DNA of 64,000 bases from contig OX638152.1 in assembly GCA_951804945.1 (NCBI GenBank), positions 63,922,001-63,986,000 on the forward strand. Direction: 5' to 3'. Below are positions 1-64,000 of this stretch, piece after piece. The stretch comes from Podarcis cretensis (Eukaryota). Below the pieces are notes generated by a model that saw nothing but the letters and a program-made list of their open reading frames with translations, was not told where the DNA came from and searched no databases. The position numbers were made by a program, and so were the translations under genes. Numbering within the stretch: position 1 is the stretch's first letter; every line of letters begins with the position of its first letter.

Positions 1-39
1 TGCCTGTAAATCAAATTGGTGCATGTCAAATCCAGACTA

Positions 40-41
<2 letters not shown>

Positions 42-79
<38 letters not shown>
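42..79. repeat. (GT)n microsatellite
   Basis: Uninterrupted GT dinucleotide run. Confidence 0.97.
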
Positions 80-81
<2 letters not shown>

Positions 82-1078
82 ATATAAAGATTTGCATTTC
101 TTTAATTAAGTCACATTTCCAAGCTATTTCTAGAGGTACAGCATCTCTGTGGAGACAAATCCCAGAGAGCCAGTCATGCTGGTTCTCAAATTAAGACAAG
201 AGGCAGTAATTTAAATAAAGCAGGATCACAACTTTATTAAGACAAATTATCTGCAATGGAACTAAGGGCTTGTCCTGTGTCCCACGCTTTCTAGGCACAT
301 TTGTCCTGGGTCTGGGTGGTTTTCTGTTTGCCATTTTGCTTTTTCCAGAGCAAATGCCAATCTGTGATAAGCTCTCTCCCCTCCCCCATCCCCTAGAACC
401 AGGAGAGGCATGAAGAGGGTGGAGGAGAAATTAGATGCATGCCGTCGCAGTCTCAGATTTCTTGAAAAAAGCACTAGACAGAAGGAGACTTTGCTCACTA
501 TGGGGAGGCAAGGACCTTTAGTCTCAGCAACTGATTTCATGGAGTAAGATCCACTGGGAATGAGCTACTGCACTCATTAGGCCTGACACTCAGCCAAGTC
601 TGGGAAATTTTTGCTAATAGTTAACTCCAACTTTATAGTGACCAGCAATGCTCTCTGAAACTAAGCATCAGGATACACCACTCCAAAGTAAATAATTGTG
701 AAGGCTAAAGTATTGTTAATGTATACAGAACATAAAAAAAAAACTAAGATCAAGGACGAAAGGAAATATCATCCTCACCCACTCATTAAGCCTCAATGAG
801 TGGTTCTGTGCCTTTTTTCACAGAAAATTCTGACTTTCAACATTTATCTATCACAGTTCTATTCCCCCCTCCCCCCCACAACACTTTTAAATACTTAGAC
901 ACTATGGAGTGAGGCACAGAGGACTACTTCTGTTTCAACAACATCCATTACTCAGAGTAGTGACTCATTCATGTATTCTCATTTCTTTGTGTTTATGAAT
1001 GAAGCCAAATATCTTGAGCTCCATTGTCTGCTCCTAGAACAAATACTTCACAATTCTAACAAATGAGTCAGATAGGAA

Positions 1079-1333
1079 TAGGGTTGCCATATGTCCGGAA
1101 TTTCCTGGACATAAATGGGATTCAGCCATTGGGAAAAGCGTCCGGGCAGAAATAACTGAAATAGCCAGGAAAATTCGGACATATGGCAACCAATGTCAGA
1201 AGTGTAGATTTTTGGCGAATTTTCTTAAAATTAGCTGAAAAGGTTCTTTTTTTTTAATTTAGATTTTGGAGCGGGGGGGGGGGAGCTCAACTTTTGTATC
1301 CAAATTTTCACTTTTTGAAAAATGGCAACCCTA
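1079..1333. mobile_element. Non-autonomous hAT (Blackjack-like) MITE
   Basis: TIRs TAGGGTTGCCA...TGGCAACCCTA. GATAGGAA occurs at 1071-1078 and again at 1337-1344 (8-bp TSD offset by 3 nt). Internal inverted repeat 1082-1108 / 1165-1191. Confidence 0.75.
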
Positions 1334-2461
1334 TATGATAGGAATATAGACAAAATACATTGTATCCTATTATATTTATAGGAAAATTGTATACATGTCT
1401 ACTCACAAGTAAGCTCTTCTCCTGAGTGGAATTGGGATCTGGTGTACTTTACACTGGCTGATCTTAAACCCAACTTGCTTAACACCAATTTTTTAAGTAT
1501 AGCATTGCTTCCTATATCTAGTAAAAGCAAACAAACAAGAAAACACCAGAACTAGAAACCTGAATGCCTGCATAGTAATGGTCCCCAAAAATGCATTAAA
1601 CAGCCTAGTTATTACTTTGTAAAGCTATAAGCCAATACATTAAGAAATTTACAACTTCTACTTTGAATTATTTGAACAACCAGGAATAAAGTGCTTAAGG
1701 GGGGAGAAAGCTATGCAGACTTTCAGATAATTGTAGGTACCTTATCACACAGGTTTACAATCACATCCTCCAAGACAAGATCAGCCATTATCCTATAACA
1801 CTCTGCAGGGCTGCAGCCCAACTGAGATCCTTGCTGTGGTTTAATTATGAGGATAATTCCAGATAGGCACTGCAGAAGATTTTGACAAAGAGAGAGGTTG
1901 GTGGTAGGTCATTTTTATGCCCCTTCATGCATGCATGCCTGAGGATGTAGATGAGCTCCTGAAATGTGTTGCATCTAATGCAAGGGTTCCTAACATTTCA
2001 ATACTGGGTCACATGTATTTCAGTCTGCTCCTGAAATGTTATATGTATGAAAAGTAATTGCCCTCAATATCTGCTTTAAAAGCAAAGTTTTCAGAAATTT
2101 TGAAGTGTAAAACTTACCTTTTCTGCATCAACTGCAATGAGGAATTCTGCTGGTGTTGATGTGGTCTGTAATGATATTGGTGATATATCTTAAAACGTTG
2201 AGTGTATGGGGTGTTAAGAAAAGGGTAGTACTTCTGGTGGGGGTAGGGACATATCATGCTCCTTCTGGGGTAGCCTGCCCACCTTTGGTCTTCACCCTTC
2301 ACTCAGTTCTCACCTGTGGCTCCTAGAAGCTGTCAGCATGTGACAGTGACCACACTCTGGGAACAGTTTTGTCTGACTGGCTAAACCAGGTGCAGGTAGC
2401 CAATGGGAGAAGACAGGCACATGGGACCAGTAGTGGGTCCAACAGTCAAGAAGGCGGTTTC

Positions 2462-2831
2462 TGTTGGTTTCTGCTTCCTTCATTGTGCAGCAAAATGCTT
2501 GTCACAAGACAGTTGTTTACATTCCACAGCCAGAGTTACTGTTGGGTTCACACGGGAATGGGAGACTGGATGTGACGTTCACTGGTTTCCTGTTTTTCAC
2601 TGTTTCTCTCGGTGTTCTTTGTTTCCGAGAGGAGTTGCTTCTCTGCTCTCGCAGAGGCAAGATGCATGTTTGTATTCTCTCAGCATAGAAGTGTAAATAA
2701 AGTTAAGAATGTGGCACATACTGCTCATCCTTTCGCTGTGTGTGTGACGACGCTCTGTTTTGGGCTCCAGATAAGATGAGCCAGTATCAGCACCAGCTTC
2801 AGATGGGCAGAAGCTGGTCAAAAACCTCACA
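2462..2831 (+). mobile_element. Putative solo LTR-like insertion within the RTE-derived element
   Basis: Interrupts RTE 5' UTR-like sequence. TGT...ACA ends and AATAAA near 2696. No clear TSD. Confidence 0.35.
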
Positions 2832-2841
2832 TACTATAGAG

Positions 2842-3247
2842 CACGGGTGTCAAACACAAGGCCCGCGGGCCGAATCCGGCCCGCCAGACCTCGTCATGTG
2901 GCCCGTGTAGCCGCCGCCGGCTGCCAGCCTTCACTTTTTATTCTCCTTTTTTTTGGTGGGGACACAAGAAAGCCGCCTCTTCAGCGCATGCGCGGCAGCC
3001 TACAAGCCAGAGAACGTCTGCCCTCTAGCGGCGCCGGCCGTTCTACACAGGAAACCTCCACTTTACATGCATTCAGGAAACCTCCACTTGTTTTTATATT
3101 GAGCGCATGCCATCCTGTGATGTGACAGATCCAACGGCTGCCTGAACCCTTCTCTCCTGTACTGTAAGTCCTACAGATACAACCGGCCCTTTGAGGGTGA
3201 CCAAACTGCTGATGCGGCACCCGATGAATTTGAGTTATACACCCCTG
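2842..3247. mobile_element. hAT-Charlie-type MITE
   Basis: TIRs CACGGGTGTCAAAC / GTTATACACCCCTG. Perfect 8-bp TSD CTATAGAG at 2834-2841 and 3248-3255. Confidence 0.9.
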
Positions 3248-6200
3248 CTATAGAGGGAAGTGAAGGGCAGATGGGCTCCTCAACCTGGGAAGGGAAACTC
3301 TGACCTTAAACCTCCTCTTTCTTGCAGAATATCTTTGGGAGAATAAAAGACTAAGGAGGAAACCCTACACAAATCCAGAGTGGAGTCCCTAAAGCAGTTG
3401 GATGGCATCTTATATGCCTCCTTCTGGCAATTCTGGCAAGTCAAGCTGGTGCTGAATGTATTGGTCTGTTTTCCTTTGGACCACATAAGCAAGGCCGGGT
3501 GGCGGGGTCTTGTCATCTGGGAAGCCCAGGACCTTCATGCAAACATCCCAGACTTTTGCCCCAGAGAGTTCACTTTAGTGCAGCTTATGCAGTGGTTTCA
3601 CTTCTCCCCTCGAGGCGCACTCCATTATCTCTTGAGACAGATGGGTGGCAACAACAATCTTAAAAATTTGCACCATTTCATAAAAGTAGGTGCTTCTTAA
3701 TATTCTCTTCTGAAGTTTGTGTCAGTCACTATGTTCTGAGTTAATTAGTAAATGCTTGGAAGGGAGCAGAGAAATGCAGTTTGTATTAGAATTATGCTGA
3801 AGGGTTGGTGAATACAGCCGAGACCTCTTAAATTGCATAGCCCTGGTGAACAGTAAATCTATTTCTTTGTTGGGTTTTCAAATTAAACAGTTTCATTAAG
3901 TACAACATTGATTAACTATACAGTCAACTTGAAGAAAACAGATTTGCTTAAGTACGTTATTTAAAGGTAAGTGAATTGCTTATTTATATGAATTTAAAAT
4001 TTAGGAGTAAAATTCACTAGGGAGCCTTACACACAGGCATTAATCTATGGATATATTTGACTATGTGTATCAAGATTAAAATTTAGGGGTGTGGAAGTAA
4101 GCCTGTAATTCTCATTCCTTGCTAAAACTAAAACTCCCCCGTGTCCCACAGATGGTTGGTGCTTTGTGATTTGATCTTTTCTTACGATCCAAACAGTTGT
4201 AAAATGCCTTTAAATCATTATGTTAATGGTGGCTATATTTTCAATAATGCATTTAAAGGTCTTTAAAAGTCTATTCTTATACTTGTGCCGTTTTTGTATG
4301 CAAAATGTGACCAATGTATTAATTTCATAGTCGGCATCCTATCTTATCCACACACAGTGAGTCTTGTTGAACTTAATGGGGCTTACAATTGAGTAGACAT
4401 GCACAGGATCGTAGCATCACTGTCTGAGATTTCTTTTTCTTGCGGCTTTACTTTTGTTGGAAGTCTTCATGACTAGGCTTCAAAGGACTGGGAGTGGGAG
4501 AAACTATAGAGCAACATAATTTGGTTACTATCCAATTCATGCTGTTAAAAATCTGTTGGATCTAAGATACAAAGGCAGCAATGTAAGTGATGCTAGAACT
4601 TCTGCATCTGACTGGATTACAGAATAAGCAGTAGTCTTACGGCTTGATGTTGGAAAGATACTTTCAAATGGTGCCGAGTAAAAGTACATCTTTCAGATAC
4701 TTTACAAAGGTATGCAGCCTGAGATTTTGCGAAGCATATCCCTCCTGCAACATGCTGGCAAGGCATCCAATTCCTTCTCCCCTTGCTTCTTACCTGCTTC
4801 AGATTCCTCCATCTTCAGTATGTGAAAGAACCTGGTTTATGTTTGGAAGTACACCAAATCAAGAAATAAACTGGCATTTTGAAGGGTAGAAGCTTGTTTC
4901 AATCTGGGCAACATTTTTAGAAGTTCATGATAAATATGCAGACAAATATGGAGAAAAAGAAATTGATAGTGATAGCTTAGAAAGAGACTTATTAAATTTC
5001 ATTAGTTCACTGAGCTTTGTCTGCTCTTTTTATGTATGCTTGAAACTGTGCCAGACTAGAGAAGGTATAATATTTTTTTCAGAATAAATACTAAGTTATT
5101 TTAATACAATGATTTCTTTATTAACCATTTTTTGCCTTCTCCTCATAAACTTGGCAAACCAAAGAGATGCAAGGTTCCTTCCAGTTAAGCAACTTGCCGC
5201 TCCATTTCTAGCAAATAAATAAAAATAAATTCATTTTTTTATTATGGTCTGAATAAACTATGATGATTATATAGTAAACCAATTTATAGATCATCCATTT
5301 TATGTTCCTAAAGCAGCAAAGTGATTTTTAATATGAGAAGAGTAATTTTGAAAAATAGTATTGCATTATTTCAATTATCCTACAATTTTTCGTTCTTTTT
5401 CTGCCCCCCACTCCTAGATGGCTTTAAAATTTCCAGAAACGTCACATCTCTATCCCTAGCTACTGGTGGAAAAAATGAGGTACATAAGTGACTTTGCATT
5501 TAGATATTTGGTGGCAAGCAGTAAAATGCTTAGATAACTAAGTAAAAAGTTTTAGTCTAAAGTAGATAAAACAAGCACTAAGATGTGAACCACCTACTCC
5601 AAAATAAGTAATCTCTGTTGGAGGTGGATGGTCCACAACCCCCTGAAAATAAAAGCATTTGATTTTTCTGTCTCATTTGGAGGGTGCATTAGAATTTCAA
5701 TGCGTGTAGAGTTGAGCTTACCTTATCATTTCAAGGTGTGTGTGTTTTCCCATTCATTAAGCCTTATCCGTTGCTTTGGCTGCCCACACTGATATGAAAA
5801 AGTCCCATGGAGGTCTTGCCTCTTGACATCTTCCTCAGGGCATTTGTTGAGGCCTAGGAAGCTAAGAAGGCTGGCAACTAAGTGTCCTCACTGGTTTTGT
5901 TTTCAAGAAAAGTCATTATTTCATCTTTAAAAAGCCAAAATATTACTGCATTTCTTCATTAAAAAAACAACCCAACTTCACTTTACAGTGAAGAGCTGCC
6001 AAGTTATATAGTAGAAAGCGTCTCCAATTTTCCTGTGCATACAGGAAAGGCTAGACAAAGGTGCCATGAGGGTTTCAGGAAGTGTGGGCTCTAAGGAAAA
6101 TTGCAAAGTTCAGACCACTGAAAAATGACTTGTACAATGTAATGGCATTTAATAGTGCTCCTCAAAAGCACAACAGATGCCCCAAGCTCCCATGGGAATT

Positions 6201-7174
6201 CCACCTCCCCATTGATAATTTTTAATTGCAATTTCTTTTCACATTGATTGATGAAGAATGGTTGAAAAAACAGGGGAGAATTTTTTGGCACAGCACTTAT
6301 CTGATGCCTGAATGGGTTCAGTTTAAGTTCATGTTCTCACTTCCATCCAAACAGAAGTTAATTGCTTCAAGCTGGAAGTTTGCTTTGAAGAAACTCTGCA
6401 GGCACACCACATTGCAACGACAAATACAAACAGGGTGGCCTTTTCTTTAATGGATGAGCAATGTGCATTCTCTGGTTGTTTGTCTTGGTACTTGCTACTG
6501 TGATTTTCCCACTCTACACTTCTAAGGAGGTGTAAGTCCTAGTACCCTCTTGAAAAATTAAGATTGGATCATCTCCTCTGTAAAGTGCCATTTAAAGGAT
6601 AACCTTGCACCATGGATCCTGTAAATTTTCGTATCATTTTATTGAATCATTAAACAATAAGAATGTTTCCCTCTCCTCAATGGTTTATAATAGAGCAGAA
6701 TCTTCTCATATGCACTGAGAACCACCAAGCAAATGTCACTGGTTGAAATTGACACTGTTGTTATGGATTGGAAATGCATTGTGAGAATAAAAGAATGGTA
6801 ACACTGTGTGCTACATAATCAATCACAAATAGGGCAGAAGTACATTTCTTCTTGTCTTGCATCTACGAACATGATTTTAGTGTATGAATTCTAATAGGTT
6901 ATTAATATTAGCAATAAACCAAGATGTATGATATTGCAGTAAGAAAGACTGGTGCTAGGGACTGCAGAAGCTGTAATGGTGACAAAAATAGCATTTGATT
7001 GCTAGAAAAAGTAATTACAATGCAATTCTTGTTGGTATGATTTTTTTAAAAAGATTACTGTGTCAGCATCTAAATAGGAAAAAAAAACAAGTTATTGATC
7101 AGCACCTTTAATAATTTTGTCTGTTTTCATAGCCAATAGTGCTGATGATGTTTAAATTATGAATAGTTAGAATA

Positions 7175-7406
7175 GAGGAGTTTGGATTTGATATCCCGCT
7201 TTATCACTACCCGAAGGAGTCTCAAAGCGGCTCACATTCTCCTTTCCCTTCCTCCCCCACAACAAACACTCTGTGAGGTGAGTGGGGCTGAGAGACTTCA
7301 AAGAAGTGTGACTGGCCCAAGGTCACCCAGCAACTGCATGTGGAGGAGCGGGGAATTGAACCCGGTTCACCAGATTACGAGTCCACCGCTCTTAACCACT
7401 ACACCA
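7175..7406 (-). mobile_element. Squam3-like (MIR/Ther1-related) tRNA-derived SINE
   Basis: Minus-strand tRNA head TGGTGTAGTGGTTAAGAGC...GGTTCAATTCCC (A and B boxes). MIR-like segment tgactggcccaaggtcacccag on +. Confidence 0.75.
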
Positions 7407-7837
7407 TCCTCCTTTGGAGATGGATGTCTTTATACTCGTAGGAAGGGTGTTAGCAACTTATGTAACAATTCAACAATAATTCTCTCACTTCAATTTGTTA
7501 GCATAGAGAGGGGTTTTTTTCTGTATATACTCTTAGTGAAAGAGTATGAACACTTTTGAGTGATTACTTCTTGTGGAGAATGGATGTTGAGAGTTTAAAG
7601 AGAAACCCACTTCGATCCTTTGCTGTGAAAATGGCTCCACTTAGGGATGTTTCCACAATTCATATTAGGGATTTCCCCACCATTTGAAGTCATTCAAATT
7701 CTAGTGCAGATTATGTGATTCTGGGAATTGCAGGCACACTTCTAAGTGCATTTCTAAATTTTAGGCAGCATATACACCCATTCAGTATTACAGATACAGC
7801 AATAGGCATCTATCACACACTTTATCTATACAACACA

Positions 7838-8570
7838 CTTCTTCTTCTTCGATCACTTGTAGCAGAGTAAGATTGTCTTCCATCAATATGGTCTTAATGG
7901 TGTGTCCATAAGTCACCGTGGAGACCAATTCTGGATCCACATGTCCTTCCCACAGTGGGAAAATGGGTTTCTGGGCAGGAGTTGATCACAGTGAGGATTT
8001 GCCAAATGTGCCTCTTAGCTCGTTTCTCCCTTTTGTCCTGAGTTCATGCTTCTTCAAATTCCATGACACCTTTGGTAAAGTCTAGTTCTCCAACTGGAGC
8101 GCTCGCAGCCCAGTGTTTCCTAATAATCCATACTTAAACTGCATTTTTAAAGATTTGCCTTAAGAGTGTCTTTAAACCTTTTTTATTGTCCCCCGACATT
8201 TCACTTTCCATTCTTAAATTGGGAATAGAGTAGTTGCTTTGGAAGATGATAATCTGGCATACAAACAATATGACCAGTCCAACAAAGAATCATTGCTTCA
8301 ACAGTGGTGATCTTTGCTGCTTCTAGTACACTGACATTAGTTTGCCTGTCTTCCCAAGTGATTTGTAATTCTTTTTGGAAACACCATTGATGGAATCTTT
8401 CAAGGAGTTGGAGATAGTGTTTATAAATAAGTGCTCCATGTTTCACAAGCGTACAGTAAAGCTGATAGTACAATAGCTTTGTAAACAAGCATTTTGGTTT
8501 CCCTGCGAATGTCCTAGTCCTCAAACACTCTGTGCTTCAATTGGGAGAAAGCTGCACTCAGAGCTCAGGC
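7838..8570 (-). mobile_element. 5'-truncated, decayed RTE-clade LINE (non-BovB family), 3' end
   Basis: Translation ...LERFHQWC...ITWEDRQTNVSVLE...WTGHIVCMPDYHLPKQLLYSQ matches the RTE C-terminal region, with frameshifts. (GAA)n tail at 7838-7850. Confidence 0.85.
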
Positions 8571-8813
8571 ACACCCCACCACTTCATTGCCCATCATTTT
8601 TCCAGGGGACCCTTCAGGGCCCTCTCAGCTTGGCACCCAGTGTAGACAAACTAGTAGCACTCCCCTAAATCCAGCTGTGGATCCAGCCAGGGATCAGACT
8701 CAGAACTCCACCATGGGCCACTTTGATAAGTAGGAAAGGCCACCCAATAGTCACCAGATGTCAAATGATTTCAGGTGATTCAACCTCCCTGCTCCCTCTC
8801 TGTCCCATTATGC

Positions 8814-8876
8814 TAAAGTTACCAGATTTTAAATCTGGGGACTGTCCCCAGGAAACGGGGACATCTGGTAACCTTA
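8814..8876. mobile_element. 63-bp minimal hAT-type element
   Basis: TIRs TAAAGTTACCAGAT / ATCTGGTAACCTTA. Perfect 8-bp TSD CATTATGC at 8806-8813 and 8877-8884. Confidence 0.8.
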
Positions 8877-9729
8877 CATTATGCATCAGTGACTTGTCTG
8901 GAGGGAGGTCAGGTAAGCCACCACTGCTGTTACTCTGGTTGCTCCTTTTCAGTTTGGCTCCATGCATTTACCAGGCAATTCTTTTGAGAGCAATTCTTTG
9001 CGTAAATTTGAAAAGAGCAATTATCAAGGTAGTTAACAGTGATAAATATCACTCCTCAACTTCTCATCACCTCCCAAAATAGATGAATATCTCCATTATG
9101 GTATCCTGCAATGCCAAACTATCCAGCCACTGGAAATGATTGTGTCAGAAATAAGTTGTCTGATTCCATATTTTGAATTCAACATTGTCCTAGAAATAAT
9201 TAGTTTTCAACCAGCTACATCACAAGTGCAATAGCAGCTTATGAACATTCTCACTATTGGCCCCAAAACAAATACTAAAGTGTTTCATATTCTGACCAAT
9301 ACTGATATACAAATGTAAATTTCAGTAGTTTTTCTTATAGTATCCTACAAATCCAGATATGTGTTCAAATTTGCGGTGCTAAAATAGCAGACATTCTGCC
9401 CAGCACATTCACTTTAGTTTGCATACATAGCTTCCTGCACTCCATTCATGGCGCCAGAAGATGTTACTTATCTATCCAGTGTGGATGTTTCTATGGAACA
9501 CTGCTAATCACTGATAAAAAGAGATCTGAATCAAAGTTTAAAGTGGACTCCCCCCCCCCCAAAAAAAAAAAAAACCTTACAACTCAATCAGTGGAATTCA
9601 ATGTAACATTTAGGAGACTGTTCCATCAGTGCAAGCATTTCTGCTGGCCCTCTGGAGGATCTCCCACCCTTCCAGAGCAGATTTGGGAAGAGGCTGGGGA
9701 GTCATTTTTGCACTAGCAAGAGTTGTTCC

Positions 9730-12700
9730 CCCCTTCATGAATCACTGCCTTGCCGTGGCGAAGGGGCTTGAAGAACTCAGAGAAGCTATGAACTATGCCG
9801 AGCAGGGCACCCAGGATGAACAGGTCATAGTGGAGAGTTTTGACCAAACGTGATCCACCTGGAGGAGGAACTGGCAAGCCACTCCAGTATCCCTGCCAAG
9901 AAAACTCCATGGACAAAGACAACAGGCATATAAAAGTTATGACGCTGGAAGATGAGCCCCTCAGGTCAGAAGTCGTCCAACATGCTACTGGGGAAGAGCG
10001 GAGGGCAAGTACAAGTAGATCCAGAGCTGATGAAGCGGCTGGGCCAAAGCCGAAAGGACGCTCAGTTGCGGATATGCCTGGAAGCGAAAGGAAAGTCCAA
10101 TGCTGTAAAGAAAAATATTGCATAGGAACCTGGAATGTAAGAACCATGAACATGGGTAAGTTGGAGGTGGTCAAAAATGAGATGGCAAGAATAAATATTG
10201 ACATCCTGGGCATCAGTGAACTAAAATGGACGGGAATGGGTGAATTCAGTTCGGATGACCATCATATCTACTACTGTGGGCAAGAAACCCGTAAAAGAAA
10301 TGGAGTGGCCCTCATAGTCAACAAAAGAGTGGCAAAAGCTGTACTGGGATGCAATCTCAAAAATGATAGAATGATCTTGATACGAATCCAAGGCAGACCT
10401 TTTAACATCACAGTAATCCAAGTTTATGCACCAACTACTGGTGCTGAAGAAACTGAAATTGACCAATTCTATGAAGACTTACAACACCTTATAGAAGTGA
10501 CACCAAAGAAGGATGTTCTTCTCATTATAGGGGATTGGAATGCTAAAGTAGGGAGTCAAGAGATAAAAGGAACAACTGGCAAGTTTGGCCTTGGAGATCA
10601 AAATGAAGCAGGGCAAAGGCTAATAGAGTTCTGTCAAGAGAACAAGCTGGTCATCACAAACACGCTTTTCCAACAACACAAGAGACGACTCTACACATGG
10701 ACATCACCAGATGGGCAGCATCGAAATCAGATTGATTATATTCTCTGCAGCCAAAGATGGAGAAGCTCTATACAGTCAGCAAAAACAAGACCTGGAGCTG
10801 ACTGTGGCTCAGATCATCAGCTTCTTATAGCAAAATTCAAGCTTAAACTGAAGAAAGTAGGAAAAACCACTGGGCCGGTAAGATACAATCTAAGTCAAAT
10901 CCCTTATGAATACACAGTGGAAGTGAGGAACAGGTTTAAGGATTTAGATTTGGTGGACAGAGTGCCTGAAGAACTATGGATGGAGGCTCGTAACATTATA
11001 CAGGAGGCAGCAACGAAAACCATCCCAATGAAAAGGAAATGCAAGAAAGCAAAGTGGCTGTCCAATGAGGCCTTACAAATAGCGGGGGAGAGAAGGCAAG
11101 CAAAATGCAAGGGAGATCGTGAAACATACAGGAAATTGAATGCAGATTTCCAAAGAATAGCAAGGAGAGACAAGAAGACCTTCTTAAACAAGCAATGCAA
11201 AGAAATAGAGGAAAGCAATAGAATGGGAAGAACCAGAGATCTGTTCAAGAAAATTGGAGATATGAAAGGAACATTTCGTACAAAGATTTCCATAATAAAG
11301 GACAAAAGTGGAAAGGACCTAACAGAAGCAGAAGACATCAAGAAGAGGTGGCAAGAATACACAGAGGAATTATACCAGAAAGAAATGGATGTCTCATATA
11401 CCCCAGGTAGTGTGGTTGCTGACCTTGAGCCAGACATCCTGGAGAGTGAAGTCAAATGGGCCTTAGAAAGCACTGCAAATAACAAGGCCAGTGGAAGTGA
11501 TGGTATTCCAGCTGAACTATTTAAAATTTTAAAAGATGATGCTGTTAAGGTGCTACACTCAATATGCCAGCAAGTTTGGAAAACTCAGCAGTGGCCAGAA
11601 GATTGGAGAAGATCAGTCTACATCCCAATCCCAAAGAAGGGCAGTGCCAAAGAATGCTCCAACTATCGCACCATTGCACTAATTTCTCACGCTAGCAAGG
11701 TTATGCTTAAAATTCTACAAGGAAGGCTCAAGCAGTATGTGGACCGAGAACTCCCAGAAGTGCAAGCTGGATTTAGAAGAGGCAGAGGAACCAGAGACCA
11801 AATTGCAAACATGCGCTGGATTATGGAGAAAGCTAGAGAGTTCCAGAAAGACATTTACTTCTGCTTCATTGACTATGCAAAAGCCTTTGACTGTGTCGAC
11901 CATGGCAAACTATGGCAAGTTCTTAAAGAAATGGGAGTGCCTGATCACCTCATCTGTCTCCTGAGAAATCTCTATGTGGGACAAGAAGCTACAGTTAGAA
12001 CTGGATATGGAACAACTGACTGGTTCAAAATTGGGAAAGGAGTACGACAAGGCTGCATTTTGTCTCCCTGCTTATTTAACTTATATGCAGAATTCATCAT
12101 GCGAAAGGCTGGGCTGGATGAATCCCTAGCCGGAATTAAGATTGCCGGAAGAAATATCAACAACCTCAGATATGCAGATGACACAACCTTGATGGCAGAA
12201 AGTGAGGAGGAATTAAAGAACCTTTTACTGAGGGTGAAAGAGGAGAGTGCAAAATATGGTCTGAAGCTCAACATCAAAAAAACGAAGATCATGGCTACTG
12301 GTCCCATCACCTCCTGGCAAATAGAAGGGGAAGAAATGGAGGCAGTGAGAGATTTTACTTTCTTGGGCTCCATGATCACTGCAGATGGTGACAGCAGCCA
12401 CGAAATTAAAAGACGCCTGCTTCTTGGGAGAAGGGCAATGACAGGCCTAGACAGCATCTTGAGAAGTAGAGACATCACCTTGCCAACAAAGGTCCGTATA
12501 GTTAAAGCTATGGTTTTCCCAGTAGTGATGTATGGAAGTGAGAGCTGGACCATCAAGAAGGCTGATCGCCGAAGAATTGATGCTTTTGAATTATGGTGCT
12601 GGAGGAGACTCTTGAGAGTCCCATGGACTGCAAGAAGATCAAACCTCTCCATTCTGAAGGAAATCAGCCCTGAGTGCTCACTGGAAGGACAGATTGTGAA

Positions 12701-12950
12701 GCTGAGGCTCCAGTACTTTGGCCACCTCATGAGAAGAGAAGACTCCCTGGAGAAGACCCTGATGTTGGGAAAGATGGAGGGCACAAGGAGAAGGGGGCGA
12801 CAGAGGACGAGATGGTTGGATAGTGTTTTCGAGGTTACCAGCATGAGTCTGACCAAGCTGCGGGGGGCAGTGGAGGACAGGAGTGCCTGGCGTTCTCTGG
12901 TCCATGGGGTCACGAAGAGTCGGACACGACTAAACGACTAAACAACAACA
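9730..12950 (+). mobile_element. Full-length RTE/BovB LINE, copy 1
   Basis: BovB-type 5' UTR (cccttcatgaatcactgccttg...), single EN-RT ORF, 3' end ggggtcacgaagagtcggacacgactaaacgactaaa(CAA)n. 12-bp TSD AAGAGTTGTTCC at 9718-9729 and 12951-12962. Confidence 0.96.
9909..12941 (+). CDS. BovB-type APE endonuclease / reverse transcriptase polyprotein (intact)
   Basis: Uninterrupted ORF; first in-frame ATG at 9909 (the ORF track starts at TTG 9840). EN motifs GTWNV, LGISE, GDWNA, IDYI, SDH. RT motifs YRTIAL, QAGFR, FIDYAKAFD, GVRQGCILSP, YADD, FLGS. Confidence 0.95.
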   Translation: MDKDNRHIKVMTLEDEPLRSEVVQHATGEERRASTSRSRADEAAGPKPKGRSVADMPGSERKVQCCKEKYCIGTWNVRTMNMGKLEVVKNEMARINIDILGISELKWTGMGEFSSDDHHIYYCGQETRKRNGVALIVNKRVAKAVLGCNLKNDRMILIRIQGRPFNITVIQVYAPTTGAEETEIDQFYEDLQHLIEVTPKKDVLLIIGDWNAKVGSQEIKGTTGKFGLGDQNEAGQRLIEFCQENKLVITNTLFQQHKRRLYTWTSPDGQHRNQIDYILCSQRWRSSIQSAKTRPGADCGSDHQLLIAKFKLKLKKVGKTTGPVRYNLSQIPYEYTVEVRNRFKDLDLVDRVPEELWMEARNIIQEAATKTIPMKRKCKKAKWLSNEALQIAGERRQAKCKGDRETYRKLNADFQRIARRDKKTFLNKQCKEIEESNRMGRTRDLFKKIGDMKGTFRTKISIIKDKSGKDLTEAEDIKKRWQEYTEELYQKEMDVSYTPGSVVADLEPDILESEVKWALESTANNKASGSDGIPAELFKILKDDAVKVLHSICQQVWKTQQWPEDWRRSVYIPIPKKGSAKECSNYRTIALISHASKVMLKILQGRLKQYVDRELPEVQAGFRRGRGTRDQIANMRWIMEKAREFQKDIYFCFIDYAKAFDCVDHGKLWQVLKEMGVPDHLICLLRNLYVGQEATVRTGYGTTDWFKIGKGVRQGCILSPCLFNLYAEFIMRKAGLDESLAGIKIAGRNINNLRYADDTTLMAESEEELKNLLLRVKEESAKYGLKLNIKKTKIMATGPITSWQIEGEEMEAVRDFTFLGSMITADGDSSHEIKRRLLLGRRAMTGLDSILRSRDITLPTKVRIVKAMVFPVVMYGSESWTIKKADRRRIDAFELWCWRRLLRVPWTARRSNLSILKEISPECSLEGQIVKLRLQYFGHLMRREDSLEKTLMLGKMEGTRRRGRQRTRWLDSVFEVTSMSLTKLRGAVEDRSAWRSLVHGVTKSRTRLND

Positions 12951-13972
12951 AAGAGTTGTTCCACTGGTTTCCACAAATGCAACCATGTAGTTGAATCTAG
13001 CCCATAGTTTTTAATTAATTTTTAATTACACTTAGCCTTCCTTAGATTGTGCTCTTGATCTGTATTATTCATAGTATAACAATTTTATTGATAAAATCAT
13101 TTTTTATGTAAGTTGATTAGTAAAGATGCAGAAGTGCAAATGTTTCACATCAGCTGTATTTGCTAATAACACATCTGGATTGACCTATTAAAAGGACATA
13201 ATCTCAGATTAGAACCCATTTTTAAATGTTTAATGTAAAATTACATTAATTATTATTCACCATTATTTTTTGTAGCCAGAAGGGAAATTCCATCTCATTA
13301 TGGAGTAAAACAGTTAGACAGGTATGGTGTAAGAGGGGATGTTTATTTACACAAAGCTGGTTGGATAAAGGCGATAAGAACAGGAGATAAGAGTTAAGGA
13401 ATGGGATTAAGCTGAGAGTATACACTAAGAGTGAAAAGATACAAAATTTAAAAAGAAGAAATGCAAGCAAGAAATAAAGGGAAGAAAGGAGAGAAATGGT
13501 CTAGGGAAAGACATAATGACAGAGTGGGGGAGATAACATAAGGGAGTGAAGTTGTGGATGGAAGAGAAAAACACAGTGGTAACTGGTGCCCATTGGGATG
13601 GGTTAGGGCACCACAGCCAATGGTGATTTAGCAAAAGCCAATGGTAGGCAGAGTGAGATCTACTGGCAGGTGGAAAAAACCAATTCTGATTCTGTCCCCT
13701 TATTTTCAATTGCAGAGATATGAAGAACACTTAACTACTTCAATACAAATTCTCAATGTCTAACTGAATTTTAAAATAGCCTCTTACCTTGCTTCAAGAC
13801 CTTTCTGTGCCATTGCTGGCTACACTCTGCTGGGAAAACAGCCACTCCTATCCTCCATTCATACCACCCACAACAGGTTGAGAAATATTAGGTTTTGTTT
13901 GGGACATAGTGGCATGGGCATCTGTTTGTTCAGATCACACAGCACTCTCCTCCTCAAAGCATACCTTCTAAT

Positions 13973-14057
13973 AGGTAAAGGACCCCTGGATGGTTAAGTC
14001 CAGTCAAAGGCGACTATGGGGTGCAGTGCTCATCTCGCTTTTCAGGCCGAGAGAGCC
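13973..14057 (-). mobile_element. Sauria SINE 3' fragment
   Basis: ggtaaaggacccctg...ctcatctcgctt, the same tail as the full copies in this window. Confidence 0.75.
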
Positions 14058-14171
14058 CACATTTTATATTCTGAACAATACTGATATACAAATGTAAGTT
14101 TCAGTAGTTTTTCTTATAGTATACTACAACATCCAGAACTAGGTTTCTACTGATACCACAAATTTCAAATA

Positions 14172-14481
14172 CAGTTGTACCTCGGTTTACAAACTTAATC
14201 CGTTCTGGAAGTCCGTTCCTAAACCAAAACTGTTCTTAAACTGAGGCACGTTCTGGTACTTCCGGGTTTAGTGCAGTGCACATCCTGAAATCGCACAACC
14301 CAAAGCATCTGTAACCCAAGGTATGACTGTATATTGATTGGTGTTCACCCCTCTTCCACCGTTCAGATTCCGTTCTCAGACCAAGGTAAAGTTCTCAAAC
14401 CAAGACACCATTTCCCGTTTTGCCGAGTTCGTAAACCAAATCGTTCTTTAACTGAACTGTTCTTAAACCGAGGTACCACTG
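14172..14481. mobile_element. Tc1/mariner (Tigger-like) MITE, possibly composite
   Basis: TA|CAGTTGTACCTCGG...CCGAGGTACCACTG|TA, plus an internal TIR-like end near 14313-14331. Confidence 0.8.
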
Positions 14482-15608
14482 TAGAACTAGAAATGTAGAA
14501 AACTGTACAGTGATGAAACAAATCAGATTTCCTATTTAATATTAGAAGATAAGTACAAATTTTCTTTACTTAATAACGTCTAATGTACCATCTTCTTTTG
14601 ATGTGCAGCTAATAGGAGGGTGTCGAGATATAAGCTACCAGAACTGTTAAAAAAAAATCAGTAACAAATGAAAAGTCAAAAGAAAGTACAGCTCTTTAGG
14701 GAAACTAAAAAATGAGCTGAAAATACATTGAACATATGTTATATGCCAGAAGATGCTACTTATCTATCCAGTGTTGATGTTTCTATGGAACACTTCTAAT
14801 CATTGATAAAAATGTGACATGGGCATATGGAAGGCCGATGGAGATCTGAATCAAAGTTTAAAATGGGCATCTCCTCCCCAAAAAAACTTTGTCCACAGAC
14901 AGCTTTCTGGGTCATGTGGCCAGCATGACTAAACTGCTTCTGCAGACCTTTACCTGTGTACCTTATACTGGGGGTGGGGGGGAGAGAACAGATTGGCGTC
15001 TCAAATTCCAGCAGTTTCCTTTGCGATGCCAAAATTCAGTGCCCCTCCACCTCTCGCACTCCATTCTAAATCATAGTTGCTGTGTCTGTGGTGGCTCTGG
15101 CCTTTCTGGCTCTGTCACAACCCCTCACTGGTTCAGGTAACTTATTGCAAACATTGTTGTTCTGCTTTCAACAAAGCTAACCCACACCAACCAACCCAGC
15201 AGAGACACCGCCATGCTAGCTATCATGTGCTCTGATTGTCAGGGGTGAAGGGGAAAGAGTTGTATGCAGACGCTGCTGTTCACAGTTTGCATGTGGGGAG
15301 GAAGGCTAACAACAATTTTGCATATATTCAATAACTAAGAAAGGCTTTGGAATTTAAAATGGGGGTTTTGAGTTTTGGGTTTCCCTGTGCAATTCTTTTT
15401 TTTTAATGCTGAAAATTATTTATTTAAAAAGTTACACCATGCTCTTCTTTAATAGAAACCAGATGGAAACAACTAATCATACCTACCACAAAACAATAGT
15501 AAACCAGTTTATTTTTAACAGCAGCATAATAAAACAGCTGTTTTAATCCAGAAAGCAACATTCAATATATGCAAACTGGGGAAGAAATACCCCAAATGAA
15601 ACAGGAGG

Positions 15609-15610
<2 letters not shown>

Positions 15611-15644
<34 letters not shown>
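15611..15644. repeat. (GT)n microsatellite
   Basis: GT run. Confidence 0.97.
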
Positions 15645-15647
<3 letters not shown>

Positions 15648-17368
15648 GCATATGAAAAGTATTCAGATTGGGGCTTGGTCAACTTCCGGGGGTGGGGGTG
15701 GTGGCATTCCACAGCATTTCAACAACATAAAAAGTCCTATGCCTTGTTGTTGATTCTCATTAATTTGAGGCATTATATATCTACAAATTTAATGGAAGTA
15801 GTAATGATGTATATAGATTGTAGCAACAGAACAGTGTGACCTGAGCACAGCCTGAAATGAAAATAAAATGGACACAGTCATGAAAGTGCTGAATCTCTTT
15901 TCTTAGCAGTTTCAGGTATTTCTTATAGTTTCATTGGTGACCAACTGGCAGATAAGCATTGATTCAAACAGGTAGTGCAGGATGTAATCAGGCTAGGCCT
16001 GGTGCGCACATGGTGCTTCCCTACAGGAGTGTTTTCAGGTCCATGTTATCATATCACAAGATTATCATTTGAATCAAGCCTACACTGTGAATACTCTGTA
16101 AATATGAGAAACACTTGTTGAAACTTTCTGCTTCAATAAAGTTTACTTGAATGCACTCCCATGCATGTTCAAATGACCCACTGTATTGAATAAGGCTTAC
16201 TCCCCGGTATGTACACGTAGGACTGTAGCCTTAGAGAGGTGCAGAATCATCTTCACAAACGTTGACAATCCTTCAAAAAATATTCTTTATTTCCTACAAA
16301 ACTTCCACAGCTACCTCTTCTAAATAAATTTTCATATTTTGCTCAAGGTAAAAACTTCTGGCAACTCTTGTATTAGGTTCTATGAACTTTATCCAGTTTG
16401 TGGAAGGTATTCTTTTCAACCTTGGATTGGCAGCTGGGTGGTCACCATTACTCATGATTTCCACTGTAATGCCATCCCTAACAAAATTTGCTAGCATTGT
16501 TGGCATTCCTGTACAGTGGTACCTTGGGTTAAGTTCTTAATTTGTTCTGGAGGTCTGCTCTTAACCTGAGACTGTTCTTAACCTGAAGCACCACTTTAGC
16601 TAATGGGGCCTCCTGCTGCCACAGCGCCGCCGGAGCATGATTTCTGTTCTTATCCTGAATCAAAGTTCTTAACGTGAAGCACTATTTCTTCTTTTTAAAA
16701 AAATAATTTTTATTAACAAGCCAATCAAATCACATTAATTCCAAATCACATTAGTTCCAAATTATACAGCCAAAATTTTAAAATTTTGTTGGGGGTACCC
16801 ATAGTTCGAGCTCCGAAAGGGATCCAAACATCACTCTTGCTACTGCTTTAATTACACAGTTCTGTCCAGTTCTGTCCAGATAGTCTCTTTGTTATTTTCC
16901 TCATCTTCTTGTTGTTATCATATATTCCTTTCTTTGTGATCTCTGATAATCTTCACAAGCGGGTTGAAAATAAACATATCCTGTGTGGATTTTACACTCT
17001 CCAAGAGCCATATCACATAAAGGACAGACGCCATTTCCACACCTCCGTAAAGAACATTCCCACAGTCTGTCCGTTGATTTCCACAGGCTTGCCAATCTGT
17101 ATCTCAGGGGGCCCTGCCAGGTCAAATTCACATTCCAATAACCTTGCATTCACATTCCAATGACCATGGTCCTCCTCCCCCTCATCCTCCTGTGGGCAGG
17201 CCTGTCTTAACGAATCTCCATTTTGTAACTGCGTCACAAAGCTTTCTTTACATTCCCGATGATTCCCACCAGTCCTCTCTTTGATCAGTAATTCATTTCC
17301 ACACAGTTCTTAATCTCCTGCTTGTGATTAGTAATTTGCAATGATTCTTTCTCTCTCTCCTTAGGATT

Positions 17369-20300
17369 GTTGTTGTTGTTGTTTAGTCGTTTAGTCGTGT
17401 CCGACTCTTCGTGACCCCATGGACCAGAGAACGCCAGGCACTCCTGTCCTCCACTGCCCCCCGCAGCTTGGTCAGACTCATGCTGGTAACCTCGAAAACA
17501 CTATCCAACCATCTCGTCCTCTGTCGCCCCCTTCTCCTTGTGCCCTCCATCTTTCCCAACATCAGGGTCTTCTCCAGGGAGTCTTCTCTTCTCATGAGGT
17601 GGCCAAAGTACTGGAGCCTCAGCTTCACAATCTGTCCTTCCAGTGAGCACTCAGGGCTGATTTCCTTCAGAATGGAGAGGTTTGATCTTCTTGCAGTCCA
17701 TGGGACTCTCAAGAGTCTCCTCCAGCACCATAATTCAAAAGCATCAATTCTTCGGCGATCAGCCTTCTTTATGGTCCAGCTCTCACTTCCATACATCACT
17801 ACTGGGAAAACCATAGCTTTAACTATACGGACCTTTGTTGGCAAGGTGATGTCTCTACTTCTCAAGATGCTGTCTAGGCCTGTCATTGCCCTTCTCCCAA
17901 GAAGCAGGCGTCTTTTAATTTCATGGCTGCTGTCACCATCTGCAGTGATCATGGAGCCCAAGAAAGTAAAATCTCTCACTGCCTCCATTTCTTCCCCTTC
18001 TATTTGCCAGGAGGTGATGGGACCAGTAGCCATGATCTTCGTTTTTTTGATGTTGAGCTTCAGACCATATTTTGCACTCTCCTCTTTCACCCTCAATAAA
18101 AGGTTCTTTAATTCCTCCTCACTTTCTGCCATCAAGGTTGTGTCATCTGCATATCTGAGGTTGTTGATATTTCTTCCGGCAATCTTAATTCCGGCTAGGG
18201 ATTCATCCAGCCCAGCCTTTCGCATGATGAATTCTGCATATAAGTTAAATAAGCAGGGAGACAAAATGCAGCCTTGTCGTACTCCTTTCCCAATTTTGAA
18301 CCAGTCAGTTGTTCCATATCCAGTTCTAACTGTAGCTTCTTGTCCCACATACAGATTTCTCAGGAGACAGATGAGGTGATCAGGCACTCCCATTTCTTTA
18401 AGAACTTGCCATAGTTTGCCATGGTCGACACAGTCAAAGGCTTTTGCATAGTCAATGAAGCAGAAGTAAATGTCTTTCTGGAACTCTCTAGCTTTCTCCA
18501 TAATCCAGCGCATGTTTGCAATTTGGTCTCTGGTTCCTCTGCCTCTTCTAAATCCAGCTTGCACTTCTGGGAGTTCTCGGTCCACATACTGCTTGAGCCT
18601 TCCTTGTAGAATTTTAAGCATAACCTTGCTAGCGTGAGAAATTAGTGCAATTGTGCGATAGTTGGAGCATTCTTTGGCACTGCCCTTCTTTGGGATTGGG
18701 ATGTAGACTGATCTTCTCCAATCTTCTGGCCACTGCTGAGTTTTCCAAACTTGCTGGCATATTGAGTGTAGCACCTTAACAGCATCATCTTTTAAAATTT
18801 TAAATAGTTCAGCTGGAATACCATCACTTCCACTGGCCTTGTTATTTGCAGTGCTTTCTAAGGCCCATTTGACTTCACTCTCCAGGATGTCTGGCTCAAG
18901 GTCAGCAACCACACTACCTGGGGTATATGAGACATCCGTTTCTTTCTGGTATAATTCCTCTGTGTATTCTTGCCACCTCTTCTTGATGTCTTCTGCTTCT
19001 GTTAGGTCCTTTCCACTTTTGTCCTTTATTATGGAAATCTTTGTACGAAATGTTCCTTTCATATCTCCAATTTTCTTGAACAGATCTCTGGTTCTTCCCA
19101 TTCTATTGCTTTCCTCTATTTCTTTGCATTGCTTGTTTAAGAAGGTCTTCTTGTCTCTCCTTGCTATTCTTTGGAAATCTGCATTCAATTTCCTGTATGT
19201 TTCACGATCTCCCTTGCATTTTGCTTGCCTTCTCTCCCCCGCTATTTGTAAGGCCTCATTGGACAGCCACTTTGCTTTCTTGCATTTCCTTTTCATTGGG
19301 ATGGTTTTCGTTGCTGCCTCCTGTATAATGTTACGAGCCTCCATCCATAGTTCTTCAGGCACTCTGTCCACCAAATCTAAATCCTTAAACCTGTTCCTCA
19401 CTTCCACTGTGTATTCATAAGGGATTTGACTTAGATTGTATCTTACCGGCCCAGGGGTTTTTCCTACTTTCTTCAGTTTAAGCTTGAATTTTGCTATAAG
19501 AAGCTGATGATCTGAGCCACAGTCAGCTCCAGGTCTTGTTTTTGCTGACTGTATAGAGCTTCTCCATCTTTGGCTGCAGAGAATATAATCAATCTGATTT
19601 CGATGCTGCCCATCTGGTGATGTCCATGTGTAGAGTCGTCTCTTGTGTTGTTGGAAAAGCGTGTTTGTGATGACCAGCTTGTTCTCTTGACAGAACTCTA
19701 TTAGCCTTTGCCCTGCTTCGTTTTGATCTCCAAGGCCAAACTTGCCAGTTGTTCCTTTTATCTCTTGACTCCCTACTTTAGCATTCCAATCCCCTATAAT
19801 GAGAAGAACATCCTTCTTTGGTGTCACTTCTATAAGGTGTTGTAAGTCTTCATAGAATTGGTCAATTTCAGTTTCTTCAGCACCAGTAGTTGGTGCATAA
19901 ACTTGGATTACTGTGATGTTAAAAGGTCTGCCTTGGATTCGTATCGAGATCATTCTATCATTTTTGAGATTGCATCCCAGTACAGCTTTTGCCACTCTTT
20001 TGTTGACTATGAGGGCCACTCCATTTCTTTTACGGGTTTCTTGCCCACAGTAGTAGATATGATGGTCATCCGAACTGAATTCACCCATTCCCGTCCATTT
20101 TAGTTCACTGATGCCCAGGATGTCAATATTTATTCTTGCCATCTCATTTTTGACCACCTCCAACTTACCCAGGTTCATGGTTCTTACATTCCAGGTTCCT
20201 ATGCAATATTTTTCTTTACAGCATTGGACTTTCCTTTCGCTTCCAGGCATATCCGCAACTGAGCGTCCTTTCGGCTTTGGCCCAGCCGCTTCATCAGCTC

Positions 20301-20594
20301 TGGATCTACTTGTACTTGCCCTCCGCTCTTCCCCAGTAGCATGTTGGACGCCTTCCGACCTGAGGGGCTCATCTTCCAGCGTCATAACTTTTATATGCCT
20401 GTTGTCTTTGTCCATGGAGTTTTCTTGGCAGGGATACTGGAGTGGCTTGCCGATTCCTCCTCCAGGTGGATCACGTTTGGTCAAAACTCTCCACTATGAC
20501 CTGTTCATCTTTGGTGCCCTGCTCGGCATAGTTCATAGCTTCTCTGAGTTCTTCAAGCCCCTTCGCCACGGCAAGGCAGTGATCCATGAAGGGG
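17369..20594 (-). mobile_element. Full-length RTE/BovB LINE, copy 2
   Basis: Reverse-complement near-identical to copy 1, with the same 5' start and a (CAA)n tail. 12-bp TSD CTCCTTAGGATT at 17357-17368 and 20595-20606. Confidence 0.96.
17383..20415 (-). CDS. BovB-type APE endonuclease / reverse transcriptase polyprotein (intact)
   Basis: Uninterrupted ORF (track 17383..20484; first ATG 20415). All EN and RT motifs present. Six amino-acid differences from copy 1 over the track ORF. Confidence 0.95.
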   Translation of the reverse strand: MDKDNRHIKVMTLEDEPLRSEGVQHATGEERRASTSRSRADEAAGPKPKGRSVADMPGSERKVQCCKEKYCIGTWNVRTMNLGKLEVVKNEMARINIDILGISELKWTGMGEFSSDDHHIYYCGQETRKRNGVALIVNKRVAKAVLGCNLKNDRMISIRIQGRPFNITVIQVYAPTTGAEETEIDQFYEDLQHLIEVTPKKDVLLIIGDWNAKVGSQEIKGTTGKFGLGDQNEAGQRLIEFCQENKLVITNTLFQQHKRRLYTWTSPDGQHRNQIDYILCSQRWRSSIQSAKTRPGADCGSDHQLLIAKFKLKLKKVGKTPGPVRYNLSQIPYEYTVEVRNRFKDLDLVDRVPEELWMEARNIIQEAATKTIPMKRKCKKAKWLSNEALQIAGERRQAKCKGDRETYRKLNADFQRIARRDKKTFLNKQCKEIEESNRMGRTRDLFKKIGDMKGTFRTKISIIKDKSGKDLTEAEDIKKRWQEYTEELYQKETDVSYTPGSVVADLEPDILESEVKWALESTANNKASGSDGIPAELFKILKDDAVKVLHSICQQVWKTQQWPEDWRRSVYIPIPKKGSAKECSNYRTIALISHASKVMLKILQGRLKQYVDRELPEVQAGFRRGRGTRDQIANMRWIMEKAREFQKDIYFCFIDYAKAFDCVDHGKLWQVLKEMGVPDHLICLLRNLYVGQEATVRTGYGTTDWFKIGKGVRQGCILSPCLFNLYAEFIMRKAGLDESLAGIKIAGRNINNLRYADDTTLMAESEEELKNLLLRVKEESAKYGLKLNIKKTKIMATGPITSWQIEGEEMEAVRDFTFLGSMITADGDSSHEIKRRLLLGRRAMTGLDSILRSRDITLPTKVRIVKAMVFPVVMYGSESWTIKKADRRRIDAFELWCWRRLLRVPWTARRSNLSILKEISPECSLEGQIVKLRLQYFGHLMRREDSLEKTLMLGKMEGTRRRGRQRTRWLDSVFEVTSMSLTKLRGAVEDRSAWRSLVHGVTKSRTRLND

Positions 20595-22207
20595 CTCCTT
20601 AGGATTACTGGGTACCAAAAAAAGAAAAGTTTTTTCCTCCCCCCCTTTCCGTTTTGCTCCGACATACCGATCTTTTAATGATGAGTCTTCACTTAATTTA
20701 TTGTCCAGCCGGTCGCTCCGCATCACAGAGATCCCATTAATCAGCAGTCTTTACTCCCGATCTTCACTTGAAGTATGTGCATTTGCTTCTTTTTCCAATT
20801 ATATATTTCGAGCTGATGCAAACCAGTGCACGATTAGAGACAGCGTCCGGGAGAGCCGACCCCACCTGAGGGCTTCGTGCCTAGTGCCCACACCCCCTTC
20901 TTTCGAATCCGGGGGTGAATTATGGGCACAGCAGGCAAGGCAGTACCCCCCATTCCCTTGGGGGGCAAGGGAGGCTGCATACTCCCATATCAGCCTCTTA
21001 ATTACCTCGTGTGGCTCGGAGAGATGTTATTGTCGGCCATCTTCCAATGCGCGCCCTGGTGGCCCCCAGCACTATTTCTGGCTTAGTGGAGTGTGTAACC
21101 TAAACCGTATGTAACCTGAAGCGTATGTAACCCGAGGTACCACTGTACGTTTTTCTCAGATGCACATTTCTTTCAGGATGGTGCAGCAGCTAAGTCAAGT
21201 TTTAGTTTAGTGTGCCATCCAAACCCAAGTTTTCATAACCATAATAGTTCATCTCTCTCCTCTTTACCCATAACCCGCAAGCAAGCGTAACACTAAGCCA
21301 TAGTTTAGCTTAGCATTATATGTGAATTCAGTTATTCTTGTGGGGTTGGGGTGGGATATCATTATTTATTTTGTATGTTTCCACCTTATTGAAATAAACT
21401 TTCAGTCTTTTCCATAGTCTTTGATGAGACTTAATCAATACAATTTATTAGTCCAAACATCTAACAGCTGCCTACTTATTTGTTGGTAGTTTCATTTTTT
21501 AAAAAAATAATAAATAAATTATAAATTACTGGCAATTGGAGCTATAAGAGCAACTTAGCTGTACAGCAATCTGCTGTGGCCGGTGGAGTTACGTTAGTTT
21601 ACCTAGAAATATTGAGATATATCTAGAAGCTGCACTATTTGAACTGCTATAACATTTCCTACCAAAGGATGCTAGACTGCATGCAGCATGTGTGCATTTC
21701 TCTGTCATTTATTTCCTTAAAAGCAAAGGTCAGCACATAGAAAATTTACAACATAAAGGGTCCAATTACTGGTACAAGACACCTACCACATCAGCAGAAG
21801 TGTCAAGCATCATATACTTCTATAAGCTGATTAATCCAATGCAGTGCAGCAATAGGCAGTACTTAGCTCTTGCAGATTTCCCCCAGCAGCTACTGCAAAC
21901 ATTGCACTTACAGAAGTCATATATTTATCTGAAACATCCAGCATAAAACAAATCTTCTCAGACAGCAACAAATTTGAACCTCTTCTTACATTATTTCCTA
22001 TGGAACCCTGTATGATGGCAGTACTATGCTGAATCCTTTGCCTCCGCACCCGAAAGAAGACTCAGGACAACTTATAATTATCTGCAGGGAGAATCAATTG
22101 TTACTAAAGAGAGAAGCATTGCCCTCACACACATGGGCTTGTAAGGCGGCTTAGCCAAGGACTGGAAGAAAATTCTCCCTCCTAGCTAAATGAGGATTGG
22201 GTAAAAT

Positions 22208-22449
22208 CAGGGGTTGGCAAGGTTTACCTTGCCTGGGCCGGTTCACTCCTGTGAAGAACGCTCCATGGGCCGGGTCGCGTCTGCACAGATGCAATTTTTG
22301 GCATCTGTACATGTGTAGATGTGATTTCCGGTGCCACGGAAGCGAGTCCCCACTCCCGCTGTGCTGGTTTGCTGAGCTGGTGGCTCAGTTTTGGGGCGGC
22401 TCGGGGGCCATTTAAACAACCCCCGTGGGCCGCAGGTTGCCGACCCCTG
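22208..22449. mobile_element. hAT-Charlie-type MITE
   Basis: TIRs CAGGGGTTGGCAA / TTGCCGACCCCTG. Flanks GGGTAAAAT / GGGTAAAT (8-bp TSD with one indel). Confidence 0.85.
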
Positions 22450-24449
22450 GGGTAAATGAAGCTCAACCTGTGCATCTGGGTCCTGCTGTCTAGCATTCAT
22501 TCGGGCCCTAATTGTACCCACAACTACCCACAAGCCTCAAGCTATGGGTCATCAAGGTTGAGCTTACTTTATTATTGTGTGATGGTGGTGGTGAGTCGCA
22601 TGTAAGCATTTCTTTCCATTAAACATTTCTACAATAATCTGCTTAAGCTTCATGATTTGGAAAAGTCTCATGGATTACCACATGACATCTTCCTCTGAGC
22701 TCTGTTTTTAGCATGGAAAACCAAGGAGGTTGGCTGGCTACTGAGCACCTGATATCAGTGTGACCACAAGTTTTATTTTTAAGGAAGTTGTTCTTCTTCT
22801 TATTATTTTAAATAATCCTCACTGATTTCTTTGAAAGTAAAGAGACTTCATAAAAGATGACAAAGAACAGTGGCCAAACAAAGAACAGGTAGCCCCCATA
22901 CATTCCCAAGCTTACAGGAAAGACCAGTTAAGCATATCAGAGTTTTTTTCTGGAAATGTTAGCACTCAAGGATATTGCAAAGTGCAGACCACTGAAGAGA
23001 TCATTTGCAGAATGAGACAAAGGGCAGTCACAAAATGCTCCTTAGCTACAGTACCTTGAAAGTAAAATAAGCACAACAAAATCCTTGCACCTACCCATGA
23101 GAATTTCACTAAACGTCTCCTTTTCAGCATTTTTCAATACAGTATCTTTTCCCATAAATTGATGGAAAATGGTTGTGCGGGGGTAAATGCTGGAATCTTT
23201 TTTTCAGCAGAGCACTAGCTTAAAGAGAGGACTTGAAATTTAATTTGGCTTAGTTGCATTGAAGTCAACTAAATCAGGACTAATTCAAGCATTCTCTCCT
23301 AACTGATGCATGGATTGCACTTGATAGCGATCATAATGAGTTGGTAAATTTTAAAATGTATTTGTATATAAAACCACGAATGAACGGACATTGACGAATA
23401 CTTTGAACTTTTATTTTATCCAAATAAATAACATGAGCCTCTGCACTCATTCATTATTCATTATCATATTTAATTCATTGCAGTGCATTTATAAAACATT
23501 CAAATGACTTACTACAGATGTTTCTGTTTGCTGGAGCAGAATGTCTCAGAATTTAGAAATTTGCTTAGGAATTTAGATCTGGGAACCTCTGGAACCTCTA
23601 GGTACACCTCTGTCATTCATGTGACAAATCTGCATATGTTGCTTTGTTTGGTGAAATACATGGAGAATTACATATTCCAGCTTCAAATATTCTTTACAGC
23701 AAGGATAGCTAACCTGTGGCTCCCATCTGCCCCGACTCCCATCTGCCCCATCCAACATGGCCAATGGTCAGGGGTAGTGGAAGTTGCAGTTCAACATTTG
23801 AAGGGCTATCCCTGCCTCACAGGATGCATTCAGTTTTAGAAAATGCACAACTTAGAGCCAATGCAAGCCAAAGCATGAATGACAGAGCTAAAGAATGTGG
23901 GCTATTATCTTAATATAACACATCGGCAGTGATGCTTTTGTTCTTTGCATTTCCTTAGATCTGCCTTGTTAAACACACATTTGCATCTAAAAGCAAACAA
24001 AGATCATGTCACTCTAGCCTTACAAGGAAGAAATTGTTGCTGAAGGATTCCTAGTGCCTTCTCAGTTTTCTAGTTGATACTGAAAGCACACTTCCTGAAT
24101 GTCACGTTTCAATCAAACTGAATAATCTCAGGCTTTCCGGGAAAGTGAGTGGTTCAGAGTTTCTGGTGGGTTTTATCTAAATTATTTAATTCTTTGGCAG
24201 TTTACAGGAATTAATAAAAGCAACATAAACACTTGTTAGGCAGTGTCATCAATGTATATGGTATTTATTAAGGTGTTCATTGGCTCTATGTGAGCCCTGA
24301 GTTATGCAATGAATCAGGGTGATTCAGGGAAGATTTGTATGCTTCTGAGTTGAATGGAACCGTTAATAAATAAGTCAGCGCAAGTCGGAACAGGGACTCC
24401 TGATTCCAGATTGCTTCATGACACTGATTGTCCTAAAACATGCAGAATG

Positions 24450-24660
24450 ATCCGTTCTTAAACCAAAGCATTCTTAAACTAAGGTGTGCTTTCCCATAGC
24501 AGCGGGGGACTCAATTTACAAATGGAACACACTCAACAGGAAACAGAACATGTTCTGCTTCCAAGGCAAAGTTCACAAACCAAAACACCTACTTCCGGGT
24601 TTGAGCGTTCTTAATCCAAGTTGTTCATAAACTAAACTGTTCTTAAACCAAGGACCGCTG
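24450..24660. mobile_element. Truncated Tigger-like MITE
   Basis: Repeated gttcttaaacc motifs shared with 14172-14481. Ends ...aaccaaggaccgctg|ta. Confidence 0.65.
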
Positions 24661-27508
24661 TATTCTCTGATTTCAAATGGTCTACTCTGAGCATGACTTT
24701 CATGAATACAACCCATGTTTTCTCAGATCACTTTTAAGTGAGAATGTGTATATATCTGATAAATTTTGAGGCAGAAGTGTCAGGCTTCAAGGGACCTCAT
24801 TACAGTGCCATTTATGCTCTGCCCCTTGTAGAGCTGCCTATGCTCCATCCCTCTTGGCTACACCAACACCCCACCCTATCCCCACAACAAGACAACTTCC
24901 ATGGGCTGCTGCTCACCACCCTCTCTCTCAGGCATTTCAGCAGTGGGTGGGAGGCACGGCCACTTTTAAATGGAAGCCAAGCTCAGTTCTCATCTTTGGT
25001 GGTTGCCTAACATGTTTAATTACCAAAAATGTACTAACCTGCCTCACAGACCTAGGTAGGTAGATAGATAAGAAGGAAGGAACAGATAGCTGTCAAACTG
25101 CTGACCCCCCCCCCCTTCCAAGCCTCCATATTATAACCATGGCAGAAGTAAAGCATCTCTCAGAAGGGAAGAAGCTCCAAGCTTCCTGTGGAGTCCCAGA
25201 TTAGCTGGCTCTCTCCCAATGCAAAGGATCTTGCAGAAACCCAAAGTCTAGCTTGGCAACAGCCCTTTCAGACTTTACCCTGTCCTACTTTTCTTGCAAA
25301 GTATCATCGTGGTTGTTGTTTTTTAAAGGAAACTAGATTACAGTACTGTATAAACCTCTTACAGTATAAAGATTTGCTCATGCTGCACTGATTTTTTTAA
25401 TTGATAAGAAATACACTTTATTATAACACAGAACATAACTACTTTATAAATATGATCATGGGACATGCAGAAAGTATAAAACAATGTAGCTGCATAAGAA
25501 CACGAATCATTCCAAAAATATAATTATAAATGAGTCTTCTAGATCACAGCTAGGATTGTCCTCAATATCACTTGATGCTCTTGCTCTTATTTTGAAAAAA
25601 AAATACTATATTTTTAATACATACTATGCTATTCTACACTGAAATGTTTAAATGATTCTTTGATTGTCCTTGAATCTTCCCAACATACTTGCCATTCTCT
25701 GCTGTCACACCCTTTGAGAACCACTGCGGGGCATACCCAGGAATATGTCTTATTCAACTTTATGGGACTTACTTCAAAGTATGCATAGCACTGCACTGCT
25801 TTCCAGTCTTTGAAGACTGTTACTGGCATCTTAGTATTGTCCAGCTTGTTGGTATATAGGCTCTAGTCCCATATCACTGTAATCTGAGATTCCACTCCTT
25901 TTTTCATCCAACTTTATCATTGTCTAAGAATTTGAATATGTTCCATCTCATGGGAAACTTCCTTTGTATAATTACTAAATACAGCGGTGGAAGGAACATA
26001 ACTGAACAGTTCAGAATCTGACACATGAAGGACATATCAGAACTAACTATTTAAGTAAAGCCAAACTTGTGAAACTTTTTCGGCCCATAGACACATGAGG
26101 AAACAAGCAAGCACACCCTGCAACCTATTCTGTTGGCTACAATGGCCTGCTTGTTTCAAGGCCAATTTCAGTGGGAGGTGGAGAGGGGACCCCATAAACA
26201 TCAGGGGTGACCTCTCTCAACATATGCACACCTGCAGGCTCTTTGCTCATGACCCCTGCATAATGGAGTTGATAGGTAGTGTTATGACACCAAACAGGAC
26301 CTACCAATAGTTTGTGCTTTTGTCCCACAGTTCTGCAGTTTTATATCATGCCAGTGTGAACTAAGCCTGTGATACCAGACACCCAGAGGGATCTGTTGAA
26401 GCCAACTGGACTTATTAGCCAAGGACATTCTGAACTGGAATGCCAGGCTGCTTTCAGATCCAGGTTTAATCCAAGTGTTTCAATTTTATCTCAAGCTTTT
26501 CACAAATGTATATGGAGGTATTGTGGAAGGAAAGAAAGCATCTTCTCCTTTCATGCTGCTGCTAAGATTGTGCAGATTCTCCAGGGACTCATATTCTAAA
26601 TAAAGTATAGTGGCTGCTCCCAGAATGATGTGTTTAGCTGAACCCTGTGTTAGCAGAGTCCAAGGCTTGTGGAGACAGATTCAGCGACTGCATGTTTAAA
26701 TGCTTCAATCTTGGGTATCTGTGGTTTTTTGGGGTTTGTTTTTTCAAAAAAGCAAACTGAAGTCAATGAGCGTTAGTGTTATACAGCATGAGGCTGTGTA
26801 GTGTGAATTGTGCAGCTATGCCACCTACAGCCACAGACAAGCATTTGTATCAGGAAAAGCAATTTTTTCCTGTCATGAAAAGCAATAACAAAGAGAAAGG
26901 CAGCCCAAAATGTGATATGTCTTTCCAGATGAGAGCTTCCCTTATTTCACTTGCAGATTTATTGCACTGAGAGATGGTATGGCTGATAGCTTTCCCCACA
27001 GCAAATGAATTGATATGTATAGTGAGATTTCCAAATACAAAGAGGCTGGAGAGAGTTGTGTACAGTATTGAAAGGATGCACACATCTCATTTTCATGCGG
27101 CTATTTAAATAGGCTTTGGCTATCAGTATTTCCAAAATACAAAGCCTAAAGGAAATGAAAGGAGTTTATTATTATTATTTATTTTATGAACTAACATATG
27201 CATGTCTAATTATTTTTAGACATATTTTGAAGCACCCAGCATAGCACTGCTACCTAAACACAATTGCACTACATTATTCTGTCCTGAATGTCATTTTATG
27301 CTTTGCCTTTATTTTCCTTATTGACGACTGTAACACTAAGGGCCCAATTCCTTTGGGCCTTAGCCCCATGCAAACTCAGTTTATTTATGTACCTAAGAAT
27401 TCACACCCCACATTTAGGCCAAAATTAGGCTCCAAGAGAGGTAGCAGGTATTACAATAATATAAAAAGATCCTATCAAAACACCACAACACAAAAATGGA
27501 AAGCTACA

Positions 27509-27700
27509 GGGAAGGACCATAGCTCAGTGGAGGAACATCTGCTTTGTATGTAGAAGGTCTTGGGTTCAATCCCTGGCATCTGCAGGTAGCGCTGCAAAAG
27601 AAATCATTGCCTGGAATCTCAGAGAGCTCCTCCCAGTCAGGGCAGACAGTCCTGACCTAGATGGACCAATGATCTGGCCCAGTATAAAGCATCCTCTTAT
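27509..27700 (+). mobile_element. tRNA(Ala-like)-headed SINE with CR1-type tail
   Basis: A box TAGCTCAGTGG, B box GGTTCAATCCC, tail ctagatggaccaatgatctggcccagtataaagc. Decayed relatives near 33420-33525 (-), 43268-43460 and 61585-61715. Confidence 0.75.
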
Positions 27701-27701
27701 A

Positions 27702-27952
27702 CAGTCGTACCTTGGATCTCAAACACCTTGGCTCCCGAACAAATCGGCTCCCAAATGATCGAAACCCAGAAGTGAATGTTCCGGTTTTCAAACTATTTTC
27801 AGAAACTGAACGTCCAGTGTGGCTTCCATGACTTCCAATTGGCTGCAGAACACTCCTGCAGCCAATCAGAAGCCGCGCTTTGGTTTTTGAACAGTTCTGG
27901 GAGTCGAACGGACTCCCAGAATGCATTCTGTTTGAGAACCAATGTAAGACTT
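27702..27952. mobile_element. Tigger-like MITE inserted at the SINE tail
   Basis: TA|CAGTCGTACCTTGG start and a degenerate end aaccaatgtaagactt|ta. Confidence 0.7.
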
Positions 27953-29598
27953 TATTTATTATATTTATATTTATATTCAACCTTCAAATATTTATAGTAT
28001 TTATAAACTATAAATATAATTTATTTATATCATCCAGAATATAATATATAACAGAGATGGGAGCCTGGGGGTGGGGGAGATAAAACATAGCTTAGCCTAA
28101 AGCCATTGTGAAATCAAAATGTCACAGAAGGAGCCAATTAGTTCTCTTCTTGAAGGAGGACCATTGACAGGAAAATGGGATCAGCAGCACTTGCAAAGGA
28201 GTGGAGGGTGCAGAAGGCATCTAAACGGTGTCCTCCTTGTATCCTGTCAATTATTTACCACAGATAGCAGTTTTTTTAGCTAGCAACATCATCTCATGTT
28301 TTATTCTTCAAACATACTGAGCTGGAAACAAATAAGTTTCTGAATTTTAACTAAAATAACTGTTCCTTTGTAATCCAGAGATGGGTCAAAGTATACCTAG
28401 CAACAAATAGGGTTCCTTCGAAACTAGCGTTACTACCTGTTGTAATTCCAATAAGGCACTATGAGTCTTCAAAGCAAGGATGCTGAAAAATGCATTGCCT
28501 TTTCTCCCTTAAAAAGAGAGCATGATGGGGTGGGGAATGTTTAAATATTGCAAATGTCAGAATTTCCAAAAAGGCTTAGTTCTTGATGTAGCCCAGTTCA
28601 GTTGGCTGGAGGTGAGAGAGCTCAGTTTCTTTTTTGATGAATTTCCAAGATAGCTCATTCCTTCTAAGGCTGCAATTTAGCTGGTAGCTCCACTTGATCA
28701 ATTGGTGAGACAGAGAGTTAAAAGAACACATTTATTTAAGGGTACCTTGTCTTTAATTGGCAAAATAGATGAATGGTTTAAAATAAAGATATTTTTTTTC
28801 TGCTGCTGCTGAAAGGATAAAGCCTTTACCTGTGGTTGCTGCTGCAAGAGACTTTTGAAGAGGCTGCTAGCCCTGATGGCTATACTCTGCCTCCATAAAT
28901 GGAAGCAGTAATGTTTCTGAATACCAGTTGCTGGAAACTGTAGGAGGGAAACATGCAAGGTCCTGCTTGTTTCACAGGCATCTGGTTGGCTGCTATGAGA
29001 ACTGGGTGCTGGACTAGATGGATCATTGGTCTGATCCAGCAGACTTTTATATTCTTATGACTTAATTCAGACATCATGCAAATAGATGGTTTGGTGCAAT
29101 GTCTCCTTGATGCAGCCAGAAGAAGTGCCGGGCAGACTGAACACAAGGGTACTAGTAGCTCTAAATCATGGTTTGGCCTATACAAGTCATGAGTCATGTG
29201 AAATTTGAATTGATAAACAAAACTGAACCAGCAAAAATGTTCATTTATTAAATAATGTCATCTCACATTTAATTAAATTTCTCAAAAAAAGCACCCATAT
29301 AATTATATCTTTAAATGATTAAAGGTGCAGTCCTACATTAAAGTAAAGTTGGCTGAAAGGCATTGGCAGTGCAAGAGCTGCTCTGCCAGTGGAAATAAAC
29401 GTATGCTGGCAGAACAATGCTTATGTCATCATAAGACCCTTGGTATGTGAACAGGAAGTTTTGCCTATGTAGCTGCTCCGATGGTTGAGCTGGAGTTGAT
29501 AGCTGGCTCCATCAATGTTTCCATTTTATTTTATTTTAAGTATGTTCCCTTGTTTGCTTGTTTGTTTATTGACTGTTTTCATAGGTCTCTCAAATGAT

Positions 29599-29771
29599 NN
29601 NNNNNNNNNNNNNNNNNNNNNNNNNNNNNNNNNNNNNNNNNNNNNNNNNNNNNNNNNNNNNNNNNNNNNNNNNNNNNNNNNNNNNNNNNNNNNNNNNNNN
29701 NNNNNNNNNNNNNNNNNNNNNNNNNNNNNNNNNNNNNNNNNNNNNNNNNNNNNNNNNNNNNNNNNNNNNNN
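29599..29771. other. Assembly gap (173 N)
   Basis: N run. Confidence 1.
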
Positions 29772-32489
29772 ACCCATAGGTACCCAGCTACGGTACTGTA
29801 ATGCACCAAAAGCTTTCTTTGTGTAAAGCCTCTCAAAGGCATAAGTTTTTTAAAAATAAAAACTGGGTCCTCTGGTGTGATGTTTTACACTTTGTTTGCT
29901 TTCTTGCTTGTTAGACAAAAGTATACCCTGCTTTTTATCACATCTGGGTCCCAAACTGACTTTAGCATTTCAGCCATAGCCATTTTGAAATGTGGCCCTC
30001 GGACAGTTGAATTTGAGTTAATGTAGCCTTCAGACTGAAAAGGGCTAGCCACCCCAATTTTTGACATCCAAGTCATAACACTGCATTCTCTCTTAGTCCC
30101 TCGCCTTGTAATTTGCATGGATATTATTCATATTTACTCATTGCCTACTATGCATGGTCCACAAATGCCAGAGGGAAAGACTGTGTTTGTTTGTTTGTTT
30201 GTTTGTATTTGCAGAGGATGGGAGAGTTTTGGACTTTCCTCTTTGCTGCTAGGTAGTCGTACTGCATGGCATGAAGAATAATAGAAAATACTTCTTTCGT
30301 TCAATAAAGTCTACACAGCTAGAATTGGGTAGGGAAATCCTCATTTCTTTCATCAAAAAAGAAAAGAAAAGCTTTAGGGAGTAACAGCGCATCACTTATA
30401 TATTTACTGATGTGGAGAATGCTAGAGCAAGGTCTAAGGGAACAGACCCCAGACTGGATACAACATGTCCAGTAAAATGCTGGAAGGCATAGCTCTAACT
30501 TGGAGATGTAGCCAGACAGGTGTCAAATGTCAGAACAGCCTGAACTTTGCCAGAGAAAAAGCATCCCTTCATTTCTGTAATTTTGCTTTAGGCTTTTTGT
30601 GCTGGATATTTAGAGATTTCGAGGCATCATACTGGTACCATTCCTAAAACAAAACCAAAAGAAGTACCGTAATTAAAACATTTAGCTACTTATGTAATAA
30701 GTGTATTCTTATATTATTTGGGAATAAATACTATGCTTTACCTGACACAAATGCTAGACTTTCCCAGCATAGGTTTGAGCTCATCTAGGGACCTCCATAA
30801 ATTAAAGTGCCTTTGTTATCATTCACTCCAGCCACTGCTCCCCCCTTCCAATCTCTCTCATAGGTCTGAAGGGTTATTTTTATGCACTTGTACAGAATGA
30901 TGCCACATCAACTCAGGTGAAACATGCCAGGAGGGCCCTGCTGGGAAACATAATAAATTGAGAAAGTGGTGGGAAAGTCACTTTGGACACAAATCACAGT
31001 AGCTGTCTTGAGGAAAGAGATCTGTGGGAAACTTAGTGTGCCTTAGCAAGTGAAGTCCATAATTCCAGACAGCTGAATTATGGAGCTCAGAGCCAAATGC
31101 TGAGGTAGCAGATTTGTTTCTATGTCCAGCCTCCAATACTTATACAAGAAAACAGGATGGAGAAAATGGGTTGCCTGCCTGACTAAAGATATATTATTCA
31201 CCATCAAACTGTTGTCCTATATCCTCCAATGCTTTACTTAGTGTGGGCCACTGGGTTGGATGGTTTGAGTTTTAGAAGCTGACTCGGACCATCATTTGAA
31301 GTGCAAAGCCTCTTGCAATTAATGACAAAACCAAGCAAAATAATTTACTCCAGAGATTTGACTCTCTATTAGTTTTGCAAGCCACTGAGACTAATCGGTT
31401 GATGTTGTCTTTTCAAAATCATCCTAACAGCCTCCTGCCTATTGTTTTAGCTTTGCCAGCAAATCTTTCGAATGATGATGATAAGGGCCCAATTGCATGT
31501 GACATGGGAGATTAGTAATTGAATTGCCCAATGTCTTTAGCCCTCTTGTGTTGATTGCAGAAAGGGAACTCTCCATGCACAGATGTCCACAGGAATGGAA
31601 CTTGCACGCAAGCAACTTCTCACATGCATAGATCAATATGTAAAATCCCAAACACAGGACCAGTGATATGAAACTTCTCCCCAGTCTTTGGGCTGAGCCC
31701 CTTTCTTGTACTTAATGTGTAGAGGAGGCTAATTTCTTTTGCAGACATCATCCAGTGAATCATTATAATTTGGATTGAAATTTTGAAGGTAAAGGAGAGA
31801 GGTTTAGCTCTTTTCCCATGCTGATTTCCTGATATAATTTACCTCACTATTAACCACAGAGGCAAAAATATGTAAGTCCGGGTACTGTGTCTATATTTTC
31901 CACTCACAGCTAGGGATGAGCAAATTTGTCAGTTCTGGTTTCTCTCTGTTTTCCTCTCCACCTTCAATCTTAAATTCAGTTCTCCGTGTTTGCTCATCAG
32001 TGCCACCATGCTGAACACAACTGCTGCTTGGCCACCTCCAGTCACATGTGTTAACTCTGAGCGTTGGCGGGGTATGGAGGGGAGAAGGAGATGCCTGCAG
32101 TCTCCTTTCCCCACTGACCATATGCTCAATTAGGTTTTTAACTCCTAATTAAACTGTGTACCCCCAACTGATTTCAGAGCCCAGATCCAGGTCAGGTAAG
32201 CCCTGGATTACTTCTAGTGGGACTGGGGTCCAAATTGAATGAAGGAGTTAGTGCACCAGGGGTGGACTTTGGTATTTCCAATTTCAGCACTGCCTGCGTG
32301 AGCCCAAAATTCGGCACCCCACCTCTTGTCTTCTATTTTGTACATGCATTACTTCATATTTGTGACATTCTGCAGTGTCCCCCTTGGCTCAGGGCACAGT
32401 GTGGGGAATCGGTCATGCTGCCCTAAATCTACCTCTGCAAGCACAGCTCTAAACCACTGATGTTTGTAACTTCTAGGCTTGGGCTTGTA

Positions 32490-32695
32490 CAGTAGAACCT
32501 TGGGTTGCGGACGGAGGCAAGTCTGCAACCTGCAGCGTTTGTAACCTGCAGTGCCGTGTCTGTCGCAATTTGGCGCTTCTGCGCATGCGCAAGCGGCGAA
32601 ACCCAGAAGTAACCCTTTCCAGTACTTCCAGGTTTCCCGCAGTCCACAACCTGAAAACACGTAACCCGAAGCATTTGTAACCCGAGGTACCACTG
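32490..32695. mobile_element. Tigger-like MITE
   Basis: TA|CAGTAGAACCTTGGGTT...AACCCGAGGTACCACTG|TA. Confidence 0.85.
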
Positions 32696-32703
32696 TATTG
32701 CGC

Positions 32704-33046
32704 AGGGACCCCTGACCATTAGGTCCAGTTGTGACCGCCACTGGGGTTGCGGCGCTCATCTCGCTTTATTGGCCAAGGGAGCCGGCGTACAGCTTCCGGG
32801 TCATGTGGCCAGCATGACTAAGCCGCTTCTGGCGAACCAGAGCAGCGCACAGAAACGCCATTTACCTTCCCACCGGAGCAGTACCTATTTATCTACTTGC
32901 ATTTTGATGTGCTTTTGAACTGCTAGGTGGGCAGGAGCAGGGACCAAGCAACAGGAGCTCACCCCGTCGCGGGGATTCAAACCGCCAACCTTCTGATCGG
33001 CAAGTCCTAGGCTCTGTGGTTTAACCCACAGCGCCACCCACGTCCC
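32704..33046 (-). mobile_element. Sauria SINE (near full length)
   Basis: Minus-strand head GGGACGTGGGTGGCGCTGTGGGTTAAACC, body aagtagataaataggtac, tail ...ggtcaggggtccct. Confidence 0.92.
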
Positions 33047-34251
33047 TCTTTATTTAAATATATATTAACATTAAAGGGACCTTATGTTGAAACCTCCACT
33101 ACATATCAGGTCTCTATCCTGCCCCCTTGTTGTCTTCTCTGTTAAGCCCTCCTAATGGCTTGCCATTTTTTGCACGCCGAAGCCTCTCTTCTTCTGTTCA
33201 TGGCCCCTTGTTCATGGCCTAGTCCTTCATTTATGTCTCTTCTTTTGACCATAAGGTTTTGCTTCCCCATTAGTATGTGCTGTGCCACCTCCACCCTGAT
33301 CTGATGCTTCCTTTCCATGTGGCAGCTCATTTGCAGTTACTGTATACTTTGTCCAGTGATGATGGATGGCTATAGCCAACTGGTAATTGATTTAGTAGAG
33401 GAGACAAGAATATGGTCCAGTTCTTCTCCAGGTCAGGGAACATACCAAGCCCTACCTAGAAATGCCAGAGATTAAATCTTCTGTGTGCAACACAGATGTT
33501 CTGCTGCTGACCAATGGCCCTTCCCCATATTAAGGATATGTGGCCCAACTCACCTGCGTTCAAATACACTGTTGCCTGTGTTTCTGAAAAATAATTAAGC
33601 ATAATGATCAAGAAGTGGCCCATGTAAGAAAGGTAGTGTCAGGCTATTCTGATGATGGGGAAATTAAATCCATTTACCTTTGCAGAGGGAAAATGGTTAT
33701 GAGAGATATTTAAGGTGGCTTAAATCATTCAGCTTTTTTCAGTAGCTGTCAACAACAAAGACATTAAGACTTCATTTGCAAGCTTTATCTTTAATGTAAA
33801 ATGGCAGCAATTGACATTTAAGAATTGTCTGGTAGAATGCCTTGCATTATACAGGCGAAATCCAGGAAGTGCTAATGCTGAATGAATAGTCAACATCTTT
33901 CATCTGTCACCATCCAACAATTAGTTCTTGTTTACAAAATAGATGGCCCACCTGATCTTACCTTCCCAGTTTCTGATTTTATCCTGGAATGTCCCACTTT
34001 TCCTTAGGACATCCCTATTTTCTTCTGAGAAATATTAGAGGGTATGGAGTTATCCGACCCCTGAACTGTCTGAAGGCAGCCTGTATAAGGGTTTTTTAAA
34101 ATAAAAAAAATAAGTTTATTGGCATAAATGTATAATGTTTTATTTTGTTTTTAAATTTGTTGGAAGCAACCCAGTCAGATGCGCAGGGTATAAATAGTAA
34201 AATTATTATAGTTGTTGTTGTTGTGGAATAGGACACCCCTAAATTCATCAA

Positions 34252-34598
34252 GGGAAGTGGGTGGCGCTGTGGTCTAAACCACTGAGCCTAGGGCTTGCCG
34301 ATCGGAAGGTCAGCAGTTTAAATCCCTGTGACGGGGTGAGCTCCCATTGCTTGGTCCCAGCTCCTGCCAACCTAGCAGTTAAAAAGCACGTCAAAAAGCA
34401 AGTAGATAAATAGGTACTGCTCCGGCGGGAAGGTAAACAGCATTTCCGTGCGCTGTTCTGGCTTCACCAGAAGCGGGTTAGACATGCTGGCCAGAAAAAC
34501 TGTCTGCAGACAAACATCGGCTCCCTCAGCCAGTAAAGCGAGATGAGCGCTGCAACCCCAGAGCCGTTCACAACTGTTAGGGGTCCTTTACCTTTTTA
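34252..34598 (+). mobile_element. Sauria SINE (full length)
   Basis: tRNA-like head, conserved body, TTTACC-type tail. 13-bp TSD CCTAAATTCATCA at 34238-34250 and 34599-34611. Confidence 0.93.
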
Positions 34599-35776
34599 CC
34601 TAAATTCATCAGAGAAATGTTAGAGGATATTTAGGTGTTAGGGTAAGTGTTGGGAGCAGTGTACACTAGTGTACACTAGTGGTGCAGTTTTTTCCTGTAA
34701 AAAGTCACATTTTTGTACATTAAGGTCATGACAGCAAGAACAAGTGAAGGACAGGTTATTGTTTAAATTGTGGGGAAATGTTATAAAATGAAGGAAATGG
34801 TAAATGGGTGAGTTGCAAAAGGCCCTTCTTATGGACAGCCCCCCCTCCCTCCAAGTATGCCTTGTGTGTAAGATGTGTTCGTTATTCATATGAAAACTAA
34901 CTGCAGCTGCTCAATTAATGTGCCATGATAAATATGAAATTTACATCCTTCACACCAATTTAGTTACAAAATAATTAATTTGATTCCAATGTTAAATTAA
35001 GTATGGCAAGGAGGTTTTAGATTAAAGTAAAGACAGGAGGCGAGGGGCGGGGGGGCGGAGAGAGACACACACAGACTGCAGCTTTGGAAAGCCTGGAGCG
35101 TATTTTGCACTGCACCTTGGAACAAACAGCTTCAACTAAAGAGTTAGTTAGCCTCTCTCTTTGATGGCTGCATTACCAAGTCAGAGTCTTCGGGGCCTCG
35201 TGAGGCTCAATGACAGAGAATATTGTAGTAGCTAGATGTAGGACACATAGAATTCAGACTTTTTGATCAAGTTGTAATAAACAGCTTTAATTAACTGGGC
35301 TTCCCAAGGGGATTAAAGAGAAATGAGGAACTCGGTTTTTAAGAGTTGAACCTCTTGTCTCTGTTACGTGCATTCAGCCAGTTTACAAACAGGATCCTCT
35401 GAGGGCTTGCTTCGGTGGAAGCTGAGCGGACAGTACAATTGATATATACTCTTGTTTGGATTCATATAGAAAGCTCCAGGCACTACCTGTGTTTGAGAGC
35501 AGTAATTAAACAGAAGACTTCCTTCTCCTGTTCCCTCCTTGCCTCCAGAGTACATCTGTTGAATTGCAATGGAAAGGCAGAGATGGTTGAAAACGACAGT
35601 CTCCAATATCCATACGCATTCCTTTCTTTCTTTTTATATATAAAAAAAGCTATATTGGTATTCTGTTAAGAAACTGTAAATTAGTCTGAAGTATTTTTAG
35701 TAAGTTGGGTGGGGAGAAAAATGTTTACATTTCCCATACTGTTTCAGCAGGAATAGAAGCAAAATCATATGAGATT

Positions 35777-35915
35777 GCTCAGTCAGTAGAGCATGAGACT
35801 CTTATATGTGGGTCCTGAGTTTGAGCCCCACACTGGGCAAAAGACTCCTGTCTTGCAAGGAGTTGGAGAGATGGTCCTTATGGTCCTTTCCAGCTCTACA
35901 ATTCTATGATTCTAT
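35777..35915 (+). mobile_element. tRNA-Lys(CTT)-headed short SINE with CR1 tail
   Basis: gctcagtcagtagagcatgagactctta...ttgagccccacactgggc resembles tRNA-Lys(CTT). Ends ttccagctctacaATTCTATGATTCTAT (CR1 octamer). Confidence 0.75.
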
Positions 35916-36784
35916 CAAAGACATCTCTTCATTAGACACAGAATCAAACTTTAGGCTCTTAACTGCAGAGGCATATAAAAAGCTTGATTCCATAAGCCCC
36001 CAAATTATTCTGTTTAGGAGAATATTTTTTGCCCTGCCAGCACCCCACTTTGGTGCATGAGAAGAAGAGAGGGGGAGAGTTTAGCATTTTCTATCCATCT
36101 TGTGTAGGCCCAATTTAGCAAACTCTGATATATTCATGTTTTAAGGTACAAAGATTGGAAGCAAATGGTTTATTTCAAAGCCAAAATTTTATATAAATCT
36201 TGGACCTTATATAAGCTTTCAGTTGCTACTCCTACATGAAAATATGCAAGATTTAAAGCAAACCCTTGTATCATATTTCAAGCTTTCTACTACATTTTGT
36301 TCATGCTACAGTTCCAATCGATTGGTTCAAAAAGCATTAGTAATATAGAAATCAAATCATTCTGTTTGACTTTTTTTCACCCAGGCACCACAGACAAATG
36401 TTTAATTTGCCTTTCAGCTGTACCTCTGAAAAGAAATATTTATAAAACCTATCAGTCGCCCTCAGCTTATCCCAAGCTTGAAAAGATGTTAGAGTAAAAG
36501 GTCCCATATTAACTGAATTGAATTGGGTAAACTAATCTCCAATATCTTAAATCTTCACATGGCTTTTACAGAGCTTCTATTCTCCATGGGTATTAATGCT
36601 GCTTCACAACTTCACAGAGGAAACAAAAACTTTAAATTTCAGGAAAGATTTTCTCTTTTGATTTCTTGAAACTATCAAGTCTTTCATATCATGCCAAAGA
36701 TTTGGGTTACCTATTTATTCATTTTGTAAAAGTTGCATTGCTGTTTAAAAATATTAATAATATATTATATTCAGGAACATTATA

Positions 36785-36971
36785 CAGTGGTACCTTGGAT
36801 TACGCTACCTTTGGGTAACGTAATTTCGGGTTGCGAACATGTCAAACCCAGAAGTATATACTTCTGGGTTTTGCCGCGCGCGTGCACAGAAGCGGTGCCT
36901 CTGGATATGGACTTTTCGGGGTAAGTACGGACCCCCGGGACGATTTAAGTTCATATCCGGAGAGTCCACTG
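36785..36971. mobile_element. Tigger-like MITE
   Basis: TA|CAGTGGTACCTTGGAT...TCCGGAGAGTCCACTG|TA. Confidence 0.8.
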
Positions 36972-37056
36972 TACAGCATTTCTGCATAAGTACTGAAACT
37001 ATTTCATAACCTGGAAGATATGATGATGGTGATGATGATGTCTGGGGGTGGTTTAT

Positions 37057-37440
37057 TTATTCTTTGGCAATCACTCGTAGCCAAGTAAGATTGTCTTCCA
37101 TGATTTTTTGGATATTGAGCGATAAGCCAAGCTTTCTTAAGCTTCTGCGAATATATTTAGGATGTTTGACGGTCATCCTCTGAGTGTGCACACACTACGT
37201 TGTAATCAGCATACTGAAGCTCTATGATGGAAGTTATGATGACCTTACTCTTTGCTTTCAGCCTACTTAGATTAAAGAGCTTTCCGTCTGTTCAATATGA
37301 TTTCTACACCGGTGGGGAGTTTCCCTTTGACAATGTATAGGATCGTGACAATGAAGATAATAGAGTTGGGGTGATAACACACCCCTGTTTAACGCCTGGT
37401 CGCACTGTGAATGGTTCACTTTGAGAGCCATTGTTATTCT
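37057..37440 (-). mobile_element. Internally deleted RTE-clade LINE fragment (RT core joined to 3' tail)
   Basis: Minus-strand translation NNGSQSEPFTVRPGVKQGCVITPTL...IIELQYADYNVVCAHSEDD, followed by the tail ggaagacaatcttacttggctacgagtgattgccaaaga shared with the copies near 7850 and 50400. Confidence 0.85.
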
Positions 37441-38487
37441 TAACCTGGAAGATATTATGATAATGATAATGATGATGCTGTCTGGGGCTGTTTATATAAG
37501 AAATACAAACAAAAATGTGTTTCATTAAAAAGAGACCAAAATTTGAAGGCTGCTTCATATCTTACATTATTATTCCATTGGAATGTAACAGCAGTCTTCA
37601 TGAAATATTGAAATATATGCTAATTTTCCTTAATTGAGACATTCTGGAAAAACAGTTTAAGCATCTTTATAAAGTTAATTCAATGTATTTTAGTCATTGG
37701 ATGATCAAGGGATATTCAGCAATTATTTTGAAAATGTGAGGTATCAAACACCTGCTTTTATACTTGAAAAATTGACTTAGACCTACTCTCAAAGTGCTAT
37801 CTATTATCCCAAACTTGTGGGGGTTTCAACTGAATAATCCATATCTATGATATCATTTAGAAACTCTCTCACAAACTCATCTCAGATTACACAGCCCGGC
37901 TTCTGCAGAGGGTATGAAATTGAGTTAACTTCCCCAATATTCATATCCTGGCATGCCAGCCCAAATGTCTGCTGAGACATCCACTTCCATTCTACGTATC
38001 TAAAATAGTTTCCCCATGCCCTGTTCAAAACCACTCTGTGAAATGTTTCAAACCAACTCTGAGCATAAGGAAATTTATTGTTGAAACTTGCAAGTCCCGT
38101 GCTTCACAGTAAGTGCTACTTCATTCTGTTAATAAGACTATGATAACAGCTTAGGATCTTTCCACGGACAAGTGGCAAGTGACCTCTCACCTGGGTCCTG
38201 GCCAGCATTTTTGTAACCTCATATTGACCCATCTCAGCCTCTGCTAGCACTTGGCCTCGACTTGGTCTTGTGGCTTTGCAAGAAACACCTGACATCACTT
38301 TCTCTTCTAGCTTTTGTATCTCCTTACCCTGGCAATGATGTGGAAACCAAGCTCACTGCTTAATGCAGTCTTTTGCTCTGTAGCAAAAGAGGGAATAAGA
38401 TGATGGCTCTCCTGTTTGCTGTGTCCTTTCAGAGGTCTTCATAAGGCTGATGTAGAAAGGGAAATCCTATTTAAAGGGAACAAAAAA

Positions 38488-38725
38488 ATTGTCCAGTAGC
38501 ACCTTAAAGACCAACTAAGTTTGTTCTTGGTGTAAGTTTTCATGTGCATGCACACTTCTTCAGATACACTGAAACAGAAGTCACCAGACCCTTCTATAAA
38601 GTAGGAGGCTGGGGTGAGGTTTTTCTCAGGAGGGTAGTAGGAGATGGGTGATTCACTCAATGGGTATGGTAAACCTGTTGACGACTGTTAATGACTGCAA
38701 TTAGTCCTACAGGAAAAAACAAGGG
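38488..38725 (-). mobile_element. Penelope-like element terminal-repeat fragment with degenerate minimal hammerhead motif
   Basis: Minus strand ctgaagaagtgtgcatgcacatgaaaactt...ttagttggtctttaaggtgctactggac, which I recognise as typical of reptile Penelope-like repeats. Confidence 0.65.
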
Positions 38726-39054
38726 ATAGTATGCATATGATTAGCATGCCTGAATCTAGAACCATGGAAGGCACTACAATGAGCTGCATGAAATGGAAGT
38801 CCATCAACTCTACCTACCTGAACCTATTTAAAGGAGCCCGTCTGACCCAAAAAAGGCAATTGTACTCAGCTAGATAGGTCGTTTTAAGATTGCTTTTTCC
38901 CCAGTGCTGGGAAAAGTGCCAAATCACTACAAAGCAAAGAATCTGTTTGTTTAATCCAGGGATAACCAATGTGGTACCCTCCAAATGATGGGCAGCAATT
39001 TTCATCAGCCCCTGCCAGTATGGTCAGTGGTAAGAGATTATGAATGTTATTGTT

Positions 39055-39190
39055 CAGGCATAGGCAAACTCGGCCCTCCAGCTGTTTCGGCACTACAACT
39101 CCCATCACCCCTAGTTAACAGGGCTAGTGGTCAGGGATGATGGGAATTGTAGTCTCAAAACATCTGGAGGGTCGACTTTGCCTATGCCTG
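39055..39190. mobile_element. Palindromic hAT MITE nested in an older related copy (~38958-39228)
   Basis: TIRs CAGGCATAGGCAAA / TTTGCCTATGCCTG. Flanks TTATTGTT / TTGTAGTT. Confidence 0.85.
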
Positions 39191-39524
39191 TTGTAGTTCA
39201 ACAGCATCTGGAAGAAAGCTTGCCCTGGTTGAATCTGGGATATCAATGGGATAGCAAAAGTGCCTACCTCACTGTAGTGATACGGTGCTCTTTTCTGTGT
39301 GCTCTGCGCTGGTCCTGTTTTTTCTGTCATCCATCTCCCAGTAAATCCACGAAGGTCACAGCAACTTGGGGGCCTCACAGATGGTACTTTGCCAGCCCTC
39401 CCTAAAACCTGGCATTAGTCCTGGCATTGTTAAACCTGTTTAGGTAAAAAAAGATGCTATCTCTAGGAACACTGGCATTGCATCATTCTGTTATTCATTC
39501 TATGAGTTCTTTGAGGGTCGGACT

Positions 39525-39666
39525 CATAGAATCATAGAATTGCAGAGTTGAGGATCATCCTCAGCCCAACCCCTGCAATGCAGGAATATGCAGCTGTTCC
39601 ATATGGGGATCAAACCTGCAACCTTGGCCTTCTCAGCACTATGCTCTAACCAACTGTGCTACCCAG
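39525..39666 (-). mobile_element. tRNA-Ile-headed short SINE with CR1 tail
   Basis: Minus strand tagcacagttggttagagcatagtgctgagaaggccaaggttgcaggtttgatcccc resembles tRNA-Ile(AAT). Ends ATTCTATGATTCTATGA. Confidence 0.72.
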
Positions 39667-39667
39667 A

Positions 39668-39820
39668 ATGGATTCAATTTACAAGAAAAGCAACTCTGGT
39701 TAAACATTAGGAAGAACTTTCTGACAGTAAGAACTGTTCAGCACTGAAGCAGTGTCATCCCTCTATTGCAGGGATTTGGACTAGATGATCCTTGGGGTCC
39801 CTTTCTACAATACTATTCTT
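39668..39820 (+). mobile_element. CR1 LINE 3' fragment
   Basis: aaacattaggaagaactttctgacagtaagaactgttc matches the CR1 copy near 54517. Also ttggactagatgatcc. Confidence 0.75.
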
Positions 39821-40814
39821 TTATCCTGTGATTTGATTTATTTGTGTGGGATTTTTTTATTTTATTTTTAAAAAGCACTATCTTTCAAGGTGTACCAGCC
39901 TTTGAAGGCTATCCACTAGTACACTATCAAAACAGTAAGTATAAAATGTGGTGTAGCCTGACTGGCTGTTTTCTGGGGCAATGAGCATTTCTTTTATTTG
40001 TGCTGTGATTTGTACTAAATATAATTAACTTTAACTAGGGATGGGCTTAGTTTATTTATTTCCAATTTTCAGTTCCTATCAAACAACCAATAAAGGGTAA
40101 ATTCAAGTCAGATTCTTCACAGTATATTCTGTTCCCTGGAGATGATAAGCTCCTGATTATCTGACACTTACTTCCTAGCAAAGCAATCACTTCTGCATTT
40201 TTTCCCCCAAAACAACTTTTTAAAAATTGCTTCCATTTGTTATTTAAAATACTATTTGTTTAAATAATTCCTAACACTCAGCTGCTAGCTCTGTGGCATA
40301 ATTAGTGTTTAGCCCTTTGGTTAGCTTTGATTGTTATGTGCCTTTGTCCTGCAGAGAAATGTTTCTGCTGCTACTTTAGTATGCATGAACTAAAACTATG
40401 TTTCCACTTAATGAAAGAAGATGGAAAACTTTGAAGCAAATGGCTCCTATGCATTAAGCTCATTATTTATTCATCTGTTAGAGTATAACCCACTTCCCTT
40501 TATCTGAATTTTGTAAACCCCATCTCTTCAGTATGCATGAAAAGGTATGCCACCTGGAGAGTGTTGAAACACAATTAGTATATACGCACATGTAAGAAAT
40601 ACAGCCAAAATTAAATGTCTACAGATGCGCATTTTAATCTGGGACTGGTCAGGCACAAATGAGCATGGACAAAAAGCTCATTCAGAACTCCCGGAGCCTC
40701 GTTTGACAATTTTCCCCACTTGAAAGAAATGTGGTTGTGGAATTTCTTCTATGCACACAATAAGACATTGCCTGTGGTGACTTCTAACTACATAGTCACA
40801 GCAATCCTATGAAG

Positions 40815-40926
40815 TAGAATCGCAGAATTGTAGAGTTGAAAGGGACCCAAGAGTCATCTAGTCCAAATGCAGGAACTCAACTAAGCATCCATAACAGATG
40901 GCCATCCAACCTCTGCATAAAAACCT
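40815..40926 (-). mobile_element. CR1 LINE 3' fragment
   Basis: tagaatcgcagaattgtagagttgaaagggaccc...catctagtcc (reverse CR1 tail). Confidence 0.7.
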
Positions 40927-43900
40927 ACCCTTAAAGCCATTACGTGGTGGCTGTTACATGTAGATCAGTCCCTAGGCTCACTTCTTGGCTTGTACCTACA
41001 CCTGTAGGTACAAAATAACACTGCTGCCAAAGTTCCACCAATGCTGCACTTAAACCACAACAGAGCTACTTGTGCCTATCTTCTGTAAATTAAAACTACT
41101 ACTTTATCCCTCCCACCATTTTTCCTAACATGCCTTGCCTTCTTCTGTTTACTTACCAGGATGGGGCAGGGAAGGGGAAAATAATGGCCATCTCTCATTT
41201 GTTTGGACATTCTGAGGGGGGGGGGAATATTGTAGCCCTTGGGACTGGTAGATTTACCAAGGGCTACAAGTCCTAAGAACCATTAGTTCTTTTCTCCTGG
41301 TTTGCTGTTCAGGAGCAAGAGGCACCCCTTCTCTAATTTCACACTGCTTCTAGCCTCACTACTACTGGATCAGTAAGTAAAGGGGGAGTTTGTTTGGTGA
41401 CTGAGGGGCTAATGAGGTTGTTTTGAATGGCTTGGGAAAACAGCTTTTATTTACCTGCCTCAGGGATGGGGTGAGCATTCCTGCCTCACTGAAAACTTGG
41501 ACCCAATTTGTGTGTTAGCGCTCTTCACCCTCCCCCCTCCCCCGCCAATTAAAACAATTAAAGACAATGAGCCAAAAGAAACCCAACAACCTTAACCAAC
41601 CTGAGGGTTTGGACTGGTTTACAAGCCCTCCTCCAGCAAAGCAGGGCAGCAAATTGTGGAAACAGAACACATCACACAACCTGCCAATTTCCCCCGTTTT
41701 ACTGACAAGGTTTCACTGATGATGTTAGGCTTCTCCTCCAGCCTTGCCTGTCTCAGGTTATTCTAATGTTCCATTTATATTTACGTTCTGTTTTTTAGAA
41801 CAAACCATAATTTACTTCAGCATTTTGGATAGTCTGAAATATTTTATGTTGCGCTGCTTCTCCTGGTTCATAAGTAATGTGGGGTCATATTGGCTTCTCA
41901 GTTGAAACAATACATTCAAAGCCTTCTGCAGCTTCTGTTGCCCTGTTGCCTGTGTGTACTCTTGTAGAATAGAATTATGTCTAATGAATATGGTAACAGC
42001 ATGTTCTCTCCACATTTGTGGTTTGTAAGTATTTTTCTGGTACAGCTGCTCTTAATGTACCTCATAAGCCTGGTGTGAAGCAATATAAAATGGCTGGTGT
42101 TATTGCCATTACCGTTATTAACAGCTCACTTTTCTCTTCCTTTTCTCCTCCTTCAGCCTCTAATGGAAAGCAAAACTGCACATACAAAACAAACCTTGAA
42201 GCAGTTGGATTTAACAACCTGTCTAATTGCCTGGTAAGATACCGCTTGACAACAAGATTTTAAAATGAATGCAGTACACACAATATTGCTTCTGTATCAT
42301 TTTTCAAAAATCCAGTTCCAAACTGATCTACACAAATCAAATGTCAACAGTCTCGTTCAATGATTATTTATTATCTGACCTTCTTGTACTCTCAAGAAGA
42401 TGTACCTTTGCCAGTCACATAACTGAGTCCATCTGTTTGCCTCTGCCTTCGTAGGAGGTGAGCAAACTAGAGACCCTAAACATGATTCACGTCCATCCAA
42501 TAGAAATAGAATGTCCCTTAACTGACTGGCAACAAAATGTTTTGGGAACTGGGACTCCAGGAAAGAAGGCACATGAGGTTCCTAACTCAAAAAGGAATAA
42601 AATTTCCTTAATGCAGACACATGCCATATAGAATACACTGCACCGTCATTTGATGGCAAAATTCACAGTAGACAAATTGCTGGAACATATGGACAAGACA
42701 TATTTGCTCCTAATATATTTTGTTTAGCCTGAATGATTTCTTAGTCTTTCTGCTCCTATATACTTTGCTATTCTTACTATTTTTCCCAAAATGTAGATCT
42801 TGTGAATGTCAATATATGTTTTCCAAGTATCCTCTTTAATAGATCTATATAGTTGCTCAATATTTCATGGCAAAATGTCACATTAGCATTAAACAATGCT
42901 GAGGATACCCAATTATAAAGTTAAATATCTACCCTAAGACATGTGCAGTGAGGTGTACTGAATGCTAATCAAAAGCTATGACCTGTAGCATTATGCTGGG
43001 ATTATGACCTTGGAAGCCATTCTACTGAAACAGGTTGAGTCAGCCGTAATACTGAGATCAGCTACCAGCAGCAGATGGTACAAAACTACTGGGAGGAATT
43101 ATAATCTTGGCCTAGCCCAGCTAAAGTCAGGTGATGTACTGAAGCTGTTGGACAAGATAGACATCCTCCAATTTCATTAGGACTCAGTTACAACTAACTT
43201 TAGCTAGATCACAACCCAAATTAATACCTGCATCTGAATATGACTACCAAAAACCATTGCCTTTGTGGGAAGGACCATAGCTCAGTACATACTTTGCATC
43301 TAAGAGGTCCCAAGCCTCAGTTTTCTGTTGCCCCCCCCCCCCATGCAAGGATCTCAGCTTGTGGGGTTAGAAAGCCCCATGTTTGATCCTTGGAAAGTTC
43401 CTTTCAAACAGGCTACACAGTCCAACAGTCCAGCTTGTTATAAAACAGTTTCATATGTTCATGCACTTGAAGTGGTGTAAGGTGAGAGGAAACTTTTGCC
43501 AATGGTATTTTCACTTTATTTGCATCACTAAATTTGCAAGGCTTAGGCATGCAGCCAGATGGAATTACCTTGATGCATTTCTGTCCACAATACCCAATAT
43601 CTAATAAGTGTTAGCAGAAAACCTAGCATTGTGTATAAGCAAAGAAATGGTTTCACATATTGTGATATTCTGGCAACACTGATGCATTTCAGTCTTAAAG
43701 GTTTTTGTTTGAATATAAGACCCATAAAAGTGGTTTGGGATATATGCTGTTCTGTTACTATATTAGTGATGTACAACTGACTCATCCAGGGTTAGAAGAA
43801 ATATTGGTAACTGTAGTACTATATAATACCAGAACTCAAAATTTAGTATCAGCGTGTTTGGTTGTTGTTTTTTAGTGTATCGGGGAACTGTGCATGTGGA

Positions 43901-44183
43901 TTTATTTTATGTATGAGAAGTATCTAACTCAGTGAAATCTGGCATCTGTGTCCTTGAGAATGAAGTTTTAAAACCAGTATTGAGTTGATCTCTGCCCCCC
44001 CCCATTAACTATATAGAAACAGATGTTAGGAGACCGCCTTGTACTTCTTTTTTTAGATGCTTGAAAGTGTTACCCCTTTTCAAGGAAAGTGTTTTTGAGA
44101 CTTTTTCTTTTTTACAATCACTTTTATTTTGCCACACCAATCTTGAATATTTTTACACGTAGCTTTGTGATTAAACTCCAGAG

Positions 44184-44533
44184 TAAAGGTAAAGGGACCC
44201 CTGACCGTTAAGTCCACTCGTGGATGATTCTGGGGTTGCGGCACTCATCTCGCTTTATTGGCCGAGGGAGCCGGCGTACAGCTTCTGGGTCATGTGGCCA
44301 GCATGACTAAGCCACTTCTGGCAAACCAGAGCAGTGCACGGAAACGCCATTTACCTTCCCGCCGGAGTGGTACCTATTTATCTACTTGCACTTTGACGTG
44401 CTTTTGAACTGCTAGGTTGGCAGGAACAGAGACCGAGCAACAGGAGCTCACCCCGTCGTGGGAATTCGAACCGCCGACCTTCTGATCAGCAAGTCCTAGG
44501 CTCTGTGGTTTAACCCACAGCGCTACCCACGTC
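44184..44533 (-). mobile_element. Sauria SINE (full length)
   Basis: Same structure as the other copies, with (GGTAAA)n tail on +. Confidence 0.92.
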
Positions 44534-44572
44534 TTGCATCCAAATTTTTTTTCATGTGATTCTTGCACAGAC

Positions 44573-44605
44573 ATACTTACCTGGCAGGATAGATACAGTT
44601 ATCAC
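44573..44605 (+). pseudogene. RNU1: U1 snRNA 5' fragment
   Basis: ATACTTACCTGGCAGGatAGATACagTtATCAC versus the U1 5' end ATACTTACCTGGCAGGGGAGATACCATGATCAC: 28/33 identical, first 16 nt exact, starting at U1 position 1. Confidence 0.7.
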
Positions 44606-45401
44606 ATATTTAGGTTACTATAACTAAGGACACAACTCCCAGTTGCAGCAAGGGCAGACTTTAGATTTTCTAATTTTAGCAGCACCTTGTGAGAGGCCCA
44701 AATTTGGTGCCTCGCTCCACCTTGTCTTCAATTCTGCTCAAGTCACTACACTATGTCATAGTTGTGATGCCTTGCAGTGCCCCCTAGGCTTGGCACCACC
44801 TCTGATTGCAGTTTCTCTCTTTCTCATCTTTCCAATCTTAAAATCAGTTCTTCACATTTCTACAGCAATTTGAAATATATGGATAATTACATATGTCAGC
44901 ATTCATATGCATTTTCTTGTGTTATTTTCGCATGTGCACATGGCACATTTTTGTACACATTGGTTAAAGGACAGCATCACAAAATTCAAAGAAGTATGGA
45001 TTTTGAAGGATAGCTGTATATAGGTGCACATATTGGTCACAGCATGCAAATTAGGTGGTTTCTCATTAAAATTTGAGCAAAAATGACTTCCCTCCCAATT
45101 CTAGCAGATACCAATAATGGAAATTTGTGATAAGATTTATAGAAAGGTTTAGAAATCCAGTCCTGAATATATTCAATATTTAGTTTTATAAGTGTGATTC
45201 CTTTTTAAATCATTAGCTGCGTATTTTTTAATGTGTAATTATAACTATATGAGATAATCCGTCACCCCTCTTTGAAGTAAATGGAATTGTGCCTTGTTTC
45301 TGAACAAAGCCAGTACAAATACCACTGTATTGTTTTATATTTACCAAGTGTAGAATACCACTAATTTGGAAAGAAATGTAAGTGCTATTTAGGAATAATA
45401 A

Positions 45402-45703
45402 CATTGTTACCCACCTTGCCCTCCCTAAATGGTGCCTCTGGGCATCTTTGAAGGAGAGTGATCAGATTCCTATTATCAACCACTAGCAGACACAGGAAAT
45501 TGAATTAATATAGTAAATGTAGAGTAATTTAGTTAAGGACTTTCTGTTCATAGGGGCCACTGGATCACAGAGCCCTTAAATAATTTATTCCATCTTTAGC
45601 TAATCAATTCAATTGTGCATGCCTGTTGATAATAAGAGTCTTACCAACCTTTTCCAAAAACACCCAGAGGCACCATTTAGGGAGGGCAAGGTGAGCACCA
45701 ATG
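45402..45703. repeat. ~300-bp imperfect palindrome
   Basis: 31-bp perfect outer core CACCTTGCCCTCCCTAAATGGTGCCTCTGGG and its reverse complement. Arms align inward to a centre at 45556/45557. Confidence 0.9.
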
Positions 45704-45707
45704 GGAA

Positions 45708-45930
45708 ATATTGTACACTTGCACAGTCATTTCCCTTTGTATACACTATGTGTTTCCCTTGTGTAGAAGATAATAGGAAATTATTGTGGGCGCCAGAATC
45801 ATTGCATGCATTAAAGCCCCTGGATCACAGCCAATGAGTCTTATACACAAAAGAATTTCCAATTATCTTCTACACAAGGGAAACACATACGTAATATATC
45901 CACTGGGAAATGCCTGTGCATGTACAAAAT
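45708..45930. repeat. ~220-bp imperfect inverted repeat
   Basis: 28-bp perfect core TATGTGTTTCCCTTGTGTAGAAGATAAT and its reverse complement. Arms ~95 bp. Confidence 0.9.
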
Positions 45931-47341
45931 GCTTACCTCTCTCATATAAGGAAAGGAGATTTTTCCATGTGTGAGGGATTCAGCACATGCAACTAAAGGG
46001 CTTTGTGGGCCCTGTGCTTTGGCCAGTGGTTTTAGCGTCTAAACATAAAGTGCGGGGAACAAGACAAATTAAAATATATAATGGGGATTCTAATGGTTAA
46101 GGCCTATTGATGTGGACAAACCACTTGAAGGGCTCCAGCTAACCACTTGTCCTCTTGAACCTTGCTCACAGTGGTTCACAAGAGTGAGCCGGAAGGGGTC
46201 AGCTGGTTGAGTCTAGTGAGTTGGAAATGTCTTGTTGTGGGAGGGAACTGGTACCACTGGCCCTTAAAGAGGTGGCTGTGCACCCTCTCCCTGAACTCTG
46301 TAGTTTTAAAACATATATTAGCTAGTTCCTCTCCCTTCTTAGGCAAGATGCTCAAGATGGCGGTGGCAGGTATACTCAAGCTTTTTCAGTCCGGGTTTTG
46401 TTTCCCGTTTTCATTGGAATTCTCCAATATCTCTAACTATATGAAACCCACACTGGGACCGCACGGTGAAAGGCTAAAAATGTGCATAAATTGATAGATG
46501 AAAGTTATTAAATGGTGTCTTTTCCCATTCTGTCAACCCATACTAAGTCAGAAATGAGCCCCCCACCCACCCCAAGCTAGGGATATTCTGACAAGCAAAA
46601 GTTAATCACCTGATTAAATGCTCATGAACAGGGTGAGCAGGGCTCCAGCCTGTGAGCAACATCAACCACTGCTTCTGTCTTTCCCCCCTGTTTTCAAGCC
46701 CAAACCTATTTATGAGGAATGAGCATGATGTGAAAAGTAGAAAACAACTCCAGACACAAACTATATCTAACTTTATAACTATATTAGGGTTTTGGGTTTT
46801 GTTTTTTTGTTTTTTGTTTTAATTCTAAGCTTAAACAATTGAGACAGTTAAAGCATATGTAGCTGTAGTATGAAACTTGTTGAAAACTAAGTGGGACTTT
46901 TTTATTTGAGCAGAGTATTTTTCTTTTAAAGCTGTTGTAACTTTTTATTTTGTTTCATGCAAGCCAACTTCATAAGGGCACCTATCTTTGCTTTCTCTTT
47001 ATTACCACCTTGATCTGACCACACTGTTCTGTTCTCATGGATGAAACAAACTCTATGAGGCAAACCTGTCCTGAAAAATATTATCTTCAAAAGGCTGAGT
47101 CATCTGTTTGATGTACCATTTTATAAACCATTAAACCATGTCCAAACTATAGGTCTTTCAGGAACATAGTAAGGAGACTGTGAAAACAAAGTCTAATAAT
47201 AATGAACTTTTAACAATACAGTTGTACAATGTAGTAGAACCTATTGATTAGCAAATAGTCAACTTGAGGTTTGATGTCTGTGTATTAAAAAAATGGGTCA
47301 GTGCTGAAAGCAGGAAGATTATTTTAGGAGATTTTAAAGTG

Positions 47342-47343
<2 letters not shown>

Positions 47344-47390
<47 letters not shown>
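47344..47390. repeat. (AT)n microsatellite
   Basis: AT run. Confidence 0.97.
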
Positions 47391-47393
<3 letters not shown>

Positions 47394-50279
47394 ATTATGT
47401 CTTTATCAGCTCCTCAGATTGATGCCTACAATAATATTCAAACAAAATAAATTATAGACATAATTATTAGTATGGATGGTATTAGTATGGATGGCAAACA
47501 CTGCAAATAAATTCTAAGGAAAAATGCAAACGCCTGGAATTTCTGGACTCCAAAAAATATTGCAAAATAGATAAATTAATAGAATCCATGGGCCCTGACC
47601 TGATTTTGGTGTAATAAGTGTTTATGGAATGGGCCATAAATAGAATATGGTAAACACTCAAATCCCATAGCATTGCTACAGCTATGCATGTGAATTGGTT
47701 TCTGCCTTCTATTAGCTTCCTGTTTTAACTGTTTTATTTGTTATGTTATTTTAATGGGCTTGTTTATTGTACATTTGAATTATTGGTTTTTGTTTTAATG
47801 TTTTGTCGAAGTGGCCTTATACTGTATTTTAATTAGGTGTGGTCGTATTTTTTTAACAGGTGTTATATCTGTAAACCACTTAGAAACCATTTTAGTAATA
47901 AGTAGTAAGAGTAGCAGCACCACCAATAATAATAATAATAAACCTGGCTGCTTGTGTTGGTGTTGAACACCACCCAGACCTGATTGGGCTTTGCAAGGAG
48001 ATGGAGATTTAATTGTGGAGAGGATTGAGGAGAGATCGGATTATGAAGCCTACCTCTTTAAGTGGGATAGTGGTTCTTAAATAAAACCACAGAAAAATTA
48101 AAAGGCATTTGAATCAGTTGAATCAGTAGTGCTGCCCAAAGTGGCACACCACTACTGAATTGTCATTTTCCCGGCTGTGGCAACACTGCTTCTTTCTGAG
48201 ACTGGAATGGGGCAGGGCAGCAATGAGGGAAAGGGAAGCACTGGAATTGGCAGTGGCAATAGGCACAGAATATGTACAGGAGTTGGGAGGGCAGTTCAGT
48301 GGTGGTGCCATACCTCATGCACTATGACTGATTTGGATGAAACATTGTATGAAGTAAGGGATAGGCTTCTCCATCCAATTTCAGGGGAAAGTTTACCCAA
48401 TATTGTGGTAGTGCCAGGAAGTGTAACTCTCTAGCTTTCCCAATAGCAATGAATAATAGCATTTTACATCTAATATGTAAAAATAAATGTATGTTTTCAG
48501 AGTTACTGCTTGAGTAGAGGATTAACTTGCCCACCATCCTTCATGGCTCTAGTTTCTTTGGCGAAGCAGACTTTAGCCATCCTTTAACAACCTTGCAGGA
48601 TGTCATTCACCCTTCCCATATTTTCTTTCATTTTCAGTCCAGCCTTTTTCTAGCTGCATAATTCTCATTTCTTGTACATTCTAGAATGTGACACTAAAAT
48701 ATGATAAAGTCCATGAGATTGGCTTTTATGATACAGGACGTATGATGTCAATATAATAGAAAAGGCCTCAGTCAAGTCGTACAACCAGTCATTAGTCCTT
48801 GGGTTGGCTGTGGCTTCTAGGATAGGAGTGCATTTGGTGGGCTAATGTGACAGCTGTAGCCTTTTAATAATTCTCAGCATCCCCTGCAGTCATGTAAAAG
48901 TCTGTGTATAACCTCTAGGATGATCATTTACTGCAGATCTCTCCTGCCATTTCTGTAACAGCTTGACCCACATGATCGACGATGTAGTAGCTTAAAAACA
49001 GACAGGCTCAAAGCCAGCTAAATAATAATGCTAGAGTAATAACACAGGAGAGGAAGGTTGGTTCCATCGTTCATGCCATAGCACGGCATATTCTGTCATA
49101 AAAGTGATGGGGCTATAGACCAAATTGTCTTTTTGGAAAAAAGTCAATGGAGAAATATCACTCATGGGGCTTTGGAAGAGACAGCTGATGTTTCCTCTAA
49201 ATGGTGTGTCAAAGGCTATTTGTGGTACAACATGGCGCTAGACATTTGGTAGGCATTCCCTGTATTGAGCAAATCTGATAGAAAGTCAATATTTATTGGC
49301 TTAATTCAGTATGTTGCATTACTTTATTAGGGTCTGCTTCATTTCTCATGCTCCAGGTTTGACATTCTACCGCCAAATCAGGAGTCTAGGAGAAAACCCT
49401 CTTTCCTGAAAATAGGTACTTGTAATATCAATGTCTTCAGCTGAACTGGCCTTCCTTCCTGCACAGACTTCACAGTGGTCCACCTGCCCCATCTGCTGTT
49501 TAGAACTCTACAGCTGAGGGATCAGGGCTGGATTGCATTGAGTGCCAAGTGCCTTATGGCGCTCTGATGGAGACGATATCACAACAACCAGTCTGTGACT
49601 GAGATATTAGAGCTGATCCAAATCTGTATTGGGGTTCCATCAGGCCATTGTGACAAAGGTTGGTATTAATGAGAGGGTAATCTTGATGTCCAATTAGCAT
49701 GTAAGACATTCACTGGTTATGGTGATTTGGACCTCACATTTTGTTTTAATTTTCCTAAAAGTTTTGTTTTGATATGATATGATATGGAAACATGGCCATA
49801 GAATATTGTTTCTGCAGCTATCTTGGAATGATTATTTCTGTTTTCTTGAAAATAAGGATTGGAACATATCTGCATTTTGCATGGCCATACAGCTGAAAGC
49901 ACTATGTAGAGAGCCATTTACTTGACGGCTAAAGTGCAGATCAGTGGTGCTGGTGTTTCATAAAAGTAGTTTTTCATTTCCTTTTTCTTTCTATTTTTTT
50001 GCAATCAATGCATTGTAAATTAAATGGATAGTATCAACTAAATTTTATGCAAAGTAGACACATTTAAATTAATCAACATTTCTAAGTTAGGTCTATTAAT
50101 TTCAGTGGGTGTTCTCTGAGTAGCTGAATACCGCCCAGCTTTATTTTATTTTTATAATCCACTAACTAAAAGAGACAAACACCTTAGTTCAAATATATAA
50201 GAAGCATATACCACAGTTTGCAGTCAAATCAAGTTATGAAGAAACCATGAAATTCAGATCTGACATACTTTTAAAACCT

Positions 50280-50451
50280 AAGAGGAAGGCACACTTAGCA
50301 AACCCTCACCATGATCAACTCCTGCCCAGAAACCCATGTCCCAACTGTGGAATCCAGAATTGGCTTCCACGGTCACTTACAGACTCACTGCTAAGACCAC
50401 GTACATGAAAGACAATCTTACTCAGCTACGACTGATTGCCAAAGAGAGAGA
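50280..50451 (+). mobile_element. RTE-clade LINE 3' fragment
   Basis: Homologous to the reverse complement of 7850-8020 (gatcaactcctgcccagaaaccc...gacaatcttactc). Confidence 0.75.
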
Positions 50452-50771
50452 TTCGGAACTGGCAAGAGGGACAGAAGCAGGTTGATAATTTTAGATTTAC
50501 TGTGATATTTTCCATCCTCAGAAATACATTTCTAAATTCTGTCCTAGTGTGGGGCAGGACAGAGGAAAGGAGACCTTAGGATCATTTAAATCACAGCCAC
50601 TTCCTATACTTCTGTACCCTTTTTAGCCCAGCTCACATTGGGCTTTGATGCAGTTAAAGATTGAGGCTCTGGTGTTAAAGCTACCTCTCGGATGATGTAA
50701 CTCCCATATTCATTTATGGAGGTTGCTTACATGTTCAATGGCTTCTGGTACCCTTTCCCAAGGACCATAAA

Positions 50772-51138
50772 GGTAAAAGGTAAAGGTACCCCTGCCCATA
50801 CAGGCCAGTCGTGTCCGACTCTAGGGTTGTGCGCCCATCTCACTTAAGAGGCCGAGGGCCAGCATTGTCCGGAGACAGTTCTGGGTCACGTGGCCAGCGT
50901 GATGAAGCTGCTCTGGCGAGCCAGCACCAGCGCAGCACACGGAAATGCTGTTTACCTTCCCGCTATAAAGCGGTACCTATTTATCTACTTGCACTTAGGG
51001 GTGCTTTCAAACTGCTAGGTGGGCAGGAGCTGGGACCGAAAGACAGGAGCTCACCCCGCCGCGGGGATTCGAACTGCCGACCATACGATCGGCAAGTCCT
51101 AGGCACTGAGGTTTTACCCACAGTGCCCCCTGCGTCCC
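50772..51138 (-). mobile_element. Sauria SINE, distinct subfamily
   Basis: Full head and body with a divergent 3' half. TSD AAGGACCATAAA at 50760-50771 and 51148-51159. Confidence 0.9.
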
Positions 51139-51289
51139 TAAGGACCTAAGGACCATAAAACTGCGCCCTAAAATCCTTTCAAAGTGCTATATTTTGTGAA
51201 CACAGACTTTTGCAGACTGATTTCAAAAGAGTGGCTTGATTTGTAGGCATCTGTTGTGATCAGACTAGTACAGACTTTGATTGACATAC

Positions 51290-51305
51290 AATAATAATAA
51301 TGATG

Positions 51306-51342
<37 letters not shown>
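51290..51342. repeat. (AAT)n microsatellite
   Basis: AAT run with two GAT units. Confidence 0.95.
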
Positions 51343-51346
<4 letters not shown>

Positions 51347-52611
51347 CAAGTTTCATGATTTATTTAATGCATTAAACAAATGCTAGCTACACTATGCAAA
51401 CCTCTAATATTTTTATTCACATTCATGCTTCAGTCTCTGTGCAGTATTCATTATGCATTTTGAGACTACTGTGGACTACAAAATCCATGATTTAGTGTTA
51501 TGGTGATCAAAGTACATCTACATGGAAATATTCAGAGCCTTCATAACATCAAAAATAGCAACTATGGCAGCATAAATGGAAGCAGCTGAAATCTAATGGC
51601 GCTTGCAGATATTCTGCAGAAATCTATACCCCTGGAGAAGGTTTAATGGCAGAATTCCATATATTCGTATTCTTAATTAATATGCATAGTAGCTGAGCTC
51701 TTCCTATGTGGTTGTAAACTGAATAATCATCCAAGCCATAATTTACTTTAGAAAACAGTGCAGAAAATATGTTGTAGCACTGTAATTAGAAACTAAGAAA
51801 CTAAGCATTTAAGATTTAAGCAACATTAAAACAGATCTGATGCTTCATCTGCTGGTATAAATCAATCTTCTATAAAATATCATAACTGATTTCATGATAC
51901 AATGTTATCTGCCTGCAGTGACATTTACAAGCATGCATTAAGAATGAATGCATCCCTTACTAGTATGCTTATATGTGTCAATATTTGTCAGTTTTTTTAC
52001 TATTCAGTGCTTCTACAAATGTCCGCTTGGTCTTCTTTCAGTTAAAATGACCTTGGCAAATATCTGCACATGTGGTTCCTGGAGTATTTTCGTTAATTGG
52101 GCAAAACAAAATCAGCTGTGTAATTGATAATGGTAAAGAAATTAACTATACATTAAACTAGAGTACCAGAAAGATTAATCTACTGATGAGGCAATTATTT
52201 GGGAATTCACATAATCAATAAGTATTTAGAAAGAATGTGAACATTTTCTATTACAAGATAAATCTATGCAAATGGTGTAGGAAATCAATAAACTATTGTC
52301 TTGTGCTGAATGAGAACTATAATTTGTCATGTTCCCACATTATTAGATCTATTGTCCAAATGTCCATCGAAACTGGCTAGTGAAAGTTTATTATACAACT
52401 TTGTCCTTAAAAAACAACAACCCACCTTCTGAGGAATGAGACAATTTCCCACTTCCATTTGTTTATCGTTCTTTGGTTTTGCTGTGCCTCCAAGTCTGGT
52501 TTAAACAGGAGAATTTCTCAAGCTAATTTTGGCATTGGAGCATTTACAGCAGAATACAATGCCGGATGAGTCTCCTGAACTACTGGAACTTCCTGGTCTG
52601 CAAAACATGCT

Positions 52612-52716
52612 ATGGAAGAGCTACTTCATAATGTCTGCCACCGAGCTTTAATTGAAACATGGAAAGCTGTTTCAATTAAAGCTCAGTGGAAGACATTATG
52701 AGGTAACTCCTTCCAT
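52612..52716. repeat. Long hairpin (~48-bp arms, 8-nt loop)
   Basis: atggaagagctacttcataatgtctgccaccgagctttaattgaaaca-TGGAAAGC-tgtttcaattaaagctcagtggaagacattatgaggtaactccttccat; 4 mismatches and 1 bulge. Confidence 0.9.
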
Positions 52717-54219
52717 GGGCCTTTTTGTACACCTAGTAGGGCAGGCAGGTGTTGGTGAATTTTTTTTATAGAAAGGAAAACACAAACCACACATCTCACA
52801 GTGATAAGATGAACTTCACCTTGCACCCACCAAAATTCTAAACAAATTCTGAAGTTCCCTGCAAATAAAACAGAAAAACAGGAGGGAATTGGGTGGGAGA
52901 AGATGACTTTTGAGAAATTGGAGGACTAGCAAAGACAGTGATGAAATAGGTTGAACGATGGTCTGACTTGGTTTGAGTAAGCCTTAAATAAGCCATAACG
53001 AATAGTCATAAGAATTGCTATCATCATATGTAATGCTAAATGTACCTTAGCTTGGTTTCACTGGGGTTGCAGTTTATCAAGAAATAATAAATAAAAAAAG
53101 CAGTGAAAGAAAAACAATTTGGTGTATCTTTGCAGAACTGGCTTGCGCGAACACTACAAAAATGCAGGATCAGGATTTATATAGATGACTTAGGGCCAAG
53201 CAAAGGTGAAGAAGAAACAAAGGTAGAAAAGCTCAATGGGGCTGATGTTTACTGCTACAGGAGGTCAAAACCTCTGAAGGCGAGGCATTCAAAAGCTGCT
53301 CTAAAGATCAGTCAAAATGCAGGCAGGGGAATCTGGAAAGGACAAGGCAAGAGAAAGACATAGGCATCCCGAGCAAGTAAGTGCACCTGTGAGGCTTTTT
53401 TGAATCCCATTGTGGCTCATTAAGTAAGTAACACATTGAAGCAGACAAAGAGAAGGATGTGTAGGATAACTTCCACAGTGCAACTTTCAGCATCTGAACT
53501 TCAAGAAAGCAAATACCTGGCTGATAATAAATGAAGGGATTTCCCCCCGCCCCAAAGCTGGGATCTGCATCCTAAAAAGCACTTAAGTGATTTCTGTTCA
53601 TCTACACAATTCATCCTTTGTTTAAAGTATCACTTTGTCATTCAAACAATACAATACTTTTTATACATGGAGAATTGGGCAATGAAATTAGTGAGTATTT
53701 TAGTGAAGTTAAACAAATTGTCACCTTTATCAATGTAATACAAAGACAGCCTTCAATCTTACTTCAAACTTACCTACAGATTTTTGATGACACATTCTGG
53801 AAAAAAATACATTTAAAAGTTTATATTAAAATAAACTTGAATGAGTCAGTGGAACATAGCTAGATGGTCTTGCCTACAATGGTGATAATGTTCTTCTGCA
53901 TGCAACAGGTCCTTCATAAATTCATTTATTTATGAATAGTATATCCATTGCGATAAAAAGGAGAAATCCTATTTTTCCAGAACTCCTTAATGGTGAGAAA
54001 ATATGTAGATGTTTTCGCCATGCTCTTAGAAGAAGAATATCAAATAGCCCATTTTTTCCAGAAAAAAAGGTTACACCCATAATTGCTTAAAGTACTTAAA
54101 TGTTTGCAGCAAGTGATAAAATAATAAAATAAATAATAATAATTCAATAAGGATGCAGCCAATAATTGTCAGTAGTGATGCAGTCCTGAAAAGTTTTTCC
54201 CACTGAGCTAACACACACA

Positions 54220-54726
54220 GGAGTACTGTGTCCAGTTCTGGGCACCACAGTTCAAGAAGGACACTGACAAACTGGAACGTGTCCAGAGGAGGGCAACCAA
54301 AATGGTCAAAGGCCTGGAAACGATGCCTTATGAGGAACGGCTAAGGGAGCTGGGCATGTTTAGCCTGGAGAAGAGGAGGTTAAGGGGTGATATGATAGCC
54401 ATGTCCAAATATATAAAAGGATGTCACATAGAGGAGGGAGAAAGGTTGTTTTCTGCTGCTCCAGAGAAGCGGACACGGAGCAATGGTTCCAAACTACAAG
54501 AAAGAAGATTCCACCTAAACATTAGGAAGAACTTCCTGACAGTAAGAGCTGTTCGACAGTGGAATTTGCTGCCAAGGAGTGTGGTGGAGTCTCCTTCTTT
54601 GGAGGTCTTTAAGCAGAGGCTTGACAACCATATGTCAGGAGTGCTCTGATGGTGTTTCCTGCTTGGCAGGGGGTTGGACTCAATGGCCCTTGTGGTCTCT
54701 TCCAACTCTATGATTCTATGATTCTA
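54220..54726 (+). mobile_element. 5'-truncated young CR1 LINE (ORF2 C-terminus + 3' UTR)
   Basis: [59 protein letters not shown]...VRQWNLLP in one open frame. Ends in (ATTCTATG)n. Confidence 0.95.
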
Positions 54727-55529
54727 GGCACAGCTTGAAGAACCCCAACTCTATTACTGATGGTTTGTGACATCACAACCATTCTATTAAGTTTTTATTA
54801 TTTATTGTTTTAAAGACACTAGGGTTGACAGTGTGGAAACACATGAATTACAGGTTCCATAAAAAGTCACTGCATTTGAACTTGTTCCATGACCAGGCCT
54901 AAATTCAGTTTGGATTGGGGCTAAATAATCAGTATCATCTAAGAATGCCTGCATCCCCACCCTGCAATGATCCTCTCCACCACCAGTGTTTGTAACTAGT
55001 TAGTCCAAGGTAATTGATCCAAGTCCAGCTTTTATAGGAATGGTTGTACCACTGCCATTTTCAAGGTGGCAGGGACCACCTCATGCAATTAAATCTTAAC
55101 CAGATTCTTGACCTAACCAGTCAAACTTTCTCTGCTTGATTTAATAAGCCAAGAGGGACAGAAGTCAAGAGAGCACATGGTTGGCCACAGAATGGCAAGC
55201 ATTTTATCGGACTGTCTAAACTCAAGCATGATCCTATACCATTTCACATGCTATGACATTGGACATTTCAGTCAGGACTGCAACTGCAGAATCAAGACCT
55301 CTCCAAAGTCAAGCAACTTTAATTTGGTTGTTATTTAAATATTTATAAACCACCCTTTGGTAGAAAATATAACAAAGGTGCAGAACAGAGAAACATCAAA
55401 ATAGAGTAAAAACATCGATAAAATAGTAAAAAAGGAAAACTGGGTTCCAATGTACAGTTTTTAAAAGACATTTAAAAGAAAACAGGGATGACTCCTGCTG
55501 AACTTCAGTTGGCAAAGCGTTTCCTAAAT

Positions 55530-55665
55530 CAGGCATAGGCAAACTTGGCCTTCCAGATGTTTTTGGCCTACAACTCCCATGATCCCTAGCTAGCAGGAAC
55601 AGTAGTCAGGGGTGATGGGAACTGTAGTCCCAAAACATCTGGAGGGCTGTGTTTGCCTATGCCTG
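55530..55665. mobile_element. Palindromic hAT MITE (same family as 39055)
   Basis: TIRs CAGGCATAGGCAAAC / GTTTGCCTATGCCTG. Confidence 0.85.
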
Positions 55666-58006
55666 CTGTAACGGCTTAGTCCCTGGTGAAAGTTGACTGA
55701 ATCTGAGACATAAGTGGCCACCCAAAATGTACAGTCAACTGGTCACAGTCAGTCTTCAAGGGCTCCAACAGTCCCACCCCATAGTGGGAATCAGCAGCCT
55801 CTGGAGAACTTGTAGAAACTCCATCAGTTAGTTGTTTGAAGATGCAATGCAGGCTACAACATGCACTTTCTTTACTGCTTGCAGTGCCACATGGTAGGCA
55901 TGATAATGCACACTATGCAACCTCAGAGTGAGAGATGCACACTTCACCTAGTCATTTTATCTAATCATATTTTAGTGGAATTCTTCTTGCAACTTTACCT
56001 GCATCTTCTGTACACTTGACTGCCCTGAGATTGCCTAGGATTAAGTTGACCTTGATTGATGCAATGAAATGTTTTAAAGCACTGCTTTTCAAAAATATAA
56101 ATGATGGCTGTTTCTCCATCAGACAAAAATGGGGGGAAACCCACTTATTGTTTTAGAACAATTACTCTTGAGGACCTCCAGTTTCACTGTTGAAAATGTA
56201 CAGTGATGTTAAATAAATGTACAAGATGTTAAATAAAATTGCCTATAAAATATTGACATGCACATTAAGTGATTGCAAAATTGTATTCTGGCATGGCTCT
56301 TTTGAACAATATTTCACATCTGTACAATATATTAAAGCACTGAATTCAATTTGTCAATATAAAAGCACACAACCTCAGGCCTTCTGCAGTAACTATGCGA
56401 GTCCTGCATAGTTTGTAATTATAGTTTGTAATTAGCAAGAATGAGGTTGTGCTCTCTTCCAGTTCTTTGAACTTCTGTCCCCTTCTTAACATCTACATTT
56501 TTTTTGTTCCACAGACCCTTGTTATAGGATATATGTTCCATCTGTTTTCATTGAATCATCCACTCACCTATTTTTATCTCTTTTTTTAGAAAAATGTTTT
56601 ATTCCACCTTCCCATGATTGCTCATATTATTTGAAAGCATATATACAAAACAAGTATAAAGTAATAACACATACGAGTGCAAGAATTCAATCAACCTAAA
56701 AACAAATGGGCTTGAGATAGGTCCTTTTATGTTCAGGAGAGAAACTGTGAACCCAGCTCTTGTGTAGTTGCCTCATAAAAATGAAAGCAACCACCGATAA
56801 GTCCATATCCCTTATGGGTGGTAAATGTCGCTTTCTGAATAGAATAGCAGGTCCATAGAAGATTATCTGCATCCCTGGTTTTGGGGGTGTTTATTTTTAA
56901 GTCCTAGAGGAGGAAATAAATATGTAAAACAGGTGCCAAAGTTACCATTACAATCCTATTAGAATCAGATGCATAACTAAATTGCTAAGCCCCAATGCAG
57001 CCCAAATAAGAAAGCTCTTACATCACTGTGAGAGACTGAGGAGAAATGCTGATGTTTCCAAAGCCTTCATATGAAGGTGAAGCTTCATGACAAGGAAGGA
57101 GCAGGCGCAGGATGGGGCTGAATGCAATGTCACGAGGAAAGCGGCAGCTCTGCAGCAGAGGAAGAGGGCACTGCTTGTTTTTATTTACATTTGTAAGTCA
57201 CCTCATAAAATAATTTCCACAGGTGATGTACAGAAAACCACATGTAAATCAAGGTTAAAAATGCAATAAATTACAGTTGATTCAACATTTAATCCAACAC
57301 CAAGACAAAAGAATAATAAAAAATAAATGTTGGACACAGTAAACAAGAGACTTAATACACACAGAGGCACTGGGAACTAAAACCACCCCACTCGAGCTAA
57401 AACCACCCAATCAGCATTATGTGGCAGTGACTAATATTTAAATAGTATTAAAAGATGTTAAAACTGGCCTGAGGTCTTTGCCCCTGGGATAGGCACCTTC
57501 CATTCAGCGGTTCATGTGAGCCAGAGGAATATTTTGTATAGGAACAGAGGGATCTGTCAATGTAGGTTTCTCTCAGTTTCTCATTTTTCCTATCTTAAAT
57601 TACAGTTCCCCCCACATACACATTTTAATGTGCATTTCTCCTAAATACACATTCTTGTGCAGTATTGCCAAATATATATATTTGAGGTTGTACAAAATAT
57701 TACCTGCGGAGCACTGAAGAGTTCTTGATAGATGGATTGATAAAGTACAGCAGCAGAGAGTTGTCGTAGGTTTTTTTAACTGAAAAGTTTCATTTAAAAA
57801 ACAAACAGAAACCCTATATTGATCTGCATTAAAAAGAACAGACCGAGAATAAAAACATCAAGAGCTCTACAGAAAGCATTCTGGACAACCTAACTTTGTG
57901 GAGGACGCAAAGAGAACTGGTGTGAAGCTTGAAATGTCTTTTTAAAAATATGCAAGCAATAATTTATATCATTTGCCAACCTCTTAATTGTTACAAGATA
58001 AGAAAG

Positions 58007-58093
58007 GCTCCCTCAGCCTGTAAAGCGAGATGAGCATCACACCCCCAGAGTCGTCTGCAACTGGACTTAACTGTCAGGGGTCCTTTACCTTTT
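58007..58093 (+). mobile_element. 5'-truncated Sauria SINE
   Basis: 3' tail only. TSD TAAGAAAG at 57999-58006 and 58094-58101. Confidence 0.8.
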
Positions 58094-59611
58094 TAAGAAA
58101 GAACAAGAAGCAAATCTCTTCTGGAGGAAGGAAACCCCTTTCAACTTCTTCCACATAAAGCCCCTGGTTCTATTCAGTAGGCTTAATCCACATGGAGCTG
58201 CCCTTGTGCCTGTAAATTTTGCCCCAAAGTGGGGAAATTCTATAGACATTTTTGGATTCCCCATTATATAGTGAATGGAGAAAACAAATCCTAATTTTAT
58301 ACAGAGCCATTTGGACCCATAATTACAGAAGTGGAAAAAGTACAGGGCAACTCAGAAACAATTTTTTAAAGGCACAAATGCAGACAAAGTAAATCTAGGG
58401 GGCCCTGCACACCCCTGGCTACCAGCACCCCCACTTCTTCTACAGTCTCCCGGCACCCAAAGGTAAGCTGGAAATTTCTGTTCCCCATGCAGTACTGTTC
58501 CCCATGCAGTGCTGAGGCTTCTAGTGAGCAAGTTCATTATTCCCTATTAATGAAGCTTCCTTACAACTCAAAAATAGAGTGATAGTTCAGAGGCAATAAA
58601 ATACCAAGGTTTTCCCAATAAGTGTTTAATACTTTTGGAAAAGAATCTCTTTGAGACAAATTGTGACAAGAAGGTCAAGGGAGGAGTAAAAAGAGCTTCT
58701 TCTGTGGTTTTTAGTGTGACATGTTTTATGGATGACCCCGCAGTCTACTCACAAGTATAGCTGAACTTCAGCTAAAGCTTTAGCATCAGTGTTCATTAAA
58801 ATGGTAATAAAACTGTTTGCTCTCTTCATCCCATTTCAAAGCCCACAGCATTCTGGAGATATTTACACATGCCATATGGCCACACAGAGTATTATAAATT
58901 TCCACTGGAGAGGTTTTAGAATTCTAAGTTCTGTTCCCTTCAAAATGCCAGAGGAATCACAAATGCCTTAAATAACCCAAACATTTACCTTATCTATGTC
59001 TTTCTGTTTTATACCTCATTCTCCTTTCCTCTCCTTCATGTTTTGATTAAGATCTGTACAGTGAGTTCTCCACTAACTCTTGTGAATCACTTCCTCCAGT
59101 AGTGGAACTGTTCCTTCTCTCCCAGACTACTGTCAAGAGTCCTGGGATTTCTCACTATTGCAATGATTTTTTTAAGCTGTTGCTGCTGGCTCAAGGGTAG
59201 TTGTTTCTTAAAATGTGCCTACAACATCTCTTAGTCTTCTCTCTATGAGGCTAATCGTCCCATTGAAGAGAGGACCTCAGCATGGTAGCCAGTGTCAGGG
59301 GTTTCTTCATTGTTTAAGCCTTGGCAGGTCCTGACTCTGTCAGGCACTATTTTCCCCTCTAACTTTAACCATCTTCAGACATTCAGAAGAAAGCATGAGG
59401 GTTGAACCTGGGGCATGCACAATTCCCCCACCCCAATGTATTTGTGTGCACTGCCCTGTCCCCTCAGCTCCTGATGTCTGCAAGGAGATTCCAGTTGTTC
59501 AGCTGAATGTGTTTAGAATCCTCCTTTCACTATGAATGCAGAGAGGATTCTAATGGTCTTCATCTGAACCTGGTTAGAATCCCCCTTCCCAAGACTTCTA
59601 CAATGAATGCA

Positions 59612-60258
59612 TGAAGGTCAGAAGTGGAGCATATTGGTTTTGGGATCAAATAAGGCCGCAGCTTTATTGGTTACAGATGCACCCCCCCCCCAATTGAAGG
59701 AGTGGTATGATCCTAGCCCCCATCTGGGATTGGACAAGACCCACTCTTCCCAGACCCTTTTAACAGGATACCCTTACCCATGGAGGGGCAGGCAGAGACT
59801 ACAACCTCCCCTCCAACCAAGACTAGGCTTACCCAATGTCTATCCGCCTTATAAAGTTGTGACGATTGCTGTGAGGAAGGCAAAAACCCAAATGGTGGTG
59901 CCAATTAGCCAAGCGGCAAAAATTCCTGACCAGCCCCTGAATACTAGGCAATTCACATTGTCCATAGCAAGGTCGTAGCACCTGTGGAAAAACCCTAATC
60001 TGAGGGTGGGTGAACTGGTGCAGTGAGAGATGCCAAACGGCCTCGTAGGCCTGGTATTTAAACTTCCCCTGGATGTGGTGCCAAGGGCTGTAATTGGTCG
60101 GTTGGTCCTGTGCTCAGGGGAAGGCACCTAACTCCTGCTGCCATTGGGCCATTTGGGGATAGGAAGATGATCCGGCCTGTGATAGGCTGGTTTACCAGGA
60201 AGGTCTGGGGCCCACCCACAAAGTCACCCGCCTGATAAGGGGCAGACTTACTCTTACA
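59612..60258 (-). mobile_element. Putative solo LTR (Gypsy/ERV-like)
   Basis: Minus strand begins TGTAAGAG. CCAAT and TTTAAATA promoter-like motifs near 60055-60097. CAATAAAGCTGCGGCC poly(A) signal ~50 nt from a ...TTCA end. TSD not evident. Confidence 0.55.
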
Positions 60259-63200
60259 TTTGTTCATTTGAATACCTGAAGAGGGCAAACCACTGCTAAA
60301 AAGGCAATGTGATGGGTCAGAATATTTGAGCAGAATAGTGTACATAAAAGAACAATTCCTCAGTAGAGCATGCCATGAAACTGAAAAAGGCCAAACAACC
60401 CGAGAAAGCATAATTCTGTATGAGTTTTAGATTGCTGCAAGAGGTTTTGATTAATCTCTTATCCTAAGCCCACTACCCAAACTTCTCTTCTTTGATTTGT
60501 TTACATAGTAAATTGGCTAATTAGAGGTCGAAATGAATTGAAAGTAAAGAAAGAAGGCCCTTAAGATAATTAGGGGCTCTTGACTCAATTCTGTACCATC
60601 TTGGGATATGTGAACAATATAAACAAAGGCATGGCCATTATCTTGGGTATGCAAAGCTCCATTAAACTCAGAATCCCCTTTAAACAATTACCCAGGAGTG
60701 TTTTGCAAAATTGATAAAGAATGGGCAGCAACACATATCCTGGGATTTGTGCCTTAGTAATCCTTTTGAAATAATGTCAGGTCTCACAAACGTGATAAAG
60801 AAAGCTAAAGGGACAATTTTATGTTCTTGTGGACTGGGCTCTGGATTTAAAGCATTGGCAGTGAGGTTAATCTTATGCCTACCTATTAAATAACTAAAAG
60901 TTGACACGATAACAGAGAAAAATAAATTACTTGCAGATATTGTGCTGCTTCTACTGTAGCATCTTTTGGCTGAGAAGTTATGGAATTCTGACTTTAAGAG
61001 AATATAGACCCCTCCACCCTCACCCCCACAGAGGATACGAAGCACATTGCATCAAACTGTGGCTCATCACAAGCCAACATACGTATTAGTGCTCTGCTCA
61101 AAATTACCCTGCATTTCCCCCCCAACAATTCCCCATAAATTAATGAGAAAAGAAATTTCATTCAAAAATTACAAAAGGGGAGACAACTCTTTTATGGAAT
61201 TCTTTTGGGTGAGGCCTAGGGTTTCTGTTGTGGTTACCTTACTTTTCAGGGGGATGGTATTGTTGAACTACAACTCCGCTCGTTGGGAGTTGTAGTTCAA
61301 CAACATCTGGGAGGCACCGTGTTGGCTGTCCCTGACATATGCCAGGTTGTAGATCTGCCAGAAAACTGTTGCACTCCTTCCCTAAGAGAGGCACACCAGC
61401 CCCCAGCCCCCCCCCCCGAATACTGGTGGTGGAAGCTCAATAGTTGATGCCAGACTGTGAACTTACGCAGATGCCACCTGGCACTTACTCTTTTAACTGC
61501 CGTGAAGTCCATATTTACTTATCTACATAATCTATGTCTATGTATAGGTACAATAGCACATTGATGTGATATGTACATCCCATTGCAGAAGGTCCCACGT
61601 CTAATCTCCCATCATCTCTAGTTATGGTAGCATGTGATGAGAAAGAGGCCCTCAGTGAAAACATCTGCCCATGTTAGATGGACACATTGTCTGACCTGGT
61701 GTAAGGTAGTTTCCTTTATTCCCAACTGCTTTGGTTTCCCTGCTCCTCTTCATATTCTGGGTTCCAGCAATTCATATGCCAGGATTTCAAATTGCCTTGC
61801 ACTGTGCTGCAATGGATTAATTGATTCTATATCCTTCAGAGCCTGCAGGAACGTTTCCCCATGTGAAAGACACAATCTCTGAGCTATACTTCAGGAGTTC
61901 ACATTGTAAAAGGAAGAAAGTCGATTTTAAAGTAATCACTGTCAATAGAAGTCATTTGTAATGTGTAGAAAAGAATTCTGTATACATTTCATCAGAACAC
62001 TCTCATTTTTCATGGTGTATATTTAACAATGAAATATGCAGCTCTTTCTAGTGAATTTTCATAGGTTTAAGTGTTCTGTTGAGAAACAAAAATAGAGAAC
62101 ATGAGAACAGCAATGAAACACTTATTTTATTAACATTTCTTGTTAAAAAAGTAAACTCAGCCAGGTTTTCATATTTATTAGATATGTCAAATTTAATAAA
62201 ATTGATGTTTATGCTTATACAAAGTACTACTTCATATAAATAGAATATTTTCTTCAATCACTGATGTGAAAAGCTGGCTTGCTCATATGGTTTAGTTGAG
62301 TGTGGTTTTTTTGTTTTTTTTAAAAAAAACTTTACAAAAATCATTGTGATTAATTTTTCAAACAGAAAACCTTGAGTTGAAAACTAGCAATTTTTTTTAG
62401 TAATATAAAGGGAATACACAATGAAAACCCTAGTAAATTGCCAGTAAATAATGAAGATCCATTAATTTCTTCTTAAGTCTGGACATGTCCTTGTGTTTTT
62501 TGGTTAATGATGTCAATTACAGTCAAATTAAGCTAATGAGAATAACTGTGGATCAATTTTAATTGAAAAAAAATCAATATGTGTTGGTAATAATTATGCT
62601 TTTGTCAGGCTTGATTTACCATTTGCTTTGGTATTATCCACTATTTGCTTTCCTCCATTACAGGAGCTGCTAAAAGTTAAGATGGGAGAGGAGACAGCAA
62701 TGGGTGTTTGTGGATGAATAGGAGTCATGGAATAACATCATATTGGCTACAGATGTGTGCATACTTGCCATGCCTATTTTGCCAAAAAGGGAAGAAACTC
62801 AGTTATCATAGTGCTCATGCAACTGTTTGATTTACAATGGATTGATATCCATGTTTACCTTTTCCATGTGTACTGGATTTCTAGCAAACTGTGGAGATGC
62901 ACATATTTTCACATCCATTTTTTCTTAGAAATGTAGCTTTTCAAACAAAGGCAAGAATAAGTAAAATATAGTAATTTTATTTTTCACTGCAGTAACTAAT
63001 TGAAAACACCTTTCTTTTGGCAACATTCAGGCAGCATTTATTCTCTCCAGCAAAGTCTGGTATATTTCGTTTGTTTTTTTCTATAAAACAGAAAAAGCAA
63101 TTTGGCTAACTGTTAAATTTTGTACCTTATTATCAAAAGCCATTAAAACCTGAGAGAATTGTTGTACTGCAAGGAGGGGAATAATGAATGTACAGTGTGT

Positions 63201-63596
63201 TTCATCAAATATTCTGCAGCTTCCTCTAAAATACAGATGTTAAAGATTTTTTAAAAATAGGCTTACCAAACTACTGCTGGCTCCAAAGTTAGTGAGCAAG
63301 TGAGGTTTCAAACAAAATTTCTGGAAACAATATGAACTCTGATAAGCTGGTGATGAAGAATGAGAGGGGGGGTCTTAAAATGTAATTTTATTCATGCTAC
63401 TCAGAGGTTGTGGTGGGGGATAAGATCAGGTCACCTTTTATTTTCCTGTCTATCTAATCAGCACTTCCCCAAACAATGCATGAAACTCCTTCAAAAGTTG
63501 CACTATGCCACATTTTGTGAGTCTGTTGTCCAACACACACACCCCAACCAAGTATGTACAGAAGGGTTTATATTAAGGGGAAGTATGAATAAAAGC

Positions 63597-63938
63597 GGGT
63601 GCGCTGTGAGTTAAACCACAGAGCCTAGGACTTGCTGATCAGAAGGTCAGCGGTTCAAATCCCCGCAACGGGGTGAGCTCCCGTTGCTCGGTCCCTGCTC
63701 CTGCCAACCTAGCAGTTCAAAAGCACCTCAAAGTGCAAGTAGATAAATAGGTACCACTGCGGTGGGAAGGTAAGTGGCATTTCCGTGCGCTGCTCTGGTT
63801 TGCCAGAAGCGGCTTAGTCATGCTGGCCACATGACCCGGAAGCTGCATGCTGGCTCCCTCGGCCACTAAAGCGAGATGAGCGCCGCAACCCCAGAGTCGG
63901 TCACGACTGGACCTAATGGTCAGGGGTCCCTTTACCTG
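63597..63938 (+). mobile_element. Sauria SINE (near full length)
   Basis: Complete body and tail ccagagtcggtcacgactggacctaatggtcaggggtccctttacc. TSD TGAATAAAAGC at 63586-63596 and 63939-63949. Confidence 0.93.
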
Positions 63939-63948
63939 TGAATAAAAG

Positions 63949-64000
63949 CAGGGGTCAGCAAATGTTTTCAGCAGGGGGCCAGTCCACTGTTCCTCATACC
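63949..64000. mobile_element. Start of a hAT-Charlie-type MITE (runs off the window)
   Basis: CAGGGGTCAGCAAA TIR-like start. Confidence 0.55.

Follow-up and report, generated by a model that had tools for sequence, protein, structure and literature searches.

The BovB elements of ruminants and squamates belong to the RTE clade and have been horizontally transferred (PMC6036668, PMC6050309, PMC9007160), and as described in the parts of these papers drawn on here they resemble the elements of the present study in having a single open reading frame (ORF) for endonuclease (EN) and reverse transcriptase (RT). In Podarcis muralis, the family is named Bov-B_PMu (Nakatsuka and Ohshima 2026, PMC13295347). 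According to the sections of that paper compared here, Bov-B_PMu and the family in Podarcis cretensis have in common a (CAA)n 3' tail (given in Table 4 for Podarcis BovB), a target site duplication (TSD) that starts with A and has a T-run about 10 nt upstream, and a 5' C-run about 12 nt after the TSD start. Both genomes hold hundreds of full-length copies, 353 of them with TSDs in P. muralis, where mean pairwise divergence is 3.0%, whereas many full-length copies here lie about 0.4% from their column majority. Open-ORF counts and pair orientation, absent from the compared parts of PMC13295347, are given below. A second comparison is offered by inverted pairs of Alu elements, which, as reported in the parts of PMC3215922 (Cook et al. 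2011) and PMC10164571 (Ait Saada et al. 2023) used here, are likewise chance inverted repeats of high-copy retro-insertions with a mild excess of direct pairs. In contrast to these, the BovB arms have ten times the length and an identity of 99.5%, and their 4.4-kb spacer lies far outside the tens of bases over which unstable Alu inverted repeats show strong exclusion (PMC10164571).

Within the window, the 64,000 nucleotides of contig OX638152.1 that were analysed, self-comparison by BLAST returned a single inverted match, between 9730-12951 and 20594-17373, spanning 3222 bp at 99.47% identity with 17 mismatches and no gaps. It corresponds to two full-length elements arranged tail-to-tail, namely copy A (9730..12950, plus strand, 3221 bp), with a C-run start and a (CAA)n tail, and copy B (17369..20594, minus strand, 3226 bp), with a longer CAA tail. 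The spacer (12951..17368; 4418 bp, both inner TSDs included) is made up of unique DNA, several pieces of high-copy repeats and the 3' part of an element that hosts copy B, and it carries six AATAAA motifs per strand against about 3.5 expected. The longest tracts identical between the copies are 516 and 396 bp, and homology stops at the element ends. This inverted repeat is far beyond random sequence similarity. An earlier sequence-only reading had described two near-identical full-length BovB elements converging over a 4.4-kb spacer, with about 17 substitutions counted by eye; the bounds and orientation are confirmed, and the exact count over the 3222 bp is 17.

The same reading had taken both EN-RT ORFs to be uninterrupted, as they prove to be. 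From stop to stop, 1036 codons are open in copy A (9831-12941, plus strand) and in copy B (20493-17383, minus strand), and the copy A ORF (9909..12941, plus strand) encodes 1010 aa from its first in-frame ATG. Exo_endo_phos and RVT_1 domains (PF03372, PF14529, PF00078) are present in the frame of copy A, the copy that was scanned, so that one long ORF codes for an AP-type endonuclease and a reverse transcriptase, as is characteristic of BovB. As in other Podarcis BovB, both copies end in a (CAA)n microsatellite rather than poly(A), and both begin with a C-run after a TSD of about 12 nt starting with A. A P. muralis UniRef cluster with 178 members matches the protein at 95% identity across 99% of the protein, and identity is 92% to Zootoca, in comparison to 75-77% for Bos RT-type ORFs and 61-79% for Varanus ORFs. 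The source records of these matches carry no BovB label, and the name BovB follows in part PMC13295347. Domains, tail, TSD form and protein identity to lacertids and ruminants agree with the assignment of both elements to BovB. There is no sign of a new horizontal transfer among the protein matches, the closest named relatives being other lacertids (92-96%).

Copy A is flanked by AAGAGTTGTTCC at 9718..9729 and again at 12951..12962 (both plus strand), while copy B, on the minus strand, is flanked by CTCCTTAGGATT (plus-strand letters) at 17357..17368 on its 3' side and 20595..20606 on its 5' side. Both TSDs are 12 nt long and start with A on the element strand, and they differ from each other. 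Since each copy has its own 12-bp TSD pair, A and B are independent insertions, as had been proposed. Examination of 30 full-length copies allowed 23 TSDs to be called, and 22 of these start with A. The Tn-TA target signature, a T-run roughly 10 nt upstream and a T before the first A, is complete at copy B, where the T is preceded by a T7 run ending 11 nt upstream; copy A has a Tn-TA-like site with a T5 run 9-13 nt upstream, but with C in place of T before the first A. As TTT occurs in the upstream T-run zone in 6/23 other copies, this part of the signature is a tendency.

The element interrupted by copy B is older, multi-copy and about 1.15 kb long. Its 3' part (16690..17356, minus strand) has an AATAAA (16714), an A-rich tail and the TSD AGCACTATTTCT (16678-16689), and its 5' part (20607..21067, minus strand), with best paralogs 93-96% identical, is flanked by the second TSD copy at 21068-21079. 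A first look yielded 1984 candidate paralogs, and the two halves are contiguous in all 11 examined. The element is probably L1-like and non-autonomous. In it, a 10-bp deletion appears to have brought a T-run to within one helical turn of a T|A step, the target that BovB prefers, and copy B inserted there. Neither the pairing of the TSDs nor the host element, which is collinear, shows a net inversion, which bears out the view that the spacer has not been flipped. So far nothing indicates inversion or deletion at the locus.

These junctions bear on the possibility that the pair is an assembly artefact, with one copy placed twice or the spacer misoriented. In its favour, no contig of X1, X2, X3 or X5 covers the junction of copy B, but two distinct TSD pairs, private changes in each copy, the joined halves of the split element in its paralogs and the presence of the copy A 3' junction in run X2 make such an artefact scarcely credible. 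It is also extremely unlikely that one copy arose from the other, by local inverted duplication or a local hop, or that gene conversion homogenised the arms. The long identical tracts would suit such an origin, as would the 17 differences, which place the pair among the closest 12% of young pairs (31 of 253 as close or closer). However, measured against the column majority of 23 young full-length copies, A departs at 11 sites and B at six, with none in common, and each copy is nearer to the family majority than to the other; the different TSDs and the end of homology at the element ends argue in the same direction. As no derived change is common to A and B, nothing points to duplication or conversion, and that origin is largely refuted, with short conversion tracts without markers being possible. 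The difference in private changes suggests that copy A is probably older than copy B, with upper-bound ages of about 2 Myr and 1 Myr, respectively, at a rate derived from Table 2 of PMC13295347. Five of the 11 changes in A lie within 234 bp towards its 5' end (scan p=0.035); this clustering was rejected as a special feature, as 4/23 other copies are tighter.

Genome-wide, the exact 5'-terminal 23-mer has 1,716 matches (341+296+316+405+358), a 5' 44-mer has 914 and a 3' 37-mer has 3,979. End-to-end alignment was obtained in 20 of 30 sampled 44-mer matches and an ORF of at least 1000 aa in nine, and the lower-bound estimates are about 610 full-length copies and about 270 (135-450) with an open ORF. 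Pairwise differences among the 23 young full-length copies have a median of 25 bases (253 pairs), and two young copies only 5 bases apart exist. Because young copies differ by so little, the likeness of A and B is typical of the family rather than special to the pair. Among distinct coding variants, 92 of 240 are synonymous against 63.2 expected from the spectrum (z=4.4). This synonymous excess, together with copies 5 bases apart, supports recent activity of the family, and to that extent the suggestion that it is currently or recently active.

Under random placement of about 600-730 full-length copies per genome, 0.54-0.78 full-length inverted pairs with a spacer of at most 4421 bp are expected, 0.27-0.39 of them tail-to-tail, and 1.2-1.8 inverted pairs within 10 kb. 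For the strict case, in which both ORFs are open and the copies stand tail-to-tail across at most 4.4 kb, the expectation is 0.055-0.079, or about 0.1 with clustering (a factor of about 1.3, from 65 pairs within 100 kb against 49 expected), under criteria chosen after the pair was seen. A second full-length inverted pair is found at C3:6,862,308-6,881,499 (3215-bp arms, 96.9% identity, 12.8-kb spacer, one open ORF), and an inverted pair on C2 has 2.9-kb arms at 99.1% identity, 32 kb apart. Though no other full-length inverted pair examined in the 336 Mb of C1-C3 and the window is as tight or as identical as A and B, chance could produce their arrangement at the copy number of the family. The idea that such a pair is unexpected is at best weakly supported, with 0.5-0.8 expected per genome, a second pair on C3 and depletion of inverted pairs that is mild at most.

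The best explanation, to which we assign a probability of about 0.85, is that two insertions, made separately by retrotransposition during a large recent burst, happened to land near each other, and that the pair is likely without a function of its own. Chance is the most likely cause, since several hundred young full-length copies are estimated to reside in the genome. Each copy would have been inserted at a Tn-TA site by target-primed reverse transcription, the two stemming from different source copies, and a function of the pair would be made unnecessary by the chance explanation. The pair is real, but it is an ordinary consequence of a large and recent burst of lacertid BovB.

Alternatively, close full-length inverted BovB pairs could be purged by instability, leaving A and B as a young, still polymorphic survivor that is being lost and a hotspot of inversion or deletion, a reading considered unlikely. 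In the 336 Mb covered by pair-orientation counts (406 of the 1,716 matches, 22% of the genome), there is a mild surplus of direct pairs up to 100 kb apart, with 41 direct and 24 inverted of 65 (p=0.046) after removal of duplications and 53/77 direct with duplications kept. The 12 pairs left out either belong to a cluster of five copies at C2:125.58-125.66 Mb, which was taken to be a duplication and in which one pair was aligned, or involve C1:88.9 kb. In the newly covered region, 24/42 pairs are direct and 18/42 inverted (p=0.44), and within 25 kb six of nine are direct and three inverted (p=0.51). Strong depletion, initially suggested by 8/8 direct pairs under 100 kb among the first 100 matches listed (p=0.008), one of them a segmental duplication, did not replicate and was rejected in view of the newly covered region and of a 3'-motif list with 18/38 direct. 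Depletion of inverted BovB pairs is at most mild.

Comparative data, as far as the two Alu papers were drawn on, point both ways. In human, the depletion of inverted Alu pairs extends to 350 kb (PMC3215922), and repeats with wide spacing lose their stability when the DNA is single-stranded (PMC10164571). However, instability in duplex DNA falls steeply with the spacer, about 40-fold from 12 to 20 bp (PMC10164571), and after clique adjustment Alu pairs have an I:D ratio of 0.955 overall and of 0.989 at 7.4-50 kb (PMC3215922). The A and B arms match the high identity of unstable Alu repeats (99.47%), but their 4418-bp spacer is not the tens of bases that permit a cruciform, and cruciform extrusion in duplex DNA would not be expected. 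The older full-length pair still present on C3 and the lack of net inversion at the locus also stand against purging, while rare inversion by ectopic recombination, or fold-back of single-stranded DNA, could still use the pair as a substrate. For copy A there is a hint of polymorphism, in that a contig of X1 begins exactly at the TSD (12951), whereas the X2 contig containing the 3' junction enters the tail by 23 bases. From contig coordinates only, X1 may hold two alleles at copy A, and organism B (X5) would fit an empty A site; the joint table for copy A is swamped by other BovB copies. At copy B, positions 20599-20610 (junction or empty site) are covered by no contig of X1, X2, X3 or X5, a gap that carries no evidence.

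The sequence also raises the possibility that a spanning or intronic transcript folds into a 3.2-kb duplex, whose endo-siRNAs or edited RNA would silence BovB in trans to a measurable degree. Endo-siRNAs made from hairpins occur in mouse oocytes and, from hpRNA, in Drosophila (PMC5392987), and the loci concerned have long complementary arms in common with A and B. Unlike such loci, the A/B pair, known here from sequence alone, has a 4.4-kb loop with polyA signals. With arms 99.47% complementary over 3222 bp, a spanning RNA would be expected to pair, and promoters may exist, as neither copy has lost its 5' end and B lies downstream of the L1-like 5' part on the same strand. However, a transcript from B would meet the host-element AATAAA (16714) and A-tail about 640 bp past its own tail and then five more AATAAA, and one from A would meet six, the first 510 bp past the TSD. 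This argument is weak because the counts are near chance (3.4-3.6 expected), and the context leans against read-through from B. Scans for a host gene covered 124 of the 127 open stretches of at least 70 aa in the window (the other three overlap BovB ends), 13/13 splice-bounded candidates and 83 of the 148 top candidates from 100 kb on each side (65 being evident transposon frames or their overlaps), and none of these matched Pfam above the cut-off. An intronic position is possible, since short exons would be missed by such scans. Furthermore, about 4,000 young 3' ends already lie on both strands, and in the first 24 Mb of C1 inverted orientation already occurs in three of the 11 closest pairs (arms up to 660 bp), so one more source of dsRNA would add little unless strongly expressed. 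Young copies only 5 bases apart also count against silencing by the pair, which is very unlikely. A narrower proposal, that a polymorphic 3.2-kb hairpin in carriers converts BovB RNA to endo-siRNAs and slows a running burst, is very improbable. If it were true, a vertebrate LINE family would have been observed in the course of making a silencer of itself. Within the titles and abstract openings of the literature searched, with subscription journals outside its scope, neither an inverted BovB pair nor BovB dsRNA was found, and likewise no BovB retrotransposition assay.

In itself the pair matters little, being about what a large young LINE family yields by chance. Should it be polymorphic, of which the contigs give a hint at copy A, the pair would offer a natural experiment on inversion or dsRNA from such repeats. 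The census is a useful by-product, and its synonymous excess points to many active source copies in this lacertid genome, which would lend itself well to a BovB retrotransposition assay and to testing for selection against long inverted repeats.

Self-alignment of the window reveals a single long repeat, in which 9730-12951 matches 20594-17373 in inverted orientation, ungapped over 3222 bp and mismatched at 17 positions. It comprises two BovB copies arranged tail-to-tail across a spacer of 4418 bp: copy A at 9730-12950 (+), with target-site duplications (TSDs) at 9718-9729 and 12951-12962, and copy B at 20594-17369 (-), with TSDs at 20595-20606 and 17357-17368. Each copy carries an uninterrupted 1036-codon frame, and a domain scan of copy A's frame found endonuclease and RT domains. 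Self-alignment and the frame and TSD checks thus confirmed every feature of the sequence-only reading's description of two near-identical inverted copies with open frames, their own TSDs and a ~4.4-kb spacer. Elsewhere in the window, an old local direct duplication flanks copy A on either side (9283-9567 and 14062-14886; blocks of 76 bp at 93%, 68 bp at 94% and 48 bp at 85%). A SINE-like repeat of ~340 bp, which we take to be probably Sauria SINE, occurs five times in both orientations (32704-33047, 34251-34576, 44185-44533, 50776-51139 and 63593-63937; 78-92% alike by self-alignment).

Relative to the family majority, copy A has 11 changed sites and copy B has 6, none of them shared (smaller sets agree); homology between them stops at the element ends, and their TSDs are not alike. 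Judged from sequence, these observations indicate separate insertions, and comparison with the family majority gives no sign of gene conversion between the two. Every TSD still has its matching partner, and the element interrupted by copy B continues collinearly on both sides of it, arguing against a net inversion of the spacer, though two flips, or any even number, would leave no trace. The earlier claims of independent insertion and of an unflipped spacer both hold, the latter for net inversion. The reading we favor, at a probability of about 85%, is that each copy was placed by target-primed insertion from a different source copy, A probably before B, and that the pair has no function.

The host element of copy B (16690-21067, -; parts 16690-17356 and 20607-21067) is an older, multi-copy element of ~1.15 kb with its own 12-bp TSD, a polyA signal, an A-rich tail, ends common to its paralogs and no long ORF; a first look gave 1984 candidates. 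Its halves are contiguous in all 11 paralogs compared (87-96% identical). From the resemblance of its ends, it is presumably L1-like, a non-autonomous L1 derivative, and it sits in a short repeat itself (16511-16677 and 21071-21147). At B's target, 10 bp found in all seven aligned paralogs are absent, so that a T-run lies 11 nt from the T|A step at the start of B's TSD, as in the Tn-TA target preferred by BovB; this deletion may have created the target that B used. Relative to the same paralogs, 20595-20616 also shows a single substitution and, in place of a C-run, six different letters that form a small quasi-palindrome; the deletion and these two changes all apparently predate the insertion of B. 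Searches of the window and of 100 kb to either side turned up no host exon, a weak negative. Two exon-like stretches with good splice signals (L105:1317-1469 and L118:8616-8729, both +) lie ~80 and 100 kb from the pair and gave no Pfam match. Neighboring stretches of C4 (L106-L108, L113-L114, L119) hold many long open transposon frames, labeled by the look of their translations as DIRS/Ngaro-like, L1-like with a 1270-codon frame, and other LINEs.

Copy A can also be followed in short-read contig sets from other samples. In X2 (organism A), a record covering 12928-13773 with 0 differences spans A's tail into the flank, while a record in X1 begins exactly at 12951, as would be expected where filled and empty A alleles merge. 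In X5 (organism B), with 53 differences per 3893 bases of flank, alignment to the window ends at 9717 in one record, which has 125 further letters, and the next record begins at 13046, coordinates that would fit an empty A site with a 30-base overlap. Together, these contig coordinates suggest that copy A is real, species-specific and perhaps polymorphic.

Both copies are new members of a known family, lacertid BovB. A Podarcis muralis protein cluster (178 members) matches their ORF at 95% identity, a protein from Zootoca at 92% and Bos RT-type ORFs at 75-77%, which makes a lacertid lizard the likely host. The copies share a (CAA)n tail, a TSD starting with A, a C-run start and an upstream T-run with Bov-B_PMu as described in an excerpt of PMC13295347. 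A TSD was called in 23 of 30 other full-length copies, starting with A in 22 and measuring 11-12 nt in 19. BovB-like ORFs of 78-79% identity labeled Staphylococcus aureus, Babesia ovata and a bacterium (P0018, P0020, P0044, P0052) are probably host DNA contamination. Exact matches in the 1.508-Gb genome number 1,716 for the 5'-terminal 23-mer, 914 for a 5' UTR 44-mer and 3,979 for a 3' 37-mer. Among 30 of the first 33 listed 44-mer matches, 20 match the element over its full length and 9 contain an ORF of at least 1000 aa, extrapolating to at least about 610 (430-760) full-length and at least about 270 (135-450) open-ORF copies.

Compared pairwise, 23 young full-length copies show a median of 25 base differences, and 31 of the 253 pairs are no further apart than A and B. 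Synonymous changes make up 92 of 240 coding variants against 63.2 expected from the mutation spectrum (z=4.4), an excess suggesting that some of the variation built up within several source lineages as they replicated. Two copies only 5 bases apart, L074 and L081 (C1:33.22 and 44.85 Mb), form a very young sub-lineage; both are intact and have derived changes in common, including one (position 142) that also occurs in copy B. On these two grounds, the proposed recent activity of the family is well supported. If the rate is taken from Table 2 of PMC13295347, as excerpted (9.7% for 61 Myr), A would be at most ~2 Myr old (11 changes) and B ~1 Myr (6). An older full-length layer (L052, L058, L062, L075) is ~96% identical to the young one, and one member keeps a 1034-codon frame. 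Many 5'-intact copies (L043, L044, L045, L076, L099, L083) carry clean internal deletions (for example, 350 to 1934, 404 to 2635, 262 to 2361 and 2094 to 2773), unusual for a LINE mostly truncating at its 5' end; an excerpt of PMC6050309 mentions a BovB from a tick that lacks 1691 nt internally. Five co-oriented 5' ends inside 70 kb at C2:125.58-125.66 Mb are probably an amplified array.

Random placement predicts 0.54-0.78 full-length inverted pairs per genome at spacers up to 4421 bp (0.27-0.39 in tail-to-tail orientation) and 1.2-1.8 when the limit is 10 kb; with both ORFs open and tail-to-tail, the figure is 0.055-0.079, and clustering of BovB copies lifts expected numbers ~1.3-fold. A full-length inverted pair this close is expected, the strict case is roughly a one-in-ten event per such genome under criteria picked after the fact, and the arrangement is ordinary for the BovB copy number. 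Across 336 Mb, with all 406 5'-intact matches there placed, three of nine non-duplicated pairs within 25 kb are inverted. One is a second full-length pair (L087 and L088, C3:6,862,308-6,881,499), head-to-head with 3215-bp arms at 96.9%, a 12.8-kb spacer and an open 1036-codon frame in one copy; the arms of the remaining two are short or deleted. C2 holds a 2.9-kb, 99.1% inverted pair 32 kb apart, and A and B form the tightest and most identical full-length inverted pair among those examined. Literature searches found no published account of such an inverted BovB pair.

The claim that close inverted repeats are under-represented is at best weakly supported here. Direct pairs account for 53 of 77 within 100 kb in the same 336 Mb and 41 of 65 without 12 duplication pairs (p=0.046), but for 24 of 42 in the portion that had played no part in suggesting a depletion (p=0.44). 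Any loss of inverted pairs is thus at most mild, and the same holds for human Alu pairs with kilobase-scale spacers (adjusted ratio 0.955; PMC3215922, in excerpt). In duplex DNA, inverted-repeat instability drops steeply with spacer length, although repeats far apart can still pair by fold-back once the DNA is single-stranded (both from a portion of PMC10164571). The locus is a possible substrate for rare inversion, and it is improbable that the A/B pair is a survivor of a type otherwise purged.

Two target-primed insertions without joint function also remain preferable to a putative dsRNA made from one transcript crossing the 4.4-kb spacer, which we regard as very unlikely. About 640 bp on, a transcript from B would come to the polyA signal of its host element, and one from A would meet an AATAAA at 510 bp; hexamer counts are near chance. 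A self-silencing BovB hairpin formed by the pair would be slightly less probable still. Since the genome already contains short-armed inverted pairs and, on its two strands, thousands of young BovB ends, an extra source of dsRNA would matter to the family only if strongly expressed.
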